NCBI GenBank assembly: GCA_041891055.1
Contig: CP169074.1
Coordinates: 128,001 to 192,000, forward strand
DNA: 64,000 bases
Direction of reading: 5' to 3'
Source: Halorutilales archaeon Cl-col2-1
GTDB taxonomy: Archaea; Halobacteriota; Halobacteria; Halobacteriales; Afararchaeaceae
In this document: piece by piece, positions 1-64,000 of the stretch
How positions within the stretch are numbered: the first letter of the stretch is position 1
Layout of the letters: each line of letters opens with the position of its first letter
Program-made: the position numbers and the translations under genes
The notes under the pieces: model-generated
Seen by the model: only the letters and a program-made list of their open reading frames with translations
The model's database searches: none
What the model was told of the DNA's origin: nothing

Positions 1-1290
1 GACTTTCTGCGTCTCCAGTTTACGGACATCTTAGGAGTAGTAAAGAACGTATCGATACCCGCCGACCAAGCGGAGAAGGCGTTCGAGGAGGGTATCTGGT
101 TCGACGGATCGTCGATAGACGGATTCGTGAGGATACAGGAGTCGGACATGCGTCTCGACCCCGACCCCGAGACATTCGCCATACTCCCCTGGAAGCACAA
201 AGAGAGCGGAGCGAAGACAGCACGTCTCATCTGTGACGTCAAGAACATGGACGGAGAGCCCTTCGAGGGCGATCCGCGTTATGTTCTTAAGAGGGCACTT
301 GACAGGGCAGAGGAGATGGGATTCGACACTGTCAACGTAGGACCCGAGCCCGAGTTCTTCGCCTTCGAGACGGACGAGGACGGCAACGGTACGACAGAGC
401 CCCACGACTCGGGAGGCTACTTCGATCTCGCGCCGAAGGACATGGCGAGCGAGCTCCGACGTGACATGATATTCGCGTTAGAGGAGATGGGATTCGACAT
501 AGAGGCTAGCCACCACGAGGTCGCCGAGGGACAGCACGAGATCGACTTCAAGTACGACGGCGGTCTCACGACTGCCGACAACATAGCCACGTTCCGCTCG
601 GTCGTGAGGGCGGTCGCCGAGCTAAACGACGTACACGCGACCTTCATGCCCAAGCCCATAGCGGGAATCAACGGAAGCGGAATGCACACACATCTCTCGC
701 TCTTCGACGACGACGGAAACGCATTCCACGACCCCGACGACGAGTTCGGTCTCTCCGACACGGCGAAGTCGTTCCTCGCCGGACTTCTCGAACACGCACC
801 CGCCATCACGGCGATCTGTAACCCGACAGTCAACTCGTACAAACGTCTCGTGCCGGGATACGAGGCTCCCGTCTACATAGCGTGGAGCGACGTCAACCGT
901 TCGGCTCTGATACGTAAGCCCGCCGCACGTACGCCCGCGGCGTCACGTATAGAGCTACGTTCACCTGATCCGTCTTCGAATCCGTACCTCGCGCTCGCGG
1001 TCATGCTCCACGCCGGACTCGACGGAATTGAGAAAGGACTCGAAGCTCCCGATCCTGTCAGGGAGAACATCTACGAGTTCGACGAGGAGAAACGCGAGGA
1101 GTACGGCATCGACACTCTTCCCCCTAACCTCAAGGAAGCTGTCGACGCCCTCGAAGAAGACGACGTCATACTCGACGCGCTCGGCGACCACGTCTCCGAG
1201 AAGTTCATACAGGCGAAGAGACACGAGTGGGACGAGTACAAGATGCAGGTCTCCGACTGGGAGACCGACAGGTATCTCGAGACGTTCTGA
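1..1290 (+). CDS. glnA: Glutamine synthetase type I (5' end lies outside the window)
   Basis: Frame open from base 1 ([12 protein letters not shown]...[17 protein letters not shown]); motifs [54 protein letters not shown]. Confidence 0.97.
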
Positions 1291-1450
1291 CACTGACCGC
1301 TTGAGCTACCCACCGCTAAAGCGGTGGGATTCAGCGTGGACTCCCGTTCTGGCCGACTCATCGTCGGCAGGAGAATAGCCTCCGTTCACGTTCATCGTCC
1401 CGCTGTTCAAGCGCACGCCCAAGGGTGCGCCTCCGTCGCCCCCAGTTTGG
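1281..1450 (-). ncRNA. Putative omega/reRNA of TnpB overlapping the tnpB 3' end; predicted guide is the ~16-20 nt flanking the right end (within 1281-1300)
   Basis: Established TnpB architecture; right-end hairpin and TCAA boundary visible; the 5' boundary is a guess. Confidence 0.5.
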
Positions 1451-2610
1451 TTGCGACGGAGATACCGTAACCCGATGTTCTTCGCAGCGTTGTAATCCGC
1501 GTGATTTTCATACCCGCACTTCAGACACTCGAAGTCTTCGTCCTCGCGGTTGTCTGGGTGCGTGAACCCACACTCAGAGCAACGTCGTGAGGTATTTTCA
1601 GGGTCAACCTGCTCGACCGTGATGCCGTATTCTTCGGCCTTGTACTCAACGTACTCGTACAGTCGGTCAAACGCCCACTTGTGCCCCCACGACGCGCCAG
1701 TCCGCTCACGAATGTCGGTCAAGTCCTCGAACGCTATCACCGAACACTCGTTCTCACGAGCCTCCGCGACCAATTCGTTGCTGATGCGGTGCAGCATCAG
1801 CTTGAATCGGCCTTCCTCTTTCCGTCCGACTGACTGGATGTTCTGGTGTGCCCAGCGCGTGCCGCACTGTTGGAGCGACCCACGCCGTTTCTCGTATTCT
1901 CTGCGCCAGTGGTCGAATTCGTCGCCAGTCCAGAACGTACCCGTCGAGGCGACAGCGAGGTTGTTCACGCCGAGGTCAACCCCGAGAACCGTTCGCAAAT
2001 CTTCGATTTGCGAGCCATCGAAGCTCCCGCTTCGAGACGTTCCGTTCTCGGTGGTTGCCTGTTCCGACGTGTCGGACTCCACGTCCCGCTTGCAGTGGAC
2101 GTGAAGCACCCAGTCGCCGTCTTGGTAGTGCAGTTCCGCACCCGTCGTTTCGTATTCGTTGGAGAACAGGTATTCCGAGTGCGGCGTGTCGCTATCCTCG
2201 TCGGGCAGAATGTAGTCGGCTTCGATACGACCGTCGGTCGTAGCGAGGCTCACGTAGTCGTCGTGGAACGTCGCGGTGCGGTGGTCGAAGACGACGTGCG
2301 GACTGGTGAACGTCGGCTTAGACGCTTTCTTTCCGGTTTTCCACCGTTCAACCACGCTTTTGCAGGCTTCAGCGGCCTTGTTTCGAGCAGCTTGTACCAG
2401 CCCACCGTTGAAGCCGCCAGTGGCTTCTCGCACATCGTCGTAGGTTTCGTCGTCCAGCGTGGTCTTGCTGGTGGTGACGTACTCGCCTTGGAAAGCGTGG
2501 TCTACGACGTACTGAGCGCACCAAAGAAACGTGTCTACGGTGTCTTCGAGGAGTGCGGCGTCGTCACTGTCTACATCGAGCGCAACGGGGACAGTACGCC
2601 GCACCTCCAT
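1306..2610 (-). CDS. tnpB: RNA-guided endonuclease TnpB
   Basis: RuvC triad GVDLG / IAFEDL / HADYNAA; Zn finger CSECG...CLKCG; 16-aa insertion before RuvC-I. Confidence 0.93.
1990..2042. repeat. 48-bp double-hairpin micro-insertion, in frame in tnpB
   Basis: tcgcaaatc-ttc-gatttgcga and tcgaagc-tccc-gcttcga; flanked by cgttc direct repeats (1990-1994, 2038-2042). Confidence 0.75.
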
Positions 2611-2700
2611 ATCTTATATGTAGAACGGGTAGTTCTTAAACATTGGGGAGTCGGCCTGCTACTGGAGCGTGGTTTGATTCCCAGTTGTCGGCTTCATTCC

Positions 2701-2759
2701 ACGTTCACAAGACCGAAGGTCTTGTGCAGCCCACCAGAACGCGAAGCGTTCTGGGGACG
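2701..2759. repeat. 56-bp double-hairpin micro-insertion in the IS left-end hairpin
   Basis: cacaagacc-gaa-ggtcttgtg and ccagaacgc-gaa-gcgttctgg; flanked by acg repeats; removal restores ccacggc-taaa-gccgtgg. Confidence 0.75.
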
Positions 2760-2833
2760 GCTAAAGCCGTGGGTTTTCGCCTCGTGCTTTCTATAACACA
2801 CTTTTTTTCTTCCGCGCCGAGAAACACCGAGTA

Positions 2834-3163
2834 ATGGCGTTAGTCGACAGGGTGTTACAGGTCGTGGGCTTCGTTCTGATGAACTCCGGGTTCCTGTACC
2901 TAGGCGTGCGTTTCTCGATGGGTGACGCGAGCATCAAGAAGAGTCTCGCCATCTCTCTCGCAGTCGCGGTCACCGCGGGAGCCGTCTACCTCGCGTCGCC
3001 TCCGGGTGTATTAGGAGTCCTCGGAGTCTTAGTCGTGACCTACATAGCCGTACAGACAGCATACGACCTGAGTAACGCGAGAACAGCCCTAGCTCTGATA
3101 GCTTACTTCGTCCTGACCCTCGCGGGCGGAATTATAGGAAGGAATCTACTGTCTCTGGTCTGA
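2834..3163 (+). CDS. Small multi-pass membrane protein, unknown function
   Basis: 109 aa, about four hydrophobic segments. Confidence 0.7.
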   Translation: MALVDRVLQVVGFVLMNSGFLYLGVRFSMGDASIKKSLAISLAVAVTAGAVYLASPPGVLGVLGVLVVTYIAVQTAYDLSNARTALALIAYFVLTLAGGIIGRNLLSLV

Positions 3164-3167
3164 CTGA

Positions 3168-4016
3168 CTACCGCACCATTCTCTCTATCGGCACGACGAG
3201 TACGTCCTGTGCGCCCTCCTGTTTGACGAGGTTGATCGTCTCGTAGATCTCCGACTCGTCGACGACTGCGTGGACAGCCACCATCCCTTCCTCACCCTCG
3301 ACCTCCATGACAGTGGGTCCTCCGAGACCGGGTATGACCTCCTCGACGTCTTCGAGTGAGTCGTCGGGGACGTTCATCATTATGTACCTCTTGCCCTCAG
3401 CCTGAATTACGCTCCGTATCGCGTTCTCGACCTCCTGAACCTTGGAGTCGTCGGCGGAGTCGGGACGCGCGAAGAGCTTGACGCTTGACTTGAGAACCTC
3501 GTCTATTATCCCGAGACGGTTGACCTCTAAGGTCGTTCCGGTGCTCGTGATGTCGACTATAGCGTCCGCCATGCCGACGTGTGGTGTGAGCTCTGTCGCA
3601 CCGCTGACCTCTACGAGTTCGACGTCGACACCCTTGTCGTCGAAGTAGTCCTCGGTGACGTTCGGGAACTCGGTCGCGACCTTCCTGCCTTCGAGATCCT
3701 CGACGGAGTCTATGTCGCCTTCCTCGGGCGAGGCGAGTACGAGACGGCAGTCTCCGTATCCGAGATCGAGAAGAGATTCGAGGTTAGTGCGTGACTCACG
3801 TTCCTGGTCGAGTCCCGTAATTCCTATGTCGGCGGCACCGTCTCTGACGTACTCGGGTATGTCGCTCGCCCTCGCGTATATAACCGTAATATCGGGATCG
3901 ACCGTCTTCGCATAGAGCTTCCTGTCGGCTCCGTTCTGTATCTGGAGACCCGCCTTCTCCAGAAGCTCGACGGTCGGCTCGTGGAGGCGTCCCTTGTTGG
4001 GAATCGCAATTCTCAT
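3168..4016 (-). CDS. hisG: ATP phosphoribosyltransferase (long form)
   Basis: [38 protein letters not shown]; C-terminal regulatory domain PGLGGPTV. Confidence 0.96.
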
Positions 4017-4083
4017 TGTGTTACAAGAGAGGATTCTTCGGACTTAAGGGTACTCTATTAGGTCTATGTCCGTCTATGTACGA

Positions 4084-4737
4084 CTAAGCACCCGTCACGA
4101 GGTCTAACATAGCTTCCTTCGGGTCGTCCGCCTTCACGACTCCGCTCGCGACTAAGACGCCCTCAGCACCGAGTTCGAGAGCCGCCTCTACGTCTTCCCC
4201 CGATGATATACCCGCGCCACACAGGAGATCGGCATCGGAGTGTTCCTCGACCGCCTCGGCGGCGTCCCTCACAACGCCGGGATCAGCCTGACTAACCGGC
4301 GTACCCGTTCCTATGAGTTCGGGCGGTTCGACTGCGACGTAGTCGGGTTCGAGAACCGAAGCCGCGCCAGACTGTCTCGGGTTGTTCGCACAGACGACTG
4401 TTTCTAAGTCCTCTCTTTCGGCGGCTCTCAACGATCCGTCTATGTCGGCGAGCTTGAGACGGTTTTCCGAGTGGTTGATAAGGGTTCCGCTCGCTCCCGC
4501 CTCGGCGACGCCTTCGGCTAGGATGCTTCCCGTGTTACTCCCGGGCTCTACGGGGTCGACGTGTTCGGCGAATGTCTCACATCCCGTCTCGGCGACCCTG
4601 TGTATGTCGGAGGGCTGTGGCGAGACGACGACACGTGCTCCGTTCTCGTCGGAGACTTCGACGGCTGCCTCTCCTATCTCACGCGCCTTCTCGCCTGTGC
4701 CCGCTGCGTAGGTCTTGAGGTTGACTATCAGAAACAT
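4084..4737 (-). CDS. tpiA: Triosephosphate isomerase, archaeal type
   Basis: [39 protein letters not shown]. Confidence 0.95.
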
Positions 4738-4767
4738 ATACTATACTACCGAAAATATACCGAGTGA

Positions 4768-5283
4768 CTAACTGTCTTTCCTTTCGACGATATCGCCGAG
4801 CGTGTATCCGTCGGAGCTACCCTCCGAAGACCAGTCTCCCTCGCTGACTCCTTCCTCCGTGAGCTCGATTTCGAGGCTCGACTCTAGCTTCTGTCTCACC
4901 TTCTCGTCGGGTCTCATGTCGCCCTTCTCTATCTTTCTCACGAGGCTGACCTTCTCGTTGATCTCGTCTGCGAAGTCCTCCTGACTAAGACCCTTTGACT
5001 CGCGTGCGTTTCTTACCTTATCGTCGTAGTCGGCGGCTAGTGTGCCTATCTCGTCGAAGAGATCGCGGTTACGTCCCCCACTACTTGACTTGCTCCTTGT
5101 GGAGGTTGTACTCTTATTCTGGCTCTGACTCTCTGCCTGACTTGAACTCTGGCTCTCTGTCTCCGTCTCGTCGTGAAGGACGGTGCCGAACTCCTCACAG
5201 TTAGAACAGACACGTAGCTTGCTGCCCTCTATACGTATGACGCTCGGATCCTGTGTCTCGGCACCACACATCTCACACTGCAA
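4768..5283 (-). CDS. Archaeal multiprotein bridging factor aMBF1 (Zn ribbon + HTH)
   Basis: CEMCG...VCSNC ribbon; HTH ARESKGLSQEDFA...KIEKG; C-terminal TLGDIV; TTG start. Confidence 0.9.
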   Translation of the reverse strand: MQCEMCGAETQDPSVIRIEGSKLRVCSNCEEFGTVLHDETETESQSSSQAESQSQNKSTTSTRSKSSSGGRNRDLFDEIGTLAADYDDKVRNARESKGLSQEDFADEINEKVSLVRKIEKGDMRPDEKVRQKLESSLEIELTEEGVSEGDWSSEGSSDGYTLGDIVERKDS

Positions 5284-5326
5284 TTAGGTTCACCGACTCA
5301 GCCTACGTCTTCGAGACGTATAAATA

Positions 5327-5701
5327 TTATCGGGCGATCTTGTCGCGGCTAATCGAGACACCGCGCGGGGCTATGATGATCTGATCCTCGCCCTTCTGGA
5401 CTATGTCGCCGCCGACCTCGTCGGTGACATCCCTGAACTCCTCCATTATACGTTCTGTCTTCGACTCGTTTGACCTGAAGTAGGATATGTCGGCGACTAC
5501 GAGGTCTCCGTCGTATATCAGGTCCTTGACGTCCATTATCCCCTCACGTCCCGTGAGCTCTGCTATATGTACGGTCATGTCTGCGTCACCCGTCTCGCCC
5601 ATCTCGTACTTTTCGAGGTCGAGCTCCACGTACTCGTTGTGAGACCCGCGACCCCCGTTCCTCGTGGAACCTTCTCCGAGAAGCTTGTCTACTATACCCA
5701 T
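5327..5701 (-). CDS. sepF: Cell division protein SepF (archaeal)
   Basis: Amphipathic N-terminus MGIVDKLLG; GDLVVADI; GGDIVQKGEDQIIIAP. Confidence 0.85.
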   Translation of the reverse strand: MGIVDKLLGEGSTRNGGRGSHNEYVELDLEKYEMGETGDADMTVHIAELTGREGIMDVKDLIYDGDLVVADISYFRSNESKTERIMEEFRDVTDEVGGDIVQKGEDQIIIAPRGVSISRDKIAR

Positions 5702-5764
5702 ACTACGGATTTTGTACTTACTAACATTAATCCTTCGTCAGACGCCTGACAGACCCCTGACAGT

Positions 5765-6241
5765 TCATGGTTCGAACTCCCAGATCTCGTCGCCTACGTG
5801 GTGGAGGCTCTCGACGACCTTACCCTCGTCTCCCACCATGTCGTCGCCCGGTGTCAGACCGCGTCCTACCGCGAGAGGCTTGTCGTGGTTCTCCTCCTTC
5901 ACGACTACGAGGTCTCCCTCATCGATGCCGCCGTCGGCTTCGACGACTCCCGGACGCATCACGTCTGCGCCGTTCGTCACGAACTCGACCGCACCCGCGT
6001 CGACTGTGACTGTCGCCTTCTCGGGACGGAGTTCGAGTGCCCCCTTGACAGTCACGAAGTACTCGCCGTCGAACCTCATTATAAGTGGCTCTCCGTCGGC
6101 GAGAAGCAGGTCGTAGTCCTCCTCAAGCTCTATCTGTTCGAGACGGTAGTCACCGAGGTCGACGTCGAGCTTCTCTTCAATGCTCGACTTGATCTCGTCC
6201 GCCTCGTCCTCACGCAGATAATGCCTCGATCTTACCTCCAT
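5765..6241 (-). CDS. PUA-domain RNA-binding protein
   Basis: VTVDAGAVEFVTNGADVMRPGV, GKVVESLHHVGD; start placed at MEVRSRHYL. Confidence 0.88.
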   Translation of the reverse strand: MEVRSRHYLREDEADEIKSSIEEKLDVDLGDYRLEQIELEEDYDLLLADGEPLIMRFDGEYFVTVKGALELRPEKATVTVDAGAVEFVTNGADVMRPGVVEADGGIDEGDLVVVKEENHDKPLAVGRGLTPGDDMVGDEGKVVESLHHVGDEIWEFEP

Positions 6242-6313
6242 ATCCGATAGACATCTCACGAATTCATAAAACGTTCGACAGTATTAAGTCGCAACAAGGT
6301 TTAGTAGGGTGCA

Positions 6314-6532
6314 ATGCAAGAGATGCCACTCGACGTCCTGGAGGATCACGTCGACTCTCAGGTAGTAGTACGTCTCAAGGACGGCGAACGTTTCGTGGGG
6401 ACGCTTACGAGCTTCGATCAGCACATGAACGTAGTCCTCGATCCTCTTGAGTCCGAAGGAGTCGAGGAGTACACTCACGTCGAAGACACAACCGTTATAC
6501 GAGGAGACAACGTTGTCTCCATTAGACTCTAA
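6314..6532 (+). CDS. Sm-like archaeal protein (Lsm/SmAP)
   Basis: Sm1 motif [14 protein letters not shown]; Sm2 motif IRGDNVV. Confidence 0.93.
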
Positions 6533-6546
6533 ACAGGTGTCACACA

Positions 6547-6720
6547 ATGGGAAAAGGAACACCAACACAGGGCAAACGTAACAAGAAGACTCACGTGAAG
6601 TGCAGGAGATGCGGAGAGAAGAGCTACCATCTCAAGAAGGAGAGATGCTCAAGCTGTGGCTTCGGAAAGTCATCGAAACAGAGATCGTATAACTGGCAGG
6701 ACAAGACGGGAGACAACTGA
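6547..6720 (+). CDS. rpl37e: 50S ribosomal protein L37e (57 aa; not in the ORF track)
   Basis: Hand translation [42 protein letters not shown]...; conserved lsm-rpl37e synteny. Confidence 0.95.
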
Positions 6721-6733
6721 CTCCTTTTATTTT

Positions 6734-8158
6734 ATGCAAGACAAGTGCGGCGTAGTCGGGGTACAGCTCTCGGATACGGCTTCCGAGAAGTCCGCGGCGT
6801 TACCCGTCTACTACGCGCTCTATGCCTTACAGCACAGGGGACAGGAGGGCGCGGGTATAGTCACGTGTGATGGCTTCCAGCAACACTCGAAGAAGGGTCT
6901 GGGACTCGTCGCCGATGTCTTCGACGAGGATGACATGGGTGACCTCCCCGGAGACTCGGGAATAGGACATATACGTTACCCCACGTCGGGCAAGATCGAC
7001 GAGAAGTCGTGCCATCCCTTTACTGTGACTTCTAAGCAGGGCTCGATAGCCCTCGGACACAACGGTAACCTCGTAAACACCGACTCTATAAGGGACGACC
7101 TTGAGTCACTCGGGCACGCCTTCACGACCGAGTCGGACACTGAGGTCATGGTTCACGACCTCTCACGTAACCTCCTCGACAACGACCTACTCGAAGCCAT
7201 AGAGAGGTCGATGAGGAAGATAGACGGCGCGTACTCGATCACTATGATGCACAACGACACTGTGATCGGGATACGTGACCCTCTCGGGATACGACCTCTC
7301 TGCATAGGGAAGCTCGACGACGGCTACATAATAGCCAGCGAGTCGGTTGCAATAGACGTCTTAGACGGCGAGTTCGTGAGAGACGTACGTCCCGGCGAGG
7401 TAGTCGTCTTGGACGACGACGGCAAGGGATTCGAGTCGTACCAGCTCTTCGAGAAACAGCCCGCACACTGCTTCTTCGAGTACGTCTACTTCGCGCGCCC
7501 CGACTCGGAGATAGACGGCAGGCTCGTCTATGACATGAGACGTAAGCTCGGAAGGCTCCTCTACGAGAGACACGGTGTCGACACCGATATAGTCTCACCC
7601 GTGCCTGACTCGGGACGCGCCTTCGCGACGGGTTACGCCGAGGCGGGTGACATCGAGTACGCCGAGAGCCTGATGAAAAACAGGTACGTCGGACGTACCT
7701 TCATAATGCCGACACAGGACGCACGTGAGACTGCGGTAAGACTCAAGCTCAACACCATAGCCTCGAACATAGAGGGCAAGACGGTCACTCTCATAGACGA
7801 TTCGGTCGTGAGAGGCACGACTTCGAACCAGCTCGTCAAGCTCCTCAAGGACAACGGCGCAGAGGAGGTACATATGCGCATAGGCTCGCCTCCGATCATA
7901 TCGCCGTGTTACCTCGGAATAAACATGGCAAGCCGCGACGAACTAATGGCGAGCGACAAGTCGGTCGCCGAGATACGTGACGAGATAGGAGCCGACAGCC
8001 TCGAATACCTCGACGTCGCCGACATCTCCGAGGCTCTCGACATGCCGAGATCAGAGATGTGTACGGGATGTGTCACCGAGGAGTATCCCATGAACATCGA
8101 GGGCGAGATATGTGGAAGATGTGCGTCGACATCAGACGTCGAGGTCGCCGACGACTGA
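6734..8158 (+). CDS. purF: Amidophosphoribosyltransferase
   Basis: MQDKCGVVG, LQHRGQEGAG, HNGNLVN, CFFEYVYFARPDS, IDDSVVRGTT. Confidence 0.96.
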   Translation: MQDKCGVVGVQLSDTASEKSAALPVYYALYALQHRGQEGAGIVTCDGFQQHSKKGLGLVADVFDEDDMGDLPGDSGIGHIRYPTSGKIDEKSCHPFTVTSKQGSIALGHNGNLVNTDSIRDDLESLGHAFTTESDTEVMVHDLSRNLLDNDLLEAIERSMRKIDGAYSITMMHNDTVIGIRDPLGIRPLCIGKLDDGYIIASESVAIDVLDGEFVRDVRPGEVVVLDDDGKGFESYQLFEKQPAHCFFEYVYFARPDSEIDGRLVYDMRRKLGRLLYERHGVDTDIVSPVPDSGRAFATGYAEAGDIEYAESLMKNRYVGRTFIMPTQDARETAVRLKLNTIASNIEGKTVTLIDDSVVRGTTSNQLVKLLKDNGAEEVHMRIGSPPIISPCYLGINMASRDELMASDKSVAEIRDEIGADSLEYLDVADISEALDMPRSEMCTGCVTEEYPMNIEGEICGRCASTSDVEVADD

Positions 8159-8222
8159 GATTAGAAAACCCGGACAGAATGGAAATTATAAAGTTAGTCC
8201 CCTCTCTACGAAGTAATGTAGA

Positions 8223-8307
<85 letters not shown>

Positions 8308-8423
8308 GTTTTTCTGAGTGAAACGAAGAAAAACGAGTAGGAGCGGTATTCGAACCAAAGAACAAGCGACAGCGAAGTGACTGAGGTTCGAATCCGGTCT
8401 ATTATTTCCGAACTAGTCGAGAA

Positions 8424-8735
8424 TCAGACGTGCCGCACGAGTATATCCAGCACCGACTCCCTGTTGGCGTCGACTGCGACCGTCTTCTTGCTACCAGTCT
8501 TACCCCTCGTAACAGTTCCTCTCACGCCTAAGAGAAGCTCCAACTCGTCGAGTAGCTCCTCGTTCGCTCTTCCGTCCTTTGCGGGCTCCGAGAGACGCGC
8601 CTCGAACCTGCCGCGCCACTCGTTGAATTCGTCGGGGACTCTCGTCTCGGAGGCGTTCGGGGTGACGTCGAACTCGATCAGTGTCATCCCCTCGCTGGAG
8701 ACCTCAACGGCGTCCTCGGGTGAGTGCGTAGCCAT
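8424..8735 (-). CDS. DUF167/YggU-family protein
   Basis: VTPNA, PAKDGRANEEL, RGKTGSKKTV. Confidence 0.8.
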   Translation of the reverse strand: MATHSPEDAVEVSSEGMTLIEFDVTPNASETRVPDEFNEWRGRFEARLSEPAKDGRANEELLDELELLLGVRGTVTRGKTGSKKTVAVDANRESVLDILVRHV

Positions 8736-8835
8736 AGGGTGACTTGATCCGGCTTCTACTTGTACCTGTTTCCTGACTCGTCGTGCGACGCCAGAACGAA
8801 AGGATTTTTGCCCGAACGAGGACAAGACTCCCTCG

Positions 8836-10302
8836 ATGGTTGAGTTAGATCCGTGGGGCTCCGCTACGGTCGAAAGCTACTCGAAACTCTTCGAGGAGTT
8901 CGGTATAGACGAGTTCGATTCCTCGGAGGTTCCCGAGCCGATGGACCTCATGAGGCGCGGCATAATATTCGGACAGCGTGACTACGACTTCATAACCGAC
9001 GCCATGAAGTCGGAGTCGGACGGCGACTACGCCGCGCTCTCGGGCTTCATGCCCTCGGGGAACGTCCATATAGGCAACATGATGGTGATGCGCGAGCTCA
9101 TCTGGCACCAGAGACAGGGTGCCGATACCTACTTCCTGATCGCCGACCTCGAAGCCCACTCGGCGCGCGGAAAGTCATGGGAGGAGTGCCGCGAGATATC
9201 GCGCGACTACATACTCTCGATGATAGCCCTCGGATTCGAGCCCGACAACGGGACTATCTACCGACAGAGTGAGAACAGGGAGCTACAGGATCTCGCCTTC
9301 GAACTCGGCGAACAGACCAACTTCAACGAGCTCCGTGGAATCTACGGGTTCGACGGCGACACCAACATAGCACACATGGAGAGTGTCCTGACACAGGCGG
9401 CTGACATACTCTATCCTCAGATCGACGAGCCTAAGCCGACTGTCATACCCGTCGGCGCGGATCAGGACCCACATCTGCGTCTCACACGGAGCCTCGCAAA
9501 ACGCATGCGTATGTTCGGCGTCACTGAGGCTTATGCGAGCTTCGAGATCGACGAAGACGCGAAAGCCGTAGTCTCGGAAGCACTCGAAGAACTCGGAGGT
9601 GAGGCAACTGCGGAGGAACTTGCCGAAGATCTCCGCGGAGAAGGCGAAGGCGACCTCGATGACGACCTTCTCAAGACTCTCGACTCGGGAGGCGACGAGA
9701 AACTCCGTCCACGTACACGTATACTCTCGCGCGACGCTCCTGACGACGCCTTCGACGACCTCGTCGAAGCTATCAGGTCGGAGTACGAAGACGTCGAGGT
9801 GTACGACGAACACATAGATGTCTTCGGACTCGACGACGCCGCCGAGGACGGTATCAGAGAGACAGTACGTCAGACCGAGGTCGACCACGGAGGCTACGGA
9901 TTCTACGCGCCGTCGTCGATCTACCACAGGTTCATGACAGGTCTCACGGGAGGAAAGATGTCGTCGAGCATACCTGAGAGCCATATCGCACTCACCGACG
10001 ACCCCGAGGAGGGTGCCGACAAGGTCATGAGTTCGAAGACGGGAGGTAGGGAGACCGCCGAAGAACAGAGGGAGAAAGGCGGAGAGGCAGACGACTGCCC
10101 CGTCTACGAACTCTACGCCTACATGCTCGCCGAGGACGACGAACACGCCAAGACAGTCTACGATGAGTGTGTCAACGGCGAACGTCTGTGTGGTGGATGT
10201 AAGTCGGAAGCCGCCGATCTAATGGAGGAGTTCTTGGAGGAACACCACGAGAAACGCGAGGAGGCGAAGGAGAAGGTCGACGAGTTCGGAGTCGAGCTTT
10301 AG
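8836..10302 (+). CDS. trpS: Tryptophan--tRNA ligase with an acidic internal insertion
   Basis: GFMPSGNVHIGN (HIGH), QAADIL, PVGADQDPH, KMSSS; CGGCK. Confidence 0.94.
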   Translation: MVELDPWGSATVESYSKLFEEFGIDEFDSSEVPEPMDLMRRGIIFGQRDYDFITDAMKSESDGDYAALSGFMPSGNVHIGNMMVMRELIWHQRQGADTYFLIADLEAHSARGKSWEECREISRDYILSMIALGFEPDNGTIYRQSENRELQDLAFELGEQTNFNELRGIYGFDGDTNIAHMESVLTQAADILYPQIDEPKPTVIPVGADQDPHLRLTRSLAKRMRMFGVTEAYASFEIDEDAKAVVSEALEELGGEATAEELAEDLRGEGEGDLDDDLLKTLDSGGDEKLRPRTRILSRDAPDDAFDDLVEAIRSEYEDVEVYDEHIDVFGLDDAAEDGIRETVRQTEVDHGGYGFYAPSSIYHRFMTGLTGGKMSSSIPESHIALTDDPEEGADKVMSSKTGGRETAEEQREKGGEADDCPVYELYAYMLAEDDEHAKTVYDECVNGERLCGGCKSEAADLMEEFLEEHHEKREEAKEKVDEFGVEL

Positions 10303-10346
10303 GGAGTTGCGTTATACTTATAATATAGTAAGTGGGTTTTTTGGAC

Positions 10347-10901
10347 ATGGCAGACACAGACACAACAGTCACGATAATAGGAGACGGCCCAGCGGGTCTG
10401 AGTGCCGCGCTCATACTCGCGAAGGACGGTCAGGACGTCGAAGTCTTCGGAGACGACGAGTCTCGGATGCACGACGCCTACCTCTACAACTACCCCGGTA
10501 TAGACGAGATACACGGCTCCGACTTCATGGAGGTTCTCAGGGATCAGTGTGAGGACTTCGACACGAGCATCAACCACGAGAGAGTCGACGACATAGACGT
10601 CGATGATGACGGCTTCACGGTTACTACGGAGTCGGGTGACGAGTACAACTCGGAGTACACCGTCTTAGCCACGGGACTTGACAAGGATCTTGCGGAGGAG
10701 ATCGGCTTAGAGTTCGACGGTGACTCCGTCGAAGCCGACAAGTTCGGAAGAACTTCTGTCGACGACCTATACGCCGCGGGATGGGTCATGAGAGGACACA
10801 AGATAGAAGCGGCTATCTCGGCAGGAGACGGACAGGCTGTCGCACTCGACATACTCTCCGACATCAAGGGAGAGCCCTACCACGACTTCGACGTTCCTTG
10901 A
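10347..10901 (+). CDS. Short thioredoxin-reductase-like FAD-dependent oxidoreductase
   Basis: IIGDGPAGLSAA, NYPG, LATG, TSVDDLYAAG; no NADPH domain or CxxC. Confidence 0.8.
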   Translation: MADTDTTVTIIGDGPAGLSAALILAKDGQDVEVFGDDESRMHDAYLYNYPGIDEIHGSDFMEVLRDQCEDFDTSINHERVDDIDVDDDGFTVTTESGDEYNSEYTVLATGLDKDLAEEIGLEFDGDSVEADKFGRTSVDDLYAAGWVMRGHKIEAAISAGDGQAVALDILSDIKGEPYHDFDVP

Positions 10902-10956
10902 TAAAGAAGTATCTCGAAGTCAGTGTCGTAGGTACCTCTGAAAAAATTCTCGTTAC

Positions 10957-11193
10957 TCAAGCTGCTTTACGTATGTAGAGCTTGAGAACGTCGCCTTCTT
11001 TTTCGAGTCCTAGGAACTCGTTACCAGTCCTATCTGCCCACGACTGAACGTCGCTCTCGGCTCCCGGATCCGTCGCGAGGACTTCGAGAACCTCGCCGTC
11101 GCCGATGTTATCTATCTCCTTCTTGGTCTGTAAGACCGGCATAGGACAGCTTTCCCCCTTTACGTCTAACGTTTGGTCTACTTCTACTTCCAT
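10957..11193 (-). CDS. tusA: Sulfur carrier, TusA family
   Basis: LDVKGESCPMP (CPxP motif), LEVLATDPG. Confidence 0.9.
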   Translation of the reverse strand: MEVEVDQTLDVKGESCPMPVLQTKKEIDNIGDGEVLEVLATDPGAESDVQSWADRTGNEFLGLEKEGDVLKLYIRKAA

Positions 11194-11321
11194 TTTTTAC
11201 ACCCCAAATACCGTATCCCACCTTAGAACACAGGTAAACATATATCTTTCCTTGTCTTGTCAATACACCACAATACAGATTATGCCATAAATATTATTTA
11301 GATAGGGTCTCTATCACGAGT

Positions 11322-11576
11322 ATGGGAGTAAAAGTAAAAGACTTCTACGCTGACTGGTGTGGACCGTGTAAGAAACAGGATCCCATAATAGAGGATCTGG
11401 AGGAGAAACACCCCGACGTTGACTTCGAGAAGGTAGACGTCGACGACGATCCCGACACTGCGAGAGAGTACGGAGTACGTTCTGTCCCGACGATAGTAGT
11501 CGAGAAGGACGGAGAGATAGTCGAGAAGTTCATCGGCGTCACGCAGGCTGAGAAGATAGAAGCCGCGATGGACTAG
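11322..11576 (+). CDS. trxA: Thioredoxin
   Basis: DFYADWCGPCK, VRSVPT. Confidence 0.93.
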   Translation: MGVKVKDFYADWCGPCKKQDPIIEDLEEKHPDVDFEKVDVDDDPDTAREYGVRSVPTIVVEKDGEIVEKFIGVTQAEKIEAAMD

Positions 11577-11591
11577 ACTTTTCTGTCCGGA

Positions 11592-12134
11592 TTAGGAGTC
11601 GGCTATCTCCATACCCATTCTCATACCGAACGGTTCGGTGCTGAGTTTCTCGAAGCCGACGTCCCTGTAGAGCGAGATAGCTGCCTCGTTCCATCTCTCG
11701 ACGGTGAGCCAGATCTGATCGACTTCTTTCTCGACTGCGTGTCCAAGGAGGGCGCGTATTAGACGTGAGCCTATGCCTGACCTCTGGTACTCCTGGTCGA
11801 CGAATATAGCGAGACTGTGTCTTCCCTCACCGTCAGGAACGAGTATAGCGTGTCCAACGGCTCTCTCGTCGTTCCAGGCGACGACGCTCACACCGTCCGT
11901 GATAGAGTCGAGCCAGTCACGTATCTCGTCCTCGTCTATGGGGGGTATCCCCTGGGCGCGGTCCTCGGTGTCGAAGTCGCGGTACATCTCGAAGAGTGCT
12001 CTGAACTCGTCTTCTACTTCTGAGACGCCGTACTCGCGCAGATGTATCTCGCGTCCGTGCCTGTCCTCAAAGCTCAGAGGCGGAGACTCGAACTCGTCCA
12101 CCGACTTCTCGGGGTACTGGTCTTCGTCTTTCAT
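11592..12134 (-). CDS. GNAT acetyltransferase (archaeal Pat-like)
   Basis: FVDQEYQRSGIGSRL (motif A); NEAAISLYRDVGF. Confidence 0.88.
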   Translation of the reverse strand: MKDEDQYPEKSVDEFESPPLSFEDRHGREIHLREYGVSEVEDEFRALFEMYRDFDTEDRAQGIPPIDEDEIRDWLDSITDGVSVVAWNDERAVGHAILVPDGEGRHSLAIFVDQEYQRSGIGSRLIRALLGHAVEKEVDQIWLTVERWNEAAISLYRDVGFEKLSTEPFGMRMGMEIADS

Positions 12135-12499
12135 CTCACGAGCTTGACGGATATATTCGAGTTGAGTATCACGAACTCGGCTATGTGCCCTATCCTTATC
12201 TTGCCCATCGGACTCTTCTCACCGCCTCCGAGGACTATCTCGTCGAAACCCTCGCGCTCCGCGATGTCGACTATACGGCTTCCGGCGTGTCCCTCGACAC
12301 GTCTCACCTCGGGGTTGACGTCGTACTCTCCGAGTATCTCACGCACTCTCGATTCGACCTCCTTTACCTCCAAGTCGCTCCGGGAGTTGTCGACCACTAC
12401 GACAGTAAGATCGTCTCCCGTCTCCTCTGTTCTCTCGGCTGTCTCCCTCAGAGCACGGATCGAGTCCTCGCTGCCTCCGATTCCCAGGAGAATCTTCAT
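12131..12499 (-). CDS. Universal stress protein
   Basis: KILLGIGGS, IVLGGGEKSPMGKIRIGHIAEFVIL; overlaps the GNAT start. Confidence 0.85.
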   Translation of the reverse strand: MKILLGIGGSEDSIRALRETAERTEETGDDLTVVVVDNSRSDLEVKEVESRVREILGEYDVNPEVRRVEGHAGSRIVDIAEREGFDEIVLGGGEKSPMGKIRIGHIAEFVILNSNISVKLVR

Positions 12500-12546
12500 T
12501 GTACTGTAGGTAAGGACGTGCCCGAGGATGAATATATTAACGGATG

Positions 12547-13017
12547 TTACGTATCGTCGACTGTCTCGCGGTTCTGGATCACGAGAAGAAACCCGAGTGC
12601 AGCAAGTATAATACTGTAAGCTACGGCGGCTAGGAGGGCATCTTGTGTGCTCGCGTACTCGGATGTCCTGAATATTATCATCTTACGCACCATCGCTATC
12701 ACTCCGGTGTAAATGATGAGCCTGACTATGACGCGCGTGTCGCTCTCTTCGATGTAGGCTATCACAGTCTGGTATATCTCGGCTATTATGAGGAGGAGAA
12801 GACCCGTGTCTATGAATCCCATTACGACAGACGGCTGTGTTATCCTCCCGTCGACTGTCGCCTCTAATATCTGGAGAGATAGGTCGAAGACGCCTACCGC
12901 GAACAGAAGGGCGAATATGACCCCAGCAGCTACCTCAACGTAATGTACGACCTTCTTCGTTGACGAAGCTATTGACGTGGGCGACAGTCTCGTCTCTCCG
13001 GCGTCGTCATCCGTCAT
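12547..13017 (-). CDS. PsiE-family membrane protein
   Basis: Four TM segments; LLLIIAEIYQT and IAMVRKMI motifs. Confidence 0.75.
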   Translation of the reverse strand: MTDDDAGETRLSPTSIASSTKKVVHYVEVAAGVIFALLFAVGVFDLSLQILEATVDGRITQPSVVMGFIDTGLLLLIIAEIYQTVIAYIEESDTRVIVRLIIYTGVIAMVRKMIIFRTSEYASTQDALLAAVAYSIILAALGFLLVIQNRETVDDT

Positions 13018-13123
13018 GGACGCCTATTGTGGCTCAGGGTTTATAACAGTGTTACTAACTACCGGATACAGCCACTGCCGTGGCTACGCGTCTGTGCTAA
13101 AAATAAAAAATCTGTCTGCTGTC

Positions 13124-13318
13124 TTATGCTCGGACGAGGTTGTCCGCTCTGGGACCCTTGTCGCCCTCAACTATCTCGAATTCGACTTCCTCACCCTCTT
13201 CTAGGTCAGGACCTCCTATGTCCTCCATGTGGAAGAAAACATCGTCGTCTGCTTCGTCCGTTTCGATAAATCCGTAACCCTTCCTGTCATGGAAAAAGGT
13301 TACCTCTCCTTCTGCCAT
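13124..13318 (-). CDS. Cold-shock protein
   Basis: KGYGFI (RNP1), DVFFH (RNP2), KGPRA. Confidence 0.94.
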   Translation of the reverse strand: MAEGEVTFFHDRKGYGFIETDEADDDVFFHMEDIGGPDLEEGEEVEFEIVEGDKGPRADNLVRA

Positions 13319-13407
13319 GTTACTACGTAATTACCCTAGAGGGATATACTTACCGGAAAGACATCTCTGCGTCAACTCTTATCATCCTCTACCTCACTTC
13401 CGACAGC

Positions 13408-13415
13408 TTTAAATA
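13408..13415 (+). promoter_or_regulatory. TATA box of the leuA-ilv operon
   Basis: tttaaata about 25-30 nt upstream of ATG 13440 (leaderless geometry). Confidence 0.6.
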
Positions 13416-13439
13416 TACGAGATACGAATTTCGGGTACC

Positions 13440-13541
13440 ATGTCCCATAATGGAGAGGGTAGTAGAAGGGATCTGATCCCTTCGACGCCAGGCGACCACC
13501 AGGGGAATCGTTTTTTGGGATCACAGTGTAGACTCCGTTAG
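13440..13541 (+). promoter_or_regulatory. leuA leader: 33-aa uORF overlapping the leuA frame, an in-frame 8-aa mini-ORF (13450-13476) and alternative helices
   Basis: [33 protein letters not shown]; MERVVEGI*; palindrome gaagggatc-t-gatcccttc (13465-13483); T6 tract 13511-13516. Confidence 0.55.
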
Positions 13542-15069
13542 TATATTTGATACTACGCTTAGAGACGGCGAACAGTCTCCAGGGACGTCATTCTCGCACG
13601 ACGACAAGATCAAGATAGCCGACACCCTCGACGAGATGGGTGTCGACGTCATAGAGGCGGGCTTCCCGATCAACAGCGACGAGGAGTTCGAGGCTGTACG
13701 TGAGATCACTGAAAGGGTCGACTCCGATGTCTGTGGTCTCGCGAGGGTCAAGAAGCCCGACATAGACGCCGCGATAGATGCCGACGTCGATCTGATACAT
13801 ACGTTCGTCTCGTCGAGCGACGTCCAGATCGAGAACAGCCTCGACTCGTCACGTGAGGAAGTTCTCAACATGACGGCTGAGGCAGTCGAACACATAACTG
13901 ACCACGGCTATGACTGTATGTTCTCGCCGATGGACGCGACACGTACCGACTTCGACTTCCTCGTCGACATAGTACGTACGGCGAGCGAGGCGGGAGCCGA
14001 CATAGTCAACATACCCGACACGGTCGGTGTGATGCGTCCGACTGCGATGAAACGTCTCATATCAGGTCTGAGAGATGAGGTCGATGTGCCCTACGACGTC
14101 CACTGCCACGACGACTTCGGTCTTGCGACCGCGAACTCGATAGCCGGAATAGAGGCAGGCGCAGTCCAGACACAGGTCAGCGTCAACGGAATAGGCGAGC
14201 GCGCCGGAAACGCGGCTCTCGAAGAGGTCGTGATGTCGATAGAGAGCATATTCGGTATCGATACGGGCATCGACACCACGAAGATCTACGAGCTCTCGAA
14301 GCTCGTCGAACGCCTCTCGGGCATACCTCTGCCTCAGAACAAACCCATCGTGGGTAGCAATGCCTTCTCTCACGAGTCGGGAATCCACGCCGCAGGCGTG
14401 ATAGAGGACTCCTCGACATTCGAGCCCGGAATAATGACCCCTGAAATGGTGGGTCACAGACGACGTCTCGTGATGGGTAAGCACACAGGAAAACACAGCG
14501 TCCGTGAGACTCTCCAGGACGCCGGATACGACCCGTCTGAGGATGAGGTCAACGAGATCACGAGACGTATCAAGTCGATGGGTGGCAAAGGAAAACGCAT
14601 CACAGACGCCGATGTCTTCGCAATCGCTGAGAGTGTTATGTCGAACGTTCCCGAGTCGGAGAAACTCATCGACCTAGATGAGGTGAGCGTCGTTACAGGC
14701 AACAAGACCACTCCGATGGCGAGCGTAAAGGCGGACGTCGACGACGAGGTACGTGTCGACGCGAGCGTCGGAGTAGGCCCCGTAGACGCTGCACTCAACG
14801 CCGTCGAGTCGATAATCGAGGTCGAGACTGGAGACGACCACGACATTGAGATAACTGACTTCCATATCGACTCGATAAGCGGCGGAAGCGACGCTGTAGC
14901 CAACGTCTATGTCGGAGTAGCCGACTCGAAGGGACGTGAGGCGAACGCCAACGCGTCGAGCGAGGACATAACTACGGCGAGTGTTGAGGCTGTCGTCGAC
15001 GCCATAAACCATCTCGTCAGGAAGAGGGAGTCAGACGACGAGATAGAGGAAACTGAGGCAACACCATGA
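13477..15069 (+). CDS. leuA: 2-isopropylmalate synthase (LeuA/CimA family); true start unresolved, frame open from 13477
   Basis: [14 protein letters not shown] lies upstream of the first ATG (13636); [22 protein letters not shown]; C-terminal allosteric domain GVGPVDA. Confidence 0.88.
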
Positions 15070-16871
15070 GCAAGTCCGAAGAAGAGAAGTCTGAGAAAAA
15101 ATCACAGACACAGACAGACAACGAGGCGCAGGCTGACGAAGCCGAGGCAGGTTCGGAGGAGAGACACGAAAGGAGAGGAGCGCGCGCCCTCGTCGAGGGT
15201 CTAAAAGACGAGGGTGTCGAAACGATGTTCGGTATAACCGGCGGCGCAATAATGCCCGTCTACGACGAACTCTACGATGACGAGGACATAGAGCACGTCA
15301 TGATGGGTCACGAACAGGGCGCAGCCCACGCCGCCGAGGCGTACCACTCGGTCTCGGGACAGCCCGGTGTCTGTCTTGCGACCTCGGGTCCGGGTGCCAC
15401 CAACCTGATCACGGGTATAGCCGACGCGAGTATCGATTCACGTAGTGTCGTCGCTATCACGGGTCAGGTTCCGACCGACCTGATAGGTAACGACGCCTTC
15501 CAGGAGACCGACACACGTGGCATCACGATGCCTATCACTAAGCACAACTACCTCGTCGAGTCGAGCGACGAGGTTCCCGACACTGTCCAGGAGGCTTTCC
15601 ACATAAGCTCGACCGGACGACCGGGTCCTGTCGTGATAGACCTCCCGAAGGACGTCTCTAAGAACAACACCGACGCTGAGAAGCGAGACGTCGAAGTCGA
15701 GGGCTACAACCCGACATACAAGGGACATCCCGAACAGATCAAGAAGGCTGCGGAGGCTATACAGGACGCCGAAAAGCCCGTGATCTTCGCGGGCGGTGGT
15801 GTCATAATGGCAGAAGCGAGCGACGAGATACGTGAGCTAGCGATGGAGAACGACATACCCGTGACGACTAGTCTTCAGGGACTCGGCGCGTTCCCCGAGG
15901 ATCATCCTCTTTCGCTCGGAATGCTCGGAATGCACGGCACCGGCTATGCCAACCGCGCTATCACCGAGTCTGACCTCCTCATAGCCATAGGCACGAGGTT
16001 CGACGACCGTGCGACAGGAAAGATCGAGTCGTTCGCGCCCCGTGCCGAGGTCATACACGTCGACATTGACCCCGCCGAGATATCGAAGAACATCCACGCC
16101 GACATACCCATTGTCGGGGACGCGAAGGAGGTCACACGTAACCTCAATGACTACATAGAAGCCGAGTTCTCGTCACCCGACACAGCCGACTGGCTCGAGA
16201 AGATCGACGACTGGAAGGCGAAGTACCCGATGGAGTACGAAGACGACGAGGACAGTCTCAAGCCACAGTACGTCATTGAGGAGATCGACAGGATGACTCC
16301 CGACGACACAGTCGTCACGACGGGAGTCGGACAGCACCAGATGTGGGCGGCTCAGTGGTACACCTACAAGGAGCCGCGAACGTGGGTTTCGAGCGGCGGA
16401 CTCGGTGCGATGGGTGTGGGACTCCCGATGGCAATAGGAGCCAAGTACGGGGCTCCCGACCAGGAAGTCGTCTGTATAGACGGAGACGGATCGTTCCTGA
16501 TGACGGTACAGGAGCTCTCGACCGCCGTCCGTGAAGAGCTCGACATCACAGTTGCGATACTCAACAACTACTACCTCGGAATGGTGAGACAGTGGCAGGA
16601 GCTGTTCAACGACGAGAGGTACGCCGAGTCGGAGATGGAGAAGCTACCACAGTTCGACAAGATCGCAGAGGCGTTCGGCGCTCACGGGGAGCGCGTCGAG
16701 TCCGAGGACGAGGTTGAGGACGCACTCGAAGCCGCGTTCGAGTACGACGGTCCGAGCGTCATCGACTTCATAATAGATCCGATGGAAAACGTCTTCCCGA
16801 TGGTTCCGGCGGGAAGCGGAAACGACGAGTTTATAATGGGCAAAGGAAGTCCCGGGAGTAGAATATCATGA
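15066..16871 (+). CDS. ilvB: Acetolactate synthase large subunit
   Basis: [36 protein letters not shown]...NN ThDP motif. Confidence 0.96.
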
Positions 16872-17428
16872 GCCAGCCACAGAGAGAACCCAGCGGAGTC
16901 CGTGAAGGAGAGTCCGAGGACGGAGGCGGAGTAAGAGAGCACACTCTAGCAGTCTTAGTCGAGAATAAGCCGGGTGTTCTCTCGCGCGTATCTGGACTCT
17001 TCACACGCAGAGGCTTCAACATAGACTCGCTCGCAGTCGGCGAGACCGAGAACCCCAACTACTCACGTATGACGATAGTCGTGAGAGCGGACGACAAGAC
17101 GATAGAGCAGGTCTCGAAACAGCTCAACCGTCTCATAGAGGTCATAAAGGTCTCGAACCTCACAGAGGACGAGTCGGTCGAGCGCGAACTCGCCATGATA
17201 AAGGTCTCGTCGGACGAGGATGTGCGTAGCGAGATAATGCAGATAACCGACATCTTCCGCGCGACAGTAGTCGACGTCGGACGTGAGTCTCTCGTCGTCG
17301 AGGTCACGGGAGACTCCGATAAGATAGAGGCGATGGTCGACATGCTGCGCCAGTTCGGAATACGTGAGATGGTCAGAACCGGAAAGATCTCTCTCGCGCG
17401 AGGTCCTAAGACAACAAAGGCGGACTGA
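16868..17428 (+). CDS. ilvN: Acetolactate synthase small subunit
   Basis: ACT domain [25 protein letters not shown]; EMVRTG. Confidence 0.95.
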
Positions 17429-17495
17429 AACGAGACGAGAGAGTAGGATAGGGAAGACTAATAACCCTCTGTTCATACCATACGGATAGAAAACA

Positions 17496-18524
17496 ATGAC
17501 TGACGCAGACGCGGATACAGATACGGATACCGACATAGAAGCCTACTACGACGAAGACGCCGACCTCTCGTACCTTGACGGCAAGACTGTCGCAGTCCTC
17601 GGATACGGATCACAGGGACACGCACAGGCACAGAACCTCGACGACTCGGGTGTCGACGTCGTCGTGGGTCTGAGACAGGACTCGTCATCTTGGGACGCCG
17701 CCAAGGAAGACGGTCTCACGGTAATGGAGACGGGACAGGCTGCCGACACCGCCGACGTCGTCCAGATACTCGTCCCGGATACCGTCCAGCCCGATGTCTA
17801 CGAGAACAGCGTTGCACCCAACCTCGACGAGGGAGACGCTCTGATGTTCTCACACGGATTCAACATTCATTACAACCAGATAAGACCTCCCGAAGACGTC
17901 GACGTTCTGATGGTAGCCCCGAAGGCTCCCGGACATCTCGTGAGGAGAACATACGAGAGAGGTGAGGGTACACCCGGACTCCTAGCCGTTGAACACGACT
18001 ACACCGGAGAAGCCGAGGAGGTCGGACTCGCCTACGCGAAGGGAATCGGCTGTACGCGTTCGGGTGTGCTTGAGACGAGCTTCAAGGAGGAGACGGAGAC
18101 TGACCTCTTCGGGGAGCAGGCTGTTCTCTGTGGTGGAGCCTCCGCACTCGTGAAGCAGGGGTACGAGACACTCGTCGACGCGGGGTACTCGCCCGAGATG
18201 GCTTACTTCGAGTGCATGAACGAGCTAAAGCTCATAGTCGATCTGATGTTCGAGGGCGGTCTTGAGAAGATGAGAAACTCGATAAGTGATACCGCCGAGT
18301 ACGGCGACCTCACACGTGGATCTCGGGTCATAGACGAGGACGTGAGAGAGAACATGGAGGAGGTTCTCGAAGAGGTTCAGAATGGCGAGTTCGCACGCGA
18401 GTGGATAACTGAGAACCAGACTGGACGTCCCGTCTACAGCCAGCTAAAGGAGAGAGACGAGAACCACGAGATAGAGGCAGTCGGCGACGAGCTACGTTCG
18501 TTGATGACGTGGGTCGACGAGTAA
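17496..18524 (+). CDS. ilvC: Ketol-acid reductoisomerase
   Basis: [40 protein letters not shown]. Confidence 0.97.
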
Positions 18525-18628
18525 TACTAATAAGACATCTCCGCGGTTTCTTTCTACTAACCACAAGCTGAGACACCAGAGATTATAGACTACGAGAACC
18601 TACACAACACACGAGAGAACAGAACAAG

Positions 18629-20032
18629 ATGTCAGAACGCACACTATACGACAAGGTCTGGGATCGCCACGAGGTACGTCAGCTTCCCACGGGACAGTCA
18701 CAGCTCTTCGTAGGGCTCCATCTCATACACGAGGTCACGAGCCCACAGGCTTTCGGGATGCTTGAGGAGCGCGACCTTGAAGTCGCATTCCCCGACAGGA
18801 CTTACGCCACGACAGACCACATAGTTCCGACGAAGGATCGCTCACGTCCGTTCGAGGACGAACAGGCAGAGGTCATGCTCCAGGAGCTAGAGAAGAACAC
18901 TCAGAAGTACGACATAGAGTTCTTCGACCTCGACTCGGGACACCAGGGAATCGTCCACGTAGTCGGACCCGAGATGGGTCTCACACAGCCCGGTATGACG
19001 ATAGCGTGTGGCGACTCACACACGAGCACACACGGCGCGTTCGGCTCGATCGGCATGGGAGTCGGCACGAGTCAGATACGTGACATATTCGCGACGGGCT
19101 GTATAGCCGCCGAGAAACAGGACGTCAGACGTATACAGGTCGAGGGATCGCTCAGCGAGGGCGTCTACGCGAAGGATCTCATACTCCGTATCATCGACGA
19201 ACTCGGAGTCGAGGGTGGAATAGGCTACGTCTACGAGTACGGCGGACCCGCGATAGACGAGCTCGACATGGACGGAAGGATGTCGATCTGTAACATGAGC
19301 ATAGAAGGAGGTGCGCGAGCGGGGTACGTCAACCCCGACGAGACGACCTTCGATTACATAAAGGGACGTGAGTACGCTCCCGACGACGAAAACTGGGACG
19401 ACGCCGTCGATTACTGGGAGTCGATAAGATCCGACGAAGACGCCGAGTACGACGACTACGTCGAGTTCGACGCCGACGAACTAGAGCCGATGGTGACCTG
19501 GGGAATAACCCCCGGACAGGTCGTCGGAATCTCCGAGAACACTCCGTCTCTCGGCGAACTCCCCGAGGGAGACCGTGAGACTGCCGAGAAGGCGTACGAC
19601 CACATGCAGTTAGAGCCCGGACAGTCGATGGAGGGCGTAGACGTCGACGTCGCCTTCCTCGGCTCTTGTACGAACGCACGTCTCTCCGACCTCAGAGAGG
19701 CGGCGGAGGTACTCGAAGGACACGAGGTAGACCCCGACGTCAAGGCTCTCGCAGTACCCGGATCACAGGGTGTCAAGAGACGAGCCGAGGAGGAAGGCGT
19801 AGCCGACGTATTCAGAGAAGCGGGCTTCGAGTGGCGAGGCGCGGGCTGTTCGATGTGTCTCGGAATGAACAACGACCAGCTTCAGGGTGACCAGCTGTGT
19901 GTCTCGTCGTCGAACAGGAACTACATAGGGCGTATGGGAAGCAAGGAAGGACGTACGGTTCTCATGAGCCCCGCTATGGTCGCCGCCGCGGCGGTCGAGG
20001 GCGAGATAACCGACGTGAGGAGGATGATATAG
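18629..20032 (+). CDS. leuC: 3-isopropylmalate dehydratase large subunit
   Basis: [35 protein letters not shown]. Confidence 0.97.
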
Positions 20033-20677
20033 ATGTCCGACACCGATACTGATACCGAGATCGACCAAAACGACAACGACAGCAGAAAGTCCGTCAGACG
20101 CGTGACGGGAACCGGAGTTCCGCTGAGAGGCGACGACATCGACACCGACCAGATAGTCCCCGCGAGGTTCCTCAAGGAGGTCACATTCGAGAACATGGGG
20201 AACTACGCCTTCTACGACGCACGCCGTGACGACGACGGCGAACTCAACGACCATCCGTTTAACGTCTACAACGGAAACATACTCGTAGTCAACGACAACT
20301 TCGGCTGTGGATCATCGCGCGAACACGCCCCACAGGCTCTTATGCGGTGGGGTATCGAGGGTATCATAGGTGAGTCGTTTGCCGAGATATTCGCCGACAA
20401 CTGTTCTTCGCTCGGAATACCGACCGTGACTGCCGACCACGAGACAGTCGACGGGATACAGTCAACGGTCGAAGACGACCCCGAGACACCTATCGAGATC
20501 AGAATTCAAGACGAGACCGTAACCGTCGGAGACGAGACAGTAGACGTCGGTATAGAGCCGTCGCTCAAGGAGGCTCTTCTCGAAGGCATCTGGGACACGA
20601 CCGCGCTCATGAAGAGTAACCTCGACGAAGTACGCGAGACCTACGAGGAGCTACCCTACACCTCGAACTTCGACTAG
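20033..20677 (+). CDS. leuD: 3-isopropylmalate dehydratase small subunit
   Basis: DIDTDQIVPARFL, NFGCGSSREHAPQAL, SFAEIF. Confidence 0.96.
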   Translation: MSDTDTDTEIDQNDNDSRKSVRRVTGTGVPLRGDDIDTDQIVPARFLKEVTFENMGNYAFYDARRDDDGELNDHPFNVYNGNILVVNDNFGCGSSREHAPQALMRWGIEGIIGESFAEIFADNCSSLGIPTVTADHETVDGIQSTVEDDPETPIEIRIQDETVTVGDETVDVGIEPSLKEALLEGIWDTTALMKSNLDEVRETYEELPYTSNFD

Positions 20678-21171
20678 ATCTCGCCCGCGCCGAAACCTCT
20701 CTCCTCTCCTACCGAGAGGTACGACTCGACGAGTGCCCCGACTGCGTCTATGTGTCTTATAACCGAGAGGAGTGAGTGGTTGAGTTCCTGTCTGTCTATC
20801 TCGGGATATAGAATCTTCTCTATCGAGAGACGGTGAAGCTCGTCGAACTCCGCGATCTCTCCCTGTGGGTTGACATACCGGAATGTGCCCTCGAACGTCC
20901 TGAGGAGACGCCGTATGCTCCTGTCGATCTCGTCCTTCGTCTCCTCGTGGAGAGCGTCGAACTCCCTCAGGCTGTCCTCTACTGTCATGCTCGTCGTAAG
21001 CACGACGACGTCCTTCGGCTTGAGCTTAGCAACCCTTGCGCTGCCTCTCGACGTAGAGACGTCGTAGAGGAAGTCACGCGTACCCTCGTCCGACTCGATG
21101 AGTTCGACCTCGAATATCTGATCGTCGATGTAATTACTAATCTTCTCCTGTGTGATCGAATCTGATGTCAT
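20674..21171 (-). CDS. Hypothetical protein
   Basis: 165-aa acidic ORF with host-like codon usage; no confident motif. Confidence 0.65.
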   Translation of the reverse strand: MTSDSITQEKISNYIDDQIFEVELIESDEGTRDFLYDVSTSRGSARVAKLKPKDVVVLTTSMTVEDSLREFDALHEETKDEIDRSIRRLLRTFEGTFRYVNPQGEIAEFDELHRLSIEKILYPEIDRQELNHSLLSVIRHIDAVGALVESYLSVGEERGFGAGEI

Positions 21172-21256
21172 AATACTCCCGAGTAGGGCGCGGTATACAT
21201 ACTTTGGCTTTGATCTGACCGGGAAGCCTCTTCTACCCCGAGTTCATACACCGAGT

Positions 21257-21808
21257 ATGACCACGGAGAGAGCCACCTTCGCCGGGGGATGTTTCTGGTG
21301 TACCGAGTCGGTATTCAAACACGTCGAGGGAGTTGACTCCGTCGTCTCGGGGTATACGGGAGGCGAAACTGACGATCCTACGTATAAGGAGGTATGTAGT
21401 GGGAAGACGGGACACGCCGAGGCGGTGCAGGTGAGCTACGACCCCGACGTCGTGAGTTACAGAGAACTTCTAGAGATCTTCTTCTCGACACACGACCCCA
21501 CGACTCTCAACAGACAGGGACCTGACGTCGGAAGCCAGTACAGGTCGGCGGTCTTCTACCACGACGACGAACAGAGACGCGAGGTTGAGTCGCTAGTCGA
21601 CGAATTCGAATCATCCGACGAGTATCCCTACGGAAAGGGAGATATAGTCACCGAGATAAACGAGCTTGAGGAGTTCTACGAGGCAGAGGAGTACCACCAG
21701 GACTACTACGACAAGAACCCCGGAAACGCCTACTGTAACGCCAACATCGAGCCGAAGCTCAGAAAGCTGAGGAAGAAGTTCAGCGACACCGTCGAGTCGG
21801 ACGTGTAG
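21257..21808 (+). CDS. msrA: Peptide-methionine (S)-S-oxide reductase
   Basis: GGCFWC, GHAEAV, HDPTTLNRQGPDVGSQYRS, AEEYHQDY. Confidence 0.96.
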   Translation: MTTERATFAGGCFWCTESVFKHVEGVDSVVSGYTGGETDDPTYKEVCSGKTGHAEAVQVSYDPDVVSYRELLEIFFSTHDPTTLNRQGPDVGSQYRSAVFYHDDEQRREVESLVDEFESSDEYPYGKGDIVTEINELEEFYEAEEYHQDYYDKNPGNAYCNANIEPKLRKLRKKFSDTVESDV

Positions 21809-21863
21809 ATGTAGATTATCCCGAAGAGCTTTTGAGCTTTCTAAATGATCAAATAAAACATAC

Positions 21864-22763
21864 ATGACAGACGACAAGACTGTCGGATTCATAGGTCTCG
21901 GAATAATGGGAAAGCCGATGGCGGAGAACCTCTTAGACGCGGGCTACTCGGTAGTCGGAAACAACCGTTCGCCCGAGCCCGTCGAGGATCTGGTTAGCCA
22001 GGGTGCCGACTCCGCCGCGACGCCCGAGGAGGTCGCAGAGAGAAGCGATGTCGTGATCTCCGTCCTGCCCGACTCCGACGTCGTGAGGGACGTAGCTCTC
22101 GGGGACGACGGAGTGATAGACGGAATCAGCGAGGGCGACGTCTTCATAGACATGTCGACTATCTCTCCCACTGTCACACAGGAGATAGCCGACGAGCTAC
22201 ACGAGGTCGGCGCTGACATGCTCGACGCTCCGATAAGCGGCGGAGAGGAGGGCGCAATAGAGGGAACACTCTCGATAATGGTCGGCGGAAACGACGACAC
22301 CCTCGACGACCACCGCGATCTATTCGAGGTCATGGGCGATACTGTGACCCACTGCGGAGACCACGGCTCGGGACAGGTCGCTAAGGCGTGTAACCAGATC
22401 GTCCTCGGCGTGACACTTCAGGGAGTCAGCGAGGCACTCGTCTTCGCTAAGAAGGCAGGTGCGGATCTCGATGCAGTCCTCAACGCCATAAGCGGGGGTG
22501 CGGCTTCGTGCTGGGCACTCGACGCACGTGCCCCGCGTGTCATAGAGGGCAACTTCGACCCCGGATTCTTCGCGTCTTACCATTACAAGGATCTGCGTAT
22601 AGCCACAGACGCCGGCGAGGCTTTCGGATCGCCGATGCCCGCGACGGAGCTCGTCCACGAGATGTTCAAGTCTATGGAACAGAAAGGACTCGGGATGGAG
22701 GATCACTCAGCGATTATCAAGATAGTCGAGGATCTCGCCGACGAGAAGGCACGAGTCGAGTAG
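21864..22763 (+). CDS. Beta-hydroxyacid dehydrogenase (2-hydroxy-3-oxopropionate reductase / 3-hydroxyisobutyrate dehydrogenase family)
   Basis: GFIGLGIMGKPMA, DAPISGG, GQVAKACNQ, KDL. Confidence 0.9.
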   Translation: MTDDKTVGFIGLGIMGKPMAENLLDAGYSVVGNNRSPEPVEDLVSQGADSAATPEEVAERSDVVISVLPDSDVVRDVALGDDGVIDGISEGDVFIDMSTISPTVTQEIADELHEVGADMLDAPISGGEEGAIEGTLSIMVGGNDDTLDDHRDLFEVMGDTVTHCGDHGSGQVAKACNQIVLGVTLQGVSEALVFAKKAGADLDAVLNAISGGAASCWALDARAPRVIEGNFDPGFFASYHYKDLRIATDAGEAFGSPMPATELVHEMFKSMEQKGLGMEDHSAIIKIVEDLADEKARVE

Positions 22764-22820
22764 GAGCGCCGGATTCCGATAGGAGATTTTTTATATTAGT
22801 TTCGTCCATTGTTAAGTAGT

Positions 22821-24527
22821 ATGTTTGATGATGAAGAACTCGAAGAGATAAAACAGGAACGCGAGGACTGGGAGGATGAGACACTCGGTCCGGTTCTCGA
22901 CTCGTACGGCGAACGCAAGGACGAGTTCGCTACCGTCTCGAACCTCGAAGTCGACCGTCTCTACACACCCGAGGACATAGACCACCTCGACTACAACGAC
23001 GACATAGGCTTCCCCGGTGAGGAGCCCTTCACGCGTGGTGTCTACCCGACGATGTACCGCGGGCGTTTCTGGACGATGCGCCAGTTCGCGGGATTCGGAA
23101 CCGTCGAGGAGACCAACGAGAGGTTCCATTACCTCCTCGAAAACGGACAGACGGGTCTCTCGACGGCTTTCGACATGCCTTCTCTGATGGGACGTGACTC
23201 CGACGACCCGATGAGTGAGGGTGAGGTCGGAAAGGAAGGCTGTGCGGTCGACACTCTGAGGGACATGGAGATACTATTTGACGAGATACCCCTCGAAGAC
23301 GTCACCGTCTCGTTCACCATAAACCCGAGTGCGGCTGTCATATACGGCATGTTCGTCGCGCTCGCCGACAAGCGCGGTGTCGACAGGGAGAAGCTCAACG
23401 GGACATTCCAGAACGACATGTTCAAGGAGTTCATCGCACAGAAGGAGTGGGTCATACCCCCGCGTCCCGCTATAGATCTCGTCGTCGACACCATAGAGTT
23501 CGCGACGAACCAGAACCCCAAGATAAAGCCCGTCTCGATCTCGGGATACCACATCCGTGAGGCAGGTACGACGGCGATACAGGAGCTCGCCTTCACGCTC
23601 GCCGACGGATTCGGATACGTTGAGGCGTGCATGGAACGTGGAATGGACGTCGACGACTTCGCTCCTCAGCTCTCGTTCTTCTTCAACTCGCACAACTCGA
23701 TGTTCGAGGAGATCGCGAAGTTCCGCGCGGCGAGGAAGATCTGGGCGGACAAGATGGACGAGTGGTACGACGCCGAGGACATAGAGTCGAGGAGACTCAA
23801 GTTCCACACACAGACAGCGGGACAGTCACTCACCGCACAGCAGCCTCTCAACAACGTCGTCAGGACGACCATACAGGCACTCGCGGGAGTCCTCGGAGGC
23901 ACTCAGTCGCTCCACACTAACAGCTACGACGAGGCTCTCGCACTTCCGAGTGAGGAGGCGGTCAAGGTCGCTCTCAGGACACAGCAGATCATCGCCCACG
24001 AGTCGGGAGCCGCCGATGTCGTCGATCCCCTCGGAGGCTCGTACTTCGTCGAGTCGCTCACCGACGAGGTCTACGAGAAGACGATGGACTACATCGACCA
24101 CATCAAGGAGCTCGGAGACGGCTCCGTCCTAGAGGGTATCTTCGTCGGACTCGACGAGGGATGGTTCCAGAAGGAGACCCACGAGTCCGCCTTCGAGTAC
24201 CAGCAGAGGGTCGAGAGCGGCGACGAGGTCGTCGTCGGTGTCAACAAGTACGTCGAGGAAGAGGACGACCAGGACATCGACATACTCCACGTCGACGAAC
24301 AGGAGGCGTACGAGACACAGATCAACCGTCTCAACGAGGTCAAGGAGGAGAGAGACGACGAGGCTGTCGACGAGGCACTCGAAGACCTGCGTGAGGCTAT
24401 CGAGAACGACGAGAACACGATGCCTTACATAGTCGCCGCGGTCAAGGAGTACGCCACGATGGGCGAGATAATGGGAGTCTTCAAGGACATACACGGAGCC
24501 TACCACGAGAGTAAGCTGAGAGCGTAA
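22821..24527 (+). CDS. B12-dependent acyl-CoA mutase, large (substrate-binding) subunit
   Basis: PFTRGVYPTMY, WTMRQFAGFG, SISGYHIREAG, QSLHTNSYDEA; no fused B12-binding domain. Confidence 0.93.
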   Translation: MFDDEELEEIKQEREDWEDETLGPVLDSYGERKDEFATVSNLEVDRLYTPEDIDHLDYNDDIGFPGEEPFTRGVYPTMYRGRFWTMRQFAGFGTVEETNERFHYLLENGQTGLSTAFDMPSLMGRDSDDPMSEGEVGKEGCAVDTLRDMEILFDEIPLEDVTVSFTINPSAAVIYGMFVALADKRGVDREKLNGTFQNDMFKEFIAQKEWVIPPRPAIDLVVDTIEFATNQNPKIKPVSISGYHIREAGTTAIQELAFTLADGFGYVEACMERGMDVDDFAPQLSFFFNSHNSMFEEIAKFRAARKIWADKMDEWYDAEDIESRRLKFHTQTAGQSLTAQQPLNNVVRTTIQALAGVLGGTQSLHTNSYDEALALPSEEAVKVALRTQQIIAHESGAADVVDPLGGSYFVESLTDEVYEKTMDYIDHIKELGDGSVLEGIFVGLDEGWFQKETHESAFEYQQRVESGDEVVVGVNKYVEEEDDQDIDILHVDEQEAYETQINRLNEVKEERDDEAVDEALEDLREAIENDENTMPYIVAAVKEYATMGEIMGVFKDIHGAYHESKLRA

Positions 24528-24607
24528 AGTAGTGTAGTATAGTAAGAGTAGATTTCTCTTCTCTCTTCATCTCATCTTCTTCTCTTTTCTGCTCTATTCA
24601 CGTTTAT

Positions 24608-25582
24608 TTATACCGCAGCGCCGATGTGCTCCGCCTGCTCCTGGTAACGGTTACGTATCGTAACCTCGGTGATGTCGGCGACCTCGGCGATCTCCTGCTG
24701 AGTCCTCTTCTCGTTTGTGAGCATCGAGGCGAGGTATATCGCGGCGGCGGCGTATCCCTTCGGCGACTTGCCGCTTGCGAGTCCCTGTTCCGACGTCTCA
24801 CGTATAATCTTCTTCGCCCTCTCCTCGACCTCGGAGCTGAGATCGAGCTCCGAGGCTATACGGGGCACGAACTCGACGGGATCGGTCGGACCGATTTCGA
24901 GTCCGAGCTCACGCATTATGTACCTGTAGGTTCTCGCTAGCTCCTTCTCGTCGACACGTGAGACCTCGGCGACCTCGTCTATCGACCTGGGTATGCTTCC
25001 CTGTCTCAGCGCGGCGTAGAGTGCGGCGGCTGCGACTCCCTCTATCGAACGTCCCGGGAGGAGATCCTCGTCTACGGCACGTCTCTGTATCATCGAGGCT
25101 ACCTCACGCGTGTTCTCGGGGACGTTGAGCGCACTTCCCATCCTGTCTATCTCACCGAGGGCGTACCTCAGACCACGCTCCTTGCCCTTAGCCTGCGACC
25201 TCTTGTGCCACTTGCGGAGCCTCTTCATCTGGGCGCGCTTGTTCGACGAGAGCGAGTTGCCGAATGCGTCCTTGTCCTGCCAGTCGATCTCTGTCGAGAG
25301 ACCCTTGTCGTGCATCTTCTCGGTACGCGGCGCGCCTACACGCGCCTTCGAGTCCCTCTCCTCCGAGTCGAATGCCCTCCACTCGGGACCCTGGTCGATA
25401 TGTCCCTCGTCGACTACGAGACCACAGTCCTGACAGACGGTCTCGCCCCTCTCAGGGTCTTCTATGAGGCTGTCGGAGCCACACTCGGGACACTCCAACT
25501 CCTCTGACTCCTTGTTCACCTCCTCTGTCTCGTCCTCTTCCTCTCTCTCGTATGTTCTTATTGATGATGTGTTGTTGACCAT
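24608..25582 (-). CDS. tfb: Transcription initiation factor IIB
   Basis: CPECG...CQDCG ribbon, GPEWRAF, HDKGLST, two cyclin repeats, TEVTIRNRY. Confidence 0.96.
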   Translation of the reverse strand: MVNNTSSIRTYEREEEDETEEVNKESEELECPECGSDSLIEDPERGETVCQDCGLVVDEGHIDQGPEWRAFDSEERDSKARVGAPRTEKMHDKGLSTEIDWQDKDAFGNSLSSNKRAQMKRLRKWHKRSQAKGKERGLRYALGEIDRMGSALNVPENTREVASMIQRRAVDEDLLPGRSIEGVAAAALYAALRQGSIPRSIDEVAEVSRVDEKELARTYRYIMRELGLEIGPTDPVEFVPRIASELDLSSEVEERAKKIIRETSEQGLASGKSPKGYAAAAIYLASMLTNEKRTQQEIAEVADITEVTIRNRYQEQAEHIGAAV

Positions 25583-25646
25583 TACACTTATACATTAGTG
25601 CCTGAAACTTATAAATGTGTCGGTGACCTTGGGTAAATGTCACCGT

Positions 25647-26528
25647 CTAACGCACAGTTATGACGGGGACGTCTGAGGTCTCGATCATCTTCCTCGTAGT
25701 ACTTCCGAGCATAACGCCCGACGACGATCCTCCGTGGGCTCCCATTGCAACCAGATCGACCCCATGGACGTCGGCGTACTCAAGTATCTCCTCGTAGGGC
25801 GCGCCCTCTCGGAGCGCTGTCGTGACGCTCAGACCCTTGGAGTCGGCTATCTCACGTAGCTCTTCGAGTGACTTCTCACCGCCCTGTTTGAGACCTCCCA
25901 CGATACTCCTCGGTAGGTCGGCGTTCTGTGACAGCTCGGTGTCGACGACGTAGACGACGTGGAGTCTCGCACCGTACTTCTTCGCCATCTCCATACCGTG
26001 CTCCGCCGCCTCCATCGCCTCGCCGCTCCCGTCGGTGGGGACAAGAACCGAGTCGTAAGACGCCGGCTCTTCTATCCTGTTCTTCTCGGACTCGGCTCCG
26101 ACTCCGTTTCTCACTGTCATCACAGGCACGTCCGACCGTCTCACGACCCTCTCGGTGGTGCTTCCGAGTATGAACCTCTCACGTCCGCTCTTCGCGCTCG
26201 TACCCATGGCTATGAGGTTGACGTCGTTCCCGGCGGCGTAATCGAGTATCTCCTCGTGAGCCACCCCCGTCCTCACGACGGGTCTCGCCTCAACTCCCTT
26301 CTCCTCGGCTTCCTCGACTACATCGCGCGTCGCCTCACGTCCCTTACTCTCGAACTCCTCGATTATGTCGTGTCTCTCGCCGGTCTCGACGGGTATCCCG
26401 CCGTTGACGTCGGCGACGTATATCGGAACTACCTCGGCGTCGTGTCTCTCGGCTACTGAGAGGGCGTGTTCGACGGCGGTGTGTGCCGTCTCGGTTCCGT
26501 CGGTCGGGACGAGTATCTTATCGTACAT
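25647..26528 (-). CDS. Tandem-domain universal stress protein
   Basis: Two USP repeats (YDKILVPTDG / YDSVLVPTDG; LGSTT..V). Confidence 0.9.
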   Translation of the reverse strand: MYDKILVPTDGTETAHTAVEHALSVAERHDAEVVPIYVADVNGGIPVETGERHDIIEEFESKGREATRDVVEEAEEKGVEARPVVRTGVAHEEILDYAAGNDVNLIAMGTSAKSGRERFILGSTTERVVRRSDVPVMTVRNGVGAESEKNRIEEPASYDSVLVPTDGSGEAMEAAEHGMEMAKKYGARLHVVYVVDTELSQNADLPRSIVGGLKQGGEKSLEELREIADSKGLSVTTALREGAPYEEILEYADVHGVDLVAMGAHGGSSSGVMLGSTTRKMIETSDVPVITVR

Positions 26529-26598
26529 ACTGGGCTTACTACAACTCCACTCCCTAAATAAGTCATCCCCGCTTCGGGAGTCATCACTCATCTTTTAT

Positions 26599-28060
26599 AC
26601 TGGTCAGCGAGGCGAATACCCCGACCTTCCGAAAACCGCAGGTTTTTGGCTTCGTGAATCATAGGTTCACGGGCTGTTAGATCGGAGATCTAACAACTTT
26701 CGCTACTCTCCGATTAGCGTCAACACCGTGGTCGGGGATGAAGCCGACACTCACGGATACAAACCATTAAGTAAGTATGTCTCCAATCAAGGGACAGCGA
26801 TGGAATACAGTCACCGCTACCATGCTTACCCAACCGAGGAGGTAGCGGCTGAACTGGAACACCATCTCGACGTTCATCGCCAACTCTACAACCACGTCCG
26901 CTGGGACTACGAACAAGCCTCAGAAGACGACAAGCCGAGTGAGTACGACCAGAACAACAAACTCCCCGAATGGAAACAACAGTGGCCAGTGTTCAGCGAA
27001 CTACACTCGAAAGCCGCCCAAGCCACCGTCGCACGTTTCCACCGTAATCTCTCGAACCTTCGTAAAAAGAAAGAGAAAGGGTACAACGTCGGTCGGCTCA
27101 CACGGCAAGCACCTACCGATTATCGAAGCGTGACATACAACCAGAGTGGTTTCGACCTCGATGAAAAGAGGGGCCACGACAAGTATGCCTACGTCCGCTT
27201 CAGCAAAATCGGCTGGGTCAAAATCCGATACTCCCGCCCAATCCCTGACCCCGCTTCCATCAAGGAAGTCACGTTCAAGAAGGAGACAACCGGTGAATGG
27301 TTCGTCTCCTTTGGACTCGAAACCGACGATGAACATGTCCCCGAGAAACCCGACGTAGACTCGCTGGACGCAAGTAACAGCGTCGGGATTGACCTTGGTA
27401 TTCTCAATTACATCCACACCAGCGACGGCAAAACCGTGGAGTGGCTCAACCTTGAGGACGACTACAAGCGTCTTCGCCGCGAGCAACGCAAGCTGTCTCG
27501 CAAGGAGAAAGGGTCAAACAACTACGAGAAACAACGCCAGGAAGTTGCGAAGGTGAAGCGCCACATTCGTCGGAAGGTGCTGGACTACCAGCACAAGATT
27601 ACGACGTGGCTGGTCAACGAGTACGATGCCGTGTTCGTAGAAGACCTCAACGTTGATGAGATGCTTCAGGGTGATGAGAACGCTCGCAACAAGCAGGATG
27701 CAGCGTGGCGACAGTTCATCACACTCCTCGAATACAAGGGCGACCTGTACGGCACGCACGTCGTGCAGGTGGATGCTCGTGGGACGACGAAAGAGTGTGC
27801 ATCATGTGGTGTGGATACGGCGAAACCCATCTGGGTTCGAGAGCATTCGTGTCCGTCGTGTGGGTTCGAGACGGGTAGGGATGCGAATGCGGCGTTGAAC
27901 GTCTTGCAACGCGGCTTTCAGGAGATAGGGCTGGGATGGCCCGAAGCAACGCCTGTGGAGACTGTGACCGCTACGGACGCCGATGACTTTCGAGAGGTGT
28001 CTGCAAGTCACGTCGTGAAAACAGGAAGCCTGACCTCGTGAGAGCAGGATTCCCCGCGCC
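26599..28060 (+). mobile_element. Second tnpB-only IS200/IS605-family element (right end approximate)
   Basis: TTAT at 26595-26598, then cgaggcgaa and left-end stem ccccgacc...ggtcgggg followed by atgaagccgac, as in element 1; tnpB; no tnpA. Confidence 0.75.
26800..28041 (+). CDS. tnpB: RNA-guided endonuclease TnpB
   Basis: N-terminal YRYHAYPT...RQLYN; RuvC GIDLG / VFVEDL / RDANAA; Zn finger CASCG...CPSCG. Confidence 0.93.
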   Translation: MEYSHRYHAYPTEEVAAELEHHLDVHRQLYNHVRWDYEQASEDDKPSEYDQNNKLPEWKQQWPVFSELHSKAAQATVARFHRNLSNLRKKKEKGYNVGRLTRQAPTDYRSVTYNQSGFDLDEKRGHDKYAYVRFSKIGWVKIRYSRPIPDPASIKEVTFKKETTGEWFVSFGLETDDEHVPEKPDVDSLDASNSVGIDLGILNYIHTSDGKTVEWLNLEDDYKRLRREQRKLSRKEKGSNNYEKQRQEVAKVKRHIRRKVLDYQHKITTWLVNEYDAVFVEDLNVDEMLQGDENARNKQDAAWRQFITLLEYKGDLYGTHVVQVDARGTTKECASCGVDTAKPIWVREHSCPSCGFETGRDANAALNVLQRGFQEIGLGWPEATPVETVTATDADDFREVSASHVVKTGSLTS

Positions 28061-28108
28061 ACCGTGCGCTGGGTAACATTCAATTCTGAGGGCTTCGTAG
28101 ACACACGT

Positions 28109-31087
28109 ATGTCAGATATCCCCTCCGATCCCCGCGCCGACTATACCTATACTTCCAACTCTGACCCGGGCACACCCTCGTCTGTCGAGTCTATGAGAGA
28201 CGAGGTCGACTGCGAAGTGCGTCTCGATGACTTCTCACGAAGTCTCTACGCGACCGACGCGAGCATATACGAGAAGACACCTATAGCGGTCACCTTCCCC
28301 GAGTCGACCGAAGACGTCTCGGACATACTCGACTACTGTTCCCGTAACTCTATACCCGTTCTTCCGAGGGGAGGCGGAACCAGCCTCGCGGGACAGGCGG
28401 TCAACGAGGCGGTCGTCCTCGATTTCACGCGCCGCATGGACTCTGTCGTCGACGTAGACACCGAATCGCGGACCGCGACTGTCGAGGCGGGAGCCGTAGT
28501 CGAGGAACTCAACACGCGTCTCGAAGACCACGGTCTCAAGTTCGCGCCCGATCCCGCGTGGAGGGACAAAAGTACGGTAGGAGGCGCGATAGGCAACAAC
28601 AGTACAGGGTCGCACTCCCTCAAGTACGGAAAGACTGGAGCCTACATAGAGAGATGTGAGGTCGTACTCGCCGACGGTACTGTAACGACCTTCGGCGAGA
28701 TGAGCCTCGAAGAGCTACGTGAGATAGCCGACTCCGACGGCGGTCTCGAAGAACGTGTCTACGAAGAGGTCTTGCGTATTGTAGACGACGAGTCGGAGAC
28801 AGTTGAGGAGGCGTATCCTGATCTCAAGAGGAACGTCTCGGGATACAGCCTCGACCGTCTCGTTGAGGAAGCGCAACAAGGGAAGGTCAACCTCGCGCGT
28901 CTCCTCGCTGGAAGTGAGGGAACACTCGGTGTTGTTACGCGTGCGACCCTCTCACTCGAAGAGATTCCCGCCGAGAAGTCAGCCGCACTTCTTACCTACT
29001 CCGACCTATCCGACGCCCTCGAAGACGTCTCGGATGTACTCGACCACGACCCCGCCGCAGTCGAGGTTCTCGACGATGTCCTGATAGATCTCGCACGTGA
29101 CACAGACGAGTTCTCAGATGTGGTCGAGATGCTTCCCGACGGAACCTCGTCTGTACTCCTTACCGAGTTCTACGCCGAAGACGACTCCGAGGCGAGGCGC
29201 AAGGTCGAGTCGCTCGTCGACGACAGGCTGGGTAACCGCGCATTCGACCACCTCGAAGCCTACGACGACGACAGACGCGAGAGGTTCTGGAAGCTCAGAA
29301 AGAGCGGTCTGCCTATACTCCTGTCGCGCACGACCGACGAGAAACATATCAGCTTCATAGAGGACACCGCCGTCCGTCCCGAAGACCTACCCGAGTATGT
29401 CTCGGAGTTCGAGGAGATTCTCGAAGACCACGACACTTTCGCTAGCTTCTACGCCCACGCCGGACCTGGCTGTCTCCATATACGTCCTCTCGTGAACACC
29501 AAGACCGACAGCGGAGTCGAGAAGATGGAGTCGATAGCCGATGAAGTCACAGACCTCGTCGTCGAGTACAGCGGCTCGGTCTCGGGAGAACACGGCGACG
29601 GAAGGGCGAGGACACAGTGGAACTCGAAGCTCTACGGCGACGAAGTCTGGGAAATCTTCAGAGACCTCAAGTCCGCCTTCGACCCCGACTGGATACTCAA
29701 CCCTGGACAGGTCTGTGGCGACGTGAGTATGACCGATAGTCTCAGACACGGCTCCGACTACTCCCTCGATTCTGGTTCCGAATCCGACTCCGACGTCAAC
29801 TTCGATACCTCGCTCAACTGGGACAACGAAAACGGCTTCGAGGGGATGGTCGAGCTCTGCCACGGCTGTGGCGGATGCCGGGGTAAGCAGGAGACTACGG
29901 GCGGTGTGATGTGTCCGACCTACAGAGCGTCGGAGGAGGAGATAACTTCGACGCGCGGTAGGGCAAATCTCCTCAGACGTGCCATGTCGGGAGACCTCGA
30001 CGCCGACGCCTTCGACACCGAGTTCATGGCTGAGGTAATGGATCTGTGTATCGGCTGTAAGGGCTGTGCGACTGACTGTCCGAGCGGCGTCGACATGGCG
30101 AAGATGAAGGCGGAGATAGAGAACGAGTACCACGACAGACACGGTGCGTCGCTCAGGGAGAGAGTATTCGCGAACCCGGATAAGTTCCTCTCGCTCGGCA
30201 GCGCGTTCGCTCCCGTCTCGAACCTCGTCACACAGATTCCGGGAGCACGTTATCTCTTGGAGAAGACGGTCGGTATCGCACGCGAACGTCCCCTCCCAGA
30301 GTTCAAGAGAGAGATGTTCGAGGACAGATTCCCGTCGTCCCGTGTCTCCGAGTCGGAAGCCGAGATGAAGGCGGTTCTCGTCGTCGATCCCCAGACCAAC
30401 TACACAAAGCCCGAGGTAGGGATCGCGGCAGTCGACGTCCTTGAGTCGCTCGGTGTCCACGTCGACATACGTACCGATCCGACGGGACGTGCGGCGTACT
30501 CTCAGGGCTTCGTAGACGAGACCCGTGCGACCGCCGAGAAGAATGTCTCGGATCTCGGTACGCGTGTCTCGGAGGGATGGGACGTCGTCGCACTCGAACC
30601 CTCCGACGCAGTTATGTTACAGTCCGACTATCTAGATCTGATCGCGCGAGACGAAGCCGAAGTCAAAGCCGAAGTCGAGAGGGTCGCGTCTAACACGTAC
30701 GGATTCTTCGAGTACGTCGACACCGTTCTCGAAAGTCTCCCCGACAGCGGGGACTCTGCGTCTCAGAAACTCGTCTACCACGGACACTGCCACCAGAAGG
30801 CTGCGAAGAAGGATCACCACGCCGTGAACGTCCTCAGACAAGCCGGCTACGACATCGACGAACTCGACTCGGGATGCTGTGGTATGGCGGGAAGCTTCGG
30901 CTACGAGTCGGAGCACTACTCGATGAGTACCGCGATAGGTGAGATACTCTTCGACCAGATAGAGACGTCCAACGGCGACGTAGTCGTAGCACCCGGGGCG
31001 TCTTGCAGAACACAGCTCAAGGAGTACGACGGCGACGCCGAGGTCGTACATCCCGTCCTTGTGCTCTCCGAAGCCTTATTGAATTAG
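28109..31087 (+). CDS. FAD-linked oxidase fused to Fe-S/CCG domains (GlcD/GlcF-like 2-hydroxyacid dehydrogenase)
   Basis: PRGGGTSLAGQ, GSEGTLG, HAGPGCLH, SGEHGDG, CHGCGGC, CIGCKGC...CP, HGHCHQ, CCGMAG. Confidence 0.9.
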   Translation: MSDIPSDPRADYTYTSNSDPGTPSSVESMRDEVDCEVRLDDFSRSLYATDASIYEKTPIAVTFPESTEDVSDILDYCSRNSIPVLPRGGGTSLAGQAVNEAVVLDFTRRMDSVVDVDTESRTATVEAGAVVEELNTRLEDHGLKFAPDPAWRDKSTVGGAIGNNSTGSHSLKYGKTGAYIERCEVVLADGTVTTFGEMSLEELREIADSDGGLEERVYEEVLRIVDDESETVEEAYPDLKRNVSGYSLDRLVEEAQQGKVNLARLLAGSEGTLGVVTRATLSLEEIPAEKSAALLTYSDLSDALEDVSDVLDHDPAAVEVLDDVLIDLARDTDEFSDVVEMLPDGTSSVLLTEFYAEDDSEARRKVESLVDDRLGNRAFDHLEAYDDDRRERFWKLRKSGLPILLSRTTDEKHISFIEDTAVRPEDLPEYVSEFEEILEDHDTFASFYAHAGPGCLHIRPLVNTKTDSGVEKMESIADEVTDLVVEYSGSVSGEHGDGRARTQWNSKLYGDEVWEIFRDLKSAFDPDWILNPGQVCGDVSMTDSLRHGSDYSLDSGSESDSDVNFDTSLNWDNENGFEGMVELCHGCGGCRGKQETTGGVMCPTYRASEEEITSTRGRANLLRRAMSGDLDADAFDTEFMAEVMDLCIGCKGCATDCPSGVDMAKMKAEIENEYHDRHGASLRERVFANPDKFLSLGSAFAPVSNLVTQIPGARYLLEKTVGIARERPLPEFKREMFEDRFPSSRVSESEAEMKAVLVVDPQTNYTKPEVGIAAVDVLESLGVHVDIRTDPTGRAAYSQGFVDETRATAEKNVSDLGTRVSEGWDVVALEPSDAVMLQSDYLDLIARDEAEVKAEVERVASNTYGFFEYVDTVLESLPDSGDSASQKLVYHGHCHQKAAKKDHHAVNVLRQAGYDIDELDSGCCGMAGSFGYESEHYSMSTAIGEILFDQIETSNGDVVVAPGASCRTQLKEYDGDAEVVHPVLVLSEALLN

Positions 31088-31117
31088 ATTTATGGAGGCG
31101 TGACACGTACTCAGCCC

Positions 31118-31321
31118 ATGTCCTATATCGAGCGGCTCCGAGACAAACCCATAAACATCGCGTACGTAGGCGTCGCAGTCTTCTTCATAAACCACGTCTT
31201 TGAGGTCTTCCTGTCCGAGTACGTCTCGTACGCCCTAATGGGAATAGCACTCCTGCTGTTCGCGTACGGAGTCTACGGAAACATCAGCACGTCTTCCCCC
31301 AGAGACGACCCGTCGGCTTAG
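31118..31321 (+). CDS. Small two-TM membrane protein
   Basis: Two hydrophobic segments; fills the gap between co-oriented genes. Confidence 0.6.
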   Translation: MSYIERLRDKPINIAYVGVAVFFINHVFEVFLSEYVSYALMGIALLLFAYGVYGNISTSSPRDDPSA

Positions 31322-31373
31322 ACGAGAACAGAAGCGAACTACTTAATCCACAGCGCGTCTATATACAGCGTCA

Positions 31374-32063
31374 GTGTTCCCCATAATTGTCCTCGCAGTC
31401 GCATTGGGGGTCGGCGGTGGGCTTCTCATAGCCTACTTTCTGAGTTACGTCTCTGCCTACTTCCAAGGCGCAGTCTACGGCTCTACCAACTCTGAGGGAC
31501 GGACTTGGCGAGGACGTGACCCAACAGGAAAGACCGAGGACGATCTCAGGGAGGAGTCTTACGAGAGGATAGAGAAGTTCCTCCGGAGACACGGCTACGA
31601 CTACGTCTCCGAGAAGGAGTTCGATGTCGAGGGTCAGACGGTGACAGCCCCCTACTACATACTCGACGACGAAATAGCCGTCTTCCTCGACGACTGGCAC
31701 GACGAGTACCTCGTGTCGAGCACGGGTGTCAGTACTGTACTCATAGGCTTATACGACACTGACCAGTACACTGCCCTTAGAAGAGCTCTCGGTATCGAGG
31801 AGGACTGGCGCGACGAGATTTACTTCGAGGAGGACGACGAGATCTCGGATCTCCGTGTCCTCGGGCTCGAACCCGATACCCAAGAAAGTCAAAGCCAGGA
31901 CAGTGACATGGATATAACCGCAGACGAGGTAAAGCAAGCCTACCGAGAGCGCATAAAGGAGACACATCCCGACCTCAACGACTCCGAGGACGCAGACGAG
32001 GAGTTCATGCGTGTCCAGGAGGCATATGAGAGCCTGATGGAGGAGCGTGAGGCAGAACCGTAA
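31374..32063 (+). CDS. Membrane-anchored protein with C-terminal J domain
   Basis: N-terminal TM; EVKQAYRERIKETHPD (HPD motif), FMRVQEAYESL. Confidence 0.82.
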   Translation: MFPIIVLAVALGVGGGLLIAYFLSYVSAYFQGAVYGSTNSEGRTWRGRDPTGKTEDDLREESYERIEKFLRRHGYDYVSEKEFDVEGQTVTAPYYILDDEIAVFLDDWHDEYLVSSTGVSTVLIGLYDTDQYTALRRALGIEEDWRDEIYFEEDDEISDLRVLGLEPDTQESQSQDSDMDITADEVKQAYRERIKETHPDLNDSEDADEEFMRVQEAYESLMEEREAEP

Positions 32064-32089
32064 TTAGTCTCTGTCACCAACCATCTCCA

Positions 32090-34408
32090 ATGCCAGAGTC
32101 AGGGACTGCGGACGTAGAATCCGACTACATAAGCCATCCTCTCCTCAACGACTCGACAGTGGAGAGGAGGATGTACCAGCTTGAGCTTTCGAGTGCCGCG
32201 CTCTCGTCCCCGTCTCTTGTTGTACTCCCGACCGGAACAGGAAAGACGTCTGTCTCTCTCCTCGTTACCGCGGCACGTCTTAACCGTCTCGGGGGTAAGT
32301 CCCTACTTCTCGCACCTACGAAGCCCCTAGTCGAACAGCACGCAGAGTTCTTCCGCGAGGCTCTTGACTTACCTGACTCCGAGATAGTCGTCTTCACGGG
32401 CGATACTCCACCCGACGAGAGGAGCGATGTCTGGGAAGACGCACGTGTGGTAATCGCTACGCCTCAGGTCATCGAGAACGACATAATCGGGAGCCGTATA
32501 GATCTCTCCGATGTCGTACATCTCACATTCGACGAGTGCCACAGGGCTACCGGCGACTACTCGTACGTCTACATAGCCGAGAGCTACGCGAGAGACGCCG
32601 ACTCCCCGCTCGTGACGGGAATGACTGCGTCGCCGGGGTCGAACAAGGAAGAGATACTTGAAGTCTGTGACAACCTCGGGATCGAGAACGTCGAGATAAT
32701 GACCGAGGAGGACTCCGACCTCTCGGAGTACACACACGAGACAGACGTAGAGTGGAAACACGTAGACGTCCCTGACGAGATACTCGAAGTCCGTGACCTG
32801 ATCGAGGATGTCGTGAAGGACAGGATGGAACGTCTCAAGAGCCTTGGGGTGATCAACACCGCACGCACTGACGTCTCGATGAACAAGCTCCTGAGTGCGA
32901 GGGGGAAGATACAGGAGATGATGGACAACGACGAGTCGGCGGGCTACTCGGCGATGTCTATACACGCCGAGGTGATGAAGCTACGCCACGCAGTCGAGAT
33001 AGTCGAGACACAGGGCGTTGACACTCTCGTCTCTTACTTCGATAAGCTCGAGAACGAGGCTCGGTCGTCAGGAGGAAGCAAGGCGGTCAAGAGACTGATG
33101 TCGGAAGACCGCATACAGGAGGCGAGACGCAGAGCCGAGGAGTACGACGGTCTACATCCCAAGATGGAGGTTCTGAGGTCGTACGTCGTAGATATCCTCT
33201 CGGGAGACGACCCGTCACGTGTCATAGTCTTCACGGAGTACCGTGACACGGCGGCGACACTCACTGACTTCTTCGAGTCCCACGACGGAATCGAGCCACA
33301 GAGGTTCGTGGGGCAGTCGAACAAGGACGGCGACCCGGGGATGACACAGACCGACCAGAAGGAAGCCATCGAGGGCTTCAAGTCGGGTGAATCGAACGTC
33401 TTAGTCGCCACCTCGGTCGCCGAGGAGGGTATCGACATACCCGAGGTCGACCTCGTCCTCTTCTACGAGCCCGTGCCGTCGGAGATACGGAGTATACAGA
33501 GGAGAGGACGCACGGGAAGACAGAGACAGGGTAACGTCGTCGTACTCATCGCTGAGGACACGAGAGACGAGGCGTACTTCTGGTCAGCAAAGAGGAAGGA
33601 GAAGAAGATGAAGTCGGAGATGGAGGATCTCAAAGGCGTCGCCGACGAGATCAACGACGAGATAGGTGACGACCAGAGAACTCTCGGCGAGTTCGACGAC
33701 GACAGTGATGACGCCGCCGAGACTGAGACGACCTGTACTGACTCCGACACTGGAACTGATGCCGACGTCGTAGTAGTCGCCGACCAGCGTGAGACGAAGT
33801 CGAGCGTCGTAAAAGAAATTGACCGAAGCGACGACGTCGACGTCCGTCTCGAAACACTCGATGTCGGAGACTACGTCGCCAGCAGCCGGGTGGGTGTTGA
33901 GAGGAAGACGACCGACGACTTCGTGTCGAGTATCACGGGAGAGAGGTCGATCTTCGAACAGGTCAAGAACCTGTCGTCGAACTACTCGTCTCCTATGATG
34001 GTAGTCGAGGGGTCTCCCGAGGAGCTCTACTCGAAGGGAGTCCATCCCAACGCAGTCAGAGGGGCACTCACATCTGTCTCGGTCGACTTCGGCGTCTCGG
34101 TCGTCTTCTCACGCGGAGACGAAGACACAGCCGAGCTTCTGATGGCGGCGGCGAGACGAGAACAGATCGAGAACGACACTGAGGTACAGCTTCACGACGA
34201 CAAGTCGAGCGCGACAGTCTCCGAACAGCAGGAGTACGTGGTTTCGAGCATCGCCGACGTCGGACGCGTGATAGCTCGGAATCTACTTGAGGAGTTCGGG
34301 ACTGTCGAGAACGTCATGACTGCGTCTGTCGAGGATCTCAAGCAGGTCGACAAGGTCGGCGAGAAGACTGCGAGACGTATACGTGAGGTCGTGACTCAGA
34401 AGTACTGA
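32090..34408 (+). CDS. hef: Hef helicase/nuclease (FANCM/XPF-like)
   Basis: PTGTGKT, DECH, TASPG, QRRGRTGR; nuclease GDY...ERKTTDDF; C-terminal HhH. Confidence 0.94.
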   Translation: MPESGTADVESDYISHPLLNDSTVERRMYQLELSSAALSSPSLVVLPTGTGKTSVSLLVTAARLNRLGGKSLLLAPTKPLVEQHAEFFREALDLPDSEIVVFTGDTPPDERSDVWEDARVVIATPQVIENDIIGSRIDLSDVVHLTFDECHRATGDYSYVYIAESYARDADSPLVTGMTASPGSNKEEILEVCDNLGIENVEIMTEEDSDLSEYTHETDVEWKHVDVPDEILEVRDLIEDVVKDRMERLKSLGVINTARTDVSMNKLLSARGKIQEMMDNDESAGYSAMSIHAEVMKLRHAVEIVETQGVDTLVSYFDKLENEARSSGGSKAVKRLMSEDRIQEARRRAEEYDGLHPKMEVLRSYVVDILSGDDPSRVIVFTEYRDTAATLTDFFESHDGIEPQRFVGQSNKDGDPGMTQTDQKEAIEGFKSGESNVLVATSVAEEGIDIPEVDLVLFYEPVPSEIRSIQRRGRTGRQRQGNVVVLIAEDTRDEAYFWSAKRKEKKMKSEMEDLKGVADEINDEIGDDQRTLGEFDDDSDDAAETETTCTDSDTGTDADVVVVADQRETKSSVVKEIDRSDDVDVRLETLDVGDYVASSRVGVERKTTDDFVSSITGERSIFEQVKNLSSNYSSPMMVVEGSPEELYSKGVHPNAVRGALTSVSVDFGVSVVFSRGDEDTAELLMAAARREQIENDTEVQLHDDKSSATVSEQQEYVVSSIADVGRVIARNLLEEFGTVENVMTASVEDLKQVDKVGEKTARRIREVVTQKY

Positions 34409-34442
34409 TGCGCTCCTCCGAAGACCCCCAACTCGAACCGAC

Positions 34443-35777
34443 TCAGTCCCAGTCCTCGTCGGTCTCGATGTGTGTGAACTCCTTCGTGTCGTCTCCTGTG
34501 TAGTCGTCGACTATCTGTCCGTCACCTTCTATGTAGTACTTGTAGGTCGTGAGTCCGTCGAGACCCACGGGACCCCTCGCGTGGATCTTGCCCGTGCTGA
34601 TACCGACCTCGGCGCCTAATCCGTACCTGTATCCGTCGCTGAACCGTGTCGAGGCGTTGTGGTAGACACTCGCGGAGTCGACCGACGTCATGAAGTCGTG
34701 TGCTGTCTCGTCGTTCTCGGTCACGACGGAGTCTGTGTGCTTCGATCCGTATGTGTTGACGTGGTCTATCGCCTCGTCAGACGACCCTACGACCTTGACC
34801 GAGATTATGAGGTCGCCGTACTCAGTCGACCAGTCTTCGTCAGTTGCCTCCTCGGCGTCGATGACCTCGCGGGTTGCGTCGTCTCCTCTGACCTCGACGC
34901 CGGTCTCCTCGTACCTCTCGGCTATACGTGGCAGGAACTCTTCGGCGACGTCGCCGTGGACGAGGAGTGTCTCGGCTGCGTTACACGCCGCAGGGTACTG
35001 TACCTTCGAGTCGTAGGCGATATTTACGGCGTCGTCGAGATCGGCTTCGTCGTCGACGTAGACGTGGCAGATGCCCTCGGTATGTCCTAAGACGGGTATC
35101 TTGGTGTTGTCCTGTATCATCTCGACGAACTCGGTGCTTCCCCTCGGCATTACGAGGTCTATCGAGTCGTTCATTCCGAGTATCGTCTCGACGTCCTCGC
35201 GTGCCTCGATTAGCTGTGCCCAGCCGTCGGGGACTAGATCTGCATCCACATTCTCAGTAGCGTCTCTTATGGCGTCGAAGAGTACCCTGTTCGACTCCTT
35301 CGCCTCGCTTCCTCCCTTGAGTATCACCGAGTTACCCGAACGGAGACACAGAGACGCGATCTGGGGAAGTGCGTCGGGTCTCGACTCGAAGACAGAGCCG
35401 ACGACTCCTATAGGAACTGTGACCTCGTAGAGGTCGAGATCTTCGTCGAGCTCTCTCGCGGAGGTCGTCTCGCCGAGAGGGTCTTCCTGTTCGGCGACGC
35501 TTCTCACCATCTCGGCTATCTCCTCGACCTTAGTCTCCGAGAGCTTGAGACGGTCGACGAGAACCTGACTGTACTCGCCCTTTTCGAGCATCTCCTCCGC
35601 CTCCTCGACGTCGACGGCGTTGGCTTCGAGTATCTCGTCTGTCCTCGCCTCTATCTCGTCGGCTATCGCTCTCAGAGCCTCTGCCCTGTCCTCGTCGGAA
35701 GTCCTCGCGATCCTGAGTGCGGCTTCCTCGGCTTCCTCGACCTTCTTTTCGGTAGGTACCTGTTGGCGTACTGTCAT
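34443..35777 (-). CDS. proA: Glutamate-5-semialdehyde dehydrogenase
   Basis: FESRPD, LKGGSEA, ACNAAETLL, NASTRFSDG, EVGISTGKIHARGPVGL. Confidence 0.96.
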   Translation of the reverse strand: MTVRQQVPTEKKVEEAEEAALRIARTSDEDRAEALRAIADEIEARTDEILEANAVDVEEAEEMLEKGEYSQVLVDRLKLSETKVEEIAEMVRSVAEQEDPLGETTSARELDEDLDLYEVTVPIGVVGSVFESRPDALPQIASLCLRSGNSVILKGGSEAKESNRVLFDAIRDATENVDADLVPDGWAQLIEAREDVETILGMNDSIDLVMPRGSTEFVEMIQDNTKIPVLGHTEGICHVYVDDEADLDDAVNIAYDSKVQYPAACNAAETLLVHGDVAEEFLPRIAERYEETGVEVRGDDATREVIDAEEATDEDWSTEYGDLIISVKVVGSSDEAIDHVNTYGSKHTDSVVTENDETAHDFMTSVDSASVYHNASTRFSDGYRYGLGAEVGISTGKIHARGPVGLDGLTTYKYYIEGDGQIVDDYTGDDTKEFTHIETDEDWD

Positions 35778-35829
35778 TGTTGTGTATTAGCTCTCTACCT
35801 GTGTATCCTTTTCCCTCTCATACCGATAT

Positions 35830-36708
35830 CTACTCGTCATTACCATCTTCCTCGTCTCGGTTCACGGGAAGGAAGAGAGTCCCTACTACGTCGCCCTCGG
35901 CTATCCGTTCGAGGACGTCTTCTTCGGCTGACCCCGCTATCACGGCGGGAATACCTCTCTCGTTGACCTTCCTCGCGCCGTCGACCTTCGTCTCTATGCC
36001 TCCGAATCCACCGCTCGAGGTCTCGTCTACGAGTTCACGTATCTCGTCGAAGTCCTCGCCGACCTCCCTGACTATCTCGGCGTCTGGGTTCTCCTTCGGG
36101 TTCTCGGTGTAGACTCCACCTACATCTGTGAGTGTGACGAGTAGGTCGGCATCGACTCCCGTGGCGATAGACGACGAGATTATGTCGTTGTCGCCTATCT
36201 TGATCTCCTCGACAGCTATCGCGTCGTTCTCATTTATGATTGGTACGACGCCCCAGTCGAAGAGTGTCTCTACCGTATTTCTGAAGTTGGTGAACCTGTC
36301 GGTGTCGTTGAGATCCTCGTGAGTGATGAGTACCTGTGCGACCTCGACGCCGTACCTCTCGAAGCTCTCGGAGTACCGTCTCATGAGACGGCTCTGTCCT
36401 ATCGTCGAGGCAGCCTGTATGTCCTCTATCGAGTCGGTGGGATGGTCGACACGTCCCTTTCCCGCGCCGACTGCGCCCGACGATACGAGTATGACCTCCT
36501 TTCCGCGTTCGACGAGATCCATGAGGTCGTCGACGAGCTTGTCGAGCTTCGAGTCATCGAGGTTAGAGTCTTCGTCTGTGAGCGAGTTGGTTCCCGCCTT
36601 GACGACGACCCTGCCGGCGTCGGCTGCGATACGTCTCGCCTCGTCGCCTCTCACGTGGAACTCTCCTCCGTCTGTACTCCTCGTTTTTTGTATATCGTTG
36701 TCTTGCAT
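35830..36708 (-). CDS. proB: Glutamate 5-kinase (no PUA domain)
   Basis: [30 protein letters not shown]. Confidence 0.95.
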
Positions 36709-36714
36709 CTTATC

Positions 36715-37503
36715 TCACCCGTTCTGAATCTCGTCTGATATCTCGACGGATCGTTCCTCGGCTGCCTCTACGGCTTCCCCGACCTTCTGACTCACGTCGC
36801 TGTCGCGCAGAACCTTCATTCCCTCGATAGTTGTGCCCCCGGGGGAACAGACCGCGTCTATGAGGTCTTCGAGGTCTCCGTCGTGTCTCATCACCGTCTC
36901 GGCGGCTCCCTTGAATGTCTGTGCGGCGAGTCTCTCGGCGTCTTCGTCTTCGAAGCCCGACTCGACACCCGCCTCTGCCATCGCCTTTATGAGGTAGAAG
37001 ACGAAAGCAGGCCCGCTTCCGTTGATCGCAGTCGCGGCGTCCATCAGGCTCTCGTCAACCTCTACAAAGCTACCGAGGTCTTCGAGTATATGTCGGAGTT
37101 CGGGGGTCATACCGACGTTCGAGGCGACTGCCGCAGCCATCTCACGGTTCTCGGCTGCGAGGTTGGGCATCACCCTGTAGACCTTCGCGTCGGTTCTGTC
37201 TTCGAGGAAGTCGAGACGCACTCCCGCGGCGAAAGAGACTAGAGACTGGTCGGACGACAGGTCGATTTCATCGAGGACACCGCCGATGTCGCCGGGCTTT
37301 ACCGAGAGGACGACTACCTTCGAGTCGCCCGCCTCGGAAGTCTCTGTCGTAGTCGTCGACGCGTAAGCCTCGGCGTCTTCTAGCTTCGGTGGGTTCCTGT
37401 CACAGACCGTAATCGAGTAGCCACCGGATTCGTGGAGTCCTTTTACGACTGCACTTCCCTGGTTCCCGTATCCTATGACGCTGACGCTAATATCTGAGGT
37501 CAT
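36715..37503 (-). CDS. proC: Pyrroline-5-carboxylate reductase
   Basis: IGYGNQG, RVMPN, GSGPAF, VCSPGGTTIEG. Confidence 0.95.
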   Translation of the reverse strand: MTSDISVSVIGYGNQGSAVVKGLHESGGYSITVCDRNPPKLEDAEAYASTTTTETSEAGDSKVVVLSVKPGDIGGVLDEIDLSSDQSLVSFAAGVRLDFLEDRTDAKVYRVMPNLAAENREMAAAVASNVGMTPELRHILEDLGSFVEVDESLMDAATAINGSGPAFVFYLIKAMAEAGVESGFEDEDAERLAAQTFKGAAETVMRHDGDLEDLIDAVCSPGGTTIEGMKVLRDSDVSQKVGEAVEAAEERSVEISDEIQNG

Positions 37504-37542
37504 GTTTGGATTAGTTTAGTTAGGTTAGATTCGGAATCTCGC

Positions 37543-37671
37543 CTACCGAGGAAGACTGGATATTGGTAGGATGGAGGACTCGGAAGAAAGAGGAGGAACA
37601 CGGCTCAGGAAAAGCGAGACCGTTCGTCTAACTGTCTGTTTCCATATCGCCGTGTCCGTCTGAGTCTGCAT
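37543..37671 (-). CDS. Putative 42-aa leader peptide upstream of proCBA
   Basis: MQTQTDTAIWKQTVRRTVSLFLSRVPPLSSESSILPISSLPR*; ATG about 25 nt after the TATA box. Confidence 0.45.
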   Translation of the reverse strand: MQTQTDTAIWKQTVRRTVSLFLSRVPPLSSESSILPISSLPR

Positions 37672-37695
37672 TTGACTCAGAGACGGCTGCTTGAG

Positions 37696-37710
37696 TTATA
37701 AGCCTTTTCG
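37696..37710 (-). promoter_or_regulatory. BRE-TATA promoter of the pro operon
   Basis: cgaaaa-ggc-ttataa on the minus strand. Confidence 0.65.
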
Positions 37711-37770
37711 GTTCTCGGCTGTATCGAAGCCTAGTCTCCCCCGAAGTCAGGTGTCGGTGTCGAGTCTGTG

Positions 37771-37950
37771 TCAGAGGCGGTCGTCGAGGTCGACGGGCTC
37801 CTCTGTTCTTATCCATGCGAGCGGGTTCTGTGTCTCGTAGAACATCGTGTCACCCGACTCGGTCTCGTAAGACTCGACCTCTCTTTCACTGTCGGAGCTG
37901 TCACTCGAATCAGAGCTATCGCGGTTATCGTTAAATCCCCCTACGGACAT
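37771..37950 (-). CDS. Small acidic protein (59 aa; not in the ORF track) resembling a conserved haloarchaeal family
   Basis: Hand translation MSVGGFND...VESYETESGDTMFYETQNPLAWIRTEEPVDLDDRL*. Confidence 0.7.
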   Translation of the reverse strand: MSVGGFNDNRDSSDSSDSSDSEREVESYETESGDTMFYETQNPLAWIRTEEPVDLDDRL

Positions 37951-38015
37951 TCTTGTGATTCCCCCACGTCATAGATGGGCACGCCCCTATATAATCCTTG
38001 TGAACAGTTATCAGA

Positions 38016-38240
38016 TCACTTGTACATCTTCTCGTCGAGTTCTGGGAAGTCGACGTTCGAGTCGGCGAAGGCTCCTCTGACACGGCTCTCGTAGAGGAGC
38101 ATTCCGAGGTCGAGGACTGCCTGAGGGGGAACCCTGACGTCGTCATCGAACGACGACTCGCTCCAGGAGTTGTACTCCTCGACCACGTCCATTGCGTCCT
38201 TGAGACTCCTGAGCATCAGTGACTTGTATCTGTCTTTCAT
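38016..38240 (-). CDS. Small hypothetical protein
   Basis: 74-aa acidic ORF with ATG start and host-like codon usage. Confidence 0.6.
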   Translation of the reverse strand: MKDRYKSLMLRSLKDAMDVVEEYNSWSESSFDDDVRVPPQAVLDLGMLLYESRVRGAFADSNVDFPELDEKMYK

Positions 38241-38356
38241 TGGATGGGCTTAGTCGTCGGGAGCATAGATAACTGTCGAATGCTTACCCAACACGGACGT
38301 GACGACAGGACTAAGGGCGACGTTCTCCTCGGTAAGAGTAGGGACAGAGTGGTAAG

Positions 38357-39853
38357 ATGGAAACGGATCTAACAGACAGTCAGACGAAGGTTCTCGAAGC
38401 CGTGTCTGAAGCCGAATCCGAAGCCGAGGAGACTACGGCCACAGTCACGGTAGACGACCTCGCCGACGAGACGGGTCTCGGAAGAGGCCCTGTCGAACAG
38501 GCGGTCTTCGACCTACAGGAGTTGGGACTCGTTGAGGTCGACGAGGAGACCGAGGTCAGGTACGAACTCACCGACGAGGGGGAGGAGTACGCCGAAAACG
38601 AGCTTCCCGAGAGACGTCTCCACAGCTACCTCGTCGAGAACGACGGCGCCGAGATGTCGGAGTTACAGGAAATCGACGGCTTCAACGTCGGAATAGGACA
38701 TCTCAGGAGTAAGGGCTGGGCGGAGATAGAAGACGGCTTCGTAGAGCCAAAAGACGCACCCGAGAGCGACGATGAGAGAGGACTTGAGACTCTATCCTCG
38801 GGCGGGGAGATAGACGAGGAAATGGGCGAGGAGCTGGAGAGACGTGGTCTAGTCTCGGATAAGACGGTACGGACTGTCACAGTCGGTCTCACACGTGAGG
38901 GTGAGGAGGCTCTGAGCATGAGCGAGGTGGATTCGGGAGCCGAGAAGGTCGGAGAGCTGACACACGAGATGCTCGCGACGGGAGACTGGAGGGACAGGGA
39001 GTTCGCGTCGTACAACGTCGAGGCGGAGCCTCCGGAAGAGTTCGGAGGGCGCGAGCACATACTCAGACAGCTCGCAAACCGTGTCAAGGAGGTTCTGACG
39101 AGCATGGGGTTCAAGGAGATGGAAGGACCCCACGTCGACTCGGAGTTCTACATAAACGACTGTCTCTTCATGCCCCAGGATCACCCCGCGAGGACACACT
39201 GGGACAAGTTCAACATAGAAGATCCGAGCCACGCCAACGACCTTCCGGAGTTTGCCGACGACGTCGAGAGGATGCACCACGAGGGAGCCGAGGGAGGCGA
39301 GGGCTACCACTCCGACTGGGAGAGAGACGTCGCTCGGCGTCTCAACCTGAGGGGACACACGACTTCTCTGACGGTACGTTACCTCGCACAGGATCTCGAA
39401 CCCCCACAGAGATTCTTCAGCGTCGACAAGGTCTACAGGAACGACACACTCGACCCGACTCATCTTCTCGAGTTCTACCAGATAGAGGGCTGGGTGATGG
39501 CACGTGACCTCTCAGTGCGTGACCTGATGGGAACCTTCGAGGAGTTCTACAACAGGTTCGGAATAGAGGAGATAGAGTTCAAGCCGCATTACAACCCCTA
39601 TACGGAGCCGAGCTTCGAGATATTCGGCGAACATCCCGAGACAGGGGACCTCATAGAGATAGGGAACTCGGGAATGTTCAGACGTGAGATACTCGAACCC
39701 CACGGTATAGACGACGACGTCGAGGTCATCGCGTGGGGACTCGCGCTCGAACGTCTTCTGATGCTTATCTACGGATTCGAGGACATACGTGACGTACACG
39801 GAACACTCGCTGACCTGGAGCTTCTGAGGGAGGTGCCCGTACTATGGCAGTAA
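38357..39853 (+). CDS. pheS: Phenylalanine--tRNA ligase alpha subunit
   Basis: LFMPQDHPAR, LRGHTT, VYRNDTLDPTHLLEFYQIEG, YNPYTEPS, AWGLALERL. Confidence 0.96.
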   Translation: METDLTDSQTKVLEAVSEAESEAEETTATVTVDDLADETGLGRGPVEQAVFDLQELGLVEVDEETEVRYELTDEGEEYAENELPERRLHSYLVENDGAEMSELQEIDGFNVGIGHLRSKGWAEIEDGFVEPKDAPESDDERGLETLSSGGEIDEEMGEELERRGLVSDKTVRTVTVGLTREGEEALSMSEVDSGAEKVGELTHEMLATGDWRDREFASYNVEAEPPEEFGGREHILRQLANRVKEVLTSMGFKEMEGPHVDSEFYINDCLFMPQDHPARTHWDKFNIEDPSHANDLPEFADDVERMHHEGAEGGEGYHSDWERDVARRLNLRGHTTSLTVRYLAQDLEPPQRFFSVDKVYRNDTLDPTHLLEFYQIEGWVMARDLSVRDLMGTFEEFYNRFGIEEIEFKPHYNPYTEPSFEIFGEHPETGDLIEIGNSGMFRREILEPHGIDDDVEVIAWGLALERLLMLIYGFEDIRDVHGTLADLELLREVPVLWQ

Positions 39854-41544
39854 TAGAGATAGAGATAGACGAACTGAGGAGACTTGTAGGGAGGGAGCTA
39901 TCGAAAGACGAGTTCATAGATGACCTCTTCGAGCTGGGTGTAGAGTTCGAGTACGAGGAAGACGGCACTCTCGGATTCGAGGTAGTCCCCGACAGACCCG
40001 ACCGTCTGAGCGTCGAGGGTCTCGCACGGTCGCTGAGGTACGACTACGGGATAGACAAGGGTGTTTACGTCCCCGAGACGACCGAGGGCGACCTGACGGT
40101 ACGTGTCGACGACTCCGTCTCGGAGGTACGTCCCTACGTTACCGCCGCGGTCGTTAGAGACGTCGATCTGAGTGGCGGCGTCTTGGACTCGATCATACAG
40201 CTTCAGGAGAAGCTACATTCGACAGTCGGAAGGAGACGCAACAAGGGTGCGATAGGAGTCCACGACCTCTCGATGATAAAGGGGAACGAGATACTCTATA
40301 AGGGGGTCGACCCCGACGACGAGAGCTTCGTGCCTCTCGACATAGGCGAAGACGACTCCGAAGAGAAGAACCTGAGAGAGATGACCCCTAAGGAGGTCAT
40401 GGAAGACCATCCCGTAGGACGTGAGTACGCCTCTATACTCGAAGGACACGACCGCGTCCCCGCTATCTACGACAGCATAGGTCTCTTCTCGTTCCCACCC
40501 GTCATAAACGGACAGAGGACACGCGTGACTGAGAGGACACGTGACCTCCTCATAGAGCTCACGGGAACCTACGAGTGGACTGTCGACAAGATGCTCAACA
40601 TACTCCTCTACGCGCTCGACGCGAGAGGTGGTCAGATAGAGGAAGTCGAGGTCGTCTACGAGAACCAGCCGCGGCGTCTCAAGCCCGACCTCTCTACGAA
40701 GACGAAGTCGGTGACACACGACCGCATAGAGTCGGTTCTCGGAACAGAGTTCTCGGAGGACGAGGTCGTCGAGTACCTCGAAAGGTCGGGTATGGAGGCG
40801 ACTCCGAGAGACGACGGCTATGATGTCAGAATCCCGCCGTACAGAACCGACATCAAGCATCCCCTCGACGTCATAGACGACATAGGACGCGCCTACGGAT
40901 TCAACTCGATGGAGCCGAGGTACCCCGACGTCTCGACGGTCGGTGAGCTATCCGACTCAACACGTATGGAGAACGCCGTCAGGAAGCAGTTAGTCGGGCT
41001 CGGCTTCCAGGATCTACTCAACTTCGTCCTCACGAGTCCCGAGTCGAACTACGACGGCATGCGTACCTCCGAAGGCGACGACGAGGTAGGGTTCGAGGAC
41101 GGTATACGGATAGAGAACCCCTACAGCGAGGACTACTCGATGATGAGGACGTGGCTGCTGCCGTCTGTCATCGAGGTTCTGTCGAACAACACTCACCGTG
41201 AGTATCCCCAGAACCTCTCTGAGATAGGAACAGTAGCCGAGAAGGACGGGACCGGCGAGACAGGTGTCCGTGAGACCAAACACGTCTCTGCGGTCGTCTG
41301 TGGAACAGAGGCGGGTTACGAGGCTGCGAAGGCTCGTCTCAACTCGCTCGTCGACGACTTCGGCTCCGACCTCGAAACCCCCGCGACTCACCATCCCTCG
41401 TTCATAGACGGTAGATCCGCGAGCGTCATAATCGACGGTGACGACGTAGGTGTGATAGGCGAGATACATCCCGAGATACTCGCCGAGAACGAGATTACGA
41501 TGCCGGTCGCTGGCTTCGAGTTCGAGTTAGACGCTCTGCGTTGA
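39844..41544 (+). CDS. pheT: Phenylalanine--tRNA ligase beta subunit
   Basis: PDRPDRLSVEG, LQEKLH, IPPYRTDI, GEIHP. Confidence 0.95.
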   Translation: MAVIEIEIDELRRLVGRELSKDEFIDDLFELGVEFEYEEDGTLGFEVVPDRPDRLSVEGLARSLRYDYGIDKGVYVPETTEGDLTVRVDDSVSEVRPYVTAAVVRDVDLSGGVLDSIIQLQEKLHSTVGRRRNKGAIGVHDLSMIKGNEILYKGVDPDDESFVPLDIGEDDSEEKNLREMTPKEVMEDHPVGREYASILEGHDRVPAIYDSIGLFSFPPVINGQRTRVTERTRDLLIELTGTYEWTVDKMLNILLYALDARGGQIEEVEVVYENQPRRLKPDLSTKTKSVTHDRIESVLGTEFSEDEVVEYLERSGMEATPRDDGYDVRIPPYRTDIKHPLDVIDDIGRAYGFNSMEPRYPDVSTVGELSDSTRMENAVRKQLVGLGFQDLLNFVLTSPESNYDGMRTSEGDDEVGFEDGIRIENPYSEDYSMMRTWLLPSVIEVLSNNTHREYPQNLSEIGTVAEKDGTGETGVRETKHVSAVVCGTEAGYEAAKARLNSLVDDFGSDLETPATHHPSFIDGRSASVIIDGDDVGVIGEIHPEILAENEITMPVAGFEFELDALR

Positions 41545-41583
41545 TCGGTACTAACTAATACGCTCGACTCCGTCTTTGTCCTA

Positions 41584-42489
41584 ATGAAAGTAGATGTAGC
41601 GGGAGTCGAGTTCGACAACCCGGTTCTTCTCGCGTCGGGTATACTCGGCTCCACGGGAGAGTCACTCAACCGTGTCCTGAGAGAGGGCGCGGGGGGTGTA
41701 GTGACCAAGAGCGTCGGCACCGAGGTGCGTAAGGGACATCCCGGACCCAACGTCTTCGCCGACGACTCGGGCGAGTACGCTCTCAACGCCGTCGGTCTCT
41801 CGAATCCCTCTAAGGAGTTCGACGACGAGGTCGAGAAGGTCGAAGGAACCACAGTCGTGAGCATATTCGGAGGCACAGCCGAGGAGTTCGCTGACCTGGC
41901 GTCACATTTCGAGGAGTACGCCGACTGCCTCGAACTCAACGTCTCGTGTCCCCACGCAGAGGGCTACGGTACTGACATAGGCGCCGACCCCGATCTGACA
42001 CGCGATGTGACGGAGGCTGTCGTCGAGACGGTCGATGTTCCCGTCTGGGTCAAGCTCACCCCGAATGTCACTGACATAGCCGAGATAGGTCTAGCCGCCG
42101 AGGAAGCGGGTGCCGACGCAGTCGTCGCTATAAACACAGTGGGAGCGATGGCGATAGACACTCAAACCGCGTACCCAATACTCGGAAACGGAGAGGGGGG
42201 AATGAGCGGCTCGGCTGTCAAGCCTATCGCTGTGAGATCTGTCTACGAGCTCTACGAGGCTCTCGATATTCCCATCGTGGGAGTCGGCGGGGTGTCGTCG
42301 CCCGAAGACGCGATAGAGATGATGCTCGCGGGAGCGTCACTCGTAGAGGTCGGGACAGCCGTTAAAGACGACATCGGAGTCTTCGACGAGATAAGCCGAG
42401 GCATAGACGAGTACTCCGACGAGAAGGGCTGGAGCCACGACGAGATCGTCGGAAAGACACACGAGGTAGTCAAGGAGGCTGAGGAATGA
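41584..42489 (+). CDS. pyrD: Dihydroorotate dehydrogenase family 1B, catalytic subunit
   Basis: [39 protein letters not shown]. Confidence 0.93.
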
Positions 42490-43265
42490 GACCCATAAAT
42501 CTCGAAGTCACCGAAGTTATCGAGGAGGGAGACGGAATAGTTACGCTGAGATTCGACAGGGAGTTCGACGTCTCGGCGGGGAACTACGGGATGTTCTGGG
42601 TCAGAGGAGTCGACGAGGTTCCGATGAGCTTCTCGTACCCCGACGGTATCACGGTTAGGGCGATAGGAGAGACGACCCAAGCTATGACAGAGATGGAGGT
42701 CGGCGACTCTCTCGGCGTGAGAGGACCCTTCGGAGGGAGCTTCGACCTTCCCGACTCGGACTCAGGAGAGGTCGTGGTAGTCGGAGGCGGAACCGGAATG
42801 GCTCCAGTGGCTCTACTCACCGAGGAGGCGGCTCGTAAGGGTCTCGACGTCACGACTCTCATAGGCGCAGCGACTGCCGACGAAGTAGTCTTCGAACAGC
42901 GTCTCTCGTCGCTCGACGGCGTCGATGTCAGGGTAGCGACAGACGACGGAACGAAGGGGCACGAGGGATATGTGACTGAGCTTCTCGACGGCTACGACGC
43001 CGACGACGTAGATATGGTCGCGTCGTGTGGTCCCGAGCCGATGATGGCGAAGGTTCTCGAAAGGTACGACGAGGAAGACGTCGAAGTTCGGTTCAGCCTC
43101 GAAAGGTACATGAAATGCGGGATAGGGATCTGTGGCTCGTGCTGTATCGACGACACGGGATCACGCGTCTGTGCTGACGGTCCAGTCTACGACGGAGACA
43201 GCCTGAGAGGCGGCGAGTTCGGAGTCTACCACCGTGATGCCGCGGGAAGGAAAGAAGAGTTTTGA
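42486..43265 (+). CDS. pyrK: Dihydroorotate dehydrogenase electron transfer subunit
   Basis: RGPFG, GGGTGMAP, CGPEPM, MKCGIGICGSC, VCADGPV. Confidence 0.93.
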   Translation: MRPINLEVTEVIEEGDGIVTLRFDREFDVSAGNYGMFWVRGVDEVPMSFSYPDGITVRAIGETTQAMTEMEVGDSLGVRGPFGGSFDLPDSDSGEVVVVGGGTGMAPVALLTEEAARKGLDVTTLIGAATADEVVFEQRLSSLDGVDVRVATDDGTKGHEGYVTELLDGYDADDVDMVASCGPEPMMAKVLERYDEEDVEVRFSLERYMKCGIGICGSCCIDDTGSRVCADGPVYDGDSLRGGEFGVYHRDAAGRKEEF

Positions 43266-43288
43266 GCATAGAGACGACAAGGCAGAGT

Positions 43289-44005
43289 ATGTTAGAAGCA
43301 CGTTTCGAGTTCGACGGCGAGGTGTACGAGGGTGTCGTAGTCCAGGACGAGATTCTGACCGAGGACACCGAGTTTCCGATAGAAGAGGTGGATATACTTC
43401 CGCCGTCTACTCCCTCGAAGGTCGTCGCCGTCGGAATGAACTACGCCGAACACGCCGAGGAGCTCGGATCAGAGGTTCCCGACTTCCCGCTTCTCTTCTT
43501 CAAACCCCCGAACTCTGTCATCGGACACGGCGAGGTAGTCGAGTATCCTGAAACTACCGACAGGCTAGAGTACGAGGGCGAGATAGGCGTCGTGATCGAC
43601 TCACACTGCAAGGATGTCTCTGTCGACGAGGCTCCCGAGTACATACGGGGATATACGTGTGTTAATGACATCACGGCGCGTGACTGGCAGGAGAAAGAGA
43701 GCCAGTGGGCGCGCGCTAAGGGCATGGACGGTTTCTGCCCAGTCGGACCCTTCGTACAGACTGACCTCTCCGACTCTATCGGCGTAGAGACAGTAGTCAA
43801 CGGCGAGGTGCGCCAGTCGGCAAACACCGAGGACACCGTCTTCTCGATACCCGAGATAGTCTCAGAGATCTCGCGGTTTATGACACTCGAAGAGGGTGAC
43901 GTCATAGCCACGGGAACACCCGAGGGCGTCGGAGAGATAGAGAGTGGAGACACCGTCGAGGTCGAAGTCGAGGACGTCGGTACACTCTCAAACGAGGTGG
44001 TCTGA
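43289..44005 (+). CDS. Fumarylacetoacetate hydrolase-family protein
   Basis: [41 protein letters not shown]. Confidence 0.92.
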
Positions 44006-44007
44006 GG

Positions 44008-44445
44008 GTGGCGAATCCGCAAGGAAGAAAGGGGGCGTCACGTGAGCGTGAACTCGTCGATATGCTCTGGGAGGAGGGCTTCGGCGTGATAAGAGCCCCC
44101 GCGTCGGGTAGCGCGACTCAGAGGGCGCTTCCCGACATACTCGCGGGCGACGGATCGACCTATGTTGCCGTAGAGGCGAAAGCGAGTGCGAAGGACACCG
44201 TCTACGTCGACGGCGACGAGATAGACTCGCTCCGTGAGTTCTCCGACAGGTTCGGCGCACGTATGCGTGTGGGTGTGAGGTTCAACAACGAGAACTGGTA
44301 CTTCTTCCACCCCGCCGACCTACACGTCACCGACGGCGGCAACTACCGGGTCAAGAGAGAGACAGCCCTGAGAGAGGGCGAGGACTTCGACGAACTCGTA
44401 GGAAAGACGAGACAGATGCGTCTCGGAGAAACCGACGACAAATAA
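44008..44445 (+). CDS. hjc: Holliday junction resolvase
   Basis: [25 protein letters not shown]. Confidence 0.93.
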
Positions 44446-44479
44446 AAACAAACGGCAAACGGATAGTATACGTATACCA

Positions 44480-45418
44480 TCACCTCTCGGAGTCTTCCTT
44501 ATCCTTACCGCCCGACATCTTTACGGTGTGAGCCTCACACGGTTCGAGGTCGTCGAGCTTCGTCTCGTGGTAGTCACAGTACGGCGACGACGTACCTCCG
44601 TCCTCGATGTATTCGAGATATATACAGTTGCCGCAGTACCTGTCTCCCGTGAACCCCGAGTCTGTCGGGACGTTGTCGAGCGAACGCGGCTCCTGAGTAG
44701 GCGACTCGAACTCGGAGTCGGAGTCGGTCTCGGAGGTGTCGTTCCCGAGTATCTCGGCGTCAGTTCCGCCTCCACCACCTCCTCCACCCGAGGTGGACGA
44801 AGAGAGAGAGGTCGAAGACGAGACTGCTACGGAACCGAAGCTTCCGGTTCCGGTTTCGGAGTCCTCCGAAGTCGACTGCGATTGCGACTGCGAAGACGTC
44901 GTATCCTCCTCGTCGTTCCGGTCAGCGTAGCCGACCGAGATAGGTGTTCCCGGCGACGAGAGCTCTATCCGAAGTTCAAGGTCGAGTATCGACTTGAAGA
45001 GGGCGAGGAACTCGATAACAGAGCCGCTGCCGTATGTGACGACGACAGTCCATGTCAGGTCGGTTGGGTCTCCGTGCCACATATGCGGATAGACGTAGGT
45101 GAAGATGAGTATTCCGAGGAAAGAAGTTCCTACACCCACGAGAGCAATTCTGGTGTCCTCCCACGATGCCGGAAGAACTGCGAATATCCCGAGGAAGGTC
45201 AAGGGCACGCCTATTCCCGCGAGTATTCCTCCCGTCCCCCACTGCTCGGTCGGGTTCGACGTGCCGAGGAGACCGCCGACTGTCTCGGAGATGCTGACTA
45301 TGCCACCGAGTAAGACGAGAAAGACACCCAGCCCCACGAGTCCCAAGCCGATGTACAGGCGCCTCTCGGTCTCTATCTCGCCCAGCCTACGTCTGTACTT
45401 CTCCCGGATGCCCGCCAT
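44480..45418 (-). CDS. Membrane protein with low-complexity linker and C-terminal Cys/His domain
   Basis: About four TM segments; S/G/T-rich linker; YCGNC...YCDYH...PCEAH. Confidence 0.75.
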   Translation of the reverse strand: MAGIREKYRRRLGEIETERRLYIGLGLVGLGVFLVLLGGIVSISETVGGLLGTSNPTEQWGTGGILAGIGVPLTFLGIFAVLPASWEDTRIALVGVGTSFLGILIFTYVYPHMWHGDPTDLTWTVVVTYGSGSVIEFLALFKSILDLELRIELSSPGTPISVGYADRNDEEDTTSSQSQSQSTSEDSETGTGSFGSVAVSSSTSLSSSTSGGGGGGGGTDAEILGNDTSETDSDSEFESPTQEPRSLDNVPTDSGFTGDRYCGNCIYLEYIEDGGTSSPYCDYHETKLDDLEPCEAHTVKMSGGKDKEDSER

Positions 45419-45521
45419 GTGACTCAGTAGTATACGAAGAATAATAGTCTTTCGCTCGTTTGACTGAAACAGCCGTTTGAGCCTGAGCAAATGCTTTCAA
45501 GCCTCGGGAGTATCTAAGGAC

Positions 45522-45977
45522 ATGAGACGCAGAGAGCTACTCGGAGCCATAGGAACCGTAGCAGTTGCGGGATGTACGTCACTAGACGGCGGAGGCGAAG
45601 ATGACTCCCGAACGCGTTATGTGTCCGGTTCGTTCTCAGCCACGGGTGGTAACTGTGGAACACAGACCGACGAGGAGCCCGAGGTCGAGTTCGACGAGGA
45701 GGATCTCACTGTTTCAGTCGCGGGAGTCCTCAACGGAAGAGACACGTGTGAGACTGCTGAGATCAGGTCTGCGGAGTACTCGTCCGACGACGACAGCTTC
45801 ACGGTCGAGATCGAGACTATCAAACTCGACACCGACAAGATGTGCGCCCAGTGTATCACAGAGATAGAGTACTCCGCCGAGTTCGGCTTCGAGGGAGGTC
45901 TGCCGTCGGAGGTCACCGTGGTGGAGTCAGACACCAACGGAAGCGAGTCGACGACAGTTCCGCGGTCAGGCTCGTAA
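45522..45977 (+). CDS. Tat-exported lipoprotein
   Basis: MRRRELLG...AVAGC lipobox; MCAQCIT motif. Confidence 0.8.
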   Translation: MRRRELLGAIGTVAVAGCTSLDGGGEDDSRTRYVSGSFSATGGNCGTQTDEEPEVEFDEEDLTVSVAGVLNGRDTCETAEIRSAEYSSDDDSFTVEIETIKLDTDKMCAQCITEIEYSAEFGFEGGLPSEVTVVESDTNGSESTTVPRSGS

Positions 45978-46008
45978 GCCTCTAAAGAGTCGGCGTCCAA
46001 CCTCGTGT

Positions 46009-46218
46009 ATGGAGATAACTGCCGAGGTCATGAACGGCGACACCTACGAGGTCGATGTCGAGGACGACGCCGTCTATGCCGAGATACTCGACGAGGTCGG
46101 CTTAAACCCCGAGGGAGCCGTTGTCGTTGTCGACGGCAGACCAGTACCCGAGGACGGACGCGTCTCCGACGATGTCGACAGAGTCAAGATCATGAGAACA
46201 GTCTCAGGCGGTGTGTAG
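46009..46218 (+). CDS. Ubiquitin-like small archaeal modifier (SAMP2/ThiS-like) ending in GG-V
   Basis: Beta-grasp size; VVVDGRPVPED...VKIMRTVSGGV*. Confidence 0.82.
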   Translation: MEITAEVMNGDTYEVDVEDDAVYAEILDEVGLNPEGAVVVVDGRPVPEDGRVSDDVDRVKIMRTVSGGV

Positions 46219-47250
46219 CTCTTCGAGTGCTTCGAGTAAGACGTCGTTCTCCTCCGGTGTTCTGATGGCAACTCTCACTGTGTCTTCGAGACCCTCAAAG
46301 CTCGAACAGTCTCTTACGAGGACGCCGTGTTCGTGTCCGAGTAGCTCCTCGACTGCCTCCTCCGAAGACAGAGGGGAGACGTCGACGAGGACGAAGTTGG
46401 TCGCCGACTCGGTGACTATCCTTTCTCCGAGTCTCTCGACGATCCTCTCGCGTTCGGACTCGATGGCTTCGGCCGACTCCTCAACGTAGTCGGTGTGTCT
46501 CACCGCCTCCTTTCCGACCTCCGCCGCAGCTGTGTTGACGTTCCACGCGGGTCTCGCGGCTTCAAGGGCTTCGAGTATCTCGCCGTGTGCGACAACGTAG
46601 CCGAGACGTAGACCCGGAATACGGAAAGACTTCGTGAGACTGTGGACTGCGACGGCGTTGTCGGGTAGTTCGGGCGCAACAGAGTCGCCGCGTGACAGGT
46701 CGATGAACGCCTCGTCGACTACGAGGTACGAGCCGCGGTCGGAGAGGTACTCGGCTGTCTCGAGAACTTCATCCCGGTCGAGTAGCTCCCCAGTCGGGTT
46801 GTTGGGGTTACAGACGAAGACGACATCGGGCACGGAGTCGAGAGACGCGACCGAGTCGCGCTTCACGCGAGTCTCAATCTCCACGACGTCGGCTCCGTGT
46901 AGACGTGCTTCCCTCGCGTACTCCGCAAAGCCGGGTGAGGGCACAGCTACGGTATCACCTTCGTCCACGACAACCGACGAGACAAGACGCAGTGCCTCCG
47001 CGGCGCCGTTAGTCGGTACGACTCTGTCCCGTGAAACCCCACACAGACGCGACAGCGACTCCCTCAGGTCGGAGTAGGAGTCGTCGGGGTACTCGTCGAC
47101 CGAGTCGTACGCCGACTCGTAGGCTTCTCGGAGTGCCTCGGGCGGAGGATACGGATTTATGTTGGCACTGAAGTCGATCACGTCTCCGTGGTGGCTCTTC
47201 CGTCCGCCGTGGAAGGCTCTCCCTTCGTCTATCAGGTCTTCGATTTTCAT
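46204..47250 (-). CDS. cobD: Threonine-phosphate decarboxylase
   Basis: HGG, DFSANINP, NGAAEA, CNPNNPTG, VDEAFID, SLTKSFRIPGLRLGY; cob operon context. Confidence 0.88.
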   Translation of the reverse strand: MKIEDLIDEGRAFHGGRKSHHGDVIDFSANINPYPPPEALREAYESAYDSVDEYPDDSYSDLRESLSRLCGVSRDRVVPTNGAAEALRLVSSVVVDEGDTVAVPSPGFAEYAREARLHGADVVEIETRVKRDSVASLDSVPDVVFVCNPNNPTGELLDRDEVLETAEYLSDRGSYLVVDEAFIDLSRGDSVAPELPDNAVAVHSLTKSFRIPGLRLGYVVAHGEILEALEAARPAWNVNTAAAEVGKEAVRHTDYVEESAEAIESERERIVERLGERIVTESATNFVLVDVSPLSSEEAVEELLGHEHGVLVRDCSSFEGLEDTVRVAIRTPEENDVLLEALEELHTA

Positions 47251-47251
47251 G

Positions 47252-47830
47252 TTAGTCAGTCTTACTCTCACTCTTTCTTTCGAGTATCTGTCTCGCTATC
47301 TCGGCATCGTTTGCGGTGTTTACGTTGACTGCGAGATCTTCGTCGTCGACGATGATACGTTTCTCGCCGCCGTCCTCTCCGACTATGTTGAGGCCCGTAG
47401 GAACCGTGCCGTCGTATACCTTAGAGTCGTCTACGTTGACCCCGACCGACTCACGCAGTCTGAGAGACGTAGCTACTGTCAACGATCTTCCGTCGTACTC
47501 GTCGAGTACGGCGTCGACGAGGTCGGGCTGAATAAGGGGGGTGTCGCTCGTCGCCGTCAGAACCGGTGCTCCTATCTCCTCGATACAGTAGCCGAGATCC
47601 TCTACGTAGCCGTCCCCGGATGTCTGTATGAGACTCACTCGGTCGTCGGATTCGAGGTAGCTCTGTGTCTCAGGGGTATGGGACGAGACTGCGACATAGA
47701 CCGTGTCGAGACTCGATCCTTCGAGAGCCTCGACGACGTGGTCGACCATCGGCTTTCCGCACAGTCTTAGAAGGGGCTTCTCGACGTGTATGCCCGAACG
47801 CCGGAGACGGGTTCCTCTTCCGCCTGCCAT
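47252..47830 (-). CDS. cobY: Adenosylcobinamide-phosphate guanylyltransferase
   Basis: MAGGRGTRL, EKPL, GDGYVEDL, NVNT; start may lie a few codons upstream. Confidence 0.88.
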   Translation of the reverse strand: MAGGRGTRLRRSGIHVEKPLLRLCGKPMVDHVVEALEGSSLDTVYVAVSSHTPETQSYLESDDRVSLIQTSGDGYVEDLGYCIEEIGAPVLTATSDTPLIQPDLVDAVLDEYDGRSLTVATSLRLRESVGVNVDDSKVYDGTVPTGLNIVGEDGGEKRIIVDDEDLAVNVNTANDAEIARQILERKSESKTD

Positions 47831-48609
47831 CACAAGACCGTCGATACTAACACCCCCGCGACGAGAGACGTGAGACGGACTACCTCGTTCGTCGCTCCGA
47901 AGACGTCGCCTGAGACTCCGCCGAAGTTCTGTCTCGATACCCTTATGAGTAGAACCGCCGTGGCTACTCCAAACCCGAGTATGGTGATACCGACCACTTG
48001 TTCGGGCAGAACCGCGACGAGCCCAAACGCGAGGAATAGAGAGACTAGAAAGTGCCACTGGGGGGTCGACTCTATGTGGCGCGATCCGTGGCCCTCGTGG
48101 GAAGCTTTTCCGAGACAGACTTCGAGTGATATTCCCGTCTTAGCCGCGATCTCGGAGACGAAAACTACCGTGACAGCGAGGGTCGGGCTGAGAGACATCA
48201 GAGACGATGAGGTGGCGTATAGACCCAAAACGGCGACTCCGACCGCGACAGTTCCTCCTATACCCGTGTTTAGATCCTTCATCGCATCACGTCTCTCGTC
48301 CTCGGAGCCGTGTGCGGCTAATCCGTCGGCGAAGTCGGCGAGACCGTCGGAGTGGTTTATCCCCTGTACTCCGATGAGAGCCGCGACATAGACGAAGCCG
48401 CCGACATCGGGTGGTACGCCGAGACGAACCAGTCCGAGGACGATCAGTGACATTACGCCTCCGACGACGCCACCTATCAGGGGGAAGACGTATCCGTTCG
48501 ACGAGAACGCCTCGAAAGACCTCTTAGACCTTCCGACGGGGACACGTGTCATCCAGCCGAGACCTCCTAAGAAGGCTCTCCAGACATCGAGAAGTCCTGC
48601 GAGTCTCAG
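47830..48609 (-). CDS. cobS: Cobalamin synthase; start probably CTG at 48609
   Basis: GINHSDGLADFADG, AMKD, FGGVSGDVFGATNE; conserved-looking FLGGLGWMTRVP begins upstream of the first ATG. Confidence 0.88.
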   Translation of the reverse strand: MRLAGLLDVWRAFLGGLGWMTRVPVGRSKRSFEAFSSNGYVFPLIGGVVGGVMSLIVLGLVRLGVPPDVGGFVYVAALIGVQGINHSDGLADFADGLAAHGSEDERRDAMKDLNTGIGGTVAVGVAVLGLYATSSSLMSLSPTLAVTVVFVSEIAAKTGISLEVCLGKASHEGHGSRHIESTPQWHFLVSLFLAFGLVAVLPEQVVGITILGFGVATAVLLIRVSRQNFGGVSGDVFGATNEVVRLTSLVAGVLVSTVL

Positions 48610-49520
48610 ATTACCACGCTCCTCGGTAGATATAGGAACACGACTGCTACGGTACCGAGAACAACGAGAGACGCTATCCAGACAGTTCTGATTCCCCTCC
48701 CGATGTCGTCGACCGACGGATAGCCGGCGTCCTCGACTCCCAGTATGTAATGATCCTTCTTTTCGAGACGTACGCCGAGAGCCGCTCCGAGTGACGACAT
48801 CGGTAGTCCCGAGTTGGGTGACGAGACGCGCGACGACTGTCTCACCGGAGCGGTGACCGCATCAACCGAGACCGACGAGAGACCAAGCACGACGACCGAG
48901 AGACGCGCAGGGATGTACGAGGCTAAGTCGTCGGTACGCGCACTCGCGTACCCCGCTCTGCCCTCGGAGACGTATCCCACCATCGAGTCAGCCGTGTTGA
49001 TAACTCTGTATCCGACTGCGGCTCCGACGCCGTACTCGACCCCCGCTAAGGAGAAGACGCCGAAGTAGAAGACTGGAGCGAGGAAGCCGTCGACGAAGTT
49101 CTCTGAGAGGCTCTCTACGACAGCACTCCTGACCTCTTCCGCCGAGAGCTGAGAGGCGTCCCTTCCAGCGAGTCCACGGAGTTGGTGGCGTGCGTCTTCG
49201 ATGTTTTCGTCGGTGAGCCGTGCGACCTCTCCCGCTGTCTCGACGAACTCCGTAAGAGAGAAGGTAGTGCTCAGGAGGTACGCGCCCAAGACGACGGTCG
49301 CCATTCTCGGGAGTACTGTGAGAGCCGATACTGTCACCGAGACAGAGACACCGACGGGTACCAGAACCGTGGGAAGACCATAAACCGACTCGAAGCCCCT
49401 CCGGCTCAGACGGTCTATGAGTCCTCCGACCCAGACCACGGGATGGAACTTCGGACGCGGCTCTCCGAAGAGGATGTCGAGAGACACCGCGCCTACGAGA
49501 ACCCAAAGCGGTAAGTTCAT
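48606..49520 (-). CDS. cbiB: Adenosylcobinamide-phosphate synthase
   Basis: GEP...HPVVW, ESLSENFVDG, INTADSMVGY, PARL, SPNSG, LEK. Confidence 0.92.
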   Translation of the reverse strand: MNLPLWVLVGAVSLDILFGEPRPKFHPVVWVGGLIDRLSRRGFESVYGLPTVLVPVGVSVSVTVSALTVLPRMATVVLGAYLLSTTFSLTEFVETAGEVARLTDENIEDARHQLRGLAGRDASQLSAEEVRSAVVESLSENFVDGFLAPVFYFGVFSLAGVEYGVGAAVGYRVINTADSMVGYVSEGRAGYASARTDDLASYIPARLSVVVLGLSSVSVDAVTAPVRQSSRVSSPNSGLPMSSLGAALGVRLEKKDHYILGVEDAGYPSVDDIGRGIRTVWIASLVVLGTVAVVFLYLPRSVVI

Positions 49521-50224
49521 CTTCTCAGTACCTCTGTTACCTCGGATATGTCTGTAACCACGTAGTCGGGGTTCGCCTTTTCTCGTGCCATGTCGCTTTT
49601 CGCGTTCGCGTACTCGTCGTCATCGTCATCGTCGGCGTCGACAAGACACGTTTTAAAGCCTGCCTTGTTTCCACCCTCAATGTCGACGAGGCTGTCACCC
49701 ACATGTACGACGTCGTGACGGACTTCCTCTGTGTCAACCCCGAGCTGTCTCAGAGCCTCGTCGAACGGCTCGGTACTCGGCTTCCTGTGTCCGACATCGA
49801 CGCTCGAAACTACGGCGTCGAACTCATCACGGAGTCCCGCCTCGGAAAGCGCGGTATCGACGAGACCCTCGACGCTCGTGTTCGAGACCACTGCGGTCAA
49901 CGTGTCATCGGAGGACGAAACCTTTTCTACTACCTCTTCCGCTCCGTCTACACGGCGTATTTCGGCGTCGAAGAAGATGTCTTCGACTCTCCGCCGAACC
50001 TCTTCCTTTTCGACCTCACAGCCGAGCCTCGCGAGTGTTTCGGAGACGTGATCCGTGAGAGGGATCTCGACCTCGTGACTCCTTTCCTCGTATACGGTAA
50101 CGTACTCGGTCTTGAAATCGTTAGACCCGACGCCGAGAGATGCCACAGCCTCGGTGATCTCGTCGAAGGGATCGACATCGACAGTCACGAGAGTGCCGAA
50201 GAGGTCGAAGAAACGGAGTCGCAT
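49517..50224 (-). CDS. HAD-family hydrolase, first gene of the cob operon
   Basis: FDLFGTL, VSN, RKP, HVGDS..DIEG. Confidence 0.85.
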   Translation of the reverse strand: MRLRFFDLFGTLVTVDVDPFDEITEAVASLGVGSNDFKTEYVTVYEERSHEVEIPLTDHVSETLARLGCEVEKEEVRRRVEDIFFDAEIRRVDGAEEVVEKVSSSDDTLTAVVSNTSVEGLVDTALSEAGLRDEFDAVVSSVDVGHRKPSTEPFDEALRQLGVDTEEVRHDVVHVGDSLVDIEGGNKAGFKTCLVDADDDDDDEYANAKSDMAREKANPDYVVTDISEVTEVLRR

Positions 50225-50289
50225 CTGACGGATAGTCGTGTCTTCGTGTCTTAACTCTTTTACTCTGAGACCGACAGCTATATATCTTT

Positions 50290-50303
50290 TTAGGACGACC
50301 TAA
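50290..50303. promoter_or_regulatory. DtxR/IdeR-type metal-regulator box
   Basis: Palindrome TTAGG-acga-CCTAA next to an AT-rich promoter upstream of iron ABC genes. Confidence 0.65.
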
Positions 50304-50333
50304 CTAGTAGAATCTCGGATCTCGGGTACTGAA

Positions 50334-50486
50334 CTGATACCCACGGGGTTCAAGAGCCTGGCGACATATGTATCGACTGTGCAGGTTCAGGGGTACTACG
50401 GACACGCCGTCTCGGTGCTCATACTCGTCGTCTCGGGAATCTCGGTGTAAGTAACGGTATCACAGGAGGGATACGATGTCGAATAA
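50334..50486 (+). pseudogene. C-terminal relic of an Fe(III) ABC permease
   Basis: LIPTGFKSLATYVSTVQVQGYYGHAVSVLILVVSGISV*VTVSQEGYDVE*; no start codon, internal stop at 50448-50450, overlaps the ATPase start. Confidence 0.65.
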
Positions 50487-51702
50487 AGGAATCACGAGTG
50501 ACAGTAACGGTACGGACACACGAGGGGGTCGGGAGGATACAGACACCGACTCGATAGAGATAGGTAAGACAGTATTAGAACTTGACGGCGTCCACAAAGA
50601 GTACGGGGACACAGTAGCCGTCGACAGCCTGACTCTCTCGGTACACGAGGGCGAACTCCTCACACTCGTGGGACCGAGTGGCGGAGGAAAGACGACCACA
50701 CTGCGTCTCATAGCAGGCTTAGAGGAGCCAGACTCGGGCGAGGTGCGTGCGGGCGGCGAGGTCGTAGCCAATCCCGTGAAAGGTATCTTCGCGGAGCCCG
50801 ACGAGAGAGAGGTTGGGATAGTTTTCCAGGACTTCGCCCTCTTCCCACACATGACAGCGGAAGAGAACATAGAGTTCGGTCTAGATGGATTCTCCGACGA
50901 CGAGAAGAAGGAGAAAGTCGACAGAATGCTCGAACTCGTGGGTCTCGAAGACGAGAGACACAGTACCCCGGACGAGCTATCGGGAGGTCAGAAACAACGT
51001 ATCGCACTCGCAAGGTCGCTTGCCCCCGAGCCCGACATACTCCTCCTAGACGAACCCTTCTCGAACCTTGACGTCGGACTCAGGGTCGAGATGCGTGAGG
51101 AGGTCAGGAGGATTCTGAAGGAGGCGGGCGTCACGGGGATATCGGTGACACACGACCAGGAAGAGGCACTCTCGATAAGCGACAGGATAGGCGTGATGGA
51201 GGAAGGAGACATAGCACAGGTCGGACGTCCTGAGGAGGTCTTCCAGAATCCCGAGTCGAGGTTCGTCGCGGGGTTTTTAGGACACGCTAGCTTCGTCTCC
51301 GGGACTGTCGGGAAGGAGGCGGTATCGACACAGATAGGCGAGATAGACTTAGACGTGATAGAGGGTCTGACCTCGGAGTACGAGGGAGCCGAGGTCGATG
51401 TCCTCGTACGTCCCGACGACGTGATGGCGGTCAAACCCGACTCGGATACGGACACCGACTCTGACAAGAGTCCCCACGGGGAGGTAGTATACAGACAGTA
51501 CAACGGCCCTACCTTTATATATAGGGTCGAACTCGAAAACGGAGACAAGATACGGTGTATGCACAACCACGCCGACGACTTCGACCTCGGAAGTGAGGTC
51601 GACATAAAGCTGATCTCCGACCATCCCCTGACGTGGTATCCGCAGGACGAAGACGGTGACGGAGACCGGGACGACTCCTGGAGAGATACCAACCCTAAAT
51701 AG
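50476..51702 (+). CDS. ABC transporter ATP-binding protein (FbpC/PotA type, with TOBE domain)
   Basis: GPSGGGKTT, VFQDFALFPH, LSGGQKQR, LLLDEPFSNLD, VTHDQEEA. Confidence 0.92.
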   Translation: MSNKGITSDSNGTDTRGGREDTDTDSIEIGKTVLELDGVHKEYGDTVAVDSLTLSVHEGELLTLVGPSGGGKTTTLRLIAGLEEPDSGEVRAGGEVVANPVKGIFAEPDEREVGIVFQDFALFPHMTAEENIEFGLDGFSDDEKKEKVDRMLELVGLEDERHSTPDELSGGQKQRIALARSLAPEPDILLLDEPFSNLDVGLRVEMREEVRRILKEAGVTGISVTHDQEEALSISDRIGVMEEGDIAQVGRPEEVFQNPESRFVAGFLGHASFVSGTVGKEAVSTQIGEIDLDVIEGLTSEYEGAEVDVLVRPDDVMAVKPDSDTDTDSDKSPHGEVVYRQYNGPTFIYRVELENGDKIRCMHNHADDFDLGSEVDIKLISDHPLTWYPQDEDGDGDRDDSWRDTNPK

Positions 51703-51771
51703 ACAGGGCAGAAAGTATATCAGTCCTCCGGAACTAATATAACGTAGTTAAGGTGTTTTAAGGAGATAACT

Positions 51772-53748
51772 ATGAGCGACACTTATCACGATGAAGGAGA
51801 TGAAGGAGGTGGAAACGAGACCGAGGTGGTCGAGACTCCCGACTCAGTTGACGAGGACGGGTCTGATGACGACCTCCTCGGGGGTCTCGACATAGATACC
51901 ACCGAGGACATAGAAGTCCCTGACAGCCTCATAGAACAGGTCATAGGACAGGATCACGCCGTCGAGGTCGTAAAGAAGGCGGCTGAACAGAAGAGACATG
52001 TGATGATGATCGGGTCGCCGGGTACGGGTAAGAGTATGCTCGCGAAGGCGATGACCGAAATTCTCCCGAAGGAAGACCTCCAGGACGTTCTCGTCTACCA
52101 GAATCCCGAGGACGAGAACAACCCCAAGATAAGGACTGTCCCTGCCGGAAAGGGCAAGGAGATAGTCGAGGCTCACCAGGAGGAGGCGAACAAGCGTGAT
52201 CAGATGAAGACGATACTGATGTGGATTATACTCATCGGTGTCGTCGGCTACTCGCTCCTCGCGGGACAGATACTCCTCGGGATACTCGCCGCGGGTGTGA
52301 TATTCCTCGCCTTCCGTTACGGACAGCGCGACTCCGACGCCGTAATACCCGAGCTTCTCGTCGACAACTCCGAGAGAGCGAAGGCTCCCTTCGAGGACGC
52401 AACGGGAGCACACGCTGGTGCCCTCCTCGGAGACGTCAGACACGACCCGTTCCAGAGCGGTGGACTCGGAACTCCCGCACACAACCGTGTCGAGGCGGGC
52501 GCGATACACGAGTCGAACAAGGGCGTCCTCTTCATAGACGAGATCAACACACTCGACGTCCGTAACCAGCAGAAGCTGATGACCGCGATACAGGAGGGCG
52601 AGTTCTCGATCACGGGACAGAGCGAACGCTCAAGCGGTGCTATGGTTCAGACCGACCCCGTGCCGTGTGACTTCGTGATGGTCGCGGCGGGTAACATGGA
52701 CGCGATGGAGAACATGCATCCCGCTCTCCGCTCACGTATCAAGGGATACGGATACGAGGTTCACATGGAGGACACCATAGAGGACACACACGAGATGCGC
52801 CGCAAGTTCGCGCGTTTCGTCGCTCAGGAGGTCGACAAGGACGGCGAGATACCCGACTTCGAGAGGGAAGCCGTCGAGGAGATTGTCAGAGAGGCACAGA
52901 GACGCGCGGGGCGTAAGGATCACCTCACTCTCAAGCTAAGGGATCTCGGAGGTCTCGTCCGTGCGGCGGGGGACATAGCCAACGAGGAAGGCGCAGAACT
53001 CGTGACGACCGACCACGTCCTCGAAGCCAAGAAGAGGGCGAGGTCGATAGAACAGCAGGTCTCCGACCAGTACATAGAGAGGAAGAAGGATTACGAGATG
53101 ACCGTGAGTGAGGGCGATATGGTCGGACGTGTCAACGGACTCGCAGTCATGGGAGATGACTCGGGAATAGTCAAGCCCATAATGGCGGAAGTCACCCAGG
53201 GACAGGGTGAGGTCATCGCAACCGGTAAGCTCCAGGAGATCGCACAGGAGAGTGTCCAGAACGTGAGCGCTATAATCAAGAAGTTCACGGGGAAGGACAT
53301 CAGTCAGATGGACGTCCACATACAGTTCGTCCAGTCGTACCAGGGGGTCGAGGGCGACTCAGCGAGTGTGACAGTCGCCACCGCCGTCATAAGCGCGCTC
53401 GAAGACGTTGAGGTCGACCAGAACGTCGCTATGACGGGTTCACTCAGCGTCCGTGGAGACGTCTTACCCGTCGGAGGAGTGACCTACAAGATAGAGGCGG
53501 CGGCGAAAGCCGGAATCGAGAAGGTTCTGATACCCAAGGCGAACGAACAGGACGTCATGATAGAGGACGAGTACAAGGACATGGTTGAGATAGTCCCCGT
53601 CGAGAACCTGTCGGAGGTGCTCGACCACGCACTCGTAGAGAAGGACGGCAGAAAGAAGAGCCTCCTCGACAAGCTCAAGTCGATTGCGACCGACGCGAGC
53701 GAGACCCTCGAAAACCAGAAGGGTCAGGGACAGCCCAGTCCTCAGTAA
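51772..53748 (+). CDS. lonB: Archaeal membrane-bound Lon protease
   Basis: GSPGTGKS, two TM segments, DVRHDPFQSGG, FIDEI, VEGDSAS, PVGGVTYKIEAA. Confidence 0.96.
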   Translation: MSDTYHDEGDEGGGNETEVVETPDSVDEDGSDDDLLGGLDIDTTEDIEVPDSLIEQVIGQDHAVEVVKKAAEQKRHVMMIGSPGTGKSMLAKAMTEILPKEDLQDVLVYQNPEDENNPKIRTVPAGKGKEIVEAHQEEANKRDQMKTILMWIILIGVVGYSLLAGQILLGILAAGVIFLAFRYGQRDSDAVIPELLVDNSERAKAPFEDATGAHAGALLGDVRHDPFQSGGLGTPAHNRVEAGAIHESNKGVLFIDEINTLDVRNQQKLMTAIQEGEFSITGQSERSSGAMVQTDPVPCDFVMVAAGNMDAMENMHPALRSRIKGYGYEVHMEDTIEDTHEMRRKFARFVAQEVDKDGEIPDFEREAVEEIVREAQRRAGRKDHLTLKLRDLGGLVRAAGDIANEEGAELVTTDHVLEAKKRARSIEQQVSDQYIERKKDYEMTVSEGDMVGRVNGLAVMGDDSGIVKPIMAEVTQGQGEVIATGKLQEIAQESVQNVSAIIKKFTGKDISQMDVHIQFVQSYQGVEGDSASVTVATAVISALEDVEVDQNVAMTGSLSVRGDVLPVGGVTYKIEAAAKAGIEKVLIPKANEQDVMIEDEYKDMVEIVPVENLSEVLDHALVEKDGRKKSLLDKLKSIATDASETLENQKGQGQPSPQ

Positions 53749-53783
53749 AGTAGAGTAAGGTCTTCTTTTCGTCTTTCTTCTAT

Positions 53784-54044
53784 CTAGTATCCGTGTTCTT
53801 CCTGTAGATGGTTGAGAAGTCTGTCGACTGCCATCATCCTCATCTCGTTGTCGAACTTCTGAGCCTCCTCCTCGCCACCGAGACCTCCGGGCTCTATGAC
53901 GGCGGTCTCGCCACAGTCTGGACAGTCAAACTCGTATCCACCGCCGTCGTCTCCTGCCCTCTCCGAGAGGAAATCGTGCTCTTCTAAGAGATGTCTGTGT
54001 ACCCTCATACGTATGGCTTCGAGGTCACAGTAAGGACATTCCAT
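53784..54044 (-). CDS. Small Zn-finger-like protein
   Basis: CPYC...HLLEEH and CPDC...HLQEEH. Confidence 0.7.
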   Translation of the reverse strand: MECPYCDLEAIRMRVHRHLLEEHDFLSERAGDDGGGYEFDCPDCGETAVIEPGGLGGEEEAQKFDNEMRMMAVDRLLNHLQEEHGY

Positions 54045-54116
54045 AAATCGGAATAGTCGGCGAGGCTTAAGTCACCATCGCATCTCCGGAGTCTATACTA
54101 TGTTGACTGTTTGAGT

Positions 54117-54192
54117 GTCCGCAAAACCGAAGGTTTTGGGCCGTTCGCAAATCTTCGATTTACGAGTCCGCAAAATCAGAGATTTTGGGCCG
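54117..54192. repeat. Hairpin cluster with 49-bp periodicity abutting the tRNA-Pro 3' end
   Basis: gtccgcaaaa...ttttgggccg occurs twice (54117-54143, 54166-54192); 54141-54166 matches 1989-2014 at 25/26 positions. Confidence 0.75.
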
Positions 54193-54258
54193 GCGCGGAT
54201 TCGAACCGCGGTCTATGCCACCCGAAGGCACAAGGATGCCAAGCTACCCTACCGGCCC
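54186..54258 (-). tRNA. tRNA-Pro (anticodon CGG)
   Basis: Acceptor stem gggccgg/ccggccc; anticodon arm gtgcc-ttCGGgt-ggcat; T-arm cgcggttcgaatccgcg. Confidence 0.95.
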
Positions 54259-54278
54259 GCGTACTTAGATAGGAGAGG

Positions 54279-54887
54279 CTACAAGTCAGTCTTTCGGTAT
54301 GCTAAGCTGACGCCGTAGAGTGCTATGCCGCCGGCTACGACTGCGACGACCCCGACTAAGGCTCCCGAGACAGGGTCGAGAAGGGCTGAGACCGCATAGG
54401 AGACGACAGCCGCGACTAAAAGTATGACAACACCTATTCCGGCTAGGAGGCTCCTGAGACGGTAGCCGTCTTCGGGCTTATCTTGCCTGCGTGGCTCTGT
54501 GTCGTCCGCCTCGACTTCGGGCTGTGGCTGTGAGAGCGACTCGTCGACGTCGACAGTGTTCTCGTCCTCCTCTGGTTCGATCGAGACGGGGACATATGTC
54601 GTCTCCGAGCCGTACCCCGTAGTTATCTCTAGTTCGCCACGTACGTCGGGGGTCTCTGGGTCGCAGTCGACGACAGCCTCAAACTCCTGGGAGTCCTCGA
54701 CGTAGAGGTTGGGGTTACCTATCGAGACATACGGAGCGAGACTGTCGTCGGTGTTTATGTAGACGTGGGACGGTGACCCCTCGTTCTGTATACGTATCAC
54801 GAAGTTACCGTCAACTGTGAGGCTCCTCGGATCGACATCTACCGTGTTAACTCCGTTTGCGTTTAGTATGACTCTGAGGGTCTTCAC
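54279..54887 (-). CDS. Hypothetical protein with beta-rich N-terminal domain and C-terminal TM pair
   Basis: NEGSPSHV, GELEITTGYGS; two C-terminal hydrophobic helices. Confidence 0.75.
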   Translation of the reverse strand: MKTLRVILNANGVNTVDVDPRSLTVDGNFVIRIQNEGSPSHVYINTDDSLAPYVSIGNPNLYVEDSQEFEAVVDCDPETPDVRGELEITTGYGSETTYVPVSIEPEEDENTVDVDESLSQPQPEVEADDTEPRRQDKPEDGYRLRSLLAGIGVVILLVAAVVSYAVSALLDPVSGALVGVVAVVAGGIALYGVSLAYRKTDL

Positions 54888-54934
54888 TGTATTGAGTTAA
54901 GACGAGCCCAGTATTAAATTAAGGTTTCGGGGAG

Positions 54935-55984
54935 TCACCGCATCTTGTATCTCAAGAGAGCCGCGACTCCTCCGAGGTTGTCGAGTCGCTTTCCGGGCTC
55001 GAACTCACTTGAAAAGACGGTTACATCACCGCCTTTCTGTTCGGTCTGTCTTATGAGAGGGTCGATCTCTTCCCTCCTGTGTCTCAGAACATCGTCGACA
55101 ACCAGGAGTGTCTCGACAGCACCGTAGTCGATCGCCTTCTTAACCTCATCTAAGCCGTACGCCGCGGCTCCGTCGGTCGATACGCGCTCCATGAGTTCGT
55201 CTATGAGACGTGACTCGCGGGATATACGCGCCTCCTCTGCGACCTTCTCGACGGTGCCCCTCTTGAGTACCTCATGTACACCGCGCGCACCGACGCTCGC
55301 GACGTCCTCTGTGACTATCTTCTCGGCTATCTCGGGATCGTTCTCCTCAATATAGTCGAGTGCGTCCTTCTTGGTGAATCCGGGACCTGCGAGTATCACG
55401 GCGTCCGCCTCCGCCGCAGTCGTCTTGAGAGCCGAGAGTAGCTCGCCGAAGAGCTCCTGTCGCGGACGTGCGTCCTCGCCCTTACCTGTCGTCGAGGTTA
55501 CAGTCGCACGCTCCTCTATGCCGTACTCCTCGACGGTGTGTATGTGTGCCTCGCCCTCCTCGACAGTGACGACGACGACGTCCGACTCGACAGTCTCCTC
55601 TGCCTCTTCGAGACGCTGAAGCTGGTCGGGCTTCCACGTCTTAGTTATCTCCATCTCCTTGTTTATCTCGACGTTGAGTGTATGGTGACTCCCTATCTCC
55701 CTCTCCTTCGGACACGACTCTATCACGCCCGATACGCGGAGACGGTTCGAGAAACGGTGGAACTCGACGTCCTCAACCTTGAGGTCGACGTGCATAGTCT
55801 CTCTTGTCCCCGTGTCGGCACGTGTCGTCTCGTCAATGCGTTCGATACGTCTCTCGGTCAGACCCGAGACAGTGTCGCCGTCCTCGACTATGTACTTTAG
55901 GTGCCACAGGTCGTCGACCGTCTCGGGCACGAGAGTCACAGTGCCGTAGCCGTCGTCTCCGATATTCCTCTCCTGTACGTTCAT
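54935..55984 (-). CDS. pelA: Ribosome rescue factor Pelota
   Basis: PETVDDLWHL, RLRVSG, GSHHTLNV, AGPGFTK, LGGVAALLRY. Confidence 0.95.
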   Translation of the reverse strand: MNVQERNIGDDGYGTVTLVPETVDDLWHLKYIVEDGDTVSGLTERRIERIDETTRADTGTRETMHVDLKVEDVEFHRFSNRLRVSGVIESCPKEREIGSHHTLNVEINKEMEITKTWKPDQLQRLEEAEETVESDVVVVTVEEGEAHIHTVEEYGIEERATVTSTTGKGEDARPRQELFGELLSALKTTAAEADAVILAGPGFTKKDALDYIEENDPEIAEKIVTEDVASVGARGVHEVLKRGTVEKVAEEARISRESRLIDELMERVSTDGAAAYGLDEVKKAIDYGAVETLLVVDDVLRHRREEIDPLIRQTEQKGGDVTVFSSEFEPGKRLDNLGGVAALLRYKMR

Positions 55985-55996
55985 CTCCCGGCTACT

Positions 55997-56461
55997 CTAG
56001 TTTATCCCGACTACTTCTACCTCGAAGACTAGGTCCTCGCCCGCTAGCTCGTGGTTGAAGTCGACCACGACAGTGTCGTCGTCGACCTCTATGACGTCTC
56101 CGTGTGCTCCGCCCTGAGCGTGGACGTGCATTCCGACTTCAGGCTCTGCGCCGTCAAGCATCTCCTGGAAGTCTTCGTAGTCGTACTCGACTACCATCTC
56201 GTCGTCGTACTCTCCGTATCCCTTCTCGGGCGGTACGTCTATCTCCTTCGTCTCTCCTTCCTCCATTCCGACGACACCCTCGTCGAATCCCTGTATCATC
56301 TCGTCGGCTCCAACCTCGAACTCGAGAGGCTCGTAGTCACGTCTCTCGTCGAAGACTCCGTTGTCCCTCGCGGTCTCCTCGTCGGAGGTGTCGAATACCT
56401 CTCCGTCTGTCTTTCTTCCCGTGTACTCGACTCTGATCGTGTCTCCTGCTTCAACTGCCAT
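55997..56461 (-). CDS. FKBP-type peptidyl-prolyl isomerase (SlyD-like)
   Basis: YTG...FDTS, MIQGFDEG, PPEKGYG, VDFNHELAG. Confidence 0.93.
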   Translation of the reverse strand: MAVEAGDTIRVEYTGRKTDGEVFDTSDEETARDNGVFDERRDYEPLEFEVGADEMIQGFDEGVVGMEEGETKEIDVPPEKGYGEYDDEMVVEYDYEDFQEMLDGAEPEVGMHVHAQGGAHGDVIEVDDDTVVVDFNHELAGEDLVFEVEVVGIN

Positions 56462-56533
56462 GTTACGTCTTTGGGACGCTACGTGTAAAAGCCACCGAAG
56501 GTTTATGCCGAGAAAGACACCCTATATATCCGC

Positions 56534-58219
56534 ATGAAAAAGATAAGGAGCCAGGAAGTCACCGAGGGAGCTGAGAGAGCGCCTCACCGCGCTATGTTCC
56601 ACGCGATGGGGTACACCGACGAGGATCTCGAAGAGCCACTGATAGGCGTCGCGAATCCCGCGGCGGAGGTCACGCCGTGTAACGTACATCTCGACGAGAT
56701 ATCCCAGTACGCTAAGGACGGTATTGAGGAAGCCGAAGGAACACCGATAGAGTTCGGGACGATCACCGTGAGCGACGCTATCTCGATGGGTACTGAGGGG
56801 ATGAAGGCGTCCCTCATATCTCGTGAGGTCATCGCCGACTCGGTCGAACTCGTGACGTTCGCCGAGAGACTCGACGGACTCGTGACTGTCGCAGGCTGTG
56901 ACAAGAACCTCCCGGGTATGATGATGGCGGCGGCGCGTCTCGACCTCCCGACTGTCTTCGTCTACGGCGGCACTATTCTCCCGGGCAAGTACCACGGTGA
57001 GGACGTGACTATACAGGACGTCTTCGAGGGCGTCGGCGAGTACTCCGAGGGCGACATAACCGAGGAAGAGCTCGAGGAGTTAGAGGACGTCGCGTGTCCC
57101 GGACCCGGATCGTGCGCGGGTATGTATACCGCAAACACGATGGCTTCGATAAGCGAGGCACTCGGACTCGCTCTCCCTGGCTCCGCTACGCCGCCCGCCG
57201 AGACAGACGAGAGGGAAGACACAGCCTTCGACTCGGGCGAAGCAGTCATGAGGGTTTTAGAGGAAGACATACGTCCCTCCGACCTCCTGACACGCAAGGC
57301 GTTCGAGAACGCGATAGCTCTACAGGCAGCGATAGGCGGGTCGACGAACGCCGTCCTCCATATCTTAGCGATAGCCGAGGAGGCAGGCGTAGACCTCGAG
57401 ATAGACGACTTCGACAGGATATCGCGGAGGGTTCCACATATCTGTAACCTCAAGCCCGGCGGCAGCCACGTCATGGCTGACCTCCACAGAAACGGCGGAA
57501 TACCCGTCGTCCTCAAACGTCTCCTCGATGACGGTCTGATACACGGCGACGTCATGACTGTCACGGGACAGACTCTCGAAGAGAACTTAGAGGAGATGGA
57601 TCTCCCCGATCCGAGTCCGAGCGTCGTGCGTCCGCTCGACGACCCGATACACGACGAGGGCGCGATAGTCATACTCAAGGGCAACATAGCTCCCGAGGGT
57701 GCGGTGCTCAAGGTCACGGGAGACGACGACTTCGTATTCGAGGGTACAGCGAGGGTCTTCGACCACGAGGAGGAGGCGTTCTACGCGGTCGAGAACGGCG
57801 AGATAGACTCGGGCGACGTAATTCTCATAAGGTACGAGGGGCCAAAGGGAGGACCCGGAATGAGGGAGATGCTGGGTGTGACCGCCGCAGTCGTCGGACA
57901 GGGTCACGAGGACGACGTCGCATTACTCACCGACGGACGTTTCTCGGGTGCTACACGTGGACCCATGATAGGACACATAGCTCCCGAGGCTTACGTCGGC
58001 GGTCCACTCGCCGCGGTACGTGACGGCGACACGGTGGAGATCGACATACCCGAGAGAAGGCTCGACGTCGACCTCTCGGACGACGAGATAGAAGACAGAC
58101 TCGAAGACTGGGAACAGCCCGATCCCAACTACACCTCGGGCGTCTTAGCGAAGTACGGCGACTCCTTCAGTTCGGCGGCACTCGGTGCTGTGACGAATCC
58201 GGGAGTCCGCGACGATTAA
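56534..58219 (+). CDS. ilvD: Dihydroxy-acid dehydratase
   Basis: [49 protein letters not shown]. Confidence 0.97.
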
Positions 58220-58279
58220 TCCTTCTCAGACTCAGTTTATTCCGGACACGGTTTAAACACCTTTCACGTAACCTACTGT

Positions 58280-60028
58280 ATGTTCACCCAGTTCAGGAAA
58301 CAGGTCGAGGAGTCTCTCTCCGAATCCCTCGACTCAGCGGGCTACTCGACCGAAGATCTGAGTCTCGAAAAGCCACCAGAGGATGTCGACGCGGGACTCG
58401 CCTCCGCAGTCGCTTTCTCTCTCGCTGGCGACGAGAATCCCGCCGAGGTCGCACACGAGATCGCGGCGAACCTACATATAGGCGAGTACGGTCTGATAGG
58501 CGGCGCGTCGGTAAAAGGACCTTACATCAACTTCTCCGTCAGCGACGACTACCTCGAAAGGACGGTCGAAGAGGCGACCTCCGACGACTACCCGGCTCTC
58601 CCCGACAAGGACGAGAAGATCATACTCGAACACACCTCGGCGAACCCCACAGGACCTCTCCACGTCGGAAGGGCGCGTAATCCCATAATCGGAGACTCGA
58701 TAGCGCGTCTCTTACGGAAGGCGGGCTACGACTTAGACGTCGAGTACTACGTCAACGACATGGGAAGACAGGTCGCGACGATAGCGTGGGCTTACGACAG
58801 GATAGACGAGTCAGAGCTTCCCGAGAAGGAACGTGACAAGCCCGACCACGACATAGTGAGGTACTACCGGAAGGCAAACGAGATACTTGAAGCCGAAGCC
58901 GAGGGCGAAGTAGAGTACAATCCCAACGGCGAGACGACCGCCGAGGACGAGATAGACGAACTCCTCTCAGAGCTCGAAAACGGCAACGAGGACGCCCTCG
59001 AACTCGTTGAGGAGGCTGTCGAGTACTGCTTGGAAGGACAGAGACAGAGCCTCGAACGTATAGGGGCGTCGTACGACAGATTCGTCCACGAGAGTCAGTT
59101 TGTCCTTGAGGGCGATGTCGACGACGTGAGCAAGAGGCTCAAGGAAGACGAGAGGAGCTACGAGGAGGAAGACGCACGTAAGATCGACCTCTCCGACTTC
59201 GACATAGACAAGGAGCTCGTCTTCGAGAGGAGTGACGGCACATCGCTCTACACGACACGTGACATCGCATACCACATCGACAAGTTCGAGAGATCCGACG
59301 ACGCCGTCAACGTTCTCGGTGAGGATCACAAGCTCCAGGCGGAACAGCTCGGAGCGGCGTTAGAGATACTCGGCGAGGACAGGAAGCCGAGAAACGTCTT
59401 CTACTCGTACGTCAGTCTCCCCGAGGGCAAGATGAGCACACGTGAGGGTACAGTCGTCAACATGGACGACCTCCTCGACGAGGCGGTCGAACGCGCCAAG
59501 GACGAGATACAGGAGAGATCCGACGAGAGGAGACGTGACGTCAAGGAGCTCGACGAGACCGCCGAGAAGATCGGCATAGGCGCGGTGCGTTTCGACATAG
59601 TCGGACGTCAGGCTCAGAAGCCGATCACCTTCAGATGGGAGGACGCTCTCAACTTCGAGGGTCAGCACGCTCCTTACATACAGTACGTCCACGCGAGGGC
59701 GTCGGGGATACTCGAACAGGCAGACGCCGATCCCGAGGTAGACCTGGACGTCGATCTCCTCGAAGACGACGAGGAACGCGCACTCATAGAGAAGATAGGA
59801 GAGCTATCCGACGTCGTCGAGAACTCCGCCGAGAGCCTCGAGCCACACAGGATAGCGACCTACTCGCGCGAGTTAGCCGAAGCCTTCAACGAGTTCTACC
59901 GAGAGTGCCGTGTCTTAGACGTCGAAGACGACCTCAAGAAGGCGCGCCTGGGTCTCGTCCTCGCCTCGAAGAACGCGATAAGTAACTCGCTCGATCTCAT
60001 AGGAGTCGAGGCACCGGAGGCGATGTGA
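58280..60028 (+). CDS. argS: Arginine--tRNA ligase
   Basis: EHTSANPTGPLHVGRAR, YTTRDIAYH, KMSTREG, PYIQYVHAR, C-terminal APEAM. Confidence 0.96.
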   Translation: MFTQFRKQVEESLSESLDSAGYSTEDLSLEKPPEDVDAGLASAVAFSLAGDENPAEVAHEIAANLHIGEYGLIGGASVKGPYINFSVSDDYLERTVEEATSDDYPALPDKDEKIILEHTSANPTGPLHVGRARNPIIGDSIARLLRKAGYDLDVEYYVNDMGRQVATIAWAYDRIDESELPEKERDKPDHDIVRYYRKANEILEAEAEGEVEYNPNGETTAEDEIDELLSELENGNEDALELVEEAVEYCLEGQRQSLERIGASYDRFVHESQFVLEGDVDDVSKRLKEDERSYEEEDARKIDLSDFDIDKELVFERSDGTSLYTTRDIAYHIDKFERSDDAVNVLGEDHKLQAEQLGAALEILGEDRKPRNVFYSYVSLPEGKMSTREGTVVNMDDLLDEAVERAKDEIQERSDERRRDVKELDETAEKIGIGAVRFDIVGRQAQKPITFRWEDALNFEGQHAPYIQYVHARASGILEQADADPEVDLDVDLLEDDEERALIEKIGELSDVVENSAESLEPHRIATYSRELAEAFNEFYRECRVLDVEDDLKKARLGLVLASKNAISNSLDLIGVEAPEAM

Positions 60029-61785
60029 TGAGAGAGGAAGTCAGGAAGGTCACCCTCGGTGACGAGGACGCAGACCTTGTACTCAGAGGCGGCACCGTAG
60101 TCTCGACGCCTGACAGGGAGACACGAGAAGTCGACGTCGCGGTCAAGAACGGACGTGTAGCTTCTCTCAGAGACGACGCGACCGACGTCGTAGGCGATGA
60201 GACCGAGGTCATCGATGTCTCGGGTAAGTACGTCTCCCCGGGCTTCATAGACGTACACACACATCTCGATCTCCACCAGAACGTCGAGAAGTCGTACCAC
60301 AGAGCCTTAGAGGGCGGCACTACCGCGGCTGTCTCCGAGGTCGCCGCTCTGGGTCCGACCTTCGGCTCTGAGGGGGTCGAGGAGTTCCTGAAGGCGACCT
60401 CAGGAATAGAGTTCGACGTCTACGCGACTGTGCCGCCACAGCCTCTCTTCGACGCATTCGAGCCGCGGCGTGCCGACAACGACGAGGCTGAGAGACTCGT
60501 CGATCTTCTCTCACATCCGCGTGTCGTGGGGGTCGGAGAGACGTCTTGGATACGCTTAGTCGGACGTGACACGCCCGCCGAGATCCTCTATGAAGCCGCG
60601 AAAGAAGAACGAAAACGCGTCACGGGACACGGAGCCGGCTGTTCCGACGAGAACTACGAGGCGTTCGCGTCGGTCATAGACGACGACCACGAGGCTATCT
60701 CGGGAGACGGACTCCTCGAACGCGTCGAGAACGGCGTCCACGCTGTCGGACGGTACGGCTCTATACGTGACGACATCCGCGCCGTCGGGGACGCCTACGA
60801 CGAGGTCGGCTTCAGCCCCGAGATATCGCTCTCGACCGACGGGATGTGGCCTCGGGAGCTAGTCGACGAGGGCTACATGGACGTCGTCGTGAGGAAGGCG
60901 ATAGAAGAAGGGGTCGATCCCATAGACGCGGTAAGTATGGCGACGTATGTCCCCGCGCGTTACTACGGTCTCGAAGACGTTGGAAGTCTGACCCCCGGAA
61001 AGACTGCGAATATCGCGGTTCTCGACAGCCTTGAGGAGGTCGAAGTATCGACAGTTCTCTACGAGGGCGAGGTGGTATACGACTCCGAGTCAGGGAAGGC
61101 TCCGTCCCCGGAAGACGGAGACAGAGAAGGACACGACTACCCCGACCGCTTCTACGACTACATAGACGTCACGACCGACGTAGACGACCTGAGAGTCGAC
61201 TCGGATGTCGCTGTCGACGGAGAGGTACGTGGAATAGAGTACTCGGGAGGTCTCCTGTCGGGAGAGACGGCTGTCGAGCCGCGCGAGGAAGACGGCGAGT
61301 TACTCTCCGATCCCGAGAACGATGTTCTCAAGATATCTCTCTTAGACAGACATCCCGACTCCGACGGCACCGGATTCACGGGGTTTGTCACGGGATTCGG
61401 CATAGATGAGGGGGCGGTCGCGACTACACTCACGTGGGAGACGCCGGGCGTCCTAGCCGTAGGAGCCGACGACGATGAGACCGTGAGGGCGGTCGAGAGG
61501 ATAAACGAGATCAACGGAGGCTGGGCAGTCGTACGTGACGGCGAGGTGATCGCGGAGCTTCCGGCTAAGCTGGGAGGGGTCTGTTCCGACATGAGGGTTG
61601 AGGAGACCGCGAGACTTTACGACGAGGTTGAGGACGCGATAGAGTGCCTCGGTAGCGATGTCGACCGTCCTATGCTCGGACTCCAGACGCTCGCCTTCTT
61701 CGGGGTTCCGTCTCTCAAGATGTCTTTCTCGGGATACGCAGACGTCCTATCGCGTGAGGTCGTGGGTCTCAATCTCGACGGGTAG
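60025..61785 (+). CDS. Adenine deaminase-family amidohydrolase
   Basis: PGFIDVHTH, GHGAG, DDHE, STDG, GSLTPGKTANI; C-terminal adenine deaminase domain. Confidence 0.85.
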   Translation: MMREEVRKVTLGDEDADLVLRGGTVVSTPDRETREVDVAVKNGRVASLRDDATDVVGDETEVIDVSGKYVSPGFIDVHTHLDLHQNVEKSYHRALEGGTTAAVSEVAALGPTFGSEGVEEFLKATSGIEFDVYATVPPQPLFDAFEPRRADNDEAERLVDLLSHPRVVGVGETSWIRLVGRDTPAEILYEAAKEERKRVTGHGAGCSDENYEAFASVIDDDHEAISGDGLLERVENGVHAVGRYGSIRDDIRAVGDAYDEVGFSPEISLSTDGMWPRELVDEGYMDVVVRKAIEEGVDPIDAVSMATYVPARYYGLEDVGSLTPGKTANIAVLDSLEEVEVSTVLYEGEVVYDSESGKAPSPEDGDREGHDYPDRFYDYIDVTTDVDDLRVDSDVAVDGEVRGIEYSGGLLSGETAVEPREEDGELLSDPENDVLKISLLDRHPDSDGTGFTGFVTGFGIDEGAVATTLTWETPGVLAVGADDDETVRAVERINEINGGWAVVRDGEVIAELPAKLGGVCSDMRVEETARLYDEVEDAIECLGSDVDRPMLGLQTLAFFGVPSLKMSFSGYADVLSREVVGLNLDG

Positions 61786-61856
61786 AGTAACACTCCGAAA
61801 CGTCGGCTTCCTGATATGTAAGCTTAAGAGTACCGAGGAACTAACCAAGCTAAGTA

Positions 61857-62327
61857 ATGAAGCCCAAGAAGGTTCTCACGGTTGCAGTCCTCGTTCTGGG
61901 CATCTCAGTTGCCTACTACTCGATGAACGCGGCTCCGGTAGCGAGCGACCAGACCTACTCTTACCATGGGGGTACAGCGTGGCACTCTAACTACACCGAA
62001 GCTACACAGATAGCACAGGAGGAAGACAAGCCGATGTTACTCTACTTCTGGGCTACGTGGTGTACCTACTGTGAGGACTACAACCAGAAGGTGTATACCG
62101 ACGAGGAGGTGCGTGATGAACTCGACGACTACGTCTTAGTGGGGGTCAACATGGACAGGAACGATGAGGTCACGGAACGTCTCAAACGTGAGTACGACGC
62201 CAACTACCCGCCACAGCACGTCGTACTGAGTCCCGAGGGCGAGGTCGTGAGGGAGATAAACGGATACGCCGACAAGGAGACATTCCTGAATATACTCGAA
62301 GCCTCACAGGCGAAGGGGGGTGTCTGA
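61857..62327 (+). CDS. Exported thioredoxin-like protein
   Basis: N-terminal signal/TM; FWATWCTYC; directly upstream of ccmF. Confidence 0.85.
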   Translation: MKPKKVLTVAVLVLGISVAYYSMNAAPVASDQTYSYHGGTAWHSNYTEATQIAQEEDKPMLLYFWATWCTYCEDYNQKVYTDEEVRDELDDYVLVGVNMDRNDEVTERLKREYDANYPPQHVVLSPEGEVVREINGYADKETFLNILEASQAKGGV

Positions 62328-62328
62328 T

Positions 62329-64000
62329 ATGGAGACAGGGAACATACTCATAATCGCGTCCGCAGTCGCGGGTCTTGTGGCGACTCTCCTCCTCGTCTAT
62401 GACTACGTGCGTGATACCGACAGGTTCACACGTGCCGTCTCGGCTCTGATACCCGTGGCGTCGCTGGGTCTAGTCTCGTCTCTCGTCTACCTCACCTACC
62501 AGTTCGTAGTCGGAGACTACACCAACGCCTACGTATTCGAGAACTCCGCCGACTACCTGCCACTTCTCTACAAGATCACGGGAGTATACGCGTCGAACCA
62601 GGGATCTGTTCTCCTCTGGGGTGCTATCGCGTCGGTCGTAGCCGTCTGGGCACTCATCACACGTGGTCTACAGGGCAAACACAACAAGCTCGTACAGGCT
62701 ATCTCGGTCGGAATCGTGACCTACTTCGCGGGAATGCTCCTCACCGAGAGTCCGTTCTCACCCATATCCGAGGAGTTCCCCGACGCGCCTCAGGGCTTCG
62801 TTCCGCCTGACGGCAACGGTCTCAATCCTCTACTCATAGACCCGTTCATGGCTATACATCCTCCCCTGATGTTCATAGCCTACTCACTCCTCATAGTACC
62901 ATTCGGCATAGGGACGACACATTTCATCTCGAAGCTGAGGGGCGAGGAAGGTATCTTCGACGACTGGATGGGAAGCGTGATGAGATGGCTACGTGTGTCG
63001 TGGCTCTTTCTCACAGTAGCTATAGCCCTCGGAGGCGTCTGGTCGTACCGCGTACTCGGATGGGGTGGCTTCTGGGCATGGGATCCAGTCGAGACGGCTA
63101 TACTCGTGCCGTGGCTCTTCCTGACCGCGTCGGTACATTCGGTGACTAACTACCGAGGCGGGACGGAGTACAGCATTCTCGCACCTGCGTCGATAGCCGT
63201 CGGCTTCCCTCTCACGGTCTACACCACATCCGTCGTGAGAAGCGACGTCTTCAGGAGCGTCCACTCGTTCGCGTCGGGTGGCATAGGAACGTCGATCCTT
63301 ATCCTACTCGGTATCAGCACCTTCCTCGGAGTCGTCCTACCCGCTGGATACTGGTTCATGAAGGATGGCGAGCCGAACGGTGGCGGGGAAACAGGATGGA
63401 TAACCAGGTCGAACCTCCTCCATGCGGGTGTTCTCCTACTCGGACTCCTGACTTTCGTCTCTTTCTGGGGACTCTCATTTCCTCTGATAAGGAACACAGC
63501 AACCGGAGTCGAGGTCAGCGTTGAGAACAACTACTACAATCTCTGGAGCTACCCTCTCGTCGTAGCCACGGTTCTGTTATCGGGTTTCTACATGGACTAC
63601 GACGTCGAAGGGAAGAAGAAGAGCCTGATGGGTCTGGGTCTCTTCTCGGTCGCCACGGTCGCCGCGGCGTTTATATCGCCGTCGGCGGAGTGGCACCTAG
63701 CTGAGACCGCCGCGAGCGACCAGATAGCCTACCGCGTGATAGGCAGTGTGAGCGTCCTCTCAGCCGTGCCTCCCGCGGTCTACCTCTCGATGTCGGTCGT
63801 CAAACGTCTCTACTCAAGAGTCTCGACGTCGGCGGGACGTAACCGGAAGCTCAAGGAGACGGGGATTACGGTGATACATGTCGGAGTCGCAGTTCTCCTC
63901 GTCTCTATCTCTTTCACGTATCTCTTCACAGTCCAGTCGTCGGTTATAGTAGACGATGTTAACAACGTCGGGGATGAAGGAGAGATGTACAACGTCCCCG
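62329..64000 (+). CDS. ccmF: Cytochrome c heme lyase CcmF (runs off the window end; not in the ORF track)
   Basis: Hand translation: QGSVLLW, DGNGLNPLL, MAIHPP, LGWGGFWAWDPVE (WWD motif), SVHSFA. Confidence 0.9.
   Translation, partial: METGNILIIASAVAGLVATLLLVYDYVRDTDRFTRAVSALIPVASLGLVSSLVYLTYQFVVGDYTNAYVFENSADYLPLLYKITGVYASNQGSVLLWGAIASVVAVWALITRGLQGKHNKLVQAISVGIVTYFAGMLLTESPFSPISEEFPDAPQGFVPPDGNGLNPLLIDPFMAIHPPLMFIAYSLLIVPFGIGTTHFISKLRGEEGIFDDWMGSVMRWLRVSWLFLTVAIALGGVWSYRVLGWGGFWAWDPVETAILVPWLFLTASVHSVTNYRGGTEYSILAPASIAVGFPLTVYTTSVVRSDVFRSVHSFASGGIGTSILILLGISTFLGVVLPAGYWFMKDGEPNGGGETGWITRSNLLHAGVLLLGLLTFVSFWGLSFPLIRNTATGVEVSVENNYYNLWSYPLVVATVLLSGFYMDYDVEGKKKSLMGLGLFSVATVAAAFISPSAEWHLAETAASDQIAYRVIGSVSVLSAVPPAVYLSMSVVKRLYSRVSTSAGRNRKLKETGITVIHVGVAVLLVSISFTYLFTVQSSVIVDDVNNVGDEGEMYNVP

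What the first reader, a model, noticed from the sequence alone, without database searches (positions are those of the whole stretch)
13408..13638. leuA has no canonical start: candidate leucine-sensing recoding (+1 frameshift or readthrough) in an archaeon
Seen: the leuA frame is open from 13477 and encodes the essential DTTLRDGEQ motif, but contains no ATG/GTG/TTG until 13636, past that motif. A TATA box (13408-13415) points to a leaderless ATG at 13440 opening a 33-codon uORF that needs a +1 shift to enter leuA. That uORF contains TTT-TTG (13512-13517): a P-site tRNA-Phe could re-pair on TTT in the +1 frame while the A-site waits for Leu-UUG, a codon that looks rare here. A second ATG (13450), in frame with leuA, gives MERVVEGI* (Val, Val, Ile) ending at TGA 13474-13476. 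Inference: LeuA synthesis could be coupled to branched-chain amino acid supply through hungry-codon +1 frameshifting, UGA readthrough or a non-AUG start (e.g. ATC 13507). I know of no described archaeal leuA control of this kind.
Basis: partly seen in the sequence, partly recalled or inferred. Interest (0 to 1): 0.85.

Follow-up and report, generated by a model that had tools for sequence, protein, structure and literature searches.

The report
Out-of-frame start on archaeal leuA
The leucine-pathway gene leuA of this salt-loving archaeon can be made only if the ribosome starts in another reading frame and slips forward one base just before a leucine codon, a layout kept across hundreds of related archaea and probably a gauge of leucine supply.

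Summary
The leuA frame opens at 13477 and has no ATG/GTG/TTG before 13636, past [12 protein letters not shown] 13440 lies 32 nt after a TATA-like box and opens a 33-codon ORF one base out of frame.

Contigs from three studies show the same bases with no indel, so this is not an assembly error.

The layout is conserved:
- 9 of 9 close relatives;
- 26 of 26 other haloarchaeal genomes, and 80 of 80 named ones (Haloferax, Haloquadratum, Haloarcula and others);
- 68 of 80 metagenome loci;
- 23 of 30 genomes of other families of the phylum.

The shared cassette, read in the ATG frame, is (R/G)(D/N/G)-Arg-NUU-Leu. Substitutions fit the ATG frame up to the Arg codon and the leuA frame just after.

Best reading: a programmed +1 ribosomal frameshift, with peptidyl-tRNA slipping UUU to UUU at 13512-13515 while the A site waits on rare Leu UUG. 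Leucine sensing is inferred, not shown.

Pfeiffer and Dyall-Smith (2021) raised slippage from an out-of-frame ATG as an open issue for Haloferax leuA2. This scan has noted similar leuA layouts in other archaea. No experiment was found.

The parts
13408..13415 (+). TATA-like box TTTAAATA, 32 nt upstream of ATG 13440. This implies a leaderless or nearly leaderless mRNA.
   Evidence: Sequence. TATA-like boxes sit at similar spacing before the frame-0 ATG in relatives: 2 of 2 own genus and 15 of 26 other haloarchaea by a strict pattern, and 68 of 79 named haloarchaea with at least 6 of 8 matches to TTTATATA. The transcription start was not measured.
13440..13541 (+). Frame-0 ORF (ORF0) of 33 codons, [33 protein letters not shown]. 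Its first 25 codons are the proposed N-terminus of LeuA. Ribosomes that do not shift stop at TAG 13539-13541.
   Evidence: An ATG-opened frame-0 ORF running through the cassette occurs in 2/2, 7/7, 26/26 and 68/80 loci and in 78/80 named haloarchaea.
13450..13476 (+). Mini-ORF MERVVEGI* in the leuA frame, closed by TGA 13474-13476. Probably incidental.
   Evidence: The ATG comes from frame-0 CAT AAT G. The same AAT+G makes an in-frame ATG in L135, L163 and L180, whereas others have AAC.
13465..13483 (+). Local 8-bp hairpin GAAGGGAU-CUG-AUCCCUUC inside ORF0, overlapping the TGA. Role unknown.
   Evidence: The sister species' C13478T turns a G-C pair into G-U. Seen only in this genus.
13502..13511 (+). 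Conserved 5' part of the cassette, GGG AAT CGT (Gly-Asn-Arg in frame 0). Possibly an SD-like stimulator.
   Evidence: Duplex with the 16S 3' tail is only -6.9 kcal/mol here, against a median of -11.5 in the low-GC loci: inconclusive.
13512..13518 (+). Proposed shift site UUU UUG G. The P-site codon UUU (13512-14) re-pairs on UUU (13513-15). The 0-frame A-site codon is Leu UUG (13515-17). The first +1-frame codon is UGG (13516-18).
   Evidence: TCGTTTTTTGGGA is invariant in 9 of 9 close relatives. The NUU plus Leu-codon pattern is found in 103 of 103 cassette loci. Substitution patterns place the frame switch here.
13516..15069 (+). leuA body in the +1 frame: 517 codons plus the stop. The predicted product is 25+517 = 542 aa.
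   Evidence: NF002085 2-isopropylmalate synthase scores 673.5 bits against a cut-off of 517. Between G000 and G001 there are 15 synonymous and 2 non-synonymous codon changes in the first 360 nt.
13549..13575 (+). Catalytic-site motif DTTLRDGEQ, upstream of the first canonical in-frame start (ATG 13636).
15066..20677 (+). Downstream genes ilvB (15066-16871; its ATG overlaps the leuA stop as ATGA), ilvN (16868-17428), ilvC (17496-18524), leuC (18629-20032) and leuD (20033-20677).
   Evidence: NCBIfam equivalogs above cut-off: TIGR00118, NF008864, NF004017, TIGR00170; NF002458 for leuD.

Best explanation
LeuA is made by a programmed +1 ribosomal frameshift.

Proposed sequence of events:
1. Transcription starts at or just before ATG 13440 (inferred from the TATA spacing).
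2. The ribosome starts there and reads 25 codons of frame 0 ([25 protein letters not shown]).
3. With peptidyl-tRNA-Phe on UUU 13512-14, it waits for Leu-tRNA at the rare codon UUG 13515-17.
4. If that tRNA is slow to arrive, the P-site tRNA slips one base forward onto UUU 13513-15.
5. UGG 13516-18 is read next, and translation continues through leuA to give a 542-aa enzyme.
6. Ribosomes that do not slip end at TAG 13539 after a 33-aa peptide.

Because the waiting codon is a leucine codon, low charged tRNA-Leu should raise LeuA synthesis. Through the overlapping ATGA it may also raise translation of the following ilvBNC-leuCD genes.

What is shown: the layout, its conservation, and the change of selected reading frame at this site. 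What is inferred: that the ribosome, not RNA polymerase, makes the shift; the exact slipping codon; and leucine dependence.
For: 1. No canonical start precedes the essential motif, yet the gene is under purifying selection: 15 synonymous against 2 non-synonymous changes versus the sister species. The bases are confirmed in contigs of three studies.

2. The same layout, with the frame-0 ATG open into the cassette, occurs widely:
- 2/2 own-genus, 7/7 sister-family and 26/26 other haloarchaeal loci, and 68/80 metagenome loci;
- 78/80 named haloarchaeal genomes, with the cassette itself in 80/80 (79 by pattern plus L153);
- the cassette in 23/30 genomes from other families of the phylum.

3. No canonical leuA-frame start lies between the ATG and the motif in 2/2, 22/26, 65/78 and 36/68 loci.

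4. Frame of selection.
- The Arg codon before NUU uses CGT, CGA, CGG and CGC. This is silent in frame 0 but V/E/G/A/D in the leuA frame.
- In named haloarchaea, changes just 5' of the site are silent or conservative in frame 0 and radical in the leuA frame: GCG>GCT (7 loci), GAT>GAC (1), GAT>GAA/GAG (3), CGA>CGG (2).
- Just 3' of the site, GGC/GGT/GGA and CAG/GAG/AAG/GAC fit the leuA frame.
- Between G000 and G001, the one change 5' of the site is silent only in frame 0 and the one just 3' is silent only in the leuA frame.

5. leuA-frame stops lie 4 codons before the landing codon in 16 metagenome loci. Frame-0 stops lie 3 codons after it in 45. This confines the shift to a few codons.

6. Within that window, NUU-Y (UUU-U, GUU-C, CUU-U) is the only site common to all lineages where the P-site tRNA can re-pair.

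7. The next frame-0 codon is Leu in 103/103 loci, through four different codons: TTA 51, CTT 28, CTA 15, TTG 9. L153 keeps frame-0 Leu while the +1 codon changes from aromatic to TTG.

8. UUG is the rarest Leu codon here.
Against: - There is no RNA or protein data: no RNA run was listed.
- The frame-0 Leu codon is largely forced by the leuA-frame Phe-aromatic pair (5 of 6 possible codons are Leu). Its conservation is therefore weak evidence for sensing.
- All 7 sister-family loci also carry a leuA-frame ATG 12-13 codons upstream of the site. One pair (L004/L005) shows more silent changes in the leuA frame there: 3 against 1.
- 32 of 68 metagenome loci and most cassette-bearing loci among the 30 phylum genomes inspected have an in-frame ATG/GTG/TTG near the site. 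It usually lies 8-10 codons before the motif, so the shift is not obligatory everywhere.
- Beyond close pairs, the ORF0 peptide shows little purifying selection in any frame.
- An SD-like stimulator is not evident in this window.
- The leaderless start is inferred from a TATA-like box only.
Confidence: 0.7

Rival explanations
1. Non-canonical initiation inside the leuA frame, for example at ATC 13507. Public annotation uses this for the sister species' protein, which begins MVFWDH. On this reading ORF0 is a separate overlapping small ORF.
For: NCBI table 11 allows ATC, ATA, ATT and CTG starts (recalled). Database entries for these genes begin at such codons: P0002 MVFWDH, P0061 MEFFQG, P0073 MESARV, P0015 MTTVRG. 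ATC is present in 8 of 9 close relatives and in the GGGATCG of most low-GC cassettes.
Against: - The codon is GTC in L005 and in 16 of 26 other haloarchaea (pre2 GGT). No other near-cognate codon is conserved: the in-frame CTG position reads CTG, TTA, ATA or CTA.
- Annotators chose three different N-termini (414, 419 and 383 aa) for one species.
- Substitutions up to the Arg codon fit frame 0, not the leuA frame.
- The conserved ATG at TATA distance would be left without a role.
Confidence: 0.1
2. Transcriptional slippage on the T6 run. RNA polymerase drops one U (or adds two), so that part of the mRNA carries ORF0 and leuA in one frame.
For: A T6 run sits exactly at the junction in this genome and in 9 of 9 close relatives, and T5-T6 runs occur in many low-GC cassettes. 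Oligo-T is also an archaeal pause or termination signal (recalled).
Against: The homologous site has no homopolymer in the 26 plus 80 haloarchaeal loci (GTTCTTC), nor in the CGG-GTT-CTA and CGT-CTT-TTA cassettes. A common mechanism therefore cannot depend on a run. Six T is short for efficient slippage (recalled). No RNA data were available to test it here.
Confidence: 0.08
3. A real, conserved +1 frameshift that is constitutive. It sets a low fixed LeuA level or yields two products, and does not sense leucine. The frame-0 Leu codon is a by-product of the Phe-aromatic codons in the leuA frame.
For: Given leuA-frame TTY plus TAY/TTC/TGG, 5 of 6 possible frame-0 codons are Leu (my enumeration; data). 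LeuA here also carries the C-terminal domain PF08502 found in allosterically regulated enzymes, so feedback could act on the protein instead.
Against: The Phe-aromatic pair lies in an N-terminal stretch that relatives with normal starts lack (L039 METEIKIFDTT, the f30 loci MHKHIQIFDTT), so enzyme function does not explain it. L153 loses the aromatic residue but keeps frame-0 Leu. The gene is the first of the leucine pathway.
Confidence: 0.25
4. UGA readthrough or recoding from ATG 13450 (MERVVEGI-X-SLRR...), or a decaying pseudogene.
For: ATG 13450 is in frame with leuA and only one stop intervenes. The TGA is kept in the sister species.
Against: - The ATG is a by-product of a synonymous Asn codon and is not conserved.
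- The change next to the TGA is Ser to Phe in this frame but silent in frame 0.
- An internal AUG 10 nt from a leaderless 5' end has no known means of selection (recalled).
- Against a pseudogene: 15 synonymous versus 2 non-synonymous changes, an intact 517-codon frame, and layout conservation across the phylum.
Confidence: 0.03

Closest known systems
Start-codon problem of Haloferax volcanii leuA2 (HVO_1510) and its orthologues (Pfeiffer and Dyall-Smith 2021, Genes 12:963, PMC8305020; passages read)
   Same: The same gene set. In Haloferax prahovense the upstream in-frame GTG makes the first downstream Met residue 93, as the paper states for HVO_1510, and Hfx. gibbonsii lacks that GTG. [quoted passage not shown]
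   Different: - The paper leaves the choice open between an in-frame CTG and slippage. It analysed 16 curated genomes, and its details are in supplements I could not open.
- Here the CTG is shown not to be conserved.
- The ATG, the shift window and a cassette are defined across haloarchaea and other classes.
- This window's gene uses UUU-UUG, not GUU-CUU, and carries an extra C-terminal domain.
Bacterial prfB (release factor 2) autoregulatory +1 frameshift, CUU UGA C with an upstream SD-like element (recalled; reviewed in PMC5009743)
   Same: A short 0-frame ORF, a P-site NUU codon that re-pairs one base forward (some cassettes here are literally CUU-U), a slow A-site codon whose decoding depends on the pathway's own output, and in the low-GC lineages a G-rich anti-SD-complementary element a few bases upstream.
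   Different: - The A-site codon is a sense Leu codon, not a stop. The 0-frame stop lies 2-10 codons after the Leu codon (immediately after it in L212/L225).
- The organism is an archaeon with a probably leaderless mRNA.
- The sensor would be charged tRNA-Leu, not the gene's protein product.
'Hungry-codon' frameshifting in E. coli (Gallant and Lindsley 1992, as cited in PMC8211752)
   Same: [quoted passage not shown]
   Different: There it is an error seen in reporters under starvation. Here it would be a conserved, built-in gene switch.
Bacterial leu-operon leader-peptide attenuation (leuL; recalled)
   Same: A translated leader with leucine codon(s) ahead of the first leucine gene, read by the ribosome as a gauge of tRNA-Leu charging.
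   Different: There is no run of Leu codons: 3 scattered in 33 codons here, 1 in the sister family. There is no terminator/antiterminator fold (z -0.83). The output is a change of reading frame, not transcription termination.
Saccharolobus solfataricus fucA1 -1 frameshift (PMC1616953 seen in the search listing only; reviewed in PMC8211752, passages read)
   Same: A cellular archaeal gene split into two overlapping frames and expressed by recoding.
   Different: That case shifts -1 on A-AAA-AAT and is confined to one species. The 2021 review calls it the only programmed frameshift reported for a cellular archaeal gene, and neither it nor the 2016 review mentions leuA.

Membership tests
2-isopropylmalate synthase (LeuA; NCBIfam NF002085 / TIGR02090) | Profile score above the curated cut-off | tested here: met
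   NF002085 scores 673.5 bits against 517. TIGR02090 scores 497.8 against 484.75.
2-isopropylmalate synthase (LeuA; NCBIfam NF002085 / TIGR02090) | N-terminal catalytic motif DTTLRDGEQ inside the translated protein | tested here: met
   The motif is encoded at 13549-13575. It lies upstream of the first canonical start at 13636, so a non-standard entry is needed.
2-isopropylmalate synthase (LeuA; NCBIfam NF002085 / TIGR02090) | Substrate specificity (isopropylmalate versus citramalate) | not testable with these tools
   The equivalog models fall below their cut-offs. The position ahead of ilvBNC-leuCD suggests LeuA.
Programmed +1 ribosomal frameshift (prfB type) | Two overlapping frames, the downstream one +1 and without its own start, conserved among relatives | tested here: met
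Programmed +1 ribosomal frameshift (prfB type) | A P-site codon whose tRNA can re-pair one base forward | tested here: met
   UUU-U here. UUU-U/C, GUU-C/U and CUU-U/C occur in all 103 cassette loci. There is one tRNA-Phe(GAA) gene.
Programmed +1 ribosomal frameshift (prfB type) | The 0-frame A-site codon is a stop codon read by the gene's own product | tested here: not met
   The A-site codon is Leu UUG. The 0-frame stop comes 8 codons later.
Programmed +1 ribosomal frameshift (prfB type) | An SD-like stimulator a few bases upstream of the shift codon | tested here: inconclusive
   Duplex with the 16S tail is -6.9 kcal/mol here. The median is -11.5 in low-GC loci, where 77% fall in the best 5% of own-gene windows. 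In other haloarchaea the median is -8.05 and 27% do so.
Programmed +1 ribosomal frameshift (prfB type) | A trans-frame protein demonstrated | not testable with these tools
   No RNA or proteome data were available. The paper reports Haloferax peptides upstream of Met-93 but, in the passages read, no junction peptide.
Hungry-codon (aminoacyl-tRNA-limited) frameshifting | A slippery P-site codon followed by a codon for the limiting amino acid | tested here: met
   NUU plus a Leu codon in 103 of 103 loci. UUG makes up 3.0% of Leu codons here. Caveat: the Leu codon is partly forced by the other frame.
Hungry-codon (aminoacyl-tRNA-limited) frameshifting | The shift rises on starvation for that amino acid | not testable with these tools
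   Needs reporters or profiling with and without leucine.
Leader-peptide transcription attenuation (leuL type) | A run of regulatory codons plus alternative terminator/antiterminator hairpins | tested here: not met
   3 scattered Leu codons in 33. The fold of 13440-13600 is no better than shuffles, z -0.83.
Haloarchaeal leuA2 (HVO_1510) orthologue set | The same 5' layout and catalytic-domain similarity | tested here: met
   56-62% identity over residues ~15-390. Frame-0 ATG, Arg-NUU-Leu cassette and +1 body are shared. The Met-93 numbering is reproduced in Haloferax.
Haloarchaeal leuA2 (HVO_1510) orthologue set | The same domain architecture (~400 aa, no C-terminal LeuA_dimer domain) | tested here: not met
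   This gene and its sister family are ~520-533 aa with PF08502. The others are 375-447 aa without it.

The most novel reading that the evidence does not exclude
An ancient switch shared across this archaeal phylum. According to this scan's other unchecked notes, it may extend well beyond the phylum. A tiny leaderless ORF ends in Arg-NUU-Leu, and the ribosome slips +1 into leuA when charged tRNA-Leu is scarce. This would be the first amino-acid-sensing programmed frameshift, the first cellular +1 frameshift shown in archaea, and the functional counterpart of bacterial attenuation. Public annotation, which now assigns these genes an assortment of non-canonical starts, would need correcting for hundreds of genomes.
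Probability: 0.42. Interest if true: 0.92.

Novelty: new variant of a known kind. Interest (0 to 1): 0.8.

Why it matters
Archaea have no described counterpart of the bacterial leader-peptide attenuators for amino-acid operons. The 2021 review read here names only one programmed frameshift in a cellular archaeal gene, a -1 shift.

This finding gives a published open annotation problem (haloarchaeal leuA2) a concrete, testable mechanism:
- a defined start;
- a shift window of a few bases;
- predicted junction peptides;
- a cassette that can be moved into reporters in Haloferax volcanii.

It also shows that current database entries for this gene start at arbitrary near-cognate codons. The true N-terminus of a core biosynthetic enzyme is therefore probably mis-annotated in many haloarchaea and related archaea.

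Tried and rejected
- **In-frame CTG start** (the paper's alternative). The position reads CTG, TTA, ATA or CTA in the 26 loci. Rejected as a general start.
- **P-site CUU slipping to UUC in haloarchaea.** This fits GTT-CTT-C but not the aligned UUA/CUA of low-GC cassettes. L153 has G after CTT. Kept only as a local alternative.
- **Nascent-peptide effect of R-D-R.** ORF0 can be as short as MGNRF at the shift, so this is unlikely. Not tested.
- **Downstream RNA structure.** Nothing stands out (z -0.83). Covariation was not tested.
- **RNA evidence.** No RNA holder was listed. All four runs laid were contigs, so expression, transcript ends and slippage could not be examined.
- **Codon-position entropy upstream of the cassette** gave no clear periodicity. 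Pairwise silent/replacement counts upstream are decisive only for the closest pairs.
- **Literature.** Searches found no paper other than PMC8305020 that links leuA to frameshifting in archaea. [quoted passage not shown] The supplements of Antonov et al. 2013 (PMC3711429; seen in a search listing only) could list this cluster and were not seen.
- **Class names.** I did not name the classes of the low-GC loci.
Full report
**What is in the window**

On the + strand, TTTAAATA (13408-13415) is followed 32 nt later by ATG 13440. That ATG opens a 33-codon frame, [33 protein letters not shown], which stops at 13539-41.

The long frame that encodes a 2-isopropylmalate synthase is displaced by +1. NF002085 scores 673.5 bits against a cut-off of 517. 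The frame is open only from 13477, after TGA 13474-76. It has no ATG, GTG or TTG until 13636, which is 20 codons past the end of the catalytic DTTLRDGEQ motif at 13549-75.

The two frames overlap over 13477-13541. Within the overlap lies CGT TTT TTG GGA (13509-13520), a run of six T. ATG 13450 is in the leuA frame but gives only MERVVEGI*.

The gene heads a cluster leuA-ilvB-ilvN-ilvC-leuC-leuD, and the ilvB ATG overlaps the leuA stop. A second, 43%-identical paralogue elsewhere in the 2.06-Mb genome has an ordinary ATG.

**Not an artefact and not a dead gene**

- Contigs of run X1 cover 13423-14000 with 0 differences. X1 may be the source sample.
- Contigs of run X4, from another study, cover 13436-13619 with 0 differences and 0 gaps.
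- A contig of run X2 matches the sister species. It spans 13300-14000 with 43 substitutions and no gap.
- No indel is listed between 13400 and 14000.

Against the sister species (G001, 98% protein identity), the first 360 nt after the T run show 15 silent and 2 replacement codon changes. The 72 nt from ATG 13440 to CGT differ at one base. That change is silent in the ATG-13440 frame and Ser to Phe in the leuA frame. The next change, at 13536, is silent in the leuA frame and Arg to Cys in the other. The 120 nt upstream of the ATG differ at 18 positions.

**The layout in relatives**

All 9 loci of the own genus and the sister family carry three things: an ATG in the same frame, the invariant TCGTTTTTTGGGA, and a frame-0 stop 3-8 codons after the P-site codon.

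The 26 other haloarchaeal genomes searched cover at least 16 coded families. They hold a ~400-aa homologue, 56-62% identical over the catalytic domain, with the same plan:
- an ATG opening MS(H/D/N)N...G(G/D)RVLPGH..*;
- in the +1 frame..R(I/V)EFFQGTL....[10 protein letters not shown].

In these 26 loci, a 25-nt block, GGnGGrTCGAGTTCTTCnAGGGCAC, is almost invariant. That includes six third positions of the leuA frame. Further downstream, third positions vary freely.

Eighty named haloarchaeal genomes show the same cassette in 80 of 80: 79 by pattern plus the variant L153. The genera include Haloferax, Haloquadratum, Haloarcula, Halococcus, Natrinema and Halalkalicoccus. A frame-0 ATG is present in 78. 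No canonical leuA-frame start lies between that ATG and the motif in 65 of those 78. Some of these genomes may be the same as the 26 above, so the two sets are not independent.

Beyond haloarchaea:
- 72 of 80 metagenome loci, 53-70% identical, carry a cassette, and 68 have a short ATG-opened frame-0 ORF. The six loci I measured had 38-59% G+C. Examples are MEELKMRDRVLYY*, MINARDRLLHH* and MGNRFLHC*. Of those 68, 36 have no canonical in-frame start.
- 23 of 30 genomes from other families of the same phylum carry it. The other 7 are probably all from one coded family (six are confirmed so) and have plain ATG starts.

**Where the reading frame changes**

Read in the ATG frame, the shared cassette is (R/G)(D/N/G)-Arg-NUU-Leu.

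- The Arg codon appears as CGT, CGA, CGG and CGC. This is silent in the ATG frame, whereas the leuA frame would read V, E, G, A or D there.
- In the named haloarchaea, every variant just 5' of GTT is silent or conservative in the ATG frame and radical in the leuA frame:
  - GCG>GCT in 7 loci (Arg to Leu in the leuA frame);
  - GAT>GAC in 1 (Ile to Thr);
  - GAT>GAA or GAG in 3 (Ile to Asn or Ser);
  - CGA>CGG in 2 (Glu to Gly).
- The variants just 3' of TTCTTC are the reverse. GGC/GGT/GGA are silent in the leuA frame but His/Tyr/Asn in the other. CAG/GAG/AAG/GAC read Q/E/K/D against P/R/Q.
- In 16 metagenome loci a leuA-frame stop lies 4 codons before the landing codon. In 45 the frame-0 stop lies 3 codons after it.

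Selection therefore passes from one frame to the other within a few bases. In that window, the only site common to all lineages where a peptidyl-tRNA can re-pair one base forward is NUU-Y. It appears as UUU-U (here), UUU-C, GUU-C (haloarchaea) and CUU-U, the last being literally the prfB slip (recalled).

**The leucine codon**

The frame-0 codon after NUU is Leu in 103 of 103 loci, through four codons: TTA 51, CTT 28, CTA 15 and TTG 9. In this genome UUG is the rarest Leu codon, at 3.0% or 2.5 per 1000. UUU makes up 12.8% of Phe codons. There is one tRNA-Leu(CAA) gene and one tRNA-Phe(GAA) gene.

This fits a waiting ribosome whose empty A site calls for Leu-tRNA. The caveat is serious. The leuA frame reads Phe-aromatic (TTY then TAY, TTC or TGG) over the same bases, and that alone forces Leu in 5 of 6 possible codon combinations.

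Two observations favour Leu as the selected feature:
- Relatives with ordinary starts lack this N-terminal stretch altogether, so the enzyme does not need it.
- L153 replaces the aromatic codon by TTG yet keeps frame-0 CTT.

I rate leucine sensing as likelier than not, given a frameshift, but it is unproven.

**Alternatives**

- *A start at ATC 13507.* Public annotation uses this for the sister species (P0002 begins MVFWDH). Thirteen database entries I read begin at assorted positions. Three different N-termini exist for one species, and none uses the out-of-frame ATG. But the codon is GTC in 1 of 9 close relatives and in 16 of 26 other haloarchaea, and no other near-cognate codon is conserved.
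- *UGA readthrough from ATG 13450.* This fails because that ATG is a by-product of a synonymous Asn codon and is not conserved.
- *Transcriptional slippage.* It is possible for the T6 lineages, but it cannot be the common mechanism because most cassettes lack a run.
- *Lineages with spare starts.* All 7 sister-family loci keep a leuA-frame ATG 12-13 codons upstream. Many low-GC lineages have one 8-10 codons before the motif. In those lineages the shift need not be the only route. In this genus, the TGA makes the shift obligatory.

**Stimulators**

The bases before the shift codon pair well with the 16S 3' tail in the low-GC loci. The median is -11.5 kcal/mol, and 77% of distinct sites fall in the best 5% of windows of their own gene. 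Pairing is weaker in haloarchaea (-8.05; 27%) and only -6.9 in this window.

The region 13440-13600 as a whole folds no better than shuffles. A local 8-bp hairpin at 13465-83 is specific to this genus.

**What is known**

Pfeiffer and Dyall-Smith (2021, PMC8305020, section 3.2f; passages read) describe the HVO_1510 (leuA2) orthologue set as having major start-codon problems. They report peptides upstream of Met-93. [quoted passage not shown]

The loci studied here are that set. In Hfx. prahovense, an upstream GTG makes the first downstream Met residue 93. In Hfx. gibbonsii that codon is not a start, as the paper says of one strain. That GTG lies 29 codons upstream of the conserved ATG. It is therefore beyond the TATA-like box and probably outside the mRNA (inference).

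The 2021 review of archaeal recoding and the 2016 general review do not mention leuA. The former calls fucA1 the only reported case of a programmed frameshift in a cellular archaeal gene. Eight searches found no other paper.

This scan has already noted out-of-frame or start-less leuA with a leucine codon at the junction in other archaea. Those are unchecked AI notes on other DNA, and I did not test them.

**Verdict**

The best-supported mechanism is a programmed +1 ribosomal frameshift at UUU-U/UUG (confidence 0.7), probably responsive to leucyl-tRNA (about 0.4-0.45 overall).

It is a new variant of the prfB and hungry-codon kind. It was anticipated in print only as an open question, and it is directly testable in Haloferax.

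Noticed in passing
window 13465-13483: A perfect 8-bp hairpin, GAAGGGAU-CUG-AUCCCUUC, inside ORF0. It repeats the AGGGAUC heptamer of the cassette seen in other lineages and overlaps the leuA-frame TGA. The sister species' only change here keeps the pair as G-U.
   Followed up: partly
proteins P0002, P0014/P0015, P0031/P0032/P0073, P0061: Public databases hold this gene with arbitrary non-canonical starts (MVFWDH, MEFFQG, MESARV, MTTVRG). One species has up to three different N-termini. None of the 13 entries read uses the conserved out-of-frame ATG.
   Followed up: partly
window 13516-15069 versus loci L006-L031: This genus and its sister family have a ~520-533-aa LeuA with the C-terminal PF08502 domain. 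The syntenic gene of other haloarchaea is ~375-447 aa without it. The long form is closer to the low-GC archaeal enzymes (53-59% over the full length).
   Followed up: no
L037, L038 (metagenome loci, 70% identical to the window's LeuA): A relic of the cassette, AGGGATCAAAATATTCTAC, is followed at once by an in-frame ATG, and there is no frame-0 ATG upstream. This looks like a lineage that reverted to an ordinary start.
   Followed up: no
L199, L202-L204, L206, L207, L210 (six confirmed in coded family f30; L210 not confirmed): The LeuA of these genomes has plain ATG starts (M..MHKHIQIFDTT) and no cassette. Other lineages keep both the cassette and an internal ..GMHKN.. Met at the same place, suggesting two routes to the protein there.
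   Followed up: no
L212, L225: The frame-0 ORF ends immediately after the leucine codon (..RDRFL*), the arrangement nearest to prfB geometry.
   Followed up: no
window 15066-15069: The ilvB start overlaps the leuA stop (ATGA). Control of leuA translation could therefore pass to ilvB-ilvN by coupling.
   Followed up: no
window 13124-13318 (- strand): A 64-aa cold-shock-domain protein gene is transcribed divergently from leuA. The 121-nt spacer holds the leuA TATA-like box.
   Followed up: partly
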